A program made the position numbers and the translations under genes. The notes under the pieces are model-generated. The model was not told the origin of the DNA. It searched no databases and worked only from the letters and a program-made list of their open reading frames with translations. Source: a virus (Duplodnaviria > Caudoviricetes). Taken from it: a DNA stretch of 39,021 bases. Position 1 is the first letter of the stretch. Each line of letters begins with the position of its first letter. Positions 1 to 39,021 of the stretch are shown here, one piece after another. Where the stretch lies: positions 1 to 39,021 of IMG/VR virus record IMGVR_UViG_3300049828_000410. One strand, given 5' to 3'.

Positions 1-1311
1 GAACGCTACAAGTTGCTTAAGCGTGCGGTTCAGCGCGATCCGATGCTGACGGGGATGCCGACGATGAAACATCGCTACATGGCGTTTACCCCTGATCAAG
101 GCTTGACCCGCATCTTGCTGAAGGTCCGTGACGACGACGTTGTGACTGTGGCCACGACACGCTCCTTTGCTGATGACGTGCTGAATTACTTGCAGCACGA
201 GCGGCTCATGTACAACGAGGTTTGGCAGTGGGACTACGAACGGACTATGAAGTTTGCCAATTTCTATTTGGCGGTTTGCGAACTAATTGACGAGCCTAAG
301 GCTTTCCGGTGGGAGGGCGAGCAAGGCTTTTGTTACCACCGCTTGCCGTGGGAGCTTCGGGGTGGCGAGTACCCCTTGTGGCAGCAGTTCTTGGGTCGGC
401 TATCGAACCGCCAAGCCTTCTGTGACTGGATCGGCAGCCTATTCGTGGATACCGCCTACATGCAAGACTACGTGTGGGTTCAGGGTATGGGCGAAGACGG
501 TAAGGGTGTTCTTAACAGGTTCTTGCACCAAGTGTTTGGTAGCGCCTATCGGGCTACGCAGCCCCCGAGGTCCGACCACTGGCACGAGGGGCTGATAGGT
601 AAGCGTCTGGTGGTTTTTCCCGACTGTAACAACACCAAGTTTGTAACCTCGGGCGAGTTCAAGAGCCTTACCGGCGGTGACCCAGTGGAAATCAACCCGA
701 AGTACCAAGCCATGTTCACCTACCTGCCAAAAGCCAAGTACCTGTTCTTTTCCAACGAGCGGCCTGAGATCTCTAGCGAGCGGGCGGACATGCGGCGGCT
801 CGTCTTGTGTGAGTTTGATCCCAAGGCCCCTAAAATCGATTCTGACGACTTTGAGGGCGAGTTGTGGGAGCAAGGTGGGCCGTTCCTTTATGCATGCATG
901 CAGGGCTATGCGGCAAGGTCCAAGGGCAGGCTGCCTGTCGTCCAGTCCGATGAGGCTTTGGACAGCGTGCGGTTACATGTGAGCACCTTGGAAGAGGAGT
1001 TTGAGATCGTATTTGATAAGGCGTTTCTAAAATCTCCCGGCAGTTACTTGCCGCCAGCAGACTTTGACTTGGTTATGCGGGCGTACTTCCAGAACGACCG
1101 GCGCAAGCAGTTGGATTTTAGATCATGGCTTGAACGTATCCACGGCATTCGCAAGAAGTCGGCACGGGACGGTAACGGGGGGTTCATCAAGAGCTATGTC
1201 GGCCTCTTGCTCAAGTACAGCCCTCGGCGACAGCTCATGGAAGGTGAGAAGGCCCTCTTGGCTGAGGAGCAACGCAAGAAGGATTGGCTTGAGGCGGCTA
1301 AATCTTGGTGA
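1..1311 (+). CDS. SF3 / D5-like (phage-plasmid primase P4 family) DNA helicase; 5' end lies at 38992-39021
   Basis: Walker A-like GMGEDGKG, Walker B-like LVVFPD, FKSLTGGDPVEINPKY, motif C LFFSN, arginine finger MRRL; lies directly after the primase gene. Confidence 0.88.
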   Translation, partial: ERYKLLKRAVQRDPMLTGMPTMKHRYMAFTPDQGLTRILLKVRDDDVVTVATTRSFADDVLNYLQHERLMYNEVWQWDYERTMKFANFYLAVCELIDEPKAFRWEGEQGFCYHRLPWELRGGEYPLWQQFLGRLSNRQAFCDWIGSLFVDTAYMQDYVWVQGMGEDGKGVLNRFLHQVFGSAYRATQPPRSDHWHEGLIGKRLVVFPDCNNTKFVTSGEFKSLTGGDPVEINPKYQAMFTYLPKAKYLFFSNERPEISSERADMRRLVLCEFDPKAPKIDSDDFEGELWEQGGPFLYACMQGYAARSKGRLPVVQSDEALDSVRLHVSTLEEEFEIVFDKAFLKSPGSYLPPADFDLVMRAYFQNDRRKQLDFRSWLERIHGIRKKSARDGNGGFIKSYVGLLLKYSPRRQLMEGEKALLAEEQRKKDWLEAAKSW

Positions 1312-1322
1312 GCTATCGGGTT

Positions 1323-1589
1323 GTGTACGGGATGTGTACGGCATGTGGACGGGAAGTGGAGATGCGTTTGACCCCTTGTTTTATAGCATGTGTACGGCTG
1401 TGTACGGCGTGTATGGGTATATATATAAAACTACACACGAGACATATAGCCGGAAGAAAGAGGGAGACACATACCAATAGAGTTTTTCGAAAATTGCCGT
1501 ACACACGCACACACCCGTACACAGCGTTGATATGATTGAGGAATACAGGCAAGTGTTGCCGTACACAAGGCGTCCACACAGCCGTACAC
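1323..1589. repeat. Probable replication origin: inverted iteron arrays around an AT-rich core
   Basis: GTGTACGG at 1323, 1334, 1390, 1400 (variants at 1345, 1409); reverse complement CCGTACAC at 1497, 1515, 1559, 1582; central TATATATATAAAA and palindrome TTTTCGAAAA (1484-1493); intergenic, directly after the helicase. Confidence 0.7.
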
Positions 1590-1608
1590 AACGGGGGAGG
1601 ATCATGGA

Positions 1609-2088
1609 ATGAACCAAGGTGCGGTAATTGGGATCGATCACGGGGCAAAGGGTGGGGTGTGCGTACTTACACTCAAGGGGGTGGTAGAGGTATTAATACC
1701 CATGCCAGACCTTAACGTCATCCGAGACATTGCCAAGACGTATGACGCTCATCTGTGGATTGAGGAGTTGTCGATACACCCAAGATTCTCTCGGACGGTC
1801 ATCTGCACCCTGGCAAGGAACCTCGGACGCATTGAGGGACATTTTAGAGCGTTTCAGAGGCGTATCACCACGGTAAGGCCCCAAGTGTGGCAGCAAGTCA
1901 TGTATTCCGACCCGAGGCTCGCCAGTCTAGAGGGGAAGGGTAGGTCATTTGCGGCATGCGAGATTCTTGATCCGACAGTTAACTTGATCCCGTCAGCTCG
2001 AGCGCACAAGGAACATGACGGGATGGCGGATGCGTATTTAATAGCCAGATATGGTTTAATGATGTCTCAAGCAAGGGAGATTGCATGA
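1609..2088 (+). CDS. ruvC: RuvC-like Holliday junction resolvase
   Basis: N-terminal VIGIDHGAKGG, WIEE, VRPQVWQ and HDGMADAYLIARYG motifs typical of phage RuvC-like nucleases. Confidence 0.85.
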   Translation: MNQGAVIGIDHGAKGGVCVLTLKGVVEVLIPMPDLNVIRDIAKTYDAHLWIEELSIHPRFSRTVICTLARNLGRIEGHFRAFQRRITTVRPQVWQQVMYSDPRLASLEGKGRSFAACEILDPTVNLIPSARAHKEHDGMADAYLIARYGLMMSQAREIA

Positions 2089-2330
2089 TGGAGTTGTTGG
2101 CGGTGTTCATTAGCGCGTTGGGGCTTGGGGCTATCGGTGTGGACTGGCTGAACCGCAGGGATCTGTCGGCCAGCGTGGCCAAGTCGGTGGAGGAAATGAA
2201 CCGGGTCTTGGGGCAAGTGAGTGAGGTCCACAACAAGCAGACCATCGAACTCGCGGCTCTGTCGGAACGCATCACCCAGGTGGACATGAAGACATCGATG
2301 ATGGGCAGAAGCCCGTTTGGCAAGCAGTAG
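2085..2330 (+). CDS. Small membrane protein with N-terminal TM helix and coiled coil
   Basis: Hydrophobic N-terminus LLAVFISALGLGAIGV; ATGA overlap with ruvC; GGGAG RBS. Confidence 0.65.
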   Translation: MMELLAVFISALGLGAIGVDWLNRRDLSASVAKSVEEMNRVLGQVSEVHNKQTIELAALSERITQVDMKTSMMGRSPFGKQ

Positions 2331-2399
2331 AAAAAAATAGTTTAATGATATACGTCTTTTACAGCTCTCAATAAACTTTAAAATGATTTTGTAGGTTAT

Positions 2400-3584
2400 A
2401 TGATAATTGAGCACGTACCTATAAGCAGCTTAAAACAAGATGCGAACAACGCCCGCAAGCACTCGCCCAAGAACTTGAAAGCGATCAAGGGAAGCCTGCG
2501 CAAGTTCGGTCAGCAGAAACCGATCGTGGTGGATGGCGAGGGTGTGGTGATAGCGGGCAACGGTACGTTAGCCGCAGCGCAAGAGATCGGCTGGACAGAG
2601 ATCGACGTGGTGCGGACAGCGCTCGTTGGTGCCGATGCCGTGGCGTTCGCCCTTGCCGACAACCGCACGGCAGAGCTAGCCGAGTGGGACGATGCGATAC
2701 TGGGTGGCGCACTTCAAGCGCTGCGCGAGGGCGGCTTCGACATCGAGGCTATTGGCTTTGATATCAAGGAAGCCCTCGACGCTGGCAATTCAGGCAATGG
2801 CGATCCCGATGACGTGCCTGATGAGCCGGCGGAGGTGTGGGTCAAGGTCGGCGACCTGTTTGAGCTTGGTAGCCATAGGTTATTGTGCGGCGATTCGACC
2901 AATCGCGAGGACGTTGCCAGGCTAATGAATGGCGCGGAGGCGGATTTAGTCCATACTGACCCCCCTTACAATGTTGACTATTCGAATCAAGATCGGCCTA
3001 AGGCTGGTAAAATTGATCTAGGCCGCATAAAAAACGACAAAATGGAGGATGACATCTTCCTCCAGTTTTTGACGTCTTCCCTTTCATTAGCGTTCGCAAG
3101 CTGTAAAGACGATTCGAGCATCTATATTTGGTATGCATCGAAAGAAACTTTAAATTTTCATGTTGCTGCTGCTGCTGCTGGGTGGGCTATCAATCAGCAA
3201 ATCATTTGGAAAAAGCCGATGCTGTTAGGTCGTGGACGCTATCAGTGGGCGCACGAGCCGTGCGTTTTTGGCGTGAAGGGAAAGCCTTGGTTCACGGACG
3301 ACCGGACGAAGACAACAGTTTGGGATTTTGGCGGCTACGATAAAAGCAAGAATGTGCATCCAACGCAAAAACCAGTCGTTGTTCCAGAGGAAGCTATCAA
3401 CAATAGTTCCAAGATCGGCAGTATCGTCCTGGACCTATTCCTAGGCTCGGGCTCAACGCTCATCGCGTGCGAAAAGACGGGCCGCCGTTGCTACGGTATG
3501 GAGCTCGACCCCAAGTACTGCCAAGTCATCCTAGAGCGCTGGGCTAAGTTCTCGGGCAAGGAATGGAAGCAAATAGATGGCTAA
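2400..3584 (+). CDS. ParB-like N-terminal domain fused to an N6-adenine/N4-cytosine DNA methyltransferase
   Basis: ParB-N motifs NARKH, FGQQKPIVVD, IAGNG, LADNR; MTase motifs HRLLCGDS, TDPPY, HPTQKP, LDLFLGSGSTLIACE, MELDPKY. Confidence 0.93.
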   Translation: MIIEHVPISSLKQDANNARKHSPKNLKAIKGSLRKFGQQKPIVVDGEGVVIAGNGTLAAAQEIGWTEIDVVRTALVGADAVAFALADNRTAELAEWDDAILGGALQALREGGFDIEAIGFDIKEALDAGNSGNGDPDDVPDEPAEVWVKVGDLFELGSHRLLCGDSTNREDVARLMNGAEADLVHTDPPYNVDYSNQDRPKAGKIDLGRIKNDKMEDDIFLQFLTSSLSLAFASCKDDSSIYIWYASKETLNFHVAAAAAGWAINQQIIWKKPMLLGRGRYQWAHEPCVFGVKGKPWFTDDRTKTTVWDFGGYDKSKNVHPTQKPVVVPEEAINNSSKIGSIVLDLFLGSGSTLIACEKTGRRCYGMELDPKYCQVILERWAKFSGKEWKQIDG

Positions 3585-3975
3585 GCCTTTTTTCAAAGGC
3601 GATCCGCGCATCGGTCGCAAGAAGATCCCGCCTGAACTCATCGAGGTGCGGTGTCGGGGCAAGGCTGAGATTAAGCGGTTGATCAACCTGTATCTCGACT
3701 TACCGCGCGACCAGCTCAAGAAGAAGATCGAAGACCCTAAGACCCCGGCGATTGAGTTATATTTGGCATCGTTGATTGCTAAAGGGATTCAAACGTCTGA
3801 TTGGCGTATGTTTGCATGGCTGCTGGATCGTATCGTTGGCCCGGTCAAGACAGAGGACGTGGATATAGCAGAGCTGCGCGAACAAGTTAAGGCAGAGATA
3901 GAGCTTGAAGGTATGCCGATAGAGGACGTGAGGGCACTAGCTGCGAGGAAGGGGAGGGTGATCGATGTCGACTAA
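3577..3975 (+). CDS. terS: Putative terminase small subunit
   Basis: N-terminal KPFFKGDPRIGRKK and WLLDRIVG helix resemble TerS-like proteins; follows the ParB-MTase and lies upstream of terL. Confidence 0.55.
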   Translation: MAKPFFKGDPRIGRKKIPPELIEVRCRGKAEIKRLINLYLDLPRDQLKKKIEDPKTPAIELYLASLIAKGIQTSDWRMFAWLLDRIVGPVKTEDVDIAELREQVKAEIELEGMPIEDVRALAARKGRVIDVD

Positions 3976-4126
3976 AGGTATTTGTGGCGAAGACGAAGTA
4001 TGCTCGCGGTGTGCTCGGGTCATCACCGCACCCTTCGAGATCGAGGAATGCTGGAAGTGTAACGCTCTCCTATGCTGCGACTGCTGGGAGACCTATGGCG
4101 TATGTGGTGACCATGATAACCAATGA
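3965..4126 (+). CDS. 53-aa Cys-rich zinc-finger-like protein (not in ORF track)
   Basis: Own translation MSTKGICGEDEVCSRCARVITAPFEIEECWKCNALLCCDCWETYGVCGDHDNQ; 9 Cys; GGGAGG RBS; stop overlaps the next ATG. Confidence 0.7.
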   Translation: MSTKGICGEDEVCSRCARVITAPFEIEECWKCNALLCCDCWETYGVCGDHDNQ

Positions 4127-4254
4127 CGAACTTGAGGCGCGACATGGAACGGCTAATCGCGGAAGTGGAGCGTCTAGCAGCGGATTACGAATGGCTTAGG
4201 CAGCAATACCGGCAATTAGTGGCGGTGAGCCCATTTACTATGAAGGCTAAATAG
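4123..4254 (+). CDS. 43-aa coiled-coil protein (not in ORF track)
   Basis: MTNLRRDMERLIAEVERLAADYEWLRQQYRQLVAVSPFTMKAK; ATGA-coupled to the upstream ORF; TAG abuts ATG 4255. Confidence 0.65.
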   Translation: MTNLRRDMERLIAEVERLAADYEWLRQQYRQLVAVSPFTMKAK

Positions 4255-4581
4255 ATGTTTCCGGGGACTAACATGCCAGCACACGACATGGCGGACATGA
4301 AGGCTAAGTTCAAGCGCGGGATTATTCCAGGGCATGACATCACGGTGTCGCAAGTAGTGGTTTTGAAACACTATTTAGGCATCTCTGTCCCGGCGCTGAC
4401 ATTCAATCAATTGGCCGAGTGCTTAGAGTCCACGCCAAGTCATTTGCATGTTGTATGTGCGACGGGCTTGCGTAATCTTGGGGTGGAAATCACACCATCG
4501 AAGTTTAAAGATCGGCTCAAGGAAGGCAGAACGGCGGACCATAGGATTTGCGAACGAATAATACTGGCGCAGGCCAAATAG
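4255..4581 (+). CDS. Putative helix-turn-helix (sigma-4-like) DNA-binding protein
   Basis: VLKHYLGI...LTFNQLAECLESTPSHLHVVCATGLRNL resembles a sigma region 4 HTH. Confidence 0.5.
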   Translation: MFPGTNMPAHDMADMKAKFKRGIIPGHDITVSQVVVLKHYLGISVPALTFNQLAECLESTPSHLHVVCATGLRNLGVEITPSKFKDRLKEGRTADHRICERIILAQAK

Positions 4582-4587
4582 GGAGCG

Positions 4588-5538
4588 ATGATGAAGAAGT
4601 TGATGTTATTGTCGATGTTGGCAGCGCCAGTGATGGCAGCGCCTAAGCCATGCCCGCGTGTGGACCCAGCGGTGATGGACGAGAGCGGGAACCCGATGTG
4701 CCCAAGTGAAGTAGTCACTAACACGGCTTACTCGGTGTTCCGTTGTGGTGTCGATCAAGCTCGCTCCTGGGCTATCCCCACGCAGGCCGAGATCTCCAGC
4801 ACCGAGAACATGTTGAAAGCGTTTAAGAACCGAAACTACAAACGCATGCGCAAGATGGCGGATGAGGTGGGCCTGCAAGTCTGCCGTGTCAAGAAGGAGG
4901 ACGATCAGTACCTGCTCTTCTTTGCGAAGTACGGGGTGAAGGATTACAACGGCCCGTTCATGATGCTGCGCGACGCTGCGAAGGTATCGAAGGTGTGGCT
5001 CATCGCACCGCACCAACACAGCGACGGGTACTTCTCCGCAGCACCAAGAGGCTTTCAAGACACGCACGCGGTCGCATACTTCCAAGCGGGCCATGACAAG
5101 GGCGGCTTTGGTGCCCCAGACCGTAGCGCTGACTTCAGTCACTCAAACGTAGCGCTGGGCTACCATGCAGTTAAGGCATTCGGTCAGCTATACCCGAAAA
5201 GCGTGGTGTTACACATACATGGGATGAAGGCGCAAGGGCATGTATTGTACCGGCCACTCAAAGGCCCGCTCGCTAAGCCGTTTGAGAAGGCAGTAACGAA
5301 GGTAACAAAGCTCGACGACTTCAGGGGCTTTAATGCGTTCTATGAGATCGATCCACCGACCGTGAACACGGGGTGGTACGTGAAGACAGAACTCCCGGCT
5401 GTGACCTACCGGAACAACAACGCGGTAGTGGCGTCGCTCATTAAGGAATGGGAAGCACAGCCTTTTGCGTGGAAGGATTCGGTGTTGCCATCGCCTGAAC
5501 CAGAGCCTGCCGGCGGGGAGAACTCGGACCATGAATAA
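4588..5538 (+). CDS. Secreted putative Zn-dependent hydrolase (N-formylglutamate amidohydrolase / gamma-PGA hydrolase-like fold)
   Basis: Sec signal peptide MKKLMLLSMLAAPVMA; motifs LIAPHQHSD, ADFSH, VLHIHGM. Confidence 0.5.
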   Translation: MMKKLMLLSMLAAPVMAAPKPCPRVDPAVMDESGNPMCPSEVVTNTAYSVFRCGVDQARSWAIPTQAEISSTENMLKAFKNRNYKRMRKMADEVGLQVCRVKKEDDQYLLFFAKYGVKDYNGPFMMLRDAAKVSKVWLIAPHQHSDGYFSAAPRGFQDTHAVAYFQAGHDKGGFGAPDRSADFSHSNVALGYHAVKAFGQLYPKSVVLHIHGMKAQGHVLYRPLKGPLAKPFEKAVTKVTKLDDFRGFNAFYEIDPPTVNTGWYVKTELPAVTYRNNNAVVASLIKEWEAQPFAWKDSVLPSPEPEPAGGENSDHE

Positions 5539-5770
5539 TCGAATGCTAGAAATTTTAGACACGGTAGTAAACGATCAAGAGAATCGCATTACTGATTTAA
5601 AGCTTAATATTGAGCGCTGTAACGAGCTTTTAGCAGACGCATACAAGCAACGAGATGAAGCCGCGAAGCTGGCGACAGAGTACCGCACGATGATGAAAGA
5701 CGGTATCCATGGCTCCTGTCTGGCCGCGATTGAATACGTACTTAGCAGATACATCGACGGCGACCAGTAA
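5531..5770 (+). CDS. Hypothetical coiled-coil protein
   Basis: ATG 5531 with GGGGAG RBS, overlapping the upstream stop; TAA overlaps the terL ATG. Confidence 0.65.
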   Translation: MNNRMLEILDTVVNDQENRITDLKLNIERCNELLADAYKQRDEAAKLATEYRTMMKDGIHGSCLAAIEYVLSRYIDGDQ

Positions 5771-7155
5771 TGCCAACCCCTGAGCAAGCGTTCGAATACC
5801 TATGGCGCAAGGGTGACTTGCGCTTCAAGCTTCAGCCTCAGCAGGTGCCGATTTATGAAGGTGTTCGATCGCTTCCTGACGGTATTGATGAGGCGGTGCT
5901 ACTATGTGCTCGGCAGTTCGGAAAGTCGTACTTGGGCGTCATATTGGCGCTTGAGGATTGTCTCCGGCATCCTGGGAAGTGCGTACTCATCGTTGGTCCC
6001 ACTCTCAAGCAAACGCGTGAGATTGTCACACCAAGGCTTCGCGAACTGGCTCTCGACGCGCCGGAGGGTCTTATTAGGCCGCTTAAGAGCGAGTCTAAAT
6101 GGATCATCGGAGAGAGTGAGCTTGTCATTGGCGGATTTGATGTCAATTCAACAAGCCAGCGCGGAAAGACGGTCCAGACAATCTATGTCGAGGAAATTGT
6201 CGATAGTCACCCCGACAACTACATCGAAGCCATGCGATCCGACTTAGGCCCTGCTCTGACCCGTTCCAAGGGTGGCAAGATGGTGTTTCTAACCACGCTG
6301 CCAAAGTTTCCAGACCATCCTTTTGTGGTCGATACGATGGTCAAGGCTGAGTTCAATAATGCGCTCTACGTCTACACTATTGAAGACAACAAAGAGCTGA
6401 CGCAAGCCCAGTATGATGCGTGTGTGCGGCGTGCAGGCGGCAGGGACTCGATCGACTTTCGCCGGGAATACATGTGCGAGTTGGTAAGAGACCCAACAAT
6501 TCTAGTGGTGCCAGACTTTGACGAGGCAAGGCACGTCAAAGACTTCAATATGATGGATGACTGCCATCTGCATGTGGGCGGTGACTGGGGTGGCGTGCGA
6601 GATATGACCGCACTTCTGCTCATGTCCCACGATTTCGCGAATGACCGCATTGTGGTCTACGACGAGCGTATTTTTCCGCCCAATACGCCAACGAGCACGA
6701 TCATCCAAGAGGCCCGCAAGATGGAGTTGGGGCGCACGGTGTCTCGCTCGATCGACATGCCGGGTCAGTTGCAGGTGGATATCACGGCCTACGGGTACGA
6801 AGCGCAGATGCCGCCCAAGGATGACTGGCGTGCGGCCATCAACTCGATGGCTGTAAAGTTCTCGCTCGGCAAGATATGGGTGCATAAGCGCTGTCGGTTC
6901 CTCATCCAATCCTTGCGCTCTGGTACTTTTAACAAAAACAAAACAGACTTTGAGAGAACCTCAATACTTGGGCACTGCGATGCTCTTGCCGCGCTGATGT
7001 ACGGCATAAGAACGCAGCCAACACACAGCCCGTATGCTATACAAGAGGCTCTGCCGGGCATGCACTTCACGCAGTTTAAGCGCCCTGGGACAGATGACAG
7101 TTTGAAGGGGCTAACGGGTAAGCAATTCGGTGGATATAAGAGGTTTGGTAAGTGA
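5770..7155 (+). CDS. terL: Terminase large subunit
   Basis: LQPQQ Q-motif, Walker A ARQFGKS, GPTLKQ, RG..Walker B IYVEE, motif III LTT, FRREYMCE, nuclease GGDWG and HCDALAALMYG. Confidence 0.93.
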   Translation: MPTPEQAFEYLWRKGDLRFKLQPQQVPIYEGVRSLPDGIDEAVLLCARQFGKSYLGVILALEDCLRHPGKCVLIVGPTLKQTREIVTPRLRELALDAPEGLIRPLKSESKWIIGESELVIGGFDVNSTSQRGKTVQTIYVEEIVDSHPDNYIEAMRSDLGPALTRSKGGKMVFLTTLPKFPDHPFVVDTMVKAEFNNALYVYTIEDNKELTQAQYDACVRRAGGRDSIDFRREYMCELVRDPTILVVPDFDEARHVKDFNMMDDCHLHVGGDWGGVRDMTALLLMSHDFANDRIVVYDERIFPPNTPTSTIIQEARKMELGRTVSRSIDMPGQLQVDITAYGYEAQMPPKDDWRAAINSMAVKFSLGKIWVHKRCRFLIQSLRSGTFNKNKTDFERTSILGHCDALAALMYGIRTQPTHSPYAIQEALPGMHFTQFKRPGTDDSLKGLTGKQFGGYKRFGK

Positions 7156-7409
7156 AGTTTGAGTTCATGCTTGGCGACGTAGAAGTTTATAGCGATCCCA
7201 ATATACCAAACGGCGCTAAGGTATTTTGGCAGGCAAAAGCGTGGGAGGCGGCGACTAGGATGGACAGGACTTGGGATCGATATCAGAGGGTAATAGATTT
7301 GGTTAAGGATTTAATTCCTTCGGACACGCTTGTATTGCTTATTAAGGAACTGGACGCATTTGACACGGCATCCAAGCGCGAGATTTTGGCGGCAGGGAAT
7401 AAGCGATGA
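7152..7409 (+). CDS. Hypothetical protein
   Basis: Overlaps both flanking genes by 4 nt. Confidence 0.6.
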   Translation: MKFEFMLGDVEVYSDPNIPNGAKVFWQAKAWEAATRMDRTWDRYQRVIDLVKDLIPSDTLVLLIKELDAFDTASKREILAAGNKR

Positions 7410-7789
7410 CAGTCATCACCATCACACGCACACCCGACATCGCCAAGGCTCTGAACACAGAGGCGGGCAAGCAGCTTGACGATATCCTCAGCTTTCTCGT
7501 TACGGAGCTGACGGACCAAGTCATCAGGACGCTGCGAAACGGCATCTCGTTTCAAGACAACGTAACGTGCAAGGTGTCAGTCGTCGCTCTGACCCACGAT
7601 GTTTACCAAGAGATCGAGACGGGCGGGCGTACCCCTACGCAGATACTCTTCGGCAGAGTTAGCTCACCCACGACGATTCTAACGGGCTTTGGGTGGTATC
7701 TGGACGAGCGTAGTCGATTGCAGGTGAAGGTGAAGTATGACCCCGTCCCTGCTGACCCTCTTGACGTAACGCTCACGATTCTTTTTTGA
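7406..7789 (+). CDS. Hypothetical, possibly virion structural protein
   Basis: ATGA-coupled ORF; helical N-terminus and beta-rich C-terminus ending VTLTILF. Confidence 0.65.
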   Translation: MTVITITRTPDIAKALNTEAGKQLDDILSFLVTELTDQVIRTLRNGISFQDNVTCKVSVVALTHDVYQEIETGGRTPTQILFGRVSSPTTILTGFGWYLDERSRLQVKVKYDPVPADPLDVTLTILF

Positions 7790-7807
7790 TAGAGAGTCGG
7801 GACAGGC

Positions 7808-7837
7808 ACCTCATCCTCGTCGAGGGTGGGGTTTTTT
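7808..7837 (+). terminator. Rho-independent terminator after the terminase operon
   Basis: Stem ACCTCATCCTC / GAGGGTGGGGT (with G-U pairs) followed by a T run. Confidence 0.7.
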
Positions 7838-7843
7838 AGCGGC

Positions 7844-7873
7844 TTGACTCGACACGAATTACTCTGTTCTGAT
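7844..7873 (+). promoter_or_regulatory. Candidate promoter P1
   Basis: TTGACT-N15-TGT-TCTGAT, same layout as P2. Confidence 0.4.
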
Positions 7874-7901
7874 GTAGTCACTCACAAAGATACCTCGCGG
7901 G

Positions 7902-7930
7902 GCTCCCGGCTATCAGTCGAGGGCTTTTTT
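7902..7930 (+). terminator. Second Rho-independent terminator-like hairpin
   Basis: GCTCCCGGC-TATCA-GTCGAGGGC (one mismatch, G-U pairs) followed by TTTTTT. Confidence 0.5.
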
Positions 7931-7933
7931 CTA

Positions 7934-7963
7934 TTGACATTCCGAAGACCGCTTTGATCTAAT
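7934..7963 (+). promoter_or_regulatory. Candidate sigma70-type promoter P2 of the morphogenesis operon
   Basis: TTGACA-N15-TGA-TCTAAT, 54 nt upstream of the scaffold ATG. Confidence 0.55.
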
Positions 7964-8017
7964 CCTCCCAACAAATCCGAATCGTTACACCTCTACCCAT
8001 ATGGCGAGGCTCCCTTA

Positions 8018-8890
8018 ATGTCCGAAGCTCAGGCACCTGCGCCTATTGCTACGGGGGAAGCTACGTCTTCTCCAGTTGCAGCGCCCGAAGTAGCACCATC
8101 GAAGCACCGCGTTAAGATCAACGATCAAGAGATCGAGGTCGAGTACGACGAGTTGTTGCGTGGGTATCAAAAGGGTCGTTCTGCAGACCAACGATTCCAA
8201 GAAGCCGCAAAGCTCCGCAAAGAAGCGCAAGAAGTCCAAGAGGCGTTTGCCGCAGGTGATTTCAAAGTTCTTTCGGAAAGGCTCAAAATTCCTCAGCCTC
8301 GTTTGCGCGAGATGTCTGAGAACTATTTGATTGAACTTTTAAAGTTCGACCAATTGTCAGAACCTGAAAAACGTGCGCTAATAGCAGAGCGCGAAAGAGA
8401 CGAGCTTAAGAGCGAACGCGAAGCTGAACAGCAGAAACGTTTGAAGGAAGAGTCGGCTCGAATCGCGGACCAGGCTGCGGAGTTCATAGATACCGCACTT
8501 GGTGACGCTATCAAGGCATCGGGTCAGAAGGTAACGCCGATAACCGTGGCGCGCATTGCGTCGTTCCTCCAAGCCTCCTTGTCGCAAGACGACGTGGACA
8601 TCGACGAGGGATCAGTCCGCAGTGCAGCCGAAAAAGCGGTTAAGAAGGCTTACAGCACGCTAGACGAGGAAATCCGCACTCGTTTCAGCGATATGTCAGT
8701 GGCAGACGCAAAAGCGATTCTACCCAAACGCTTGTTGGATGAATTGCGCAAGGCTTCGGTAAACGAGGTGCTTTCGCAAGACCCAACATGGTCCCGAAAA
8801 TCCCCTGAAGTGGGCGCCCCTAAGCCAAAAGCCAAGAAAATAACGTCTACCGATGAATGGTTTGCGGAAAGAGCAAAACATCTAGGTTAG
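8018..8890 (+). CDS. Capsid scaffolding protein
   Basis: KHRVKINDQEIEVEYDELLRGYQ motif and charged coiled coil; upstream of the major capsid gene. Confidence 0.82.
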   Translation: MSEAQAPAPIATGEATSSPVAAPEVAPSKHRVKINDQEIEVEYDELLRGYQKGRSADQRFQEAAKLRKEAQEVQEAFAAGDFKVLSERLKIPQPRLREMSENYLIELLKFDQLSEPEKRALIAERERDELKSEREAEQQKRLKEESARIADQAAEFIDTALGDAIKASGQKVTPITVARIASFLQASLSQDDVDIDEGSVRSAAEKAVKKAYSTLDEEIRTRFSDMSVADAKAILPKRLLDELRKASVNEVLSQDPTWSRKSPEVGAPKPKAKKITSTDEWFAERAKHLG

Positions 8891-8900
8891 GAGTTAAATC

Positions 8901-9389
8901 ATGGCCGATACATCACTGATGTATTACAGCCCGCTTTTGGGCAAGCAACAACCCCGTACCCTCGTATTCCAATTCGACATCACCGGAGCAGGCACCTTCT
9001 CCGAAGTGAATCCCCCTTTCGCTGTTCTGTCCACTGAAGTTGCTATCGCTTCTCAGGCGGTCATCGACAGCTACCTCGGCACAACCAACGAGTTTCTTGT
9101 AGCTGCATTTGATGCAACTGCAATGGGCGTTGACGCATTTGCCGTCATCGCAAACCTCGGCGGCCAAGCCTACAAGCTGCTCGCAGCTCGCGCTCGCACA
9201 GCTTCTGGTACTGGCGGTGGCACTGTCGTTAGTCGTGAAGTTGCAGCAACGTCGCTCACCGCGTCCACGCTCGCATCTGAAGCGGCTCTAGGCGCTTACG
9301 GCAACGTGGCAGCACGCTTCGTGCTCACTGGCTTGGATGCTCTGACATCTGGCCGGATCACTGTCGAACTCGACATCGTAGCAAAATAA
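8901..9389 (+). CDS. Putative capsid-associated (cement/decoration) protein
   Basis: Ala/Thr/Gly-rich beta protein between scaffold and capsid genes; AGGAG RBS. Confidence 0.5.
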   Translation: MADTSLMYYSPLLGKQQPRTLVFQFDITGAGTFSEVNPPFAVLSTEVAIASQAVIDSYLGTTNEFLVAAFDATAMGVDAFAVIANLGGQAYKLLAARARTASGTGGGTVVSREVAATSLTASTLASEAALGAYGNVAARFVLTGLDALTSGRITVELDIVAK

Positions 9390-9406
9390 GAAAGGGGTAA
9401 TGCGAT

Positions 9407-10726
9407 ATGGCATCTGTATCCAATAGCGCCGTCATTGAAATTTTCAAGCGCGTTTACGGCAATATGTCTGACCTTGTGCCCGAAGATTACATGCTGTCGA
9501 GAGACATTCCATGGTCTGAGAAGCAAAAAGTCGGTGAAAAGTACATTGAAGCCGTGGCACTAACCAACGAAGCAGGCATCAGCTATGGTGGCTCAGGCCA
9601 AGACGCTTTTGAGTTCACTCCTCCAGTTGCCGGCTCTGTCCGCCAAGCTGAAGTGGCTCCCTACATCACCGTTCTTTCCTCGCTCGTTCCTTTCGGCACG
9701 ATCAGCCGTTCGGCAGGCAGCGGCGACAAAGCGTTCTACGAAGCGACCAAGTGGATCGTTCGTAATAACGTTAAGTCACACGGCAAGTTCAAGGAAATCG
9801 ATAAGATTTACGGCCAAGCTGACGCTCAGCTAGGATACGTTTCTTACGCGACCGCGACCTACCGTGGCGTTGCTTTCGTTAACGGAACCGGTACGCTGAA
9901 CGGCATCTCGTTCACCAACGGTATCAACGCAGCCAGCAAGTACATCTTGCTTGCTCCTGGGCAATTCGCCGCTGGTATCTGGGTCGGTTTGGAAGGTGTT
10001 CGCATCAACCAAATCAACGCATCTGGCGTGATCGTTGCTGCTGGTACGCTCGTTAGCGTCAACGCTAAGTACGGCTACCTGCAAGTTGACTTCACTCCTG
10101 TTGCAGCATCCAGCACCACTTCACATCGCGTTTGCTTCGACGGAATGCAAAACAACTTGAACATGCCTGGTCTGAATAAAATCATGACCACGTCTGGATC
10201 GTTGTTCGGCATCCCAACTGCAAACTACGCTCTGTGGCGCGGTAACCAAGCTGTTCTCTCCAACGTCAAGCTAACCCTTGGCCGCGTAGAAGACATCTTG
10301 GCTGATGCAGTCAATGCAGGCGGTCTTGAAGGCGACGTCACCATGTACTGTAACCCACGCAGCTGGGCTACCATGGCGACCACTGAAGCTGGCCTCCGCG
10401 TGTATGATTCTTCATACAAGCCAAGCAAGGCTCAGAACGGCTTCGAAGATCTCGAGTTCTTCAGCCAGACTGGTAAAATCACGGTGAAGGCACATCGCTT
10501 TGTAAAAGAAGGCGAAGCTTACATCTTGCACTTGCCGGATTGGAGCTGCTCGGGCTCTGCGCAAATCGGTTTCAACGTGCCTGGTATCGACGACGGTAAA
10601 TTGATTTACCCACTCGAAAACCAAGCAGCATATGCATTTCGTTCATTCGCCGACATGTACTTGTTCTGCCACGCTCCTGCGCGGTCGATCATAGTCACGG
10701 GAATTAACGATGAGTCCGCAACTTAG
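9407..10726 (+). CDS. Major capsid protein (HK97 fold, with a beta-rich insertion)
   Basis: 439 aa; IFKRVYG start, ITVKAHRFVKEGEAYIL and FRSFADMYLFCHAPARSIIVTGI end; strongly biased codons; followed by a hairpin. Confidence 0.85.
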   Translation: MASVSNSAVIEIFKRVYGNMSDLVPEDYMLSRDIPWSEKQKVGEKYIEAVALTNEAGISYGGSGQDAFEFTPPVAGSVRQAEVAPYITVLSSLVPFGTISRSAGSGDKAFYEATKWIVRNNVKSHGKFKEIDKIYGQADAQLGYVSYATATYRGVAFVNGTGTLNGISFTNGINAASKYILLAPGQFAAGIWVGLEGVRINQINASGVIVAAGTLVSVNAKYGYLQVDFTPVAASSTTSHRVCFDGMQNNLNMPGLNKIMTTSGSLFGIPTANYALWRGNQAVLSNVKLTLGRVEDILADAVNAGGLEGDVTMYCNPRSWATMATTEAGLRVYDSSYKPSKAQNGFEDLEFFSQTGKITVKAHRFVKEGEAYILHLPDWSCSGSAQIGFNVPGIDDGKLIYPLENQAAYAFRSFADMYLFCHAPARSIIVTGINDESAT

Positions 10727-10742
10727 CGAAATGATTGAATAA

Positions 10743-10769
10743 AAGGTGGGGCCGATCAGGCCTCACCTT
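10743..10769 (+). terminator. Hairpin (partial terminator/attenuator) after the capsid gene
   Basis: AAGGTGGGGCC-GATCA-GGCCTCACCTT, 11-bp stem with a weak U tail. Confidence 0.65.
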
Positions 10770-10788
10770 CCTTACTTTAAGGGATACT

Positions 10789-13710
10789 ATGTCTACAGCA
10801 ATTACTTGGAATGGTGTCGCGTACTCTGTGCCTGCGAGCGGTGAAGTTGGTTGGGCAAACCTGTCGAACTTCCTCATTGCGCTAGGTAACTCAGCGCAGG
10901 CGACAACATTTCAGAAGGTGGGCACGCGCATTGCGACCACTACGCCGGTAACGGTTGTAGCGGCCACAGATTGCACTGTGATCATCAATCTCGCTGTGGC
11001 AGGGCCTGTGGCAGTCAACTTGCCAGCGGGCGTTGACGGGCAGTTTTTCGCGATTGTAGACGGTAAAGGCGACGCGGCTACCAACAACATCACGATCACG
11101 CCATTTGGTGCTGAGACGATCAACGGCGCGGCGACGCTAGTCATCAACAGCGCAAGAGGGGCTGCAATCTTCGTCTTCAAGACGGGGAATTGGTCGGTTA
11201 TCTCTCGTCCATCGGTGACGCTTCCGTCCGGCGCAGTTACGCAAGATGCAGTTGCCTTGTGGAACTCAGACGGCTCTTTGCGCAATTCAAAGCTTGCGGT
11301 CGATGATACAGGAGCGACAGCAGCAACACTTACAACAATTGATGTTAATCAAACAGCAAACCGCACGATCACAATCCAAGACGCGACGCAAACCCTAGTT
11401 GGGCGTGACACGCCTGATCAGGGCGCAAATCGTCTGACAAATAAGGATTTGGACGATGCCACTAGCAAGGTTGTTGATAGCTCTGATACGACTAAAAAGC
11501 TCGCTTTCGACGTTGCGGGGACTACGGGAACTACACAGACAGTGGCGACGTCCCAAACCGCCAACCGCACCCTGACATTGCCGGATGCGACGGACACCTT
11601 GGTAGGCCGAGCCACCACGGATGCCTTGACCAACAAGGACTATGACGGCGGCACGGCAAGCAACACGTCGCGTCTCACAGTTCCAAAAGCTGCGACGGCC
11701 ACGCTGAATGCATTGACTCGCAAAGAGGCTACGCTTGTCTATGACGACACGCTGAACCAGCTCAAGATCGACGACGGCTCGACCCTTAATGCAATTGGCG
11801 GGGGTTCTGGCGAGTTAAACTTTGTCGATAATCCTAACGACGTAGGCAACTGGTCCACAACGGGCGCAAACGGTCCCACAGGTGCCACAACCACAACGGC
11901 TGGGGACTTGCCCCTCGAGAACTTCTCGACGGCGATACAGCTAACATCGACGACCGCAGCGGGTGCGGAGGCAAGTAACTACTTCAGCTACTCGTTTACC
12001 ACGGGCGCTTCGCAGGCCGTTAAGACCAAGGTGGAGTTTTGGCTTAGAACCGGCTCTAACTTTATTTCGAGTGAGTGGACCGTCAGCGTTTACGCGGGCG
12101 CGACTCGCCAAGCTCTCTCTACCGACTCTTCGGGGGTAACATACATCCCCGCGGCAAACGGCAAGTTCACGACGACATTCGATGCAGTGGCTTCCACGGC
12201 TTATACCGTGCGGTTCTCGCGCCCTGTGAATGCAGGCACGAACGCGGCGGTGCTGAACATTGCGAACGTGATTGTGGGACCTGGGATTCAGCCGCAAGGT
12301 GCGGTGGTTAGCGGGTCTCAAAGCTTTACGCCAACAGCTTCCAATTTTACAGCGTCGAGTTTAACAGGTTATTACGAAAGATTTGGGCGCATCGCTAATG
12401 GTCGAGTTCGGGCTGTACTGACGGGTATTACTGGCGCTATCGGGGTAAATATTAGCGCTATCGGGACAGTAGATACAACCGCACTTCCTAGCGCTGAACT
12501 GGGGGCGTTTTATTGGAAAGGTGTGGTGTACGACGCGAGCGCGAATAAATCCTATATTATTCACGGATATTTAGCATCGACCACACGGATAGAGTTTTAT
12601 TGGGAGAACGGTGCGGCGGTTGGTAGCGGAGCGGGCCCAATAATCACACTCGCTAGTGGAGATACCATAGATATCGTATTCCAAGTCCCCATCGCCGAGT
12701 GGGCGGGTTCCGGCACGGTGAACCTGGCGCAGAATGATGTGCAGTATGCGTTTAATACATCTTCGAGCACTACTGCTTCGGATACCACTAGCTTTGGTTA
12801 CGGCTCCTCTGGCGCTCTAATTCGGGCGATTACAGCCACAATATCAAGAAGAGTGAGATTCCAGACTCCGATTCAGGCTAACGAGTCTGTTTGGGTAGAA
12901 ATCATGGACCCACGAACAGGAGTGTGGACGCCTCTAGGTGGTGGGGCGGCGTCTCAGAATTTCGATGCGTCTGTAATACCATGGACTGTACAGAACGGAG
13001 TTCAGTACGGAATGGGGAGAATCGCTCCGTTCAGTAGCACTGACGTAGACGTTTACTTCGGTCAATATCCATTAGCATCTGGACCGACATTCGGATCGGC
13101 GTCGTCCGCATGGGGCTCAGCGGCAGGAAATGCTGGCAGCATGTATTGGCGCGTCGCTAAAGCAGTCACAGGCCAAGCCGTCGGCTTCGGCGAAGTGGTC
13201 CCCGGCACTAGCGCGGGCTTGGTGAGTGCGAGCGGGTTGAAGGGCACTACAAGTGGCAATGCGATTGCAAGTGGATATGTTGGGGAGAAAATTTCTTCTG
13301 GGACTCTTTCCACAACACAAACCACTACTGCAAACGTTGCTGTAGATGTCACGGGGGCCTCGATAACCCTTACGCCTGGTAAATGGATAATTCACCTAAG
13401 CACCACAATACGGATGCGTAATGTGAGCGGGGCAATTACGGATATTGCTGGAGCACTCCAATTAATTGAAGGAGCAAGTACTTTCGCAGGTGGCTTGTGC
13501 ATACATAGCCAGGGTTCCGCGCAGATCAACTATGACGGTTCCGTCCCAGCAGCAATGGCGGTCGAGGTAAACATCTCCACATCGAAGACGTATAAGATAC
13601 AAGTCGTAAACACTAAATCTAGTGCCTCATCTATTGCATATTTCCTAGTTGATAACGGCACGTTCACTAACAATATCGCATCTCTTTTCTACGCAGTCAG
13701 AATCGCATAA
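10789..13710 (+). CDS. Tail fibre / receptor-binding protein (start revised to ATG 10789)
   Basis: Thr/Ala/Gly-rich; VNLPAG..GQFFAIVDGKGDAATNNITI...ETING module, TANRTLTLPDATDTLVGR repeats, SGYVGE..LTPGKWII C-terminal module; AAGGG RBS. Confidence 0.82.
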   Translation: MSTAITWNGVAYSVPASGEVGWANLSNFLIALGNSAQATTFQKVGTRIATTTPVTVVAATDCTVIINLAVAGPVAVNLPAGVDGQFFAIVDGKGDAATNNITITPFGAETINGAATLVINSARGAAIFVFKTGNWSVISRPSVTLPSGAVTQDAVALWNSDGSLRNSKLAVDDTGATAATLTTIDVNQTANRTITIQDATQTLVGRDTPDQGANRLTNKDLDDATSKVVDSSDTTKKLAFDVAGTTGTTQTVATSQTANRTLTLPDATDTLVGRATTDALTNKDYDGGTASNTSRLTVPKAATATLNALTRKEATLVYDDTLNQLKIDDGSTLNAIGGGSGELNFVDNPNDVGNWSTTGANGPTGATTTTAGDLPLENFSTAIQLTSTTAAGAEASNYFSYSFTTGASQAVKTKVEFWLRTGSNFISSEWTVSVYAGATRQALSTDSSGVTYIPAANGKFTTTFDAVASTAYTVRFSRPVNAGTNAAVLNIANVIVGPGIQPQGAVVSGSQSFTPTASNFTASSLTGYYERFGRIANGRVRAVLTGITGAIGVNISAIGTVDTTALPSAELGAFYWKGVVYDASANKSYIIHGYLASTTRIEFYWENGAAVGSGAGPIITLASGDTIDIVFQVPIAEWAGSGTVNLAQNDVQYAFNTSSSTTASDTTSFGYGSSGALIRAITATISRRVRFQTPIQANESVWVEIMDPRTGVWTPLGGGAASQNFDASVIPWTVQNGVQYGMGRIAPFSSTDVDVYFGQYPLASGPTFGSASSAWGSAAGNAGSMYWRVAKAVTGQAVGFGEVVPGTSAGLVSASGLKGTTSGNAIASGYVGEKISSGTLSTTQTTTANVAVDVTGASITLTPGKWIIHLSTTIRMRNVSGAITDIAGALQLIEGASTFAGGLCIHSQGSAQINYDGSVPAAMAVEVNISTSKTYKIQVVNTKSSASSIAYFLVDNGTFTNNIASLFYAVRIA

Positions 13711-13719
13711 GGGGTTTCT

Positions 13720-13983
13720 ATGCACGGCATCAAAGAAACGATGGAAGCAGTCAAGCTAGTCGAGAAAGTCGCCGACGCTATCGCAGCCGCTAAGGCCGAT
13801 GGCTCGATCGACTGGAAAGACCTCTCAAAGCTCGGCCCCGTGGTCGTGGCTATGAAGGACGCTGTAGCAGGCGGCCAGCTGCTCCAAGCTGAGCTCAAGG
13901 ACCTTGACGCAGGCGAAACTCAATTGCTTTTCGAGGCAATCGTAGGCGCGACAGGCAAGTTGATTTCCGCTATCATCGTGTAA
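13720..13983 (+). CDS. Small helical hypothetical protein
   Basis: AGGGG RBS; HGIKETMEAV, ADGSIDWKDL, ELKDLDAGE. Confidence 0.65.
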   Translation: MHGIKETMEAVKLVEKVADAIAAAKADGSIDWKDLSKLGPVVVAMKDAVAGGQLLQAELKDLDAGETQLLFEAIVGATGKLISAIIV

Positions 13984-14050
13984 TCAAAGTACATAGGCGA
14001 CTACCGCTCGGGCGATGTCTCCAAGCTGCAAAAGCGGTTTAGGGGGCATT

Positions 14051-14371
14051 ATGTTTTCAGAGCGCAAACTTGAAAGCCTTCTAATCTCAGCGCTGACCGC
14101 GATGGTCGCTTTTGCTGTTAGTTTTCTGAAGGAAATGACGAACAGCGTCGAAAGCCTCAATCAGAAAATCATTTTGGTTGTGGAGCGAATGGCACGTAAC
14201 GACGCCCAAGCGATCGATCACGAGCAACGGTTACGCAAGATAGAAGGAGGCTTTTATGGACCAAGGTTTTTGCCGAGGCGGTTCCAAGATGGGGCCGGCA
14301 GAGAAGCAGGCGGCGATCGCGTCCCTCAAGGAATTGATCGCTCAAATGCAAGGGAAGATGGCGGAAGGTGA
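14051..14371 (+). CDS. Holin-like membrane protein (one TM helix plus coiled coil)
   Basis: TM LLISALTAMVAFAVSFL followed by DHEQRLRKIE; AGGGGG RBS before ATG 14051. Confidence 0.5.
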   Translation: MFSERKLESLLISALTAMVAFAVSFLKEMTNSVESLNQKIILVVERMARNDAQAIDHEQRLRKIEGGFYGPRFLPRRFQDGAGREAGGDRVPQGIDRSNAREDGGR

Positions 14372-14600
14372 TGGCGAGAAGGAAATGTCTGAGGACGCTC
14401 TTTCTGAAGCTATCGAAGAAGCCACCGAAGGATCTTCGGAAGAAGAATCTCCCAAAATGGCGATGAGCGAAGAAGCTCAGATGATGAACGAGGACATGAA
14501 AAACATGCTCTCAGGCCGCAAGGGACCGCCATCCCGCGCCAAGATGTCCGCAGTAGCGATTCAGGTGAAAAAACCAGGGAAGAAATTCGGTAAGGCATAA
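14256..14600 (+). CDS. Acidic low-complexity hypothetical protein
   Basis: AGGAGG RBS; Glu/Met-rich middle, basic C-terminus; ends 2 nt before the adaptor gene. Confidence 0.65.
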   Translation: MDQGFCRGGSKMGPAEKQAAIASLKELIAQMQGKMAEGDGEKEMSEDALSEAIEEATEGSSEEESPKMAMSEEAQMMNEDMKNMLSGRKGPPSRAKMSAVAIQVKKPGKKFGKA

Positions 14601-14602
14601 CC

Positions 14603-15529
14603 ATGGCTGTTACTGTCGATAGCTTTCTTGAAGAAGTGAAGCGTTTGATTACGGTTCCGGCCAATCAAGCGTTGATGAACGATAGCCAATTGCTCCTCAT
14701 GGGCGATGAGGCGTCGCAGTCCTACGTCGTCCCTTTACTCATGTCGCTCAGACAAGAGTATTTTGTCACAAGCTACACCCAGGCTGTGACATCAGGGGTA
14801 TCGACCTATCCGATTCCGTCTCGTTCCGTAGCAAGGACGCTACGAGAGCTAAAATACGTGCTGACTGGCGCTCGCAAGCAAAACCTTGCGCAAATTGCCT
14901 TAGAAGACACGCAGCTTTGGCCTAACGACGGCACGGTTTCAGGGTACCACTTCAAGGGCGATAAGATTGTATTGGTTGGCGTCCCCAACGTTAGTACGTC
15001 ATCCCTTGAAATCTGGTATTACCTGCAACCGTCAAAGCTTGTGAAGCTGTCAGAAGCTGCCAAGGTCGTATCGGTCGCTGCCGATGTCGTGACGGTGGAA
15101 TCTGTCCCAAGCACATTCGCAGCCGGAGTCATCGTAGACTTCGTGCAAGGCATCAGCGGCAATTCAAACCTTGGCATGGACCTCGCGATCACCTCCGTAG
15201 CGGGTACCCAGGTGACGTTTGGCGCGGGTGTTGTGCCGACAGATCTAGTGGCCGGTGACTACATCGCATTGGCGGGTCAAACCCCAGTCGTGCAAATCCC
15301 TACAGAGGGTGTGCCCTACCTCACCACCAAGACTTGCGTTCGTATCCTGAATGCAATCGGTGACTTTGAGGGTATGGCGAAGCTTGAAGAGCTAGCGAGC
15401 CAGCAAGAGAAGACGCTTAAGATAATCACGGAACCAAGGAACTCAGGCGAGAACGAGAAAGTGGTGCCTCGCTGGGGCCTCTTGCGCCAAGGGCGTTCAA
15501 CGTTCCGTCGCGGATTCTGGGGAGCTTAA
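14603..15529 (+). CDS. Head-tail adaptor (tail tubular protein A-like)
   Basis: TVDSFLEEVKRLI, VTSGVSTYPIPS, LEIWYYLQPSKL; directly upstream of the nozzle-like gene. Confidence 0.65.
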   Translation: MAVTVDSFLEEVKRLITVPANQALMNDSQLLLMGDEASQSYVVPLLMSLRQEYFVTSYTQAVTSGVSTYPIPSRSVARTLRELKYVLTGARKQNLAQIALEDTQLWPNDGTVSGYHFKGDKIVLVGVPNVSTSSLEIWYYLQPSKLVKLSEAAKVVSVAADVVTVESVPSTFAAGVIVDFVQGISGNSNLGMDLAITSVAGTQVTFGAGVVPTDLVAGDYIALAGQTPVVQIPTEGVPYLTTKTCVRILNAIGDFEGMAKLEELASQQEKTLKIITEPRNSGENEKVVPRWGLLRQGRSTFRRGFWGA

Positions 15530-18500
15530 TGGCTTACCAATATCCTGAAATACGCAGCTTCAAAGGCCTCTTCGTACAGGCCAACAGCTTCACCGTGCCG
15601 GATGGTGCGATGGAAGAGGCTGAGAACGTCGTCATCGTGCAAGACAACACGATCACCAAGTTGCGCGGACGATACGAATACTTCGATGCAGCTCTGTCTA
15701 CGCTGAACAATCTATTCACATTCCAATCAAAGCTCTTGGCGCTATTCGCCACTAAAATATCCTACTTCACAGACGCCGGCACATCGCCAAACTTCACGGG
15801 CTCTGAGACGGTACTGACGGGCGAGACGGTAGCAGTAACCGCACCTCGAGTAGGCCGGTCATCGGAAGCCAACGGAAACCTCTATTTCACCACCGACAAC
15901 GGTGTTCTGAAGCTTGAGGCCTACAACTCGGTTGTAAGGACAGCGGGCGTACCTCCCGGCCTAGATATCCAAGGCACCTTCCTCCAGCAGAACGGGGCTT
16001 TTCCGGGCGGCACAGCAGCGGCTTACCGGGTTCTCTTTGGCAGGCGCGATAATAACCAAAATCTCTTGCTCTCAGCTCCCGGCGACAGCGTCACACTGAC
16101 GAATGCGACGGACGTGGGCGTTTCTTGGTCTCGGACGACTGGCGTCGTTACGATGACGACCACAAACCCGCATTATTTAAGCACCGGGATGGTGGTGAAC
16201 GTCTCAGCGTCAACGGGAACGCATCCGATCGTCACCGGACCCTACGTAATCACCGTCACGGGCTCGACCACCTTCACATTCACTGACGGCCTGACAAATG
16301 ACGGTCCGCATACGGCTGATTACAATGCCTCACGCATTGCGCGCCTAGAGTTCTCGATCCCATCTGAAATCAACACATCCACAGACGGGTATTTCTACCA
16401 GATCTACCGCACGGACTTTGAAGCGACGACGCCCTTCCCCAATTACAAGATTCTCGAGGAAGTTCCGCTCACCGCATCCGATATCACAGACGGCGTGGTG
16501 TTCTACGACGACGATATCGACGAATCGCTGCTAACGGGAGCGGCTCAGCTCTATACTAACCCGAATAGCCGGGAAGGCGAGCTGCAAGCCAATACCAGGC
16601 CACCTAAGTGCGATGATATTACGACTTATCGCAACTGCGCCATTTACGCGAACTGCACAATCCGCAATTATTTAGATCTCTCGCTTATATCTACGACGGG
16701 TGCGGTAAGTGGCGATTTCTTCGAAGTCCAAGTTGGAACGGTTGTCAGACGCTATATCGCGCGAACCGGGGTTGGTAATCAGAACACGACGAGTGAATCT
16801 GCGTCTTTCGTCTCTACAACAATCACGGTCAATTACACTGCCCACGGGCTTGCGGTGGGAGATTCAATCCTCGTCTCGAATGCCGTGGGAACAGGGACAC
16901 TCCCCGATGGAACGTACACGGTCGCAACGTCGGCAGCGAATAGCTTCACATTTATTGCAGCGTCGGCCCCAACGACGTTAACGTTCCTCGACTTCCAAGG
17001 TGTAGCCACAAGAACCGCAGCGGTCACCGGCCTAGCATGGACGCGCGCATCGAACGTAGTAACAATTACGAGCGCAGCGCACGGCTTATCAACGGGAATG
17101 CAGGTTTATGTTTCTAACTCTGCCGGCGGTACACCAAACGTAGCCTCCGGAACGTATACCATCACGGTCACCGGGGTGAACACTTTCACCATCCCAGAGA
17201 CGGCTGCCGCTTCTTCAGGCACTTTGGACTACCAATTCTTCGGCGGGATGTTCCAACTCGATACGGCGAGCTCTTTAGTCACCGCACGGATACGCAATAC
17301 AGCCCAGGGCCTCGTAAAGGCCTCTAATCGCGACGTGAGCGCGTTAGTGTATGCGGCCTATACCTCGGGTATCACCGACACGCCCGGAAAGATGAGATTT
17401 AGCGCAAAAGGGTTCACTGGAACCATCTCGGTGCGCGCAAATTCATCACTTGTCGGGGAACTCTTCAGCCCGACCATCCCTTCATCATTTTCGAGTGGCA
17501 CCCAAGTCTCATCACTCACTGACACATCCGAGAATGTTTTCTACTCGTCCAAGGTGCAAGAGCCTGAGGCTGTTCCAATCGTTAACTCGTTCACGGTTGG
17601 TATCAAGTCCAAGAAAATCTTGCGCATGGTCGCCCTACGCGATTCCGTCATCATAATAAAGGAAGACGGCGTCTTTAGATTGAATGGTGACACGCCATTA
17701 AATTTTGACGTCACCGCACTCGATCAAACAATCTTTTGCGTATCCGCAAGTTCAGTCGCTGCAATCAATAACCAAGTCGTATTCCTCTCGAACCAAGGCT
17801 TGGTGATCTGCACCGAATCCACTGTGACGATCATTTCCCGGACGATCGAACTACTCATCAACCCTATCGTCGGCAAGCCTTTGATCGGCACTGTGACCGG
17901 CGCGTGCGGTTACGAGTCTGATAGAACCTATAGAATAACGACGATCGGACCTAACGATACCAATGCAACAGAATGTTATATTTATAACGTTCTAAACGAC
18001 ACGTGGACCACATCTAGCTTCTTGTTCACGCAAGCCATCGTTGGTCCTTCAGACACGTTGTTCATGATTGGCACGGACAACATCATCTACAAAGAACGCA
18101 AGAATCAAAACCGCATCGACTACTGCGGGCAGAACGCTGCGACAACGGTCGTTTCGGTTGGTTCGGACTTGATGTCTGTGGTGCTGAATAGCCCCGCGCA
18201 AGTTCCAGTGCATGGCGACGTGCTTGAGCACGATTCTACATTTGACCGAATCGATACGGTTGTCGTCAACGGCGCAAACTACGACATTACGTTCAAGCGC
18301 GCTACCAGCTTGGTGCCTGGCGATACGCCGACGCTCTATGCGTCATACGAGTCGCTAATCAAGATGGCCCCGTTCCATGCGGGTGTGGTCGGGCGTTCCA
18401 AGCAATTTGCACAGACACAGCTTCATTTGAGAGCGCCGCAGATCTCTGAATTAGAGATCAGCTACGCGGGTGGATACCTATCCAACTCGGAATCGGTGAT

Positions 18501-18762
18501 GTGGGATTTGGTGGATGTGATTGGGGCTTTTGGCGGCTGGGGCGCTTTGCCTTGGGGCTTTTTTGGGTGGGGATTGTCGGACGGCATTTCCTCTCAATAC
18601 ACAACGGAAGCAGCGGCGGTCATTCGGACTTACGTACCTCGGTTCGCTCAGCGGAACACGTTCATTCAGGCCATTTTGAAGCATAAGCAGGCGGGTGAAT
18701 CTATCGACATTCAAGCGCTGTCCTTTGCGGTTCGTGCCTATAACGAGAGAGTGAGCAAATGA
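15529..18762 (+). CDS. Tail nozzle / stabilisation protein (tubular protein B, P22 gp10-like) with three inserted HGLxxG beta-barrel repeats
   Basis: FKGL..PDGAMEEAENV start, beta-propeller-like NVFYSSKVQEPEAVP, YIYNVLNDTWT, GWGALPWGFFGWG. Confidence 0.75.
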   Translation: MAYQYPEIRSFKGLFVQANSFTVPDGAMEEAENVVIVQDNTITKLRGRYEYFDAALSTLNNLFTFQSKLLALFATKISYFTDAGTSPNFTGSETVLTGETVAVTAPRVGRSSEANGNLYFTTDNGVLKLEAYNSVVRTAGVPPGLDIQGTFLQQNGAFPGGTAAAYRVLFGRRDNNQNLLLSAPGDSVTLTNATDVGVSWSRTTGVVTMTTTNPHYLSTGMVVNVSASTGTHPIVTGPYVITVTGSTTFTFTDGLTNDGPHTADYNASRIARLEFSIPSEINTSTDGYFYQIYRTDFEATTPFPNYKILEEVPLTASDITDGVVFYDDDIDESLLTGAAQLYTNPNSREGELQANTRPPKCDDITTYRNCAIYANCTIRNYLDLSLISTTGAVSGDFFEVQVGTVVRRYIARTGVGNQNTTSESASFVSTTITVNYTAHGLAVGDSILVSNAVGTGTLPDGTYTVATSAANSFTFIAASAPTTLTFLDFQGVATRTAAVTGLAWTRASNVVTITSAAHGLSTGMQVYVSNSAGGTPNVASGTYTITVTGVNTFTIPETAAASSGTLDYQFFGGMFQLDTASSLVTARIRNTAQGLVKASNRDVSALVYAAYTSGITDTPGKMRFSAKGFTGTISVRANSSLVGELFSPTIPSSFSSGTQVSSLTDTSENVFYSSKVQEPEAVPIVNSFTVGIKSKKILRMVALRDSVIIIKEDGVFRLNGDTPLNFDVTALDQTIFCVSASSVAAINNQVVFLSNQGLVICTESTVTIISRTIELLINPIVGKPLIGTVTGACGYESDRTYRITTIGPNDTNATECYIYNVLNDTWTTSSFLFTQAIVGPSDTLFMIGTDNIIYKERKNQNRIDYCGQNAATTVVSVGSDLMSVVLNSPAQVPVHGDVLEHDSTFDRIDTVVVNGANYDITFKRATSLVPGDTPTLYASYESLIKMAPFHAGVVGRSKQFAQTQLHLRAPQISELEISYAGGYLSNSESVMWDLVDVIGAFGGWGALPWGFFGWGLSDGISSQYTTEAAAVIRTYVPRFAQRNTFIQAILKHKQAGESIDIQALSFAVRAYNERVSK

Positions 18763-20723
18763 AATACGAAGGCGAGCAATACTGGCTGGCACAGCCGGCT
18801 GAAGATGTCGCGAACGACTTGGAAGAGTTCCACAAGGGAGGCTCGATATGGTCGGGTCATCCCATCTACCAAGCTTGGATTCGTAACTCCATCGCGTACT
18901 ACTCGACCGTGCTGGATGCAAGCGCTTGGGAAACCTCGTTAGTCTACACGGGCGAGCAAGGCGAACTCGTCAAGATGTCTGTACCGCAAGCAAGATCTCT
19001 TGTGCGGCAGATGCTCACCCTAACCACAAAGCAACGCCTTGCATTCAACGCCATCGCCGAGACAAAGGGCATGGACGTTATCAAGAACGTGCGGTTGGGT
19101 AACGCGGTCATCGAGCAAACCCTAAACGATCAGCAAGTGGACACGAAGGCCGAGCTCTTGGCTGAGCAGGCTTTGGTGTTAGGCATCTCCTTCCTCAAGA
19201 CCACTTGGCGCACAGACAAGGGTAGGCCGTACATCTCAGACGGGGAGAAGTTGCTTTATGATGGAGACATTGATGTTTCGGTTTTATGTGTTGATGATTG
19301 TCTCTTCGATTATTCAATTCCTAATTGGCACGATCTTGACTGGGCTGAGGCGCGAGTTATCAAAAACCGTTGGTCTTTGGTGGCCCAGTTCCCAGAGCTG
19401 AAGGAAGAGATTCTAAAGCTCCCATCGGTGCAGCAAGTATCTGGCCTTAGCGGCTACCGCACGGGATATCAGAACATCAGTCACGACGAAAACGTGTACT
19501 GCTACGAGCTCTATCATAAGCCAACGCCTGCGATGCCGCTTGGTCGGATGATGTTCTACGCATCTCGCGACACGATCTTTTACGATGGTGAGAACAGATA
19601 CAAAACTATTCCCATTGAACCCATGCGCCCAGAGCCAGTGTTCGCGTCGGGTTTTGGCTATCCTCTGCTCTCCAGCCTGTTACCAAGTCAAGAAATGCTA
19701 GATCACTGCATGTCTTCCGCTGCGACAAACTTCGGAAACCTGTCGGTGAATAACATCGTCGTGCCGCGAGGCGCTGCGATAAGTTCCCAAGAAGTATCGG
19801 GTATGAACTGGCTGTCATATACGCCGCAAAACGTGCCCGGCGGCGGAAAGCCCGAAGTTCTCGATTTATCAAAGACAAACCCCCAACTTTTCGAGTTTTC
19901 CACACAGCTGCTGAATGGCATGCAGCAGATGAGTAATATTAACTCGGCTGCTCGCGGCGAACCACCTGCGGGCATCACTGCCGGCGTGGCGATTGCGACG
20001 CTAACTGCGAACGCTGTTGAGTTTTTGTCATCGGTTTCTAAGGCATACGAGATTTGTTTAGAAAACTCGATGATGCATGTGCTGAACGGTTACAACAAAT
20101 TTGCGAAAACCCCACATAACGTTCGAATCAAGGGCAAAAACAATCAGGTAAGCACCCAGGAGTTTCTGGGTAAAGACCTTGATATGATGAAGTCCGTTAA
20201 AATCACGCGCCAAAACCCAATTATGCAAACTGCGACTGGGCGTTTGGAAATCGCTGAAAAAATGATGCAAAGCGGCTTGATTGTCGATGCTCAGAGCTAC
20301 GTATCCATCTTGGACGGATCGCCTTTGTCGGTGATCTACGAAGTTGATCTGTCGCAGAACGATTTAATCGAGACAGAGAACCAAGATATGCTTGAGGGTA
20401 CGCCGGTCATCACGATGATGATCGACAATCACCCCTTGCACGTTCGTAAGCACTCGCAGCTTTTGAACGACCCGGCGATCAGAAGAAACAATCAGTCTGT
20501 AGCTTTGATTTTGCAGCATATCGACGAACACGTTAGAATGCAGGCAGAAATCGATCCAAGTCTACAAGCCATGCTTATGACGGGTAAAGCTCCACAGGTA
20601 GCGCCACCCGGCCAAGCTCCGCCTCCAGCGCCACCACCGGAACAAGATACCTCTATCGGTCAGGAATTAGCGCCTGTTGAGGCTGCGGCCCCTGCGGAAG
20701 ACCTAAATGGAAGGGTGCAGTAA
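18759..20723 (+). CDS. Portal protein
   Basis: 654 aa; ALVLGISFLKTTW, LLPSQEMLD, MQQMSNINSAARGEPP..ITAGVAIATL, DNHPLHVRKH, Pro-rich tail. Confidence 0.85.
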   Translation: MKYEGEQYWLAQPAEDVANDLEEFHKGGSIWSGHPIYQAWIRNSIAYYSTVLDASAWETSLVYTGEQGELVKMSVPQARSLVRQMLTLTTKQRLAFNAIAETKGMDVIKNVRLGNAVIEQTLNDQQVDTKAELLAEQALVLGISFLKTTWRTDKGRPYISDGEKLLYDGDIDVSVLCVDDCLFDYSIPNWHDLDWAEARVIKNRWSLVAQFPELKEEILKLPSVQQVSGLSGYRTGYQNISHDENVYCYELYHKPTPAMPLGRMMFYASRDTIFYDGENRYKTIPIEPMRPEPVFASGFGYPLLSSLLPSQEMLDHCMSSAATNFGNLSVNNIVVPRGAAISSQEVSGMNWLSYTPQNVPGGGKPEVLDLSKTNPQLFEFSTQLLNGMQQMSNINSAARGEPPAGITAGVAIATLTANAVEFLSSVSKAYEICLENSMMHVLNGYNKFAKTPHNVRIKGKNNQVSTQEFLGKDLDMMKSVKITRQNPIMQTATGRLEIAEKMMQSGLIVDAQSYVSILDGSPLSVIYEVDLSQNDLIETENQDMLEGTPVITMMIDNHPLHVRKHSQLLNDPAIRRNNQSVALILQHIDEHVRMQAEIDPSLQAMLMTGKAPQVAPPGQAPPPAPPPEQDTSIGQELAPVEAAAPAEDLNGRVQ

Positions 20724-22168
20724 TGGCTTACGCATTTTCACGAGTAAACCAAGCCCTAGGCGGTGACGCCGAGCAAGAGAACCAGGATATCTTTGGCGGC
20801 GCTGGTCAGCCACAGCAGCAAGGCGTACAGGGCCAGGACGCAGCCGGCACGACTCCACAAGGCGTCACCAAGACATCTACTGTAGGTGCGGTTGGCGGCG
20901 GGATTGCGCCGTCATCTGAAATCAAAGCCCCGCAAGAAGCGGCGGCAGGTGGAGCGGGAGCAGCTTCCAAGATTCTTGCTAAGAACGAGTCCACCGCACC
21001 TGCACAAATCAAGGGTCTGGAATCAAAGTTATCTGGAGCTTCTGCAAATCTACAGAAAGAAGCCAATGACTACGTAACGTCTGCTAAGAACACCAATTAT
21101 AACGTGGGTGGCGGCGACGTTAACGAGCTGATTGCCGGCGGTAATACCGAAGGTGCCCAGCGGGCTTCCAGGCTTCTCAGCGGCACGCAGGCCCCTCAGG
21201 CCGAGCGATTTGTGCCAAAGGCGCAGACTCGATTCCAAGAGGTAGAAGATCTTGGCACGGAAGCCGGGATCTCGAACATGTTGCGGCGGCAAGCTGGCGC
21301 TCGCGCGACTACGGGTGAGCTAGGCATTGAGTCGGCGCTACTTCGGCGTGACCCAAGATTCCAGCAAACCAGATCGCAACTCATTTCCAAGGGCGCGCAA
21401 CTTGGAGCTGAGCGTAATAGGCTCTTGGGTGAGGGGGCTGAAGGCGTAACATCCCAAGCTCAAGCGGCTCAGGCGGCAAATTATAAGAAAGCCCAAGAAG
21501 CCTTGAGGGGCGACTTGCGCGGGGCGCGTTCTGGGATCGACGCCGAGATTGCTGCTAAAGTTGCCGCAGAGAACGAAGCAAGACGGGCCATGGCCGCTCA
21601 AGGTCTTGAGTCGAATCAAGCCTACCGCGACGCTTTGGCGGCTGCAAAAGCCCAGTACGGAGAAGCGGAAGACCCGACTCAATTCGCAAGGTTTGGCGGC
21701 GACGTTACAGCTGCTGATCTCTATGACGAGCCTTCCGCATCCAGATACTCACGCATTTCCGCTCTTCTTGGTGAGCCTGGCGAGGTGCGGTTGGCGGGTA
21801 AGGGAGCTGGCGAGCGTCTTGGGTTTGACCTTGCGGGATATCGCGGTGCGGCTGAGACGTTGGCAGCCAAGCGCATTAAGGCTGCTGAAGATGCAAGAGC
21901 TGCGGAAGAAGCGAAGAGAATAGCGCTGATCGAGAAGAATCAGGGCGATCTTGCGAAGTCTAAGGCGGCCTACGAGCAGCAAATTGCAAATGAACAGGCT
22001 GAGGCTGATTTCAGGGCCGGCATCCAACCCGGAACACTGCAATTACCGACTGAGGCACCAGCCTTTGCGCCAGGCATTTCCATGGTGCCGATGGGTAATT
22101 CTGGGCCTCCAGTAATGGATAACGTCGATGACGAGGAAGATGCGCGTGTCGGCTCTTTGCGCCTTTAA
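20723..22168 (+). CDS. Putative internal virion / DNA ejection protein
   Basis: Ala/Gly/Gln-rich helical protein right after the portal gene. Confidence 0.6.
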   Translation: MAYAFSRVNQALGGDAEQENQDIFGGAGQPQQQGVQGQDAAGTTPQGVTKTSTVGAVGGGIAPSSEIKAPQEAAAGGAGAASKILAKNESTAPAQIKGLESKLSGASANLQKEANDYVTSAKNTNYNVGGGDVNELIAGGNTEGAQRASRLLSGTQAPQAERFVPKAQTRFQEVEDLGTEAGISNMLRRQAGARATTGELGIESALLRRDPRFQQTRSQLISKGAQLGAERNRLLGEGAEGVTSQAQAAQAANYKKAQEALRGDLRGARSGIDAEIAAKVAAENEARRAMAAQGLESNQAYRDALAAAKAQYGEAEDPTQFARFGGDVTAADLYDEPSASRYSRISALLGEPGEVRLAGKGAGERLGFDLAGYRGAAETLAAKRIKAAEDARAAEEAKRIALIEKNQGDLAKSKAAYEQQIANEQAEADFRAGIQPGTLQLPTEAPAFAPGISMVPMGNSGPPVMDNVDDEEDARVGSLRL

Positions 22169-22180
22169 AGGGGAACTTAT

Positions 22181-23347
22181 ATGGCATGGCCAATAGCAGT
22201 CGTAATGGCGGTATCAGCAGCCGCCCAATATTACCAAGCCGAAAAAGCTCGCGGCGCGAACAAGGCCGAGCTGAATAAGATCAAGGATCAATTCAACTCC
22301 GTCAAACCGCCCGAGTGGGATTTCAATATCGACGATCCCGTCGATCAATTGCAATCACTGCCAGTGCCACCCGATTACGACATGTCTCGGATCACGCCGA
22401 AGACGATTCAGATGGTGGGCAAGTTTGCACCCGAGGTAGCTCAGCGCATTCAAGAAGAAGCGCCTGAGATAGCGAAGGCAAGCCAAGCTGCTCAAACAGG
22501 TCGTCAAGCTCAACTAACAGCCCTAGAAAAGTACCAGCAGATTGCGCAAGGCGGCGAAGATCCGGAGTTGGCTCAAGCGCTATCGCAAGCTGCTCAAAGA
22601 GGCGATCGAGAAGCGCAGTCGCGGCAAGCCTCTGTTCTGCAAGATGCGGCTCGGCGAGGAACTCTTGGTTCGGGGGCCATGCTTGCAGGCCAGCTGCAAT
22701 CATCTTCAGACAGCTCTCTAAGAGCAGCAACTGCCGCGCAGCAAGCCGCAGCGGAGTCTTATCGTAATCGTCTAAACGCATTGTCGCAGGGTGCCCAGAT
22801 TGGTGGTCAAGTTCGCTCTTCCGAAATGGGAGAGGCGCAAAACAACGCCGACATCATCAATTCATTCAATCAGCGCCAGACTGCGGCATACCAAAATTAT
22901 CTGAACAATGCATCGCAAATGCGTAACCAAGCCAACTTGCGGAACCTTGGCGAAGAGCAGCGCATTCAAGAGATGAACGCTGAAAATCAATACAAATCCG
23001 ATTGGGCAAACCGCGACTACCAGAATAAGGCGAAAGACCTGACATACGGGCGTGCGGTGAATGAACGTGACGCCCAATATCAGGCGCGCCAGGCAGCCAG
23101 AGACCGTCAAGATAGGTTGAAGCAAGCGATGTTCAACAACGCTCGCGGAGTTGCACAAGACGCAAGCGGCGTGGGTCAAATGCAAATGCAGCAGACAAAC
23201 CAAGCTGCTGCGGCAAGAAACCAGGCCATCCAAGGACTTGGAGATTCCGCCATTACCTACATGTCGAACGAAGACGAGAAAGTGGAGCGCCAAAAAGATC
23301 GCGAAGCCTACCGCACGCGGCCTTATGCGCCAAAGGGAGGTATGTAA
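22181..23347 (+). CDS. Putative DNA ejection (pilot) protein
   Basis: Hydrophobic N-terminus, Gln/Ala-rich, AARRGTLGSG motif. Confidence 0.65.
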   Translation: MAWPIAVVMAVSAAAQYYQAEKARGANKAELNKIKDQFNSVKPPEWDFNIDDPVDQLQSLPVPPDYDMSRITPKTIQMVGKFAPEVAQRIQEEAPEIAKASQAAQTGRQAQLTALEKYQQIAQGGEDPELAQALSQAAQRGDREAQSRQASVLQDAARRGTLGSGAMLAGQLQSSSDSSLRAATAAQQAAAESYRNRLNALSQGAQIGGQVRSSEMGEAQNNADIINSFNQRQTAAYQNYLNNASQMRNQANLRNLGEEQRIQEMNAENQYKSDWANRDYQNKAKDLTYGRAVNERDAQYQARQAARDRQDRLKQAMFNNARGVAQDASGVGQMQMQQTNQAAAARNQAIQGLGDSAITYMSNEDEKVERQKDREAYRTRPYAPKGGM

Positions 23348-24363
23348 TGCAATACGCGGATGAAAATGACGATGAAATTCTCAGAGCATATCTCCGTCGC
23401 AAGATGAGTCCTGAATATCAGGACGTAGTCGAGGATAGACGTGCGCGCGGCGACGAATTGAGAGGACAAGGCCAGTTGGCCTCAGTGCTATCAAAGACGG
23501 CTTCAGCCTTCGGTTCTGTCGGTGGTCAGCAAGCAAAATCTCTCTATGATCCGTCAGCGCTTGGCGCTGCCGCTGATCGCAGCGAAAGCCGTGCGGTTAG
23601 AGACGAAGCCGACACGATGCAGCTCTACAGCTACCTCGATAAAAAAGCTCGCGAAGAGAAAGCGGATGCGTTGGCAAATAAGCGTCTTGGTCTCGAGGAG
23701 CAAAGACTCGCGAGCCAAACCGCACGCGACGCCGAAAAACGCGATTCCGAGTTGGCCTGGAAAGAGCGGGAATATAATCAAAAAGAGCGTTTAGAGAAAA
23801 ACCGATTGATGGCTGACGTAGGTAAGCGAGCCGAGGAAACTCGGGTCAAGCAAGCCGAAAAGACGGCGGAACAAACTAAGTCGATGCTAGAGCCCCGCAC
23901 TCGCGCTGCAAATATCGAGCGCAACGCCAATGAGCTTTACAATTTAATCGATAAATACGGCACTTACGAGATGACCGGGCCTGCAAGCTCAATGATCGAT
24001 TCCAAGATTTATCAGCTTGCGATCGAGTACGCGAAGCTTGTTGACCCGACATCTGTGGCTAGAGAAGGCGAAGTTGCGACCGCTCAAAAATACATGCTGC
24101 CAGTCAAAGGGATGTTTAAGAGCAACAGCACAGCCAAGGAGCTGATCAATAAGTTTAAGCAAGACGCGCAAAATGCTCTCGCCTCACGCGAAAGTGTTCT
24201 TCGCGGCGAAAAACCAGACGTGGGCATGGCTCAAGATACAGCCCCTGGAGAAGCTATCGCAGCTCCCGCAGGCGGCCCGAAAGTGGGCGAAGCGCAAGAC
24301 GGATACATCTTCAAAGGCGGCGATCCCGGTGACCCTAACAGTTGGTCTAAGGAGGCACCGTAA
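23347..24363 (+). CDS. Putative DNA ejection protein
   Basis: Coiled coil, KLVDPTSVAREGE, C-terminal GYIFKGGDPGDPNSW. Confidence 0.62.
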   Translation: MQYADENDDEILRAYLRRKMSPEYQDVVEDRRARGDELRGQGQLASVLSKTASAFGSVGGQQAKSLYDPSALGAAADRSESRAVRDEADTMQLYSYLDKKAREEKADALANKRLGLEEQRLASQTARDAEKRDSELAWKEREYNQKERLEKNRLMADVGKRAEETRVKQAEKTAEQTKSMLEPRTRAANIERNANELYNLIDKYGTYEMTGPASSMIDSKIYQLAIEYAKLVDPTSVAREGEVATAQKYMLPVKGMFKSNSTAKELINKFKQDAQNALASRESVLRGEKPDVGMAQDTAPGEAIAAPAGGPKVGEAQDGYIFKGGDPGDPNSWSKEAP

Positions 24364-26021
24364 TGCCAGGACCTTGGGAAAAATATCAGAAAGGACCTTG
24401 GGAAAAATATAAAGCCCCTGCGCCAGACGACCGGATGGACCCGGTAAATGCGGGTATTATGAAATTCTCCCAAGGCTTAACGAGCGGCCTTGGCGATGAG
24501 ATCATTGCCGGTGTGCAGGCCCCTGTTTTGAAGGCAATGGACTTGTATCAGGGCGGTGACACTTCACTAGGTAGCTTCTACGATGCCGTTCGTGATGAAC
24601 GGCGCGAGCTCTATAAGAAAGCACAGCAAGACCAGCCCGGTGTTTCTACGGCGTCGGAGCTTGCAGGTGCGGTTACACAAGGCATCGGCATCCCTGGGGC
24701 GAGAGTTGCTCAAGGCGCGCCAGCAGCAATGCGTTATGGCGTTCCGATGGCTCAGGCTGGAGCGCAAGGTGCGGTTGGTGGTGCAGGTTATTCTGAAGCG
24801 GATACTCTTGGTGGCGTAGCGCAAGACGCAGCTGTCAGCGGAGCTTTAGGGGCGGGTTTTACGGGCGCTGCAAAAGGTGCCGGCGAACTCATAGCTGGTG
24901 GAGCACGGAAAGTTGGATTACCTGAGCTCTACGCGAATCTAAAATCAAAGGCCAAAGACCTCGGCAAGAAAACCTTATCTCTTGCTGGTGGCGTTCCCGT
25001 TCCCAATATTCAGCGCTACATAGATGCGCCTGAAGCCGTCAACAAAGTGCAAAGCGCTGACGATCTTGGCCAACTCGCGATCGAGCAGCTTGAAGCTTTA
25101 AAAGCAAAGGGCATCGAAGGCAGTCGGGCTGCTCGGAAGTATCTTCCGGAAACCCCGATATGGGTCGGTCCCGTGCAAGACGTCATCGACACAGCAAGGA
25201 CCACAGCCGCAGGCCGCTCGGGCCCCTTGCAAAAGGGAGCTGTTGAGACCTTGGATACTTGGCGCGGTGAGCTAAACAATTTGGTCAAGAATCAACAGAT
25301 ATCGCCGCAAAAGCTCAAAGATTTTGTGATCGATCTCAATAACGACATCGACGCAACACCTCCGGCAGAGTTTATGACGCCGGCAAATCAGGCGAAGATT
25401 GCTCTTAGCAAAAATATCCGAGGAATCCTTCAGGGTTCATCGCCTGAATACACTGCTGCGATGCGAGAAGTCGCAAAGGATTTTGACGCGCTAACAAATG
25501 CCAGGGGGGTTTTCGGAAATCCAAAGACTGTAGCTAGCGCAGTCGAAAGAGCGGCAAGGAATACCGGCGAAAAGGCTGGGGAGCAGGCGCGCTATCTTGA
25601 GGCGCTGTCTCAGCGGGCAGGTGGTGAGAATATCCTGCAAAATGCAAAGGATAGGCTTGTACAGCAATCCTTTGACCGAAGTGTTGCCAATGGCGCAAGG
25701 CGCACAACGGGCGGCGCGGCTGTCGGTATGACGGCGAACGCCATCAAGCAAGCATACGGCGATGAGGAATTTGATCCAGCCGAGTTTGCAAGCGCCGGTG
25801 TTACTGGTGGCACGGCTGGCTTTGTCAGTGACCGCTATGGTCCGGCGATGACCAAAGCTCTCTTGGATGCAGCAAGAGCCGGACGTTTGGGGCCTGTTGG
25901 CCAGGGCGTCAACAACGCAATCAGCGCAGCCCAACAGCGCGGCCCGGATGCCGTGCGGTCGGCCACCTTTTTATTGCTGAAACAATTTCCACAATTCGAG
26001 CAAATGTTGGAGCAGCCATGA
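24363..26021 (+). CDS. Putative large DNA ejection protein
   Basis: GPWEKY repeated twice at the N-terminus, QGLTSGLGDEI, Gly/Ala-rich segments. Confidence 0.65.
   Translation: MPGPWEKYQKGPWEKYKAPAPDDRMDPVNAGIMKFSQGLTSGLGDEIIAGVQAPVLKAMDLYQGGDTSLGSFYDAVRDERRELYKKAQQDQPGVSTASELAGAVTQGIGIPGARVAQGAPAAMRYGVPMAQAGAQGAVGGAGYSEADTLGGVAQDAAVSGALGAGFTGAAKGAGELIAGGARKVGLPELYANLKSKAKDLGKKTLSLAGGVPVPNIQRYIDAPEAVNKVQSADDLGQLAIEQLEALKAKGIEGSRAARKYLPETPIWVGPVQDVIDTARTTAAGRSGPLQKGAVETLDTWRGELNNLVKNQQISPQKLKDFVIDLNNDIDATPPAEFMTPANQAKIALSKNIRGILQGSSPEYTAAMREVAKDFDALTNARGVFGNPKTVASAVERAARNTGEKAGEQARYLEALSQRAGGENILQNAKDRLVQQSFDRSVANGARRTTGGAAVGMTANAIKQAYGDEEFDPAEFASAGVTGGTAGFVSDRYGPAMTKALLDAARAGRLGPVGQGVNNAISAAQQRGPDAVRSATFLLLKQFPQFEQMLEQP
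24368..24410 (+). repeat. Exact 19-bp direct repeat AGGACCTTGGGAAAAATAT (24-bp period)
   Basis: Copies at 24368-24386 and 24392-24410 encode GPWEKY twice. Confidence 0.9.
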
Positions 26022-26359
26022 TTCAAGCGGAACTATTCGCAGTAGCGTCAGGCGCAGCTAGTTTTGTCACTCCGCCAATTTCTCTTGGCGATTTGAACAA
26101 CTACGCGGCCTTCGTCTTGTTTCCAGGCGGGGGTACCTTGGCGGGTACTCTGACGCTTGAGGCAAGCTACGACACCACAGACGCCAATTTTGTGACGGTC
26201 AGTGACTCATCCCAGGCTGTCACGGCGTCAGCGCAGCATGCTTGGTCATGTGTCGCCCAAGGTTACAGATATGTCCGAGTGCGGTGGGTTTATACCTCCG
26301 GCGCTGGTAACATGCAGGTAATTATTCAGATCAAAGAGAACGTGGTGAAGGGGGCCTGA
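26018..26359 (+). CDS. Small beta-sandwich virion protein (paralog 1)
   Basis: GTLTLEASYD...YRYVRVRW. Confidence 0.65.
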   Translation: MIQAELFAVASGAASFVTPPISLGDLNNYAAFVLFPGGGTLAGTLTLEASYDTTDANFVTVSDSSQAVTASAQHAWSCVAQGYRYVRVRWVYTSGAGNMQVIIQIKENVVKGA

Positions 26360-26362
26360 CCT

Positions 26363-27142
26363 ATGGCTGGTACATTCACGTTTATCGGCTCTTTAGGCGG
26401 TGGCGGCGGCGGTGGTGGCTCAGCCTACTGGGGCGATGCCGTTGCTAATGCGGCAGCACTTCCAGCCGGCGTAGTCATTGGGGAAGTTAGGCTAACCCTA
26501 GATACGAATCACTTGTACGAGTGGAACGGTACGGTTTGGACCGACATATTCATCGGCTTTGCCGGCGATGTCTTCGGCCCGGCTTCCGCGACCGATAACG
26601 CACTCGCAAGGTTTGACGGCGCTACCGGTAAGCTAGTTCAAAGCTCTGGCGCGATTCTTAGCGACACCGATGTTTTAACGCTGCCCAGTCTCACGGCCTC
26701 CCGTGCGGTCATCTCTAACGGAAGCCAGCAACTTGCCGTCAGCGCCACCACATCCACAGAGCTTGGTTACGTCTCTGGCGTTACGAGCGCGATCCAGACG
26801 CAGCTAAACGCCAAGGTGGATGAAGTAGCCTCGACCGATAACGCAGTCGTGCGGTTCGATGGTACTGGCGGCGCGGTTCAGAACTCTGCCGTCTTGATCG
26901 ATGACTCAAACAACATCAATACGCCCGCCTCCGGGCTATTTGGTGCGGTCGGAACTCCGGTGGCGAGCGCAGCTCTCGAGCTACGGACGACCACTGGAGC
27001 GCTGCTCCTCACCCGCCTAACGACTGCGCAAATTGCCGCACTAACCGCTGTAAATGGAATGATTGTTTATAATACCACGCTCGACCGATTCCAAGGCTAT
27101 TTCGCCGGGGCTTGGGGCGATCTGCATGGCTGGGGGAACTAA
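26363..27142 (+). CDS. Fibre-like structural protein
   Basis: Poly-Gly linker; two TDNAxxRFDG repeats; TELGYVSGVTSAIQTQLNAK; NGMIVYNTTLDRFQGY. Confidence 0.7.
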   Translation: MAGTFTFIGSLGGGGGGGGSAYWGDAVANAAALPAGVVIGEVRLTLDTNHLYEWNGTVWTDIFIGFAGDVFGPASATDNALARFDGATGKLVQSSGAILSDTDVLTLPSLTASRAVISNGSQQLAVSATTSTELGYVSGVTSAIQTQLNAKVDEVASTDNAVVRFDGTGGAVQNSAVLIDDSNNINTPASGLFGAVGTPVASAALELRTTTGALLLTRLTTAQIAALTAVNGMIVYNTTLDRFQGYFAGAWGDLHGWGN

Positions 27143-27456
27143 TGTCTATGAAGAAAGTAACGCAAGCCTTTGCTGTCGCGGGTTCGGCCTTCAACACGGT
27201 CGGAATGGACTTGGGCGATTTAAGTCTATTCTCGGTCCAGCTGAAGTTCGTCGGCGGGGCCTTGGCAGGTACGGGCAAGATTCAAGTGTCCAATGACGAC
27301 GTCGAGTACGTAGACGCTGGCATAAGCGCCACAATCGCTTCTGGCGCGTCTTTGCTCCTGAACGTCAGCAATGCTGGGTTCCAGTATGCAAGGCTCGTAT
27401 GGACGCCCTCAGGCGGTTCAGGGACGGCTACGGCTATCTCTGTCGTGAAGGGGTAA
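27142..27456 (+). CDS. Small beta-sandwich virion protein (paralog 2; start revised to 27142)
   Basis: GTGKIQVSNDDVEYVD...FQYARLVW; TAATG coupling. Confidence 0.65.
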   Translation: MSMKKVTQAFAVAGSAFNTVGMDLGDLSLFSVQLKFVGGALAGTGKIQVSNDDVEYVDAGISATIASGASLLLNVSNAGFQYARLVWTPSGGSGTATAISVVKG

Positions 27457-27459
27457 GCA

Positions 27460-27834
27460 ATGGCCTTTATGTCTTTTTCCAGCACCCAGCCTGCGCAAAA
27501 GTACGAAATGCCAGAGATGGAGCTGACTGAGCTTACCGCACGTCTCGACCGCATCAAGGAATCGATCGACAACATCCAAGTTGTCTTCGAGCCCAAGATA
27601 GAGGTTCCTCCGGCGCAAATTGGTGTTGAGGTCGATTTGACCAACATCGAGAACGCGCTGCAAGACCTTGCCCGCAAGGATTACGAGCCGATTCACAACG
27701 TCACGGTCGCGGCACCTTCTGTGACGAACAACGTGCATGTGACGATTGGCCAAGAACTCATTTACCCGCTGTATTCTATTGTGGGTGCTTTGATGCTTTT
27801 GGTGATTGTCGTCTTGGCGGGGTATTTCAGATGA
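27460..27834 (+). CDS. C-terminally membrane-anchored hypothetical protein
   Basis: C-terminal TM IVGALMLLVIVVLAGYF; AAGGGG RBS. Confidence 0.6.
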   Translation: MAFMSFSSTQPAQKYEMPEMELTELTARLDRIKESIDNIQVVFEPKIEVPPAQIGVEVDLTNIENALQDLARKDYEPIHNVTVAAPSVTNNVHVTIGQELIYPLYSIVGALMLLVIVVLAGYFR

Positions 27835-28199
27835 CCCAGCCGACCGACACCGAATACCTCACCCCGCTTGTCACGGACCAATCTATGTCCGCTGACTTCA
27901 CGACGCCGTATTCGATCGTTCATGGGTGGGATAACGGGTCTCTTGTGATGTCTTGGACGGGCGCAAGCTCCACTACCGCACTTTTGCTCCCCGAGGCGTC
28001 CAACGATGCCGTCAACTGGTGCAAGTTGATCGCGACATCCCAAGCCAAGAAGGTCGATGATGTGGCCGGGTGCCAAATGTATCTGTTCAGCTTCTTCAGC
28101 TACAAGTATTTTCGGTTCAGGTTTTCCAAGCAGTCGGAAACGACGGGACTGATGACGGTCTCTCTTTACGTGTCGCGGTTTTTTGGGCGGAATAGGTAA
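27831..28199 (+). CDS. Small beta-sandwich virion protein (paralog 3)
   Basis: LLLPEASNDAVNW...YKYFRFRF. Confidence 0.62.
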   Translation: MTQPTDTEYLTPLVTDQSMSADFTTPYSIVHGWDNGSLVMSWTGASSTTALLLPEASNDAVNWCKLIATSQAKKVDDVAGCQMYLFSFFSYKYFRFRFSKQSETTGLMTVSLYVSRFFGRNR

Positions 28200-28621
28200 T
28201 GGCGCATGATTGCGTAGTCGGCTTAGTACCGGACTCCGGGGGCTCAACGCCTACGCCTGGAACCAGCGCCAGTCCTGGTTTTCAATACGGTCGAGCGGGA
28301 GATGTAACCGCAGGGACCTACTTGCAAGTGATCGCCAACGTACCGAGCTCTGTATCGGGCTTGATCGTTCCCTTCATAGGCGTGATTACGAGAGCATTTG
28401 TTACCGCTGAGAATGCGACGACGTGCGGTTTCAAGATTCAACTAAGGACGGACCCTGGACCTGTTTACACCGATTTGGCCTCTTTAACTCTGACAGCCGC
28501 AAGAAAGAACGATATTACTCTCGCGGTGTCAGTCAACAACGGCGACGAGTTAGTCATCCTCATGGAAACGGGAACTGTCCGGAATGTCCAAGTGGGATTG
28601 ATTATCGAACAAAGCCCATAA
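28199..28621 (+). CDS. Beta-rich putative virion protein
   Basis: SASPGFQYGRAG, VSVNNGDEL; TAATG coupling. Confidence 0.6.
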   Translation: MAHDCVVGLVPDSGGSTPTPGTSASPGFQYGRAGDVTAGTYLQVIANVPSSVSGLIVPFIGVITRAFVTAENATTCGFKIQLRTDPGPVYTDLASLTLTAARKNDITLAVSVNNGDELVILMETGTVRNVQVGLIIEQSP

Positions 28622-28633
28622 GGGAGCGGTGTC

Positions 28634-29149
28634 ATTTCAAAGATATTAAAGAATACAACCGCTGCTCCTATAGTCATTATCGATGTCGGATATGTGACGA
28701 TTCCAGCAAGTCCTGGGCAGTACACGATTCCGCCCCAAGACTATCTCCTGTTTGCGGCATCAAGTAACACGGTGACGTTTGTCGGTGCTGGCGACTTGGT
28801 CGTAAACGACGGCTCAGTTGACCTAAATATCTCTGACGGTATCGACCTGATTAAAGGGATATATCCTCAGTATTATGTGTTTGTACCAACTGTCACGACG
28901 GCAACTTTAACGCTCGCAAACACGGAATATTCGGTCACATTGCCTACCGACACACGTCGTTATATAATGTTCGTCAGAGGCCCTGGCATCGTTCAGTATT
29001 CTTTCGCCGTTGGCACATCCGGCACAAACTACGTCCCCCTAACCCCAGGCGCTTTTATTTCGAACGGGTTCATCGGTGCGGGTTCCGTGACGCTGTATTT
29101 GCAGTCGCCCGTTGCGGGAACTGTAGTGTCTTTCGAATCTTGGACTTAA
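28634..29149 (+). CDS. Putative virion protein, probably initiated at ATT 28634
   Basis: Frame is open from 28622; AAGGGAG lies 7 nt before ATT, giving MSKILKNTTAAPIVIIDVGYVTIPAS... Confidence 0.6.
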   Translation: MSKILKNTTAAPIVIIDVGYVTIPASPGQYTIPPQDYLLFAASSNTVTFVGAGDLVVNDGSVDLNISDGIDLIKGIYPQYYVFVPTVTTATLTLANTEYSVTLPTDTRRYIMFVRGPGIVQYSFAVGTSGTNYVPLTPGAFISNGFIGAGSVTLYLQSPVAGTVVSFESWT

Positions 29150-29165
29150 ACTTTAGGGGGTTTCG

Positions 29166-30101
29166 ATGTCTCTTAGTGCAGCTGGTAAAACAAAAATTGA
29201 AGTCAACACAGGTACGGTTGCTAACGGTGATTCGATTGCCGCTTACACAGCCGACGCCTCTGGCGCGTTTATCACCTCTACCTTGGCCGGTGCCAAGCAA
29301 TCGATGGACGTCTATGCCGCTGGTACTTTTGCTGAAGACTCGGCGCATACTTCCGGCGACCTTGGTATGCAGAGCCTTGCGGTTCGTAACGACGCTGGCA
29401 CGGCCCTCGCAGGCGCTGACGGCGATTACATTCCTTTCAGCACTGATGCAAACGGCAAGCTTTGGGTAAACGCTGCAGTAACGACTCTTCCCGGCATTTA
29501 TGCTGAAGATTCGGCTCATGCTTCTGGCGACCTCGGCATGCAAGTTTTGGCCGTACGTAACGACGCCGGCACCCCGCTTGCAGCTGACGGCGACTACATT
29601 CCTTTCACCACCGACGCTACTGGCGCTCTTCGCGTAGCTGCTACCTTCGCTGGCACAGTTACTGTTGCATACCAATACGCTGAAGACAGCGCAGCAGCTG
29701 ACGGCTTCATCGGTGCAGCAGTCTTGGGCGTTCGTCGCGACACGACTGCAGCAACCGCTGGCGCTTCTGGCGACTACTCTGAGCTTCAGACATGGTCGAA
29801 CGGTGAGATGAAAGTTGCCGACATCGTCAACTTGTCGAACCTTCAGCAAGTGATCTCGGTTGGCACCTCGGCAGTAGCTCTTCCAGCCGCTCCCTTGGCG
29901 CTCCGCAAGTCGCTGATGATCCAAAACCTCAGCTCCGCTCTGCTCTACGTTGGTTCTGCCACGGTTACAAGCTCTGGCGCTACTCGCGGAATCCAGATCG
30001 GCAAGGGCGGCTTCATCACGGTTGATGCTGGTCCAGCTCAAGCTGTCTATGGTATTGCTACAGCAGCTTCTTCTGACGTAGCAATCTGGGAACTAAGCTA
30101 A
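29166..30101 (+). CDS. Repeat-containing structural (head fibre/decoration-like) protein
   Basis: Three AEDSAHxSGDLGMQxLAVRND...GDY repeats plus a C-terminal jelly-roll-like domain; AGGGGG RBS; capsid-like codon bias. Confidence 0.7.
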   Translation: MSLSAAGKTKIEVNTGTVANGDSIAAYTADASGAFITSTLAGAKQSMDVYAAGTFAEDSAHTSGDLGMQSLAVRNDAGTALAGADGDYIPFSTDANGKLWVNAAVTTLPGIYAEDSAHASGDLGMQVLAVRNDAGTPLAADGDYIPFTTDATGALRVAATFAGTVTVAYQYAEDSAAADGFIGAAVLGVRRDTTAATAGASGDYSELQTWSNGEMKVADIVNLSNLQQVISVGTSAVALPAAPLALRKSLMIQNLSSALLYVGSATVTSSGATRGIQIGKGGFITVDAGPAQAVYGIATAASSDVAIWELS

Positions 30102-30110
30102 GGAATTGCC

Positions 30111-30449
30111 TTGGACATTAAGAACGTAACAGAGGCCGATCATTTGCGACTGATGCAGATGATCGGTCTCGTCAATGCCGCAACGTTTGGCCCCTACTCC
30201 GCGAAAGTTATCGTGGAGAAGGGGGAGATGATTGGTAAGATGATGGCCGAGTCACGGCAAGCCTTGGAGTGGTTCAAAGCACTCGCGGTACAAGTGCAAA
30301 CCGAACTCGACCGTCAGGCGAGCGAAAAAAAAATCGCCCCAGAGAGCCCTGCTGAGACTAGTGTCGGTGCTCCAGCCGCCGCCGCAGGGGGACTTGCCAT
30401 CAAATCTTATAACCCTGGCAAATTTCCGTCGCCCAAGCGGAGGAAATAA
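30111..30449 (+). CDS. Hypothetical protein
   Basis: AAGGA RBS before TTG; fills the gap between neighbours. Confidence 0.6.
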   Translation: MDIKNVTEADHLRLMQMIGLVNAATFGPYSAKVIVEKGEMIGKMMAESRQALEWFKALAVQVQTELDRQASEKKIAPESPAETSVGAPAAAAGGLAIKSYNPGKFPSPKRRK

Positions 30450-30451
30450 AG

Positions 30452-31105
30452 ATGGCGGGCTCGATTAGCGCCGGCGACTTATCGGGCATGACCATTGAAG
30501 GCGGTACTGATGGGACGACCATTGGTAACGTCTCAGACAGCCTTAAAACCAACGTTACCAACTTCCCGACGACACAACAGACATCCGACACCGAACTTGC
30601 GACGTTTGTGGCTTATGCCCAAGACATCGCAATCGGCAACAATAAAAGCATGGTGTCTCTCGTTAATACTTCAGGAAGCTCTGTCGTTATTAAGATTCGA
30701 GAGATCCGCATCATGAACGTCCAGACGACTGCGGTAACTGGTGTTATCGCCGATATGCGTCTGTTGAGAATTACAAATCATTCTGCCGGCACAGCCATTA
30801 CTCCAGTGGCGCACGATACTGGCGATACCCTCAACGGAAGTGTAACCGCACGCACAGGCGCAACGGTCACGTCTGAATTAACTCCAGTCTATCGACGCTG
30901 GAAGTACTCTACGGATGAATGGGGTGTAGGTACATTGGACGTGGAAGCTTTGGACCAAGCCATCCAAAAGCAATCCCCACTGTATGAGCAAGTGGCAAAG
31001 ACCAAGCCGTTTACGTTACGGGCAAATGAGGGATTTACGATCAAGCAAGTCACCAACTCAACTGTCGGTACGTTTGATTTGCTCCTAGTTTTCACGCAGG
31101 AATAA
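30452..31105 (+). CDS. Putative virion protein
   Basis: IEGGTDGTTIGNVSDSLK, Thr-rich beta protein, FTLRANEG; GGAGG RBS. Confidence 0.62.
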   Translation: MAGSISAGDLSGMTIEGGTDGTTIGNVSDSLKTNVTNFPTTQQTSDTELATFVAYAQDIAIGNNKSMVSLVNTSGSSVVIKIREIRIMNVQTTAVTGVIADMRLLRITNHSAGTAITPVAHDTGDTLNGSVTARTGATVTSELTPVYRRWKYSTDEWGVGTLDVEALDQAIQKQSPLYEQVAKTKPFTLRANEGFTIKQVTNSTVGTFDLLLVFTQE

Positions 31106-31107
31106 CT

Positions 31108-31734
31108 ATGTTTGAAATCCCCTGGGCGCTATTCAAAACGTTTGTCGATGACAGAAGCTTAAGCGTTCAATGGATCGACAACGATTCCACCTATTTCATG
31201 TGGGCCTACGATGGGCCGATGGCTTTTCGCTGCGCCATTTATCAAGACGGAAGTGCCGACCAATTAGCGTTTGAAGCAAGCTATAAAGCAGCCGGGAACA
31301 AGCGCGTCATCGCCAACGTTTCAGCAGTTTCCACGGCTTCCATTGGCTCAAGAGTTGTCTTAATCAATAACGTCTATAAAACGCTTTATCAGCGGGTTTG
31401 CGGCATACAATCCGCCGTAGCAGTAGGCACAAACACTATTTCCTACACCATCCCGTTTGCTTGGGTGCGGTTTTTTGGCGTCGAATTATTCAACGGTGAA
31501 GCGCTCGATTACACCGATTTTAAAATCTTCGATACGGCGGGCGGGGCCTATTCTGGCGTCCCGAATGCACAATTGAACCAATTTGGTTATAGTGCCAACG
31601 TCGCGAAAGACTACTACTGCCGAACTGCTAACTTTGACGCCGACCTATATATCGGTATGATAATCAAGCTAACCTACAACTCCGTATCGGCCAAGACGAT
31701 CGGATTAAACTTCCTTTTGAACGAAGTTACATAA
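31108..31734 (+). CDS. Hypothetical, putative virion protein
   Basis: Tightly packed ORF with AGGA RBS; aromatic-rich beta character. Confidence 0.6.
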   Translation: MFEIPWALFKTFVDDRSLSVQWIDNDSTYFMWAYDGPMAFRCAIYQDGSADQLAFEASYKAAGNKRVIANVSAVSTASIGSRVVLINNVYKTLYQRVCGIQSAVAVGTNTISYTIPFAWVRFFGVELFNGEALDYTDFKIFDTAGGAYSGVPNAQLNQFGYSANVAKDYYCRTANFDADLYIGMIIKLTYNSVSAKTIGLNFLLNEVT

Positions 31735-31756
31735 ACGCTCCACTCTGGGGGTTGTC

Positions 31757-33376
31757 ATGTCGGTAGACCACAAGGACGTGAATCGTAAACTTGCGTGGGC
31801 AAGCCTTCTTGTCCTGCTTAGCATCGTCATGTTCTGCCTCGACCGCCTAACCGGCTGTTCGAGAGACGAGCCGCAGCAGCGCCAAGCCGTGGGGTATGAG
31901 ATACCGACAGAGGCTCCAAAAGAGCCTCCCCCGCCCATCAAGGATACCAATCCTAACTTCTTGGCTTTGGACGAGATCGAAGACGTGATTCTTCGCGATT
32001 TAAGCCGTCCTGAGCTAAATCAGGCCGATCGCGAAAACTATCGTTATCTTGTGGTTTCCGACATCGTCAACGAAGGCGGTGAAACTGCTCAGCCAATTGA
32101 TGGCATGAATAAAACCATCAACACCTTGTCCACAGAGAGATCGCTAGAGAAAGGCGAAGTGATCGATCCTGATAAGTCGATCATGCGCATCGATCTTAGA
32201 GATTACTTCGGAACCAAGGGACGTGCGGTTTGGCAGCGTTTTGAAAAGGACGCCATCATCAAGGTGGTGTCCCAGACTGTCCGTGGCCGCACCTTGCAAT
32301 TCCTTGCGCAAGCGGTACAGCCCTGGGCTCACGCGCGGGTATTTGCTGAAACAACACTCACAAAAGAAACCTACTACGACATTGTTGGTATTCCGGCAAC
32401 TCTCGCTTTGTTTTATTCCAAGTTCGCAGGCGTCATCCCGCAAGATGAGTTCGACGCGCAGAACGAGGGGCTAACCCTTGTAGGCTCGCAAAACTCTTTG
32501 ATCTCTCAGAACAACAGAATGCTTTGGCGGCTTGATGGTGCTGAGGGTGGGGTATGGCAAACATTCGACGTAGACAACCGAGTTGTAGGCAACGCACAAA
32601 ACCTCTTTGAGAATCCGTTCCCGGTTGAAGTTAATCCGTTCGTCGCCCAACTTGCTGACGAAGGGAAGGCCGAGCTTTGCTGCCGTCGCGAGAAGCCAAA
32701 GCCGCCTCCCCCGCCTCCAAAGCCTGCACCACCTAAACCGCCGGTTCGCCAAGTCTTGACCAACAAGATCTTTCAGCACGCGGCATCGGAAGTCATTGCA
32801 TCGCTCCCAAACGGGATGCTTGCTTTTGGGCTCTTTAATGCTGCAGGCGGTCGCGAAAACTCGGCCCCACAGACGGTTGTGACCAACACCCGTGCGGTAG
32901 GCTTGGGACTCTCGTCTGAGCTCCAAAACGCAAGAGATTGCTCGGGGTGCCACACCGCAGGGTTCATCAAGTTCACGGATGAGATCGGAGCACACATTAT
33001 TGGGTCTGCAGTCTTCAACGATGTCGAGAAGAAGCTAGGCCGCGAGCTTTATCGGCCCCAGCGCGAAGTGGATAAGTTGTTCGAGGACGATAACGAGCAA
33101 TTTGCCGACGCCATGGAAAAGCTCGATATCGAGATCCGCGAGGACCCGATTAACGTAGGTCTTCTTGATAACGTGCGGTCTGGGATTTCCTTCAAAGAGG
33201 CTGCAAGCTTCTTCTTCCTCGAGGAAGGGGACTTCCTAGCAAGGCTTCGTGGAGTGCAGACAGCTCAAGCGGAAGTTGGTACCCTAATCCGGGGCGGATC
33301 GCTGAGCTTCCAGCAGTTTGTGAACTCGGCCCCGCAAATCATCAAAGACCTGAACTTGTTTCAGGACATTCGCTGA
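31757..33376 (+). CDS. Exported (lipo)protein with a c-type heme-binding motif
   Basis: N-terminal hydrophobic helix and lipobox-like LTGC; SEVIASLPNGMLAFGL; CSGCH at 32939-32953. Confidence 0.72.
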   Translation: MSVDHKDVNRKLAWASLLVLLSIVMFCLDRLTGCSRDEPQQRQAVGYEIPTEAPKEPPPPIKDTNPNFLALDEIEDVILRDLSRPELNQADRENYRYLVVSDIVNEGGETAQPIDGMNKTINTLSTERSLEKGEVIDPDKSIMRIDLRDYFGTKGRAVWQRFEKDAIIKVVSQTVRGRTLQFLAQAVQPWAHARVFAETTLTKETYYDIVGIPATLALFYSKFAGVIPQDEFDAQNEGLTLVGSQNSLISQNNRMLWRLDGAEGGVWQTFDVDNRVVGNAQNLFENPFPVEVNPFVAQLADEGKAELCCRREKPKPPPPPPKPAPPKPPVRQVLTNKIFQHAASEVIASLPNGMLAFGLFNAAGGRENSAPQTVVTNTRAVGLGLSSELQNARDCSGCHTAGFIKFTDEIGAHIIGSAVFNDVEKKLGRELYRPQREVDKLFEDDNEQFADAMEKLDIEIREDPINVGLLDNVRSGISFKEAASFFFLEEGDFLARLRGVQTAQAEVGTLIRGGSLSFQQFVNSAPQIIKDLNLFQDIR

Positions 33377-33380
33377 GGGT

Positions 33381-33752
33381 TTGAAGATGCGCATGAGAAC
33401 GTTTGCAGAAGACCATGGCGCGAACATGCTGATCGTCGTCGTCATCTTGGCGGTCCTGGTAGTTTTCCTTATGCCCGCGTGCGGTGTGGAGAAGGAAGCC
33501 GATCCTTACCCCGAACCTGCAAGGCCGCCAAAGCCAGGCCCAGCGGGTGATGCTGCCTGGGACGAGCTAAAACCGATTGTGGCAGCCAATTGTGGTGGGT
33601 GTCACAATGGGTCTACCCACCCTTTGAAATTCGATTCTGGGGCTGCTTTTAAGCGTTCCAAGGCGAAAGCCAGGATACTCAACGGAACCATGCCGCCTTC
33701 TGGCTCTTTGGCACCCGATGCGAAGGCCAAGATGCTAGCTTACCTTGGCTAA
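33381..33752 (+). CDS. Class I monoheme cytochrome c lipoprotein
   Basis: Hydrophobic signal plus MPAC-G lipobox-like site; LKPIVAANCGGCH (33591-33605); distal MPP axial Met; terminal helix AKMLAYL. The true start may be a downstream ATG. Confidence 0.85.
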   Translation: MKMRMRTFAEDHGANMLIVVVILAVLVVFLMPACGVEKEADPYPEPARPPKPGPAGDAAWDELKPIVAANCGGCHNGSTHPLKFDSGAAFKRSKAKARILNGTMPPSGSLAPDAKAKMLAYLG

Positions 33753-34052
33753 CTGCTTCTTCCAGAACTTCACGGGATCGATCGGTTCCCGTGGGTGTTT
33801 CGCCTTCTGAGGTTTCTTGGTAGCCGCGTTAAGTTTGGCGCGAGCTTCCAGAACCTTTTTGCATTTGGCGCACTTTTCTATTTTCAGCCAAGTGCCGGGC
33901 GGCCCATAGCGCCCGTTGCAGTTGGTGCAGATCTTAGAATAAGGGGCAAAGTGGTCCCCTGGCTCAAGCTCTATTATCGGACGACCGAAAACACTGCTGT
34001 GAGCTTCGGGGGTAACTTTGCAGACTTTGTTGTCGTTAACTTGCGGTTTCAT
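33735..34052 (-). CDS. Zinc-ribbon hypothetical protein
   Basis: CTNC-x14-CAKC; ATGA-coupled within the minus-strand operon. Confidence 0.6.
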   Translation of the reverse strand: MKPQVNDNKVCKVTPEAHSSVFGRPIIELEPGDHFAPYSKICTNCNGRYGPPGTWLKIEKCAKCKKVLEARAKLNAATKKPQKAKHPREPIDPVKFWKKQLAKVS

Positions 34053-34243
34053 TTCGGCTGATCGTTACAATCTTCCGGAATACGGAAAGCTTCCGGCCTA
34101 GAGTTATACTCGTCATCCCACTGCTGTTCGCACAACTTGCGCAGGCGTCCGGCCAAGAACCAGGCCGCCCAGCATCCCGCAAGAATAGAAACACAAATCG
34201 CGACAAGAAGCCACAAGTCTAGGCTAATGCTCGACATGTTCAT
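34049..34243 (-). CDS. Small membrane protein
   Basis: TM LWLLVAICVSILAGCWAAWFLA. Confidence 0.55.
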   Translation of the reverse strand: MNMSSISLDLWLLVAICVSILAGCWAAWFLAGRLRKLCEQQWDDEYNSRPEAFRIPEDCNDQPK

Positions 34244-34469
34244 CGCCGCTGTCGTTGGTGTCGAAATCAGAGGGTGGCGGATAGGCTTTAAATATGCCTT
34301 TTAACGCATCCTCGTATTCCTCTTTGCTTAAGACCTGAAGCTCGGCGCTTAAAGTAATTAAGAACTTTGCTAACATCGCAGACGGCATCTCGGTTTTTTT
34401 TTGAACGTGGAGGATACAGCTCCGTAAATCGCCGAGAATGCCGAGGGCCGTGGTAAACCCGTCACTCAT
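34224..34469 (-). CDS. Hypothetical protein
   Basis: ATGA-coupled to erf; AAGGA RBS. Confidence 0.6.
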   Translation of the reverse strand: MSDGFTTALGILGDLRSCILHVQKKTEMPSAMLAKFLITLSAELQVLSKEEYEDALKGIFKAYPPPSDFDTNDSGDEHVEH

Positions 34470-35176
34470 GAAACATCCTTTTTATCGAGAATAGCCATCA
34501 ACACATTGTCCAAATCATCGGACGACTGACCCTTCATATTAAAGGCTATCTCGGCCCAAAAGCTCTCTGGAATATTGCGCGTCTGTAGTTGTGTTCTCAG
34601 TATCGATACATGGTGTTGATCATCTGGGTTGAACCCTAGCGATGAACCGCTACTCTGAGGAGCTTCGCTAATCCCGCTAACTTTTCTAGGCGCGTCACTA
34701 GGTCTAAGGGAAGGCCCACGTGCGGTTTCTTGCGGATTCTGATTAGCCATCCCCTGATACCGGCTGGACTGGTTCGCTTTAGGATCATGTTGTGCTCCAT
34801 TGCCGTCGTCGTCTTCATCTGCCACGATCGCGAGCATGCTTATTATCGCATACCTACGCGCATACGTTATGCAGGACCCGATAGACTGCGGCGTGTCGTC
34901 TTTTGGTCTAAGTGTGAGTTCGCTCTCGATCCACTGCCCGGACTTGTGCGCAATCCTCGTGAGAAGATTCACGCGCCCCTCGGCAAAGCCTGGCGACTGC
35001 AAGATGCAGAGTCCATGCTTCGATAGAGGGAGCTTGCAAGCCTCGCGAATACCCGCCAAGTCAGCGTAGCGCGACTTGAAATGCGGATTAATCTTGTTGA
35101 AAGATACGGTGCCGATTTCACCCTGAGCAAGCGATAGAGCTTCGCTGATCTTGTCTACAGATTCGGATGTCTTCAT
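34466..35176 (-). CDS. erf: ERF-family ssDNA annealing protein
   Basis: NPHFKSRYADL, HKSGQWIES, PQSIGSCITYARRY, DEDDDGN. Confidence 0.93.
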   Translation of the reverse strand: MKTSESVDKISEALSLAQGEIGTVSFNKINPHFKSRYADLAGIREACKLPLSKHGLCILQSPGFAEGRVNLLTRIAHKSGQWIESELTLRPKDDTPQSIGSCITYARRYAIISMLAIVADEDDDGNGAQHDPKANQSSRYQGMANQNPQETARGPSLRPSDAPRKVSGISEAPQSSGSSLGFNPDDQHHVSILRTQLQTRNIPESFWAEIAFNMKGQSSDDLDNVLMAILDKKDVS

Positions 35177-35436
35177 TTTTTCCCATACGACATTACAGGT
35201 TTTACAGCTTCAATTTCGAGATCTGCCAAATCCCGTACTACACCAGCAGGCATGTCGTTTAGGTTTTCAATCAAATTATCTGCTAAAATGATCGATGCCC
35301 GTGTGACATCTGAGGACATTCGCATTCCGCCGCTAAGGAGCCCTTTGGCCATCTCCAGAGCGAAGTGTTCCCTTTTTGTGAGTGAGTTCGAATATCCCTC
35401 GGGATTCACCAGATAGTCTGTTGGCCTTGTCTGCAT
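35173..35436 (-). CDS. Hypothetical phage protein (LTKREHFA family)
   Basis: LTKREHFALEMAKGLLS...SIILADNLIENLN is a common small phage protein pattern. Confidence 0.7.
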   Translation of the reverse strand: MQTRPTDYLVNPEGYSNSLTKREHFALEMAKGLLSGGMRMSSDVTRASIILADNLIENLNDMPAGVVRDLADLEIEAVKPVMSYGKK

Positions 35437-35566
35437 TGTCTACCCACTCCTGTAATAGTTGTCTGACCACTTCGCTGATACCAATTGGCCACGCTAACGC
35501 CATAGCGCGCTTGTGCAGCTTAACTGGTAAAATCATACCTAGTCTTGTCTGCGCCGGTTTTCTCAT
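35333..35566 (-). CDS. Ribbon-helix-helix (CopG/Arc-like) transcriptional regulator
   Basis: TRLGMILPVKLHKRAMALA...ISEVVRQLLQEWV. Confidence 0.65.
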   Translation of the reverse strand: MRKPAQTRLGMILPVKLHKRAMALAWPIGISEVVRQLLQEWVDNADKANRLSGESRGIFELTHKKGTLRSGDGQRAP

Positions 35567-35593
35567 TGCCTATTCGACTCCGATTAGAAAGGA

Positions 35594-36079
35594 ATGCTAA
35601 TGCTTACTAATCTGGCCGAGATCAGTCAACAGCGAAATGCTTCATACGATCTCTTGTGCCCGTTCATCGTCGAGCCCCTAAGTGACGCACTGGTAACATT
35701 AGCCATGCGTGACGTTGTGGTGCAGGTTTTTGAGGGGTTTCGCTCACCCGAGCGGCAGCGTGTTCTGTATGAACAAGGACGTACCGCACCCGGCAAGATC
35801 GTTACAAACGCAAGGCCATGGCATTCATTTCATCAATACGGCTTAGCAGTCGATCTCGTTTTTAAAACAAAAGACAAGAAGTGGTCTTGGGACGGCGATT
35901 ATAAGACCGTGGCACAAGTCATGCAGGACAGGGGCTTTGAGTGGCTTGGTGAGGCCGATCAACCGCACTTTCAAATGCGCGGCAAATACACCGCAATGCA
36001 AGCCTATGAAATCACCCGCGCCTATGGTGTCCAGGCGCTCTGGAATGCTATATTCCAAAGCAAAGGAAAAATCGCATGA
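35594..36079 (+). CDS. Endolysin, M15 family L-Ala-D-Glu peptidase
   Basis: EGFRSPERQRVLYEQGRT, IVTNA, SFHQYGLAVD, DQPHFQ. Confidence 0.92.
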   Translation: MLMLTNLAEISQQRNASYDLLCPFIVEPLSDALVTLAMRDVVVQVFEGFRSPERQRVLYEQGRTAPGKIVTNARPWHSFHQYGLAVDLVFKTKDKKWSWDGDYKTVAQVMQDRGFEWLGEADQPHFQMRGKYTAMQAYEITRAYGVQALWNAIFQSKGKIA

Positions 36080-36186
36080 TCGCCGAATGTGAAGATTGCC
36101 AAACAATCTTTGAGCAACGAGCGTTGCATATTAAAGTGTGTGACACCTGCGCAATGGAGCGCGAAATTCGAGAGGAAGACCAATGA
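36076..36186 (+). CDS. 36-aa zinc-ribbon protein (not in ORF track)
   Basis: MIAECEDCQTIFEQRALHIKVCDTCAMEREIREEDQ; ATGA overlaps at both ends; AAGGA RBS. Confidence 0.72.
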   Translation: MIAECEDCQTIFEQRALHIKVCDTCAMEREIREEDQ

Positions 36187-36644
36187 AGCGTTTAGCAGTT
36201 TTAGTGGCTTTAGCAACTCCAGCGTTCGGTGCAGGCAAAGCCTCTTTCGAGGTCCCGGCCATCGGCGACTTGCTCTCCATCGAAGGGAAGGACTGTGTGG
36301 TCACGGGTGATCTCGCCAAGGGGGCCTTTGAGGTTTCCCTAGTGTCATGCACCACCGGCATCAAAATGCGCGATGGCCACATGTGCGAAGACATGGAATG
36401 TGCCAAGTTCCCCGTGGCAAAGGCGCAACTGACAGGACTTCCATCGGCTGACGGCAAGTTCAAGCTAGCCGGAACTCTGACCCTTCATGGCGTGGAAAAG
36501 CCCCTGGAAGGCGATGGAGAAATGAAAAAAGGGACACTAGAGGCAAGCTTCAAGGTGCGACTCGAGGACTTCGGCATCAAGCGCCGGACCCATCTTGGTG
36601 TGGGCGTGGGTGAAGTGGCCAGCGTCAAGGTGGAGTTCAAATAA
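36183..36644 (+). CDS. yceI: YceI-family periplasmic lipid/polyisoprenoid-binding protein
   Basis: Signal peptide MKRLAVLVALATPAFG; TGIKMRDGHM, KFP, GTLTLHGVEKP, FKVRLEDFGI. Confidence 0.88.
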   Translation: MKRLAVLVALATPAFGAGKASFEVPAIGDLLSIEGKDCVVTGDLAKGAFEVSLVSCTTGIKMRDGHMCEDMECAKFPVAKAQLTGLPSADGKFKLAGTLTLHGVEKPLEGDGEMKKGTLEASFKVRLEDFGIKRRTHLGVGVGEVASVKVEFK

Positions 36645-37549
36645 TGAAGCGCCTCCTGTTGGCAGTGTTGGCAGTGATGTCAACGGGGGGCCATGCCTTT
36701 CCCGATGCAATCCGGAAGGGCTACACCAACTGCGGAACCTGCCACTATTCCCCCTTGGGTGGTGGTCCGCAAACACCCTACGGCAAGGGCACCGCGCCCG
36801 AGATCTTCCCTACTTGGCGTGGGCTTGTGGTGGACCCGTCCGAACACCTTGTCTACGGCATGGATGCAAGACGGCTGGTCATGACAAAGCGCGAGCCATT
36901 CATCATGCAAGAAGAGGCTCACCTTGGCGTTACGGCAAAAGGGGCCACAATCGTCGGCACAGTCAATCCCGAAGGCCCACTAGGGCTATGGGCTTCCTAT
37001 AGGTATAAAGGCTTGGGCGTGCGGTTAGGGCGCTTTAAACCCGCCTATGCGATTCCCTACGATGACCACACGGTTCCCATTCTCGGGAACAAGAAAAACT
37101 ACGAGAACAACAATGTTGAGCTGGAACTTCGGAACAGGAGAGGTGAGATCGTCATCACCCGCATTCTTGGTAACTCCAGATTCTCCTACTCCCGACTATT
37201 GATCGTAGGGCGGGATGCGCTCGCCGGGACAGTCAACCTGTTTGCCGGCAAGCGTTGTAAGGGTGGAGGGACCATTGTGGGTACAGCGGCGGATAACGTT
37301 AGGCGGGCACTACATATTCAATGCTCGTACAACTCTGAGCTGTACGGCATGGGTGAGTGGTCTGATCAAGGTGATAGGTTTGGATTGCTTGGATACGAGA
37401 TATTGACGGGCCTACACGTGCGGTTCACATCGTTCGGCCCTGAATCTAATTATCGCATAGGCCTGAGATGGATTCCAATCCCTGGCCTGGAAGCTACCGG
37501 CGAGCTCGAGAAAGAGCGCGCGTTCCTTGTCTCACACCTTTGGTTCTAG
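36644..37549 (+). CDS. Outer-membrane beta-barrel protein with an N-terminal CxxCH heme-c motif
   Basis: Signal peptide ending GHA-F; GYTNCGTCHYSPLGGGPQTPYG (36731-36745); RLGRFKPAYAI; amphipathic strands; C-terminal FLVSHLWF beta-signal. Confidence 0.78.
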   Translation: MKRLLLAVLAVMSTGGHAFPDAIRKGYTNCGTCHYSPLGGGPQTPYGKGTAPEIFPTWRGLVVDPSEHLVYGMDARRLVMTKREPFIMQEEAHLGVTAKGATIVGTVNPEGPLGLWASYRYKGLGVRLGRFKPAYAIPYDDHTVPILGNKKNYENNNVELELRNRRGEIVITRILGNSRFSYSRLLIVGRDALAGTVNLFAGKRCKGGGTIVGTAADNVRRALHIQCSYNSELYGMGEWSDQGDRFGLLGYEILTGLHVRFTSFGPESNYRIGLRWIPIPGLEATGELEKERAFLVSHLWF

Positions 37550-37590
37550 CAGGGCTTCGGTTTCGGCTTAGGCTTCTTCTTCGTTGCCAT
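37546..37590 (-). CDS. 14-aa Lys/Pro-rich micropeptide MATKKKPKPKPKPC
   Basis: AGGAG RBS 6 nt before ATG, overlapping the upstream gene's TAG; fills the gap exactly. Confidence 0.55.
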   Translation of the reverse strand: MATKKKPKPKPKPC

Positions 37591-37599
37591 GGTCTTCTC

Positions 37600-38040
37600 C
37601 TAAAAGGGAATTACGTCAAGATTTGAATCTACACCCAAAGATGGTGCCGTCGGCGCTGCAGTTTTGGGTTCACTGTTTTTACGTAATTTGTGTCCGTTGT
37701 CATCATAATACTTCAGTCGTTTTTGAATTAACGCCATCTGCGCCGGACTCCATTCCTTGTTCCACTTGATCATCTTCTCGAAGAACTCACGATCATCCCA
37801 CACACGTTCATTACCTGATTTATCGGTGTAGCGATTTGGAGGAAAAAGTTCACCAGCGAGAAGCATTCTAATCCGGTTACAAGTGGCAGAGAACTCGCCA
37901 CTCGTCGGCTTCGGTGTGGAAAGCTCATCCGCTAACGCTTTACCTAAAGCATCTTTGGCTATCTGAAAGTCTATAGCAGCAGGGGAAATCGTAGCGTTCA
38001 TGTCGCGATGAAGCGCGAGCAGTGCTGAGATATTAGCCAT
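37600..38040 (-). CDS. Hypothetical protein with an SSB-like C-terminal tail
   Basis: GGAG RBS; ends DSNLDVIPF. Confidence 0.65.
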   Translation of the reverse strand: MANISALLALHRDMNATISPAAIDFQIAKDALGKALADELSTPKPTSGEFSATCNRIRMLLAGELFPPNRYTDKSGNERVWDDREFFEKMIKWNKEWSPAQMALIQKRLKYYDDNGHKLRKNSEPKTAAPTAPSLGVDSNLDVIPF

Positions 38041-38107
38041 GGGATCTCCGAATTTGGAATTTTCCCAACCCTATAATAGTGACATTGCCAATTCAATTAG
38101 AAATTGA

Positions 38108-38992
38108 TTGCGTGGCCAAATTCATCTTGCGGACTTTGTTGATGTTTGGCACGGTGGTGGCGAACTCATCAGCCAGCTTGGAAAACTTGTGTCGCTTATC
38201 TCAGTGCATCCCGCGCCGTACCAAGTCGATCGTGCGCGGAGTGAAAAAGACTACGCCAGACATTTCGCCAAAGGCTGGTGGACATTCAATGTCAAAGCCT
38301 TTGATCTTCTGCAAACCATCATCACAAGTCGCGTCTGGAGTCCAATCGTCTTCGCCGGCGGTCATAGACTGGGAGCGAATTTTAAAGAGGCTAGATGGCT
38401 TGCGTTAGACTTTGATACGCCTGAATATGACCTCCAGCAATGCCTAAACGATTGGTGCGACACTATCCATGTCATTGGGACCACCAAGAACCACCAGAAA
38501 CAGAAAGGCGACCATCCTCCTTGTGACCGCTTTCGTCTTGTGGTGCCTTTTGCTCGGGTCATCGATTGCCCTCGCACCTACGAGCACAACTTTCGTGTCG
38601 TGGGTGAGCGATACGGAGCTGACACCCAGGTAAAGGATCGCGCTAGGTTATTCTTCCCCTGCCAAGAGATCGTCTCGGTATGCAAGGAAGGCGAGCTGCA
38701 GCCGATCTTGGAAGCGCCGCCTGAGCCGGTGGTAAAGGCCGAGGCGTGCGGTAATTTTCTATCAGGCTACGCCAAATGGTTTATGAGAACCAAAATACCA
38801 GTTGGCGAAAGAACGACGAACGTTTGGCGATTTGCCAAAGACCTTATCAAGTACGGCGAAACCCCGGAGCGCATCTTAGGTGCGGTTTTAGGGTCGGCCA
38901 CCTACCGCGACGAACCGCCCGAACCGCACGCCATGGGCAAAATTAAGCAGGCGATACAATCCGCGCAGAACAGCGCACTAAGGGGACCGTAG
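38108..38992 (+). CDS. AEP-superfamily primase/prim-pol with a C-terminal PriCT-like domain (start may be GTG 38189)
   Basis: WSP, LALDFD, TTKNH, RFRLVVPF, DRARLFF, GERTT. Confidence 0.82.
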   Translation: MRGQIHLADFVDVWHGGGELISQLGKLVSLISVHPAPYQVDRARSEKDYARHFAKGWWTFNVKAFDLLQTIITSRVWSPIVFAGGHRLGANFKEARWLALDFDTPEYDLQQCLNDWCDTIHVIGTTKNHQKQKGDHPPCDRFRLVVPFARVIDCPRTYEHNFRVVGERYGADTQVKDRARLFFPCQEIVSVCKEGELQPILEAPPEPVVKAEACGNFLSGYAKWFMRTKIPVGERTTNVWRFAKDLIKYGETPERILGAVLGSATYRDEPPEPHAMGKIKQAIQSAQNSALRGP

Positions 38993-39021
38993 TGACCGAA
39001 GCAGAAAAGCCGAAGCTCCCG
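38992..39021 (+). CDS. 5' end of the helicase gene (MTEAEKPKLP), continuing at position 1
   Basis: TAGTG overlap with the primase stop, AGGGG RBS, 10 codons in frame with 1..1311. Confidence 0.85.
   Translation, partial: MTEAEKPKLP

What the first reader, a model, noticed from the sequence alone, without database searches (positions are those of the whole stretch)
31757..37549. Phage-encoded envelope redox module: three heme-c proteins plus YceI
Seen: four exported proteins in a 39-kb phage, namely a 539-aa lipoprotein with CSGCH, a small class I cytochrome c with CGGCH and MPP, a YceI protein, and a beta-barrel with N-terminal CGTCH. Together they take about 3.4 kb, all ORFs are intact and packed like the other phage genes, and no Ccm/Ccs maturation genes are present. 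Known: CxxCH in an exported protein is the heme-c attachment site, YceI binds polyisoprenoids related to quinone side chains, and c-type cytochromes are not standard phage genes. Inference: the phage may install an electron-transfer or redox-sensing chain across the host envelope (lipid carrier, periplasmic cytochromes, outer-membrane barrel), matured by the host, to rewire respiration or to block superinfection. It implies a cytochrome-rich diderm host, perhaps Bdellovibrionota or Myxococcota.
Basis: partly seen in the sequence, partly recalled or inferred. Interest (0 to 1): 0.92.

Follow-up and report, generated by a model that had tools for sequence, protein, structure and literature searches.

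The report
Phage haem-protein cassette for host envelope
A 39-kb phage carries four genes for exported proteins, three with haem-c attachment motifs; the same four genes recur together in four other, very different phages, and they likely form a host-matured redox unit in the infected cell's envelope that would remove peroxide or nitric oxide.

Summary
All four recur in four other complete phage genomes. One is a relative (capsid 58% identical) that carries them contiguous and in the same order. The large-lipoprotein family occurs on 20 viral contigs, 18 with a small cytochrome gene directly downstream; its CxxCH is kept in 232 of 233 homologs.

The large lipoprotein is an unnamed family. Its core is predicted to resemble cytochrome c'-beta/P460 (Z about 6, a lead only), has invariant Arg/Glu/Asp and no conserved sixth haem ligand. 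The barrel is a distant relative of Cyc2 but fails the Cyc2 motif. Bacteria carry cytochrome c-YceI-barrel operons and, separately, fused dihaem versions of the large protein. I found the four-gene set only on phages. The likely host is Oligoflexia (Bdellovibrionota).

Best guess: a host-matured unit that removes peroxide or NO from the envelope (0.4). An electron conduit across the outer membrane is the main rival. Nothing is shown experimentally. This scan noted the cassette earlier on a 92-kb phage (e1-6070669); my paper searches found no description.

The parts
31757..33376 (+). Large monohaem-c lipoprotein of an unnamed family (539 aa). Core 200-410 is predicted to be c'-beta/P460-like; CSGCH at 395-399; Pro-rich insert at about 292-340
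33387..33752 (+). Small class I cytochrome c lipoprotein (CGGCH and MP; His/Met ligation inferred). ATG start chosen for a GAGGG upstream; the ORF finder gives 33381
   Evidence: (PF13442 25.8 bits, cut-off 27)
33735..36079 (.). Interruption between the two pairs: six minus-strand ORFs (including an ERF ssDNA-annealing protein, 34466-35176) and a plus-strand M15 endolysin (35594-36079); not part of the cassette
   Evidence: relative L236 has the four genes contiguous
36183..36644 (+). Exported YceI-family (lipocalin-like) protein
   Evidence: (PF04264 E 5e-15)
36644..37549 (+). Predicted outer-membrane beta-barrel with an N-terminal monohaem-c motif (CGTCH); OprO/P-like barrel, distant relative of Cyc2; shortened (301 aa against about 340-400 in most bacterial members)

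Best explanation
The phage carries an accessory four-gene cassette of exported proteins that the host's own machinery would load with haem c, and that likely works as a small redox unit in the cell envelope, removing peroxide (H2O2 or lipid hydroperoxide) or nitric oxide during infection. SHOWN: four intact genes with export signals; three conserved CxxCH motifs; recurrence of the set on unrelated phages; no maturation genes on the phage. INFERRED from established pathways: Sec export, haem attachment by host Ccm, lipidation of the two lipoproteins, insertion of the barrel in the outer membrane. PREDICTED: the large lipoprotein holds its haem on a five-stranded sheet like cytochromes c'-beta/P460, with an open sixth site and invariant Arg254, Asp271 and Glu345, so it is the catalytic or ligand-binding centre. 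INFERRED: the small His/Met cytochrome, fused to the large domain in bacteria and in some phages, is its electron donor; YceI carries an isoprenoid quinone or oxidised lipid, and the haem-plugged porin takes up reductant at the outer membrane, so the second pair feeds or complements the first. HYPOTHESIS: the benefit is an intact envelope and energy supply until lysis, or a fitter carrier cell.
For: Recurrence: all four genes on L111 (92 kb), L235 (42 kb), L236 (38 kb) and L237 (51 kb), all complete with terminal repeats. The large protein has a separate cytochrome gene directly downstream on 18 of 20 viral contigs; one more has a fused form. Fusion of the two in bacteria. CxxCH in 232 of 233 homologs; R254 234/234, E345 232/233, D/E271 234/234, Y206 233/234; no conserved Met or second His. 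Domain model pLDDT 90. The top three VIA-align hits of 48,161 chains are c'-beta/P460 (Z 6.2, 5.7, 5.6; rmsd 3.7-4.5 over 103-114 residues, covering nearly the whole target chain), with two more family members in the top ten; all 6 chains with Z>=5 in the second look are c'-beta. In that superfamily a distal Arg goes with peroxidase-like activity and a distal carboxylate with catalysis (PMC11928373, passages). YceI paired with a cytochrome limits envelope lipid peroxidation in the LcoA-BcnA system (PMC9113575, abstract). The window's protein sits in a 99%-supported clade with six other viral loci and no chromosomal rows, which points to long retention by phages. Three of 4 Oligoflexia-group genomes tested have CcmE and 4 of 4 have CcmF/CcsA.
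Against: The fold match is weak: Z under 8 can be a common arrangement, and Foldseek gave nothing at E<=0.001. PNP-oxidase-like barrels score Z 4.5-4.7 just below. I could not check where R254 and E345 sit relative to the haem. The pairs are separable: L001 (90% complete), L110 and the two large phages searched (L105, L087; incomplete) have no barrel, and L238 (26% complete) has YceI and barrel but no large protein. In bacteria the large domain and the barrel co-occur in 18 of 131 genomes against about 16 expected by chance, never on neighbouring DNA. Many likely hosts already encode the barrel family (54 of 131 genomes). Close capsid relatives L290/L291 and the Silvanigrella phage lack the cassette, so it is dispensable. 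No substrate is indicated by any neighbour gene.
Confidence: 0.4

Rival explanations
1. Electron conduit for energy or iron: the haem-plugged porin oxidises an outside donor such as Fe2+ as Cyc2 does, and the small cytochrome, YceI-bound quinone and large protein pass the electrons to the host respiratory chain (or mobilise iron) to fuel phage production.
For: Barrel family versus 17 Cyc2-motif proteins: HHalign probability 90%, E 1.5e-6 over the 43 N-terminal columns. OprO/P-like barrel (TM 0.67; Porin_O_P in 9 of 54 family members), the barrel type reported for Cyc2 (PMC8406198, passages). The bacterial operon has YceI beside the barrel in 67 of 78 cases and a CxxCH protein in 56.
Against: The Cyc2 motif and length rules are not met. 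The barrel itself did not align to Cyc2. Likely hosts are heterotrophic Oligoflexia, not known iron oxidisers (recalled). The large protein lacks a conserved sixth ligand, unlike a simple carrier. The lipoprotein pair is found on 20 viral contigs but the barrel beside it on only 4 of them.
Confidence: 0.25
2. Redox or gas sensing: the open haem binds NO, O2 or a metabolite and reports the state of the envelope to time lysis or dormancy.
For: c'-beta proteins are ligand binders (PMC11928373). Bacterial relatives are fused to WD40 or DUF4384 domains, and two carry source names for Ser/Thr kinases.
Against: The phage proteins have no output domain and no membrane span beyond the signal. No sensor kinase or receiver was found among the window proteins scanned. 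A dedicated electron-carrier partner fits turnover better than binding.
Confidence: 0.12
3. Superinfection exclusion or surface remodelling: the lipoproteins and barrel block receptors or DNA entry, with haem as a structural or accessory cofactor.
For: Patchy, moron-like presence among capsid relatives. Lipoproteins and outer-membrane barrels are common exclusion factors (recalled: Cor, Llp, Lom, Bor). Related phages occur as prophages in Oligoflexia-group genomes.
Against: Invariant polar residues and haem motif shared with chromosomal homologs across several phyla. A four-gene, three-haem set is costly for exclusion. No integrase was found in this phage.
Confidence: 0.1
4. Oxidative aid to lysis: the haem enzyme damages the outer membrane or wall at the end of infection instead of protecting it.
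For: An endolysin lies directly beside the cassette in 3 of 5 four-gene phages (window M15 peptidase; L111 and L237 Amidase_2). In the window, L001, L110, L237 and L238 the genes are co-oriented with virion genes. No spanin was recognised in the window.
Against: In L236 the lysozyme is 4.6 kb away and the cassette is opposite to the capsid genes; no endolysin was recognised next to the L235 cassette. Lysis regions are common landing sites for accessory genes (recalled). Chromosomal homologs are evidently not lytic.
Confidence: 0.08
5. Artefact or recent passenger DNA: host genes mis-assembled into, or recently captured by, the phage without function.
For: One 1.6-kb stretch lacked a long covering contig in the part of run X1 that was read.
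Against: Bridging contigs at even depth; phage-like codon use; close homologs at 55-91% identity in other assemblies; the same set in four other complete phages; phage-specific clades in both trees.
Confidence: 0.02

Closest known systems
Cyc2 fused cytochrome-porin (Keffer et al. 2021, PMC8406198)
   Same: Signal peptide, one N-terminal CxxCH, OprO/P-like barrel; A, P, R and K of the upstream motif are in the same register; profile match over the haem region.
   Different: AXPXFAR[Q/K][T/Y] and PXL motifs not met; 301 aa, under the 365-aa rule; has a GGG insert after the haem motif; partnered with YceI; phage-encoded; iron oxidation untested.
Cytochrome P460 / c'-beta superfamily (review PMC11928373)
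   Same: Predicted five-stranded sheet followed by a C-terminal CxxCH, no conserved sixth ligand, conserved polar residues on the strands.
   Different: Core embedded in a 480-650-aa lipoprotein with extra N- and C-terminal helical parts; 9-14% identity; no Pfam or profile match; Lys cross-link untested (the Lys two residues before R254 that many homologs have is Asn here); obligate class I cytochrome partner.
LcoA-BcnA (YceJ-YceI) lipid-peroxyl detoxification pair (PMC9113575)
   Same: An exported YceI lipocalin genetically tied to a haem protein in the envelope.
   Different: The partner there is an inner-membrane cytochrome b561; here the partners are c-type lipoproteins and an outer-membrane haem porin.
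Bacterial dihaem peroxidases (CcP/MauG type; recalled)
   Same: Logic of one His/Met electron-transfer haem feeding one open catalytic haem.
   Different: No sequence or fold match found; the catalytic half is a beta-sheet domain; the two haems are on separate genes in this phage.
Phage auxiliary electron-transport genes (cyanophage psbA, petE, petF, ptoX; recalled)
   Same: Phage-borne redox proteins that act in host membranes and depend on host cofactor supply.
   Different: These are exported haem-c proteins and an outer-membrane porin in a heterotroph's phage; no PHROG family matches any of the four and no match to three of them tested in 50,697 GenBank phage records.
Unnamed chromosomal PSCyt1-fused dihaem proteins (e.g. 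Oligoflexus tunisiensis WP_141735170) and the cytochrome c-YceI-barrel operon of Bdellovibrionota
   Same: Direct homologs of all four parts.
   Different: In bacteria the large domain is usually fused behind its cytochrome and lies apart from the barrel operon; the four-gene set was found only on phages.

Membership tests
Cyc2 | Signal peptide and single N-terminal CXXCH | tested here: met
   CGTCH at 30-34 after a hydrophobic N-terminus; SignalP not run
Cyc2 | AXPXFAR[Q/K][T/Y] upstream motif | tested here: not met
   Window reads AFPDAIRKG: A, P, R, K match; F, A and T/Y do not (against PMC8406198 passage)
Cyc2 | PXL motif downstream of CXXCH | tested here: not met
   Window reads YSPLGGGPQT after the His
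Cyc2 | Length of at least 365 aa (FeGenie rule) | tested here: not met
   301 aa
Cyc2 | 16-stranded OprO/P-like porin | tested here: inconclusive
   Atlas model TM 0.67 to a Porin_O_P cluster; Porin_O_P weak in 9 of 54 members, not in the window's protein; Porin O chains E 0.17-0.19; strands not counted
Cyc2 | Fe(II) oxidation | not testable with these tools
   needs purified protein
Cytochrome P460/c'-beta | Five-stranded antiparallel sheet with CXXCH near the C-terminal end of the fold | tested here: inconclusive
   Model has strands at about 240-244, 254-261, 264-271, 343-349, 355-361, then the CXXCH helix; best Z 6.2, rmsd 3.7, 103 aligned; Z under 8
Cytochrome P460/c'-beta | Pfam PF16694 match | tested here: inconclusive
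   No match, but the control genomes did not ring either
Cytochrome P460/c'-beta | Open distal site (His-only axial ligation) | tested here: inconclusive
   No conserved Met or second His in 234 homologs (best His 97/233); indirect only
Cytochrome P460 proper | Haem-lysine cross-link | not testable with these tools
   needs spectra or mass spectrometry
Class I cytochrome c (small lipoprotein) | N-terminal CXXCH plus C-terminal Met ligand | tested here: met
   C71, C74, H75, M104, P105 invariant in 19 of 19 aligned phage and bacterial sequences
Class I cytochrome c (small lipoprotein) | Pfam cytochrome c family above cut-off | tested here: inconclusive
   PF13442 25.8 bits against 27; two large-phage partners pass at 27.1-27.3
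YceI | PF04264 above cut-off, exported | tested here: met
   56.5 bits against 23.7; four phage homologs 61-75 bits
YceI | Polyisoprenoid or lipid ligand | not testable with these tools
   ligand recalled from the literature, not from a call
LcoA-BcnA | Adjacent cytochrome b561 gene | tested here: not met
   YceI's neighbours are an endolysin and the barrel; no b561 among the 29 window proteins scanned
Phage auxiliary (metabolic) gene | Host-type gene flanked by phage genes in a bona fide phage genome | tested here: met
Phage auxiliary (metabolic) gene | Expressed and active during infection | not testable with these tools
   needs infection transcriptomics or proteomics

The most novel reading that the evidence does not exclude
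Phages of Oligoflexia have assembled, from two unlinked host loci, their own electron-transfer chain across the outer membrane: a Cyc2-like haem porin draws electrons from an outside donor and passes them through YceI-bound quinone and a small cytochrome to a new class of P460-fold haem enzyme. It would be a virus-encoded cytochrome-porin conduit and a new haem enzyme family of over 3,000 sequence clusters.
Probability: 0.2. Interest if true: 0.93.

Novelty: categorically new. Interest (0 to 1): 0.82.

Why it matters
Exported c-type cytochromes and haem porins are not in the phage gene families searched, yet this set recurs on small podophages, 40-95-kb phages and (the lipoprotein pair) 50-340-kb phages. 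If active, phages run redox chemistry in the host envelope, which would add a class of auxiliary genes. It also gives a first structural handle (c'-beta/P460-like core, three invariant polar residues) on a large unannotated bacterial haem-protein family, and short, expressible versions of both that family and the Cyc2-like porin for biochemistry.

Tried and rejected
Pfam, PHROGs and NCBIfam gave nothing for the large protein or the barrel. tblastn of the large protein, barrel and YceI against 50,697 GenBank phage records: no match; the small cytochrome was not searched there. Foldseek against PDB and BFVD: no match at E<=0.001 for the whole model or the domain. Profile searches of PDB sequences: only weak class I cytochrome c hits for the fused N-terminal domain. 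Viral scans with the single protein or the narrow barrel alignment found nothing; 15 of 30 loci from the degenerate pattern were chance matches. Promoter and terminator scan: 8 and 10 sites against 6.9 and 10.0 in shuffles, so nothing is claimed. No exact terminal repeat of 11 bases or more. No RNA holder listed among 4 runs; small-share runs X2-X4 are not used for habitat. The careful barrel tree did not finish; only the quick tree is quoted. The complex prediction of large protein, small cytochrome and haem was not available, so binding and haem-pocket geometry are open. A Cyc2 profile did not pick the window's barrel out from unrelated window proteins. Paper searches: phage-encoded + c-type cytochrome + CxxCH gave 2 unrelated papers; auxiliary metabolic gene + cytochrome c + phage + YceI gave 0; phage + cytochrome-porin + viral contigs gave 1, where Cyc2 is in host genomes only; phage + heme c + auxiliary metabolic + Bdellovibrionota gave 0. 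Supplementary AMG tables of virome papers were not searched and could list such genes; subscription journals are not covered. Rejected: one bacterial four-gene operon as the source; filing the barrel as Cyc2; filing the large protein as P460.


Full report
THE GENOME. The window is a whole virus record of 39,021 bases, rated 100% complete. It has primase/helicase, resolvase, ParB-methylase, terminase, SU10-like capsid and adaptor, P22-like portal and internal virion genes, so it is podovirus-like. The last 30 bases start with a GTG that overlaps the primase stop and read open in the same frame as the ORF running in from base 1, as expected of a circularly permuted genome. Its capsid has one match among 50,697 GenBank phage records: phage MWH-Nonnen-W8red 1 of Silvanigrella aquatica, 42.9% over the full length; terminase 34% and portal 38% agree. 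Capsid relatives occur in 4 of 131 genomes of the phylum-level group around an Oligoflexus genome, one as an integrated prophage among host genes. No integrase was recognised in the window.

THE OBSERVATION. The four ORFs, their motifs and the absence of CcmE and CcmF/CcsA are confirmed. Three CxxCH motifs are seen where 0.009 are expected, all in proteins with hydrophobic N-termini, and codon use matches the rest of the genome. The genes form two pairs: large lipoprotein and small cytochrome follow the tail-type genes on the same strand; YceI and barrel follow an endolysin 2.4 kb further on. Contigs of run X1, which may be the source sample and so is not independent, bridge three of the four cassette borders at even depth; 32352-33922 was not covered by a long piece in the 62% read.

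IT IS A MODULE. The large protein has 22 hits in the word-indexed search and 3,053 clusters at E<=0.001 in the exhaustive profile search. In the ESM Atlas its three nearest clusters have Uroviricota as commonest taxon (a lead only). Viral scans gave 20 distinct contigs with the family: 1, 15 of 30, 3 of 4 and 1 new of 2; two of them (L087, L093) are copies from one study. On 18 of the 20 a small cytochrome gene follows directly; L304 has the cytochrome fused; L091 has a CxxCH ORF downstream that my profile missed. All four genes stand on L111, L235, L236 and L237, all complete with terminal repeats. L236 is a relative of this phage (capsid 58%, terminase 48%) with the order lipoprotein-cytochrome-YceI-barrel unbroken, so the window's cassette is probably an interrupted form of it (inference). 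YceI directly precedes the barrel in the window and in 5 of 5 other phages that have the barrel. The cassette is accessory: L290/L291 (capsid 59%, rated complete, near-copies) and the Silvanigrella phage lack it. The pairs are separable: L001 and L110 have only the lipoprotein pair, and fragment L238 only YceI and barrel. Thirteen contigs of 19-340 kb carry a second, distant clade of the pair. DNA-pattern scans miss many members, so these counts are lower bounds.

WHERE THE PARTS COME FROM. The barrel's haem motif matched 121 loci in a partial scan of bacterial genomes (about 370 estimated), mostly Bdellovibrionota, also Acidobacteriota and Myxococcota. In the 80 loci with flanks, 78 barrel ORFs were recovered; 67 have YceI within 2.5 kb, 56 a CxxCH protein (two of these are a paralogous barrel) and 49 both, usually in the order cytochrome-YceI-barrel. 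None of the 80 holds the large domain. The large domain occurs in 39 of 131 Oligoflexia-group genomes, mostly as a cytochrome fused in front of the large domain. The barrel occurs in 54 of the 131. Comparing the two tables by hand, 18 genomes have both against about 16 expected, always on different contigs or at least 0.46 Mb apart. So the four-gene set is, in these data, a phage assembly. In the barrel tree (85 rows, quick IQ-TREE, SH-aLRT only) 8 of 9 phage-type rows group at 93 and join three Oligoflexales rows at 98; L235 falls apart on a long branch, and three of the nine rows were labelled phage by likeness alone. In the large-domain tree (91 of 234 rows, FastTree) the window's protein lies in a 99% clade with six other viral loci, 21 rows of unknown context and no chromosomal row.

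WHAT THE PROTEINS ARE. Large lipoprotein: the full model has pLDDT 79 with a disordered Pro-rich insert; the 200-420 domain folded on 145 sequences reaches pLDDT 90. Against 48,161 PDB representatives the top three matches are T. thermophilus c'-beta (Z 6.2, rmsd 3.7, 103 aligned), M. capsulatus P460 (5.7) and N. europaea c'-beta (5.6), with two more P460s at ranks 5 and 10; the full model gave the same family in its top four; the second look put six c'-beta chains at Z 5.6-6.0 and nothing else at 5 or more. These scores are below the level at which a match is safe, and PNP oxidase scores 4.5-4.7. What adds weight is that the five modelled strands precede a CxxCH at the place where that fold carries it, matching the five-stranded sheet described in PMC11928373 (section 5). 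Over 234 homologs R254, D/E271, E345 and Y206 are all but invariant, the CxxCH is kept in 232 of 233, and no Met or second His is conserved. The review ties a distal Arg to peroxidase-like activity and a distal carboxylate to hydroxylamine oxidation (passages). Whether R254 and E345 face the haem could not be checked. Small cytochrome: CxxCH and MP invariant in 19 of 19, a His/Met carrier by established knowledge. Barrel: OprO/P-like by predicted structure and weak family hits; its haem region matches 17 Cyc2-motif proteins fetched from Acidobacteriota (HHalign 90%, E 1.5e-6, 43 columns), but it fails the Cyc2 motifs and length rule of PMC8406198 (passages). It is built like Cyc2 but is not a member. 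YceI is a clear member of PF04264.

HOW IT MOST LIKELY WORKS. Host Sec, Ccm, lipoprotein and barrel-assembly systems would mature the four proteins; Oligoflexia-group genomes have the Ccm genes tested (CcmE 3 of 4, CcmF/CcsA 4 of 4). The core is the lipoprotein pair: a His/Met cytochrome feeding an open, polar haem site, the logic of dihaem peroxidases (recalled) on a different fold. YceI and the haem porin are an optional second pair taken from the host operon. A YceI-cytochrome pair protects envelope lipids from peroxidation in Burkholderia (PMC9113575, abstract; lead from note e1-1264085). I therefore commit to removal of peroxide or NO in the envelope of the infected cell, at 0.4. An electron conduit for energy or iron (0.25), gas or redox sensing (0.12), superinfection exclusion (0.10) and oxidative help for lysis (0.08; an endolysin is adjacent in 3 of 5 four-gene phages) stay open. 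That the cassette is real, conserved and dependent on host haem maturation I put near 0.9.

NOVELTY. No PHROG matches any of the four genes, three tested genes have no match in GenBank phages, and four paper searches found no description (supplements and subscription journals not covered). This report adds the c'-beta/P460-like core, the invariant residues, the split and separable pairs, the phage-only clade, the second clade on large phages and the absence of the four-gene set from the bacterial genomes searched. The parts have distant known relatives, but the system matches none that I could test, so I class it as categorically new with an unproven function; interest 0.82.

Noticed in passing
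window 4588-5538 (+): A fifth exported protein (316 aa, hydrophobic N-terminus) just before the terminase, with His/Asp-rich motifs suggestive of a metal hydrolase; no Pfam, PHROG or NCBIfam hit.
   Followed up: no
window 38992-39021 and 1-1311: The end of the window opens an ORF in frame with the one at base 1, placing primase and helicase side by side on a circular map.
   Followed up: partly
L084-L088, L091, L093, L097, L102, L104-L106, L108: Thirteen contigs of 19-340 kb carry a distant clade of the large protein, 12 followed by a class I cytochrome c with a long Pro/Val-rich N-terminal part and no obvious lipobox; host not determined.
   Followed up: partly
L001 9869-11667: The lipoprotein-cytochrome pair sits inside the virion gene block of a 38-kb phage, between tail-type genes and the adaptor-like gene.
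   Followed up: partly
L111 9415-11301 and L304 8876-11034: Phage versions with the cytochrome fused in front of the large domain (L111's has a CxxxCH spacing); L111 keeps a separate small cytochrome as well, and L304 is followed by a 130-aa lipoprotein without CxxCH.
   Followed up: no
L111 7149-7712 and 13180-14244: Further lipoproteins flank the cassette: a CAP-domain protein and a 354-aa protein without a Pfam hit.
   Followed up: no
G134:C6 about 134000-168500 (L298-L299): Integrated prophage related to this phage (capsid 43%, portal 39%) with an integrase-like ORF and suf-like host genes nearby; no cassette match in that genome.
   Followed up: partly
L244 322-2889: Chromosomal member with three extra CxxCH motifs in front of the large domain (855 aa).
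   Followed up: no
window 2400-3584 (+): ParB-N6/N4 methyltransferase fusion.
   Followed up: no
window 32630-32780 (+): Lineage-specific Pro/Lys-rich insert with a CCRR motif in the large lipoprotein, absent from most homologs and disordered in the model.
   Followed up: partly
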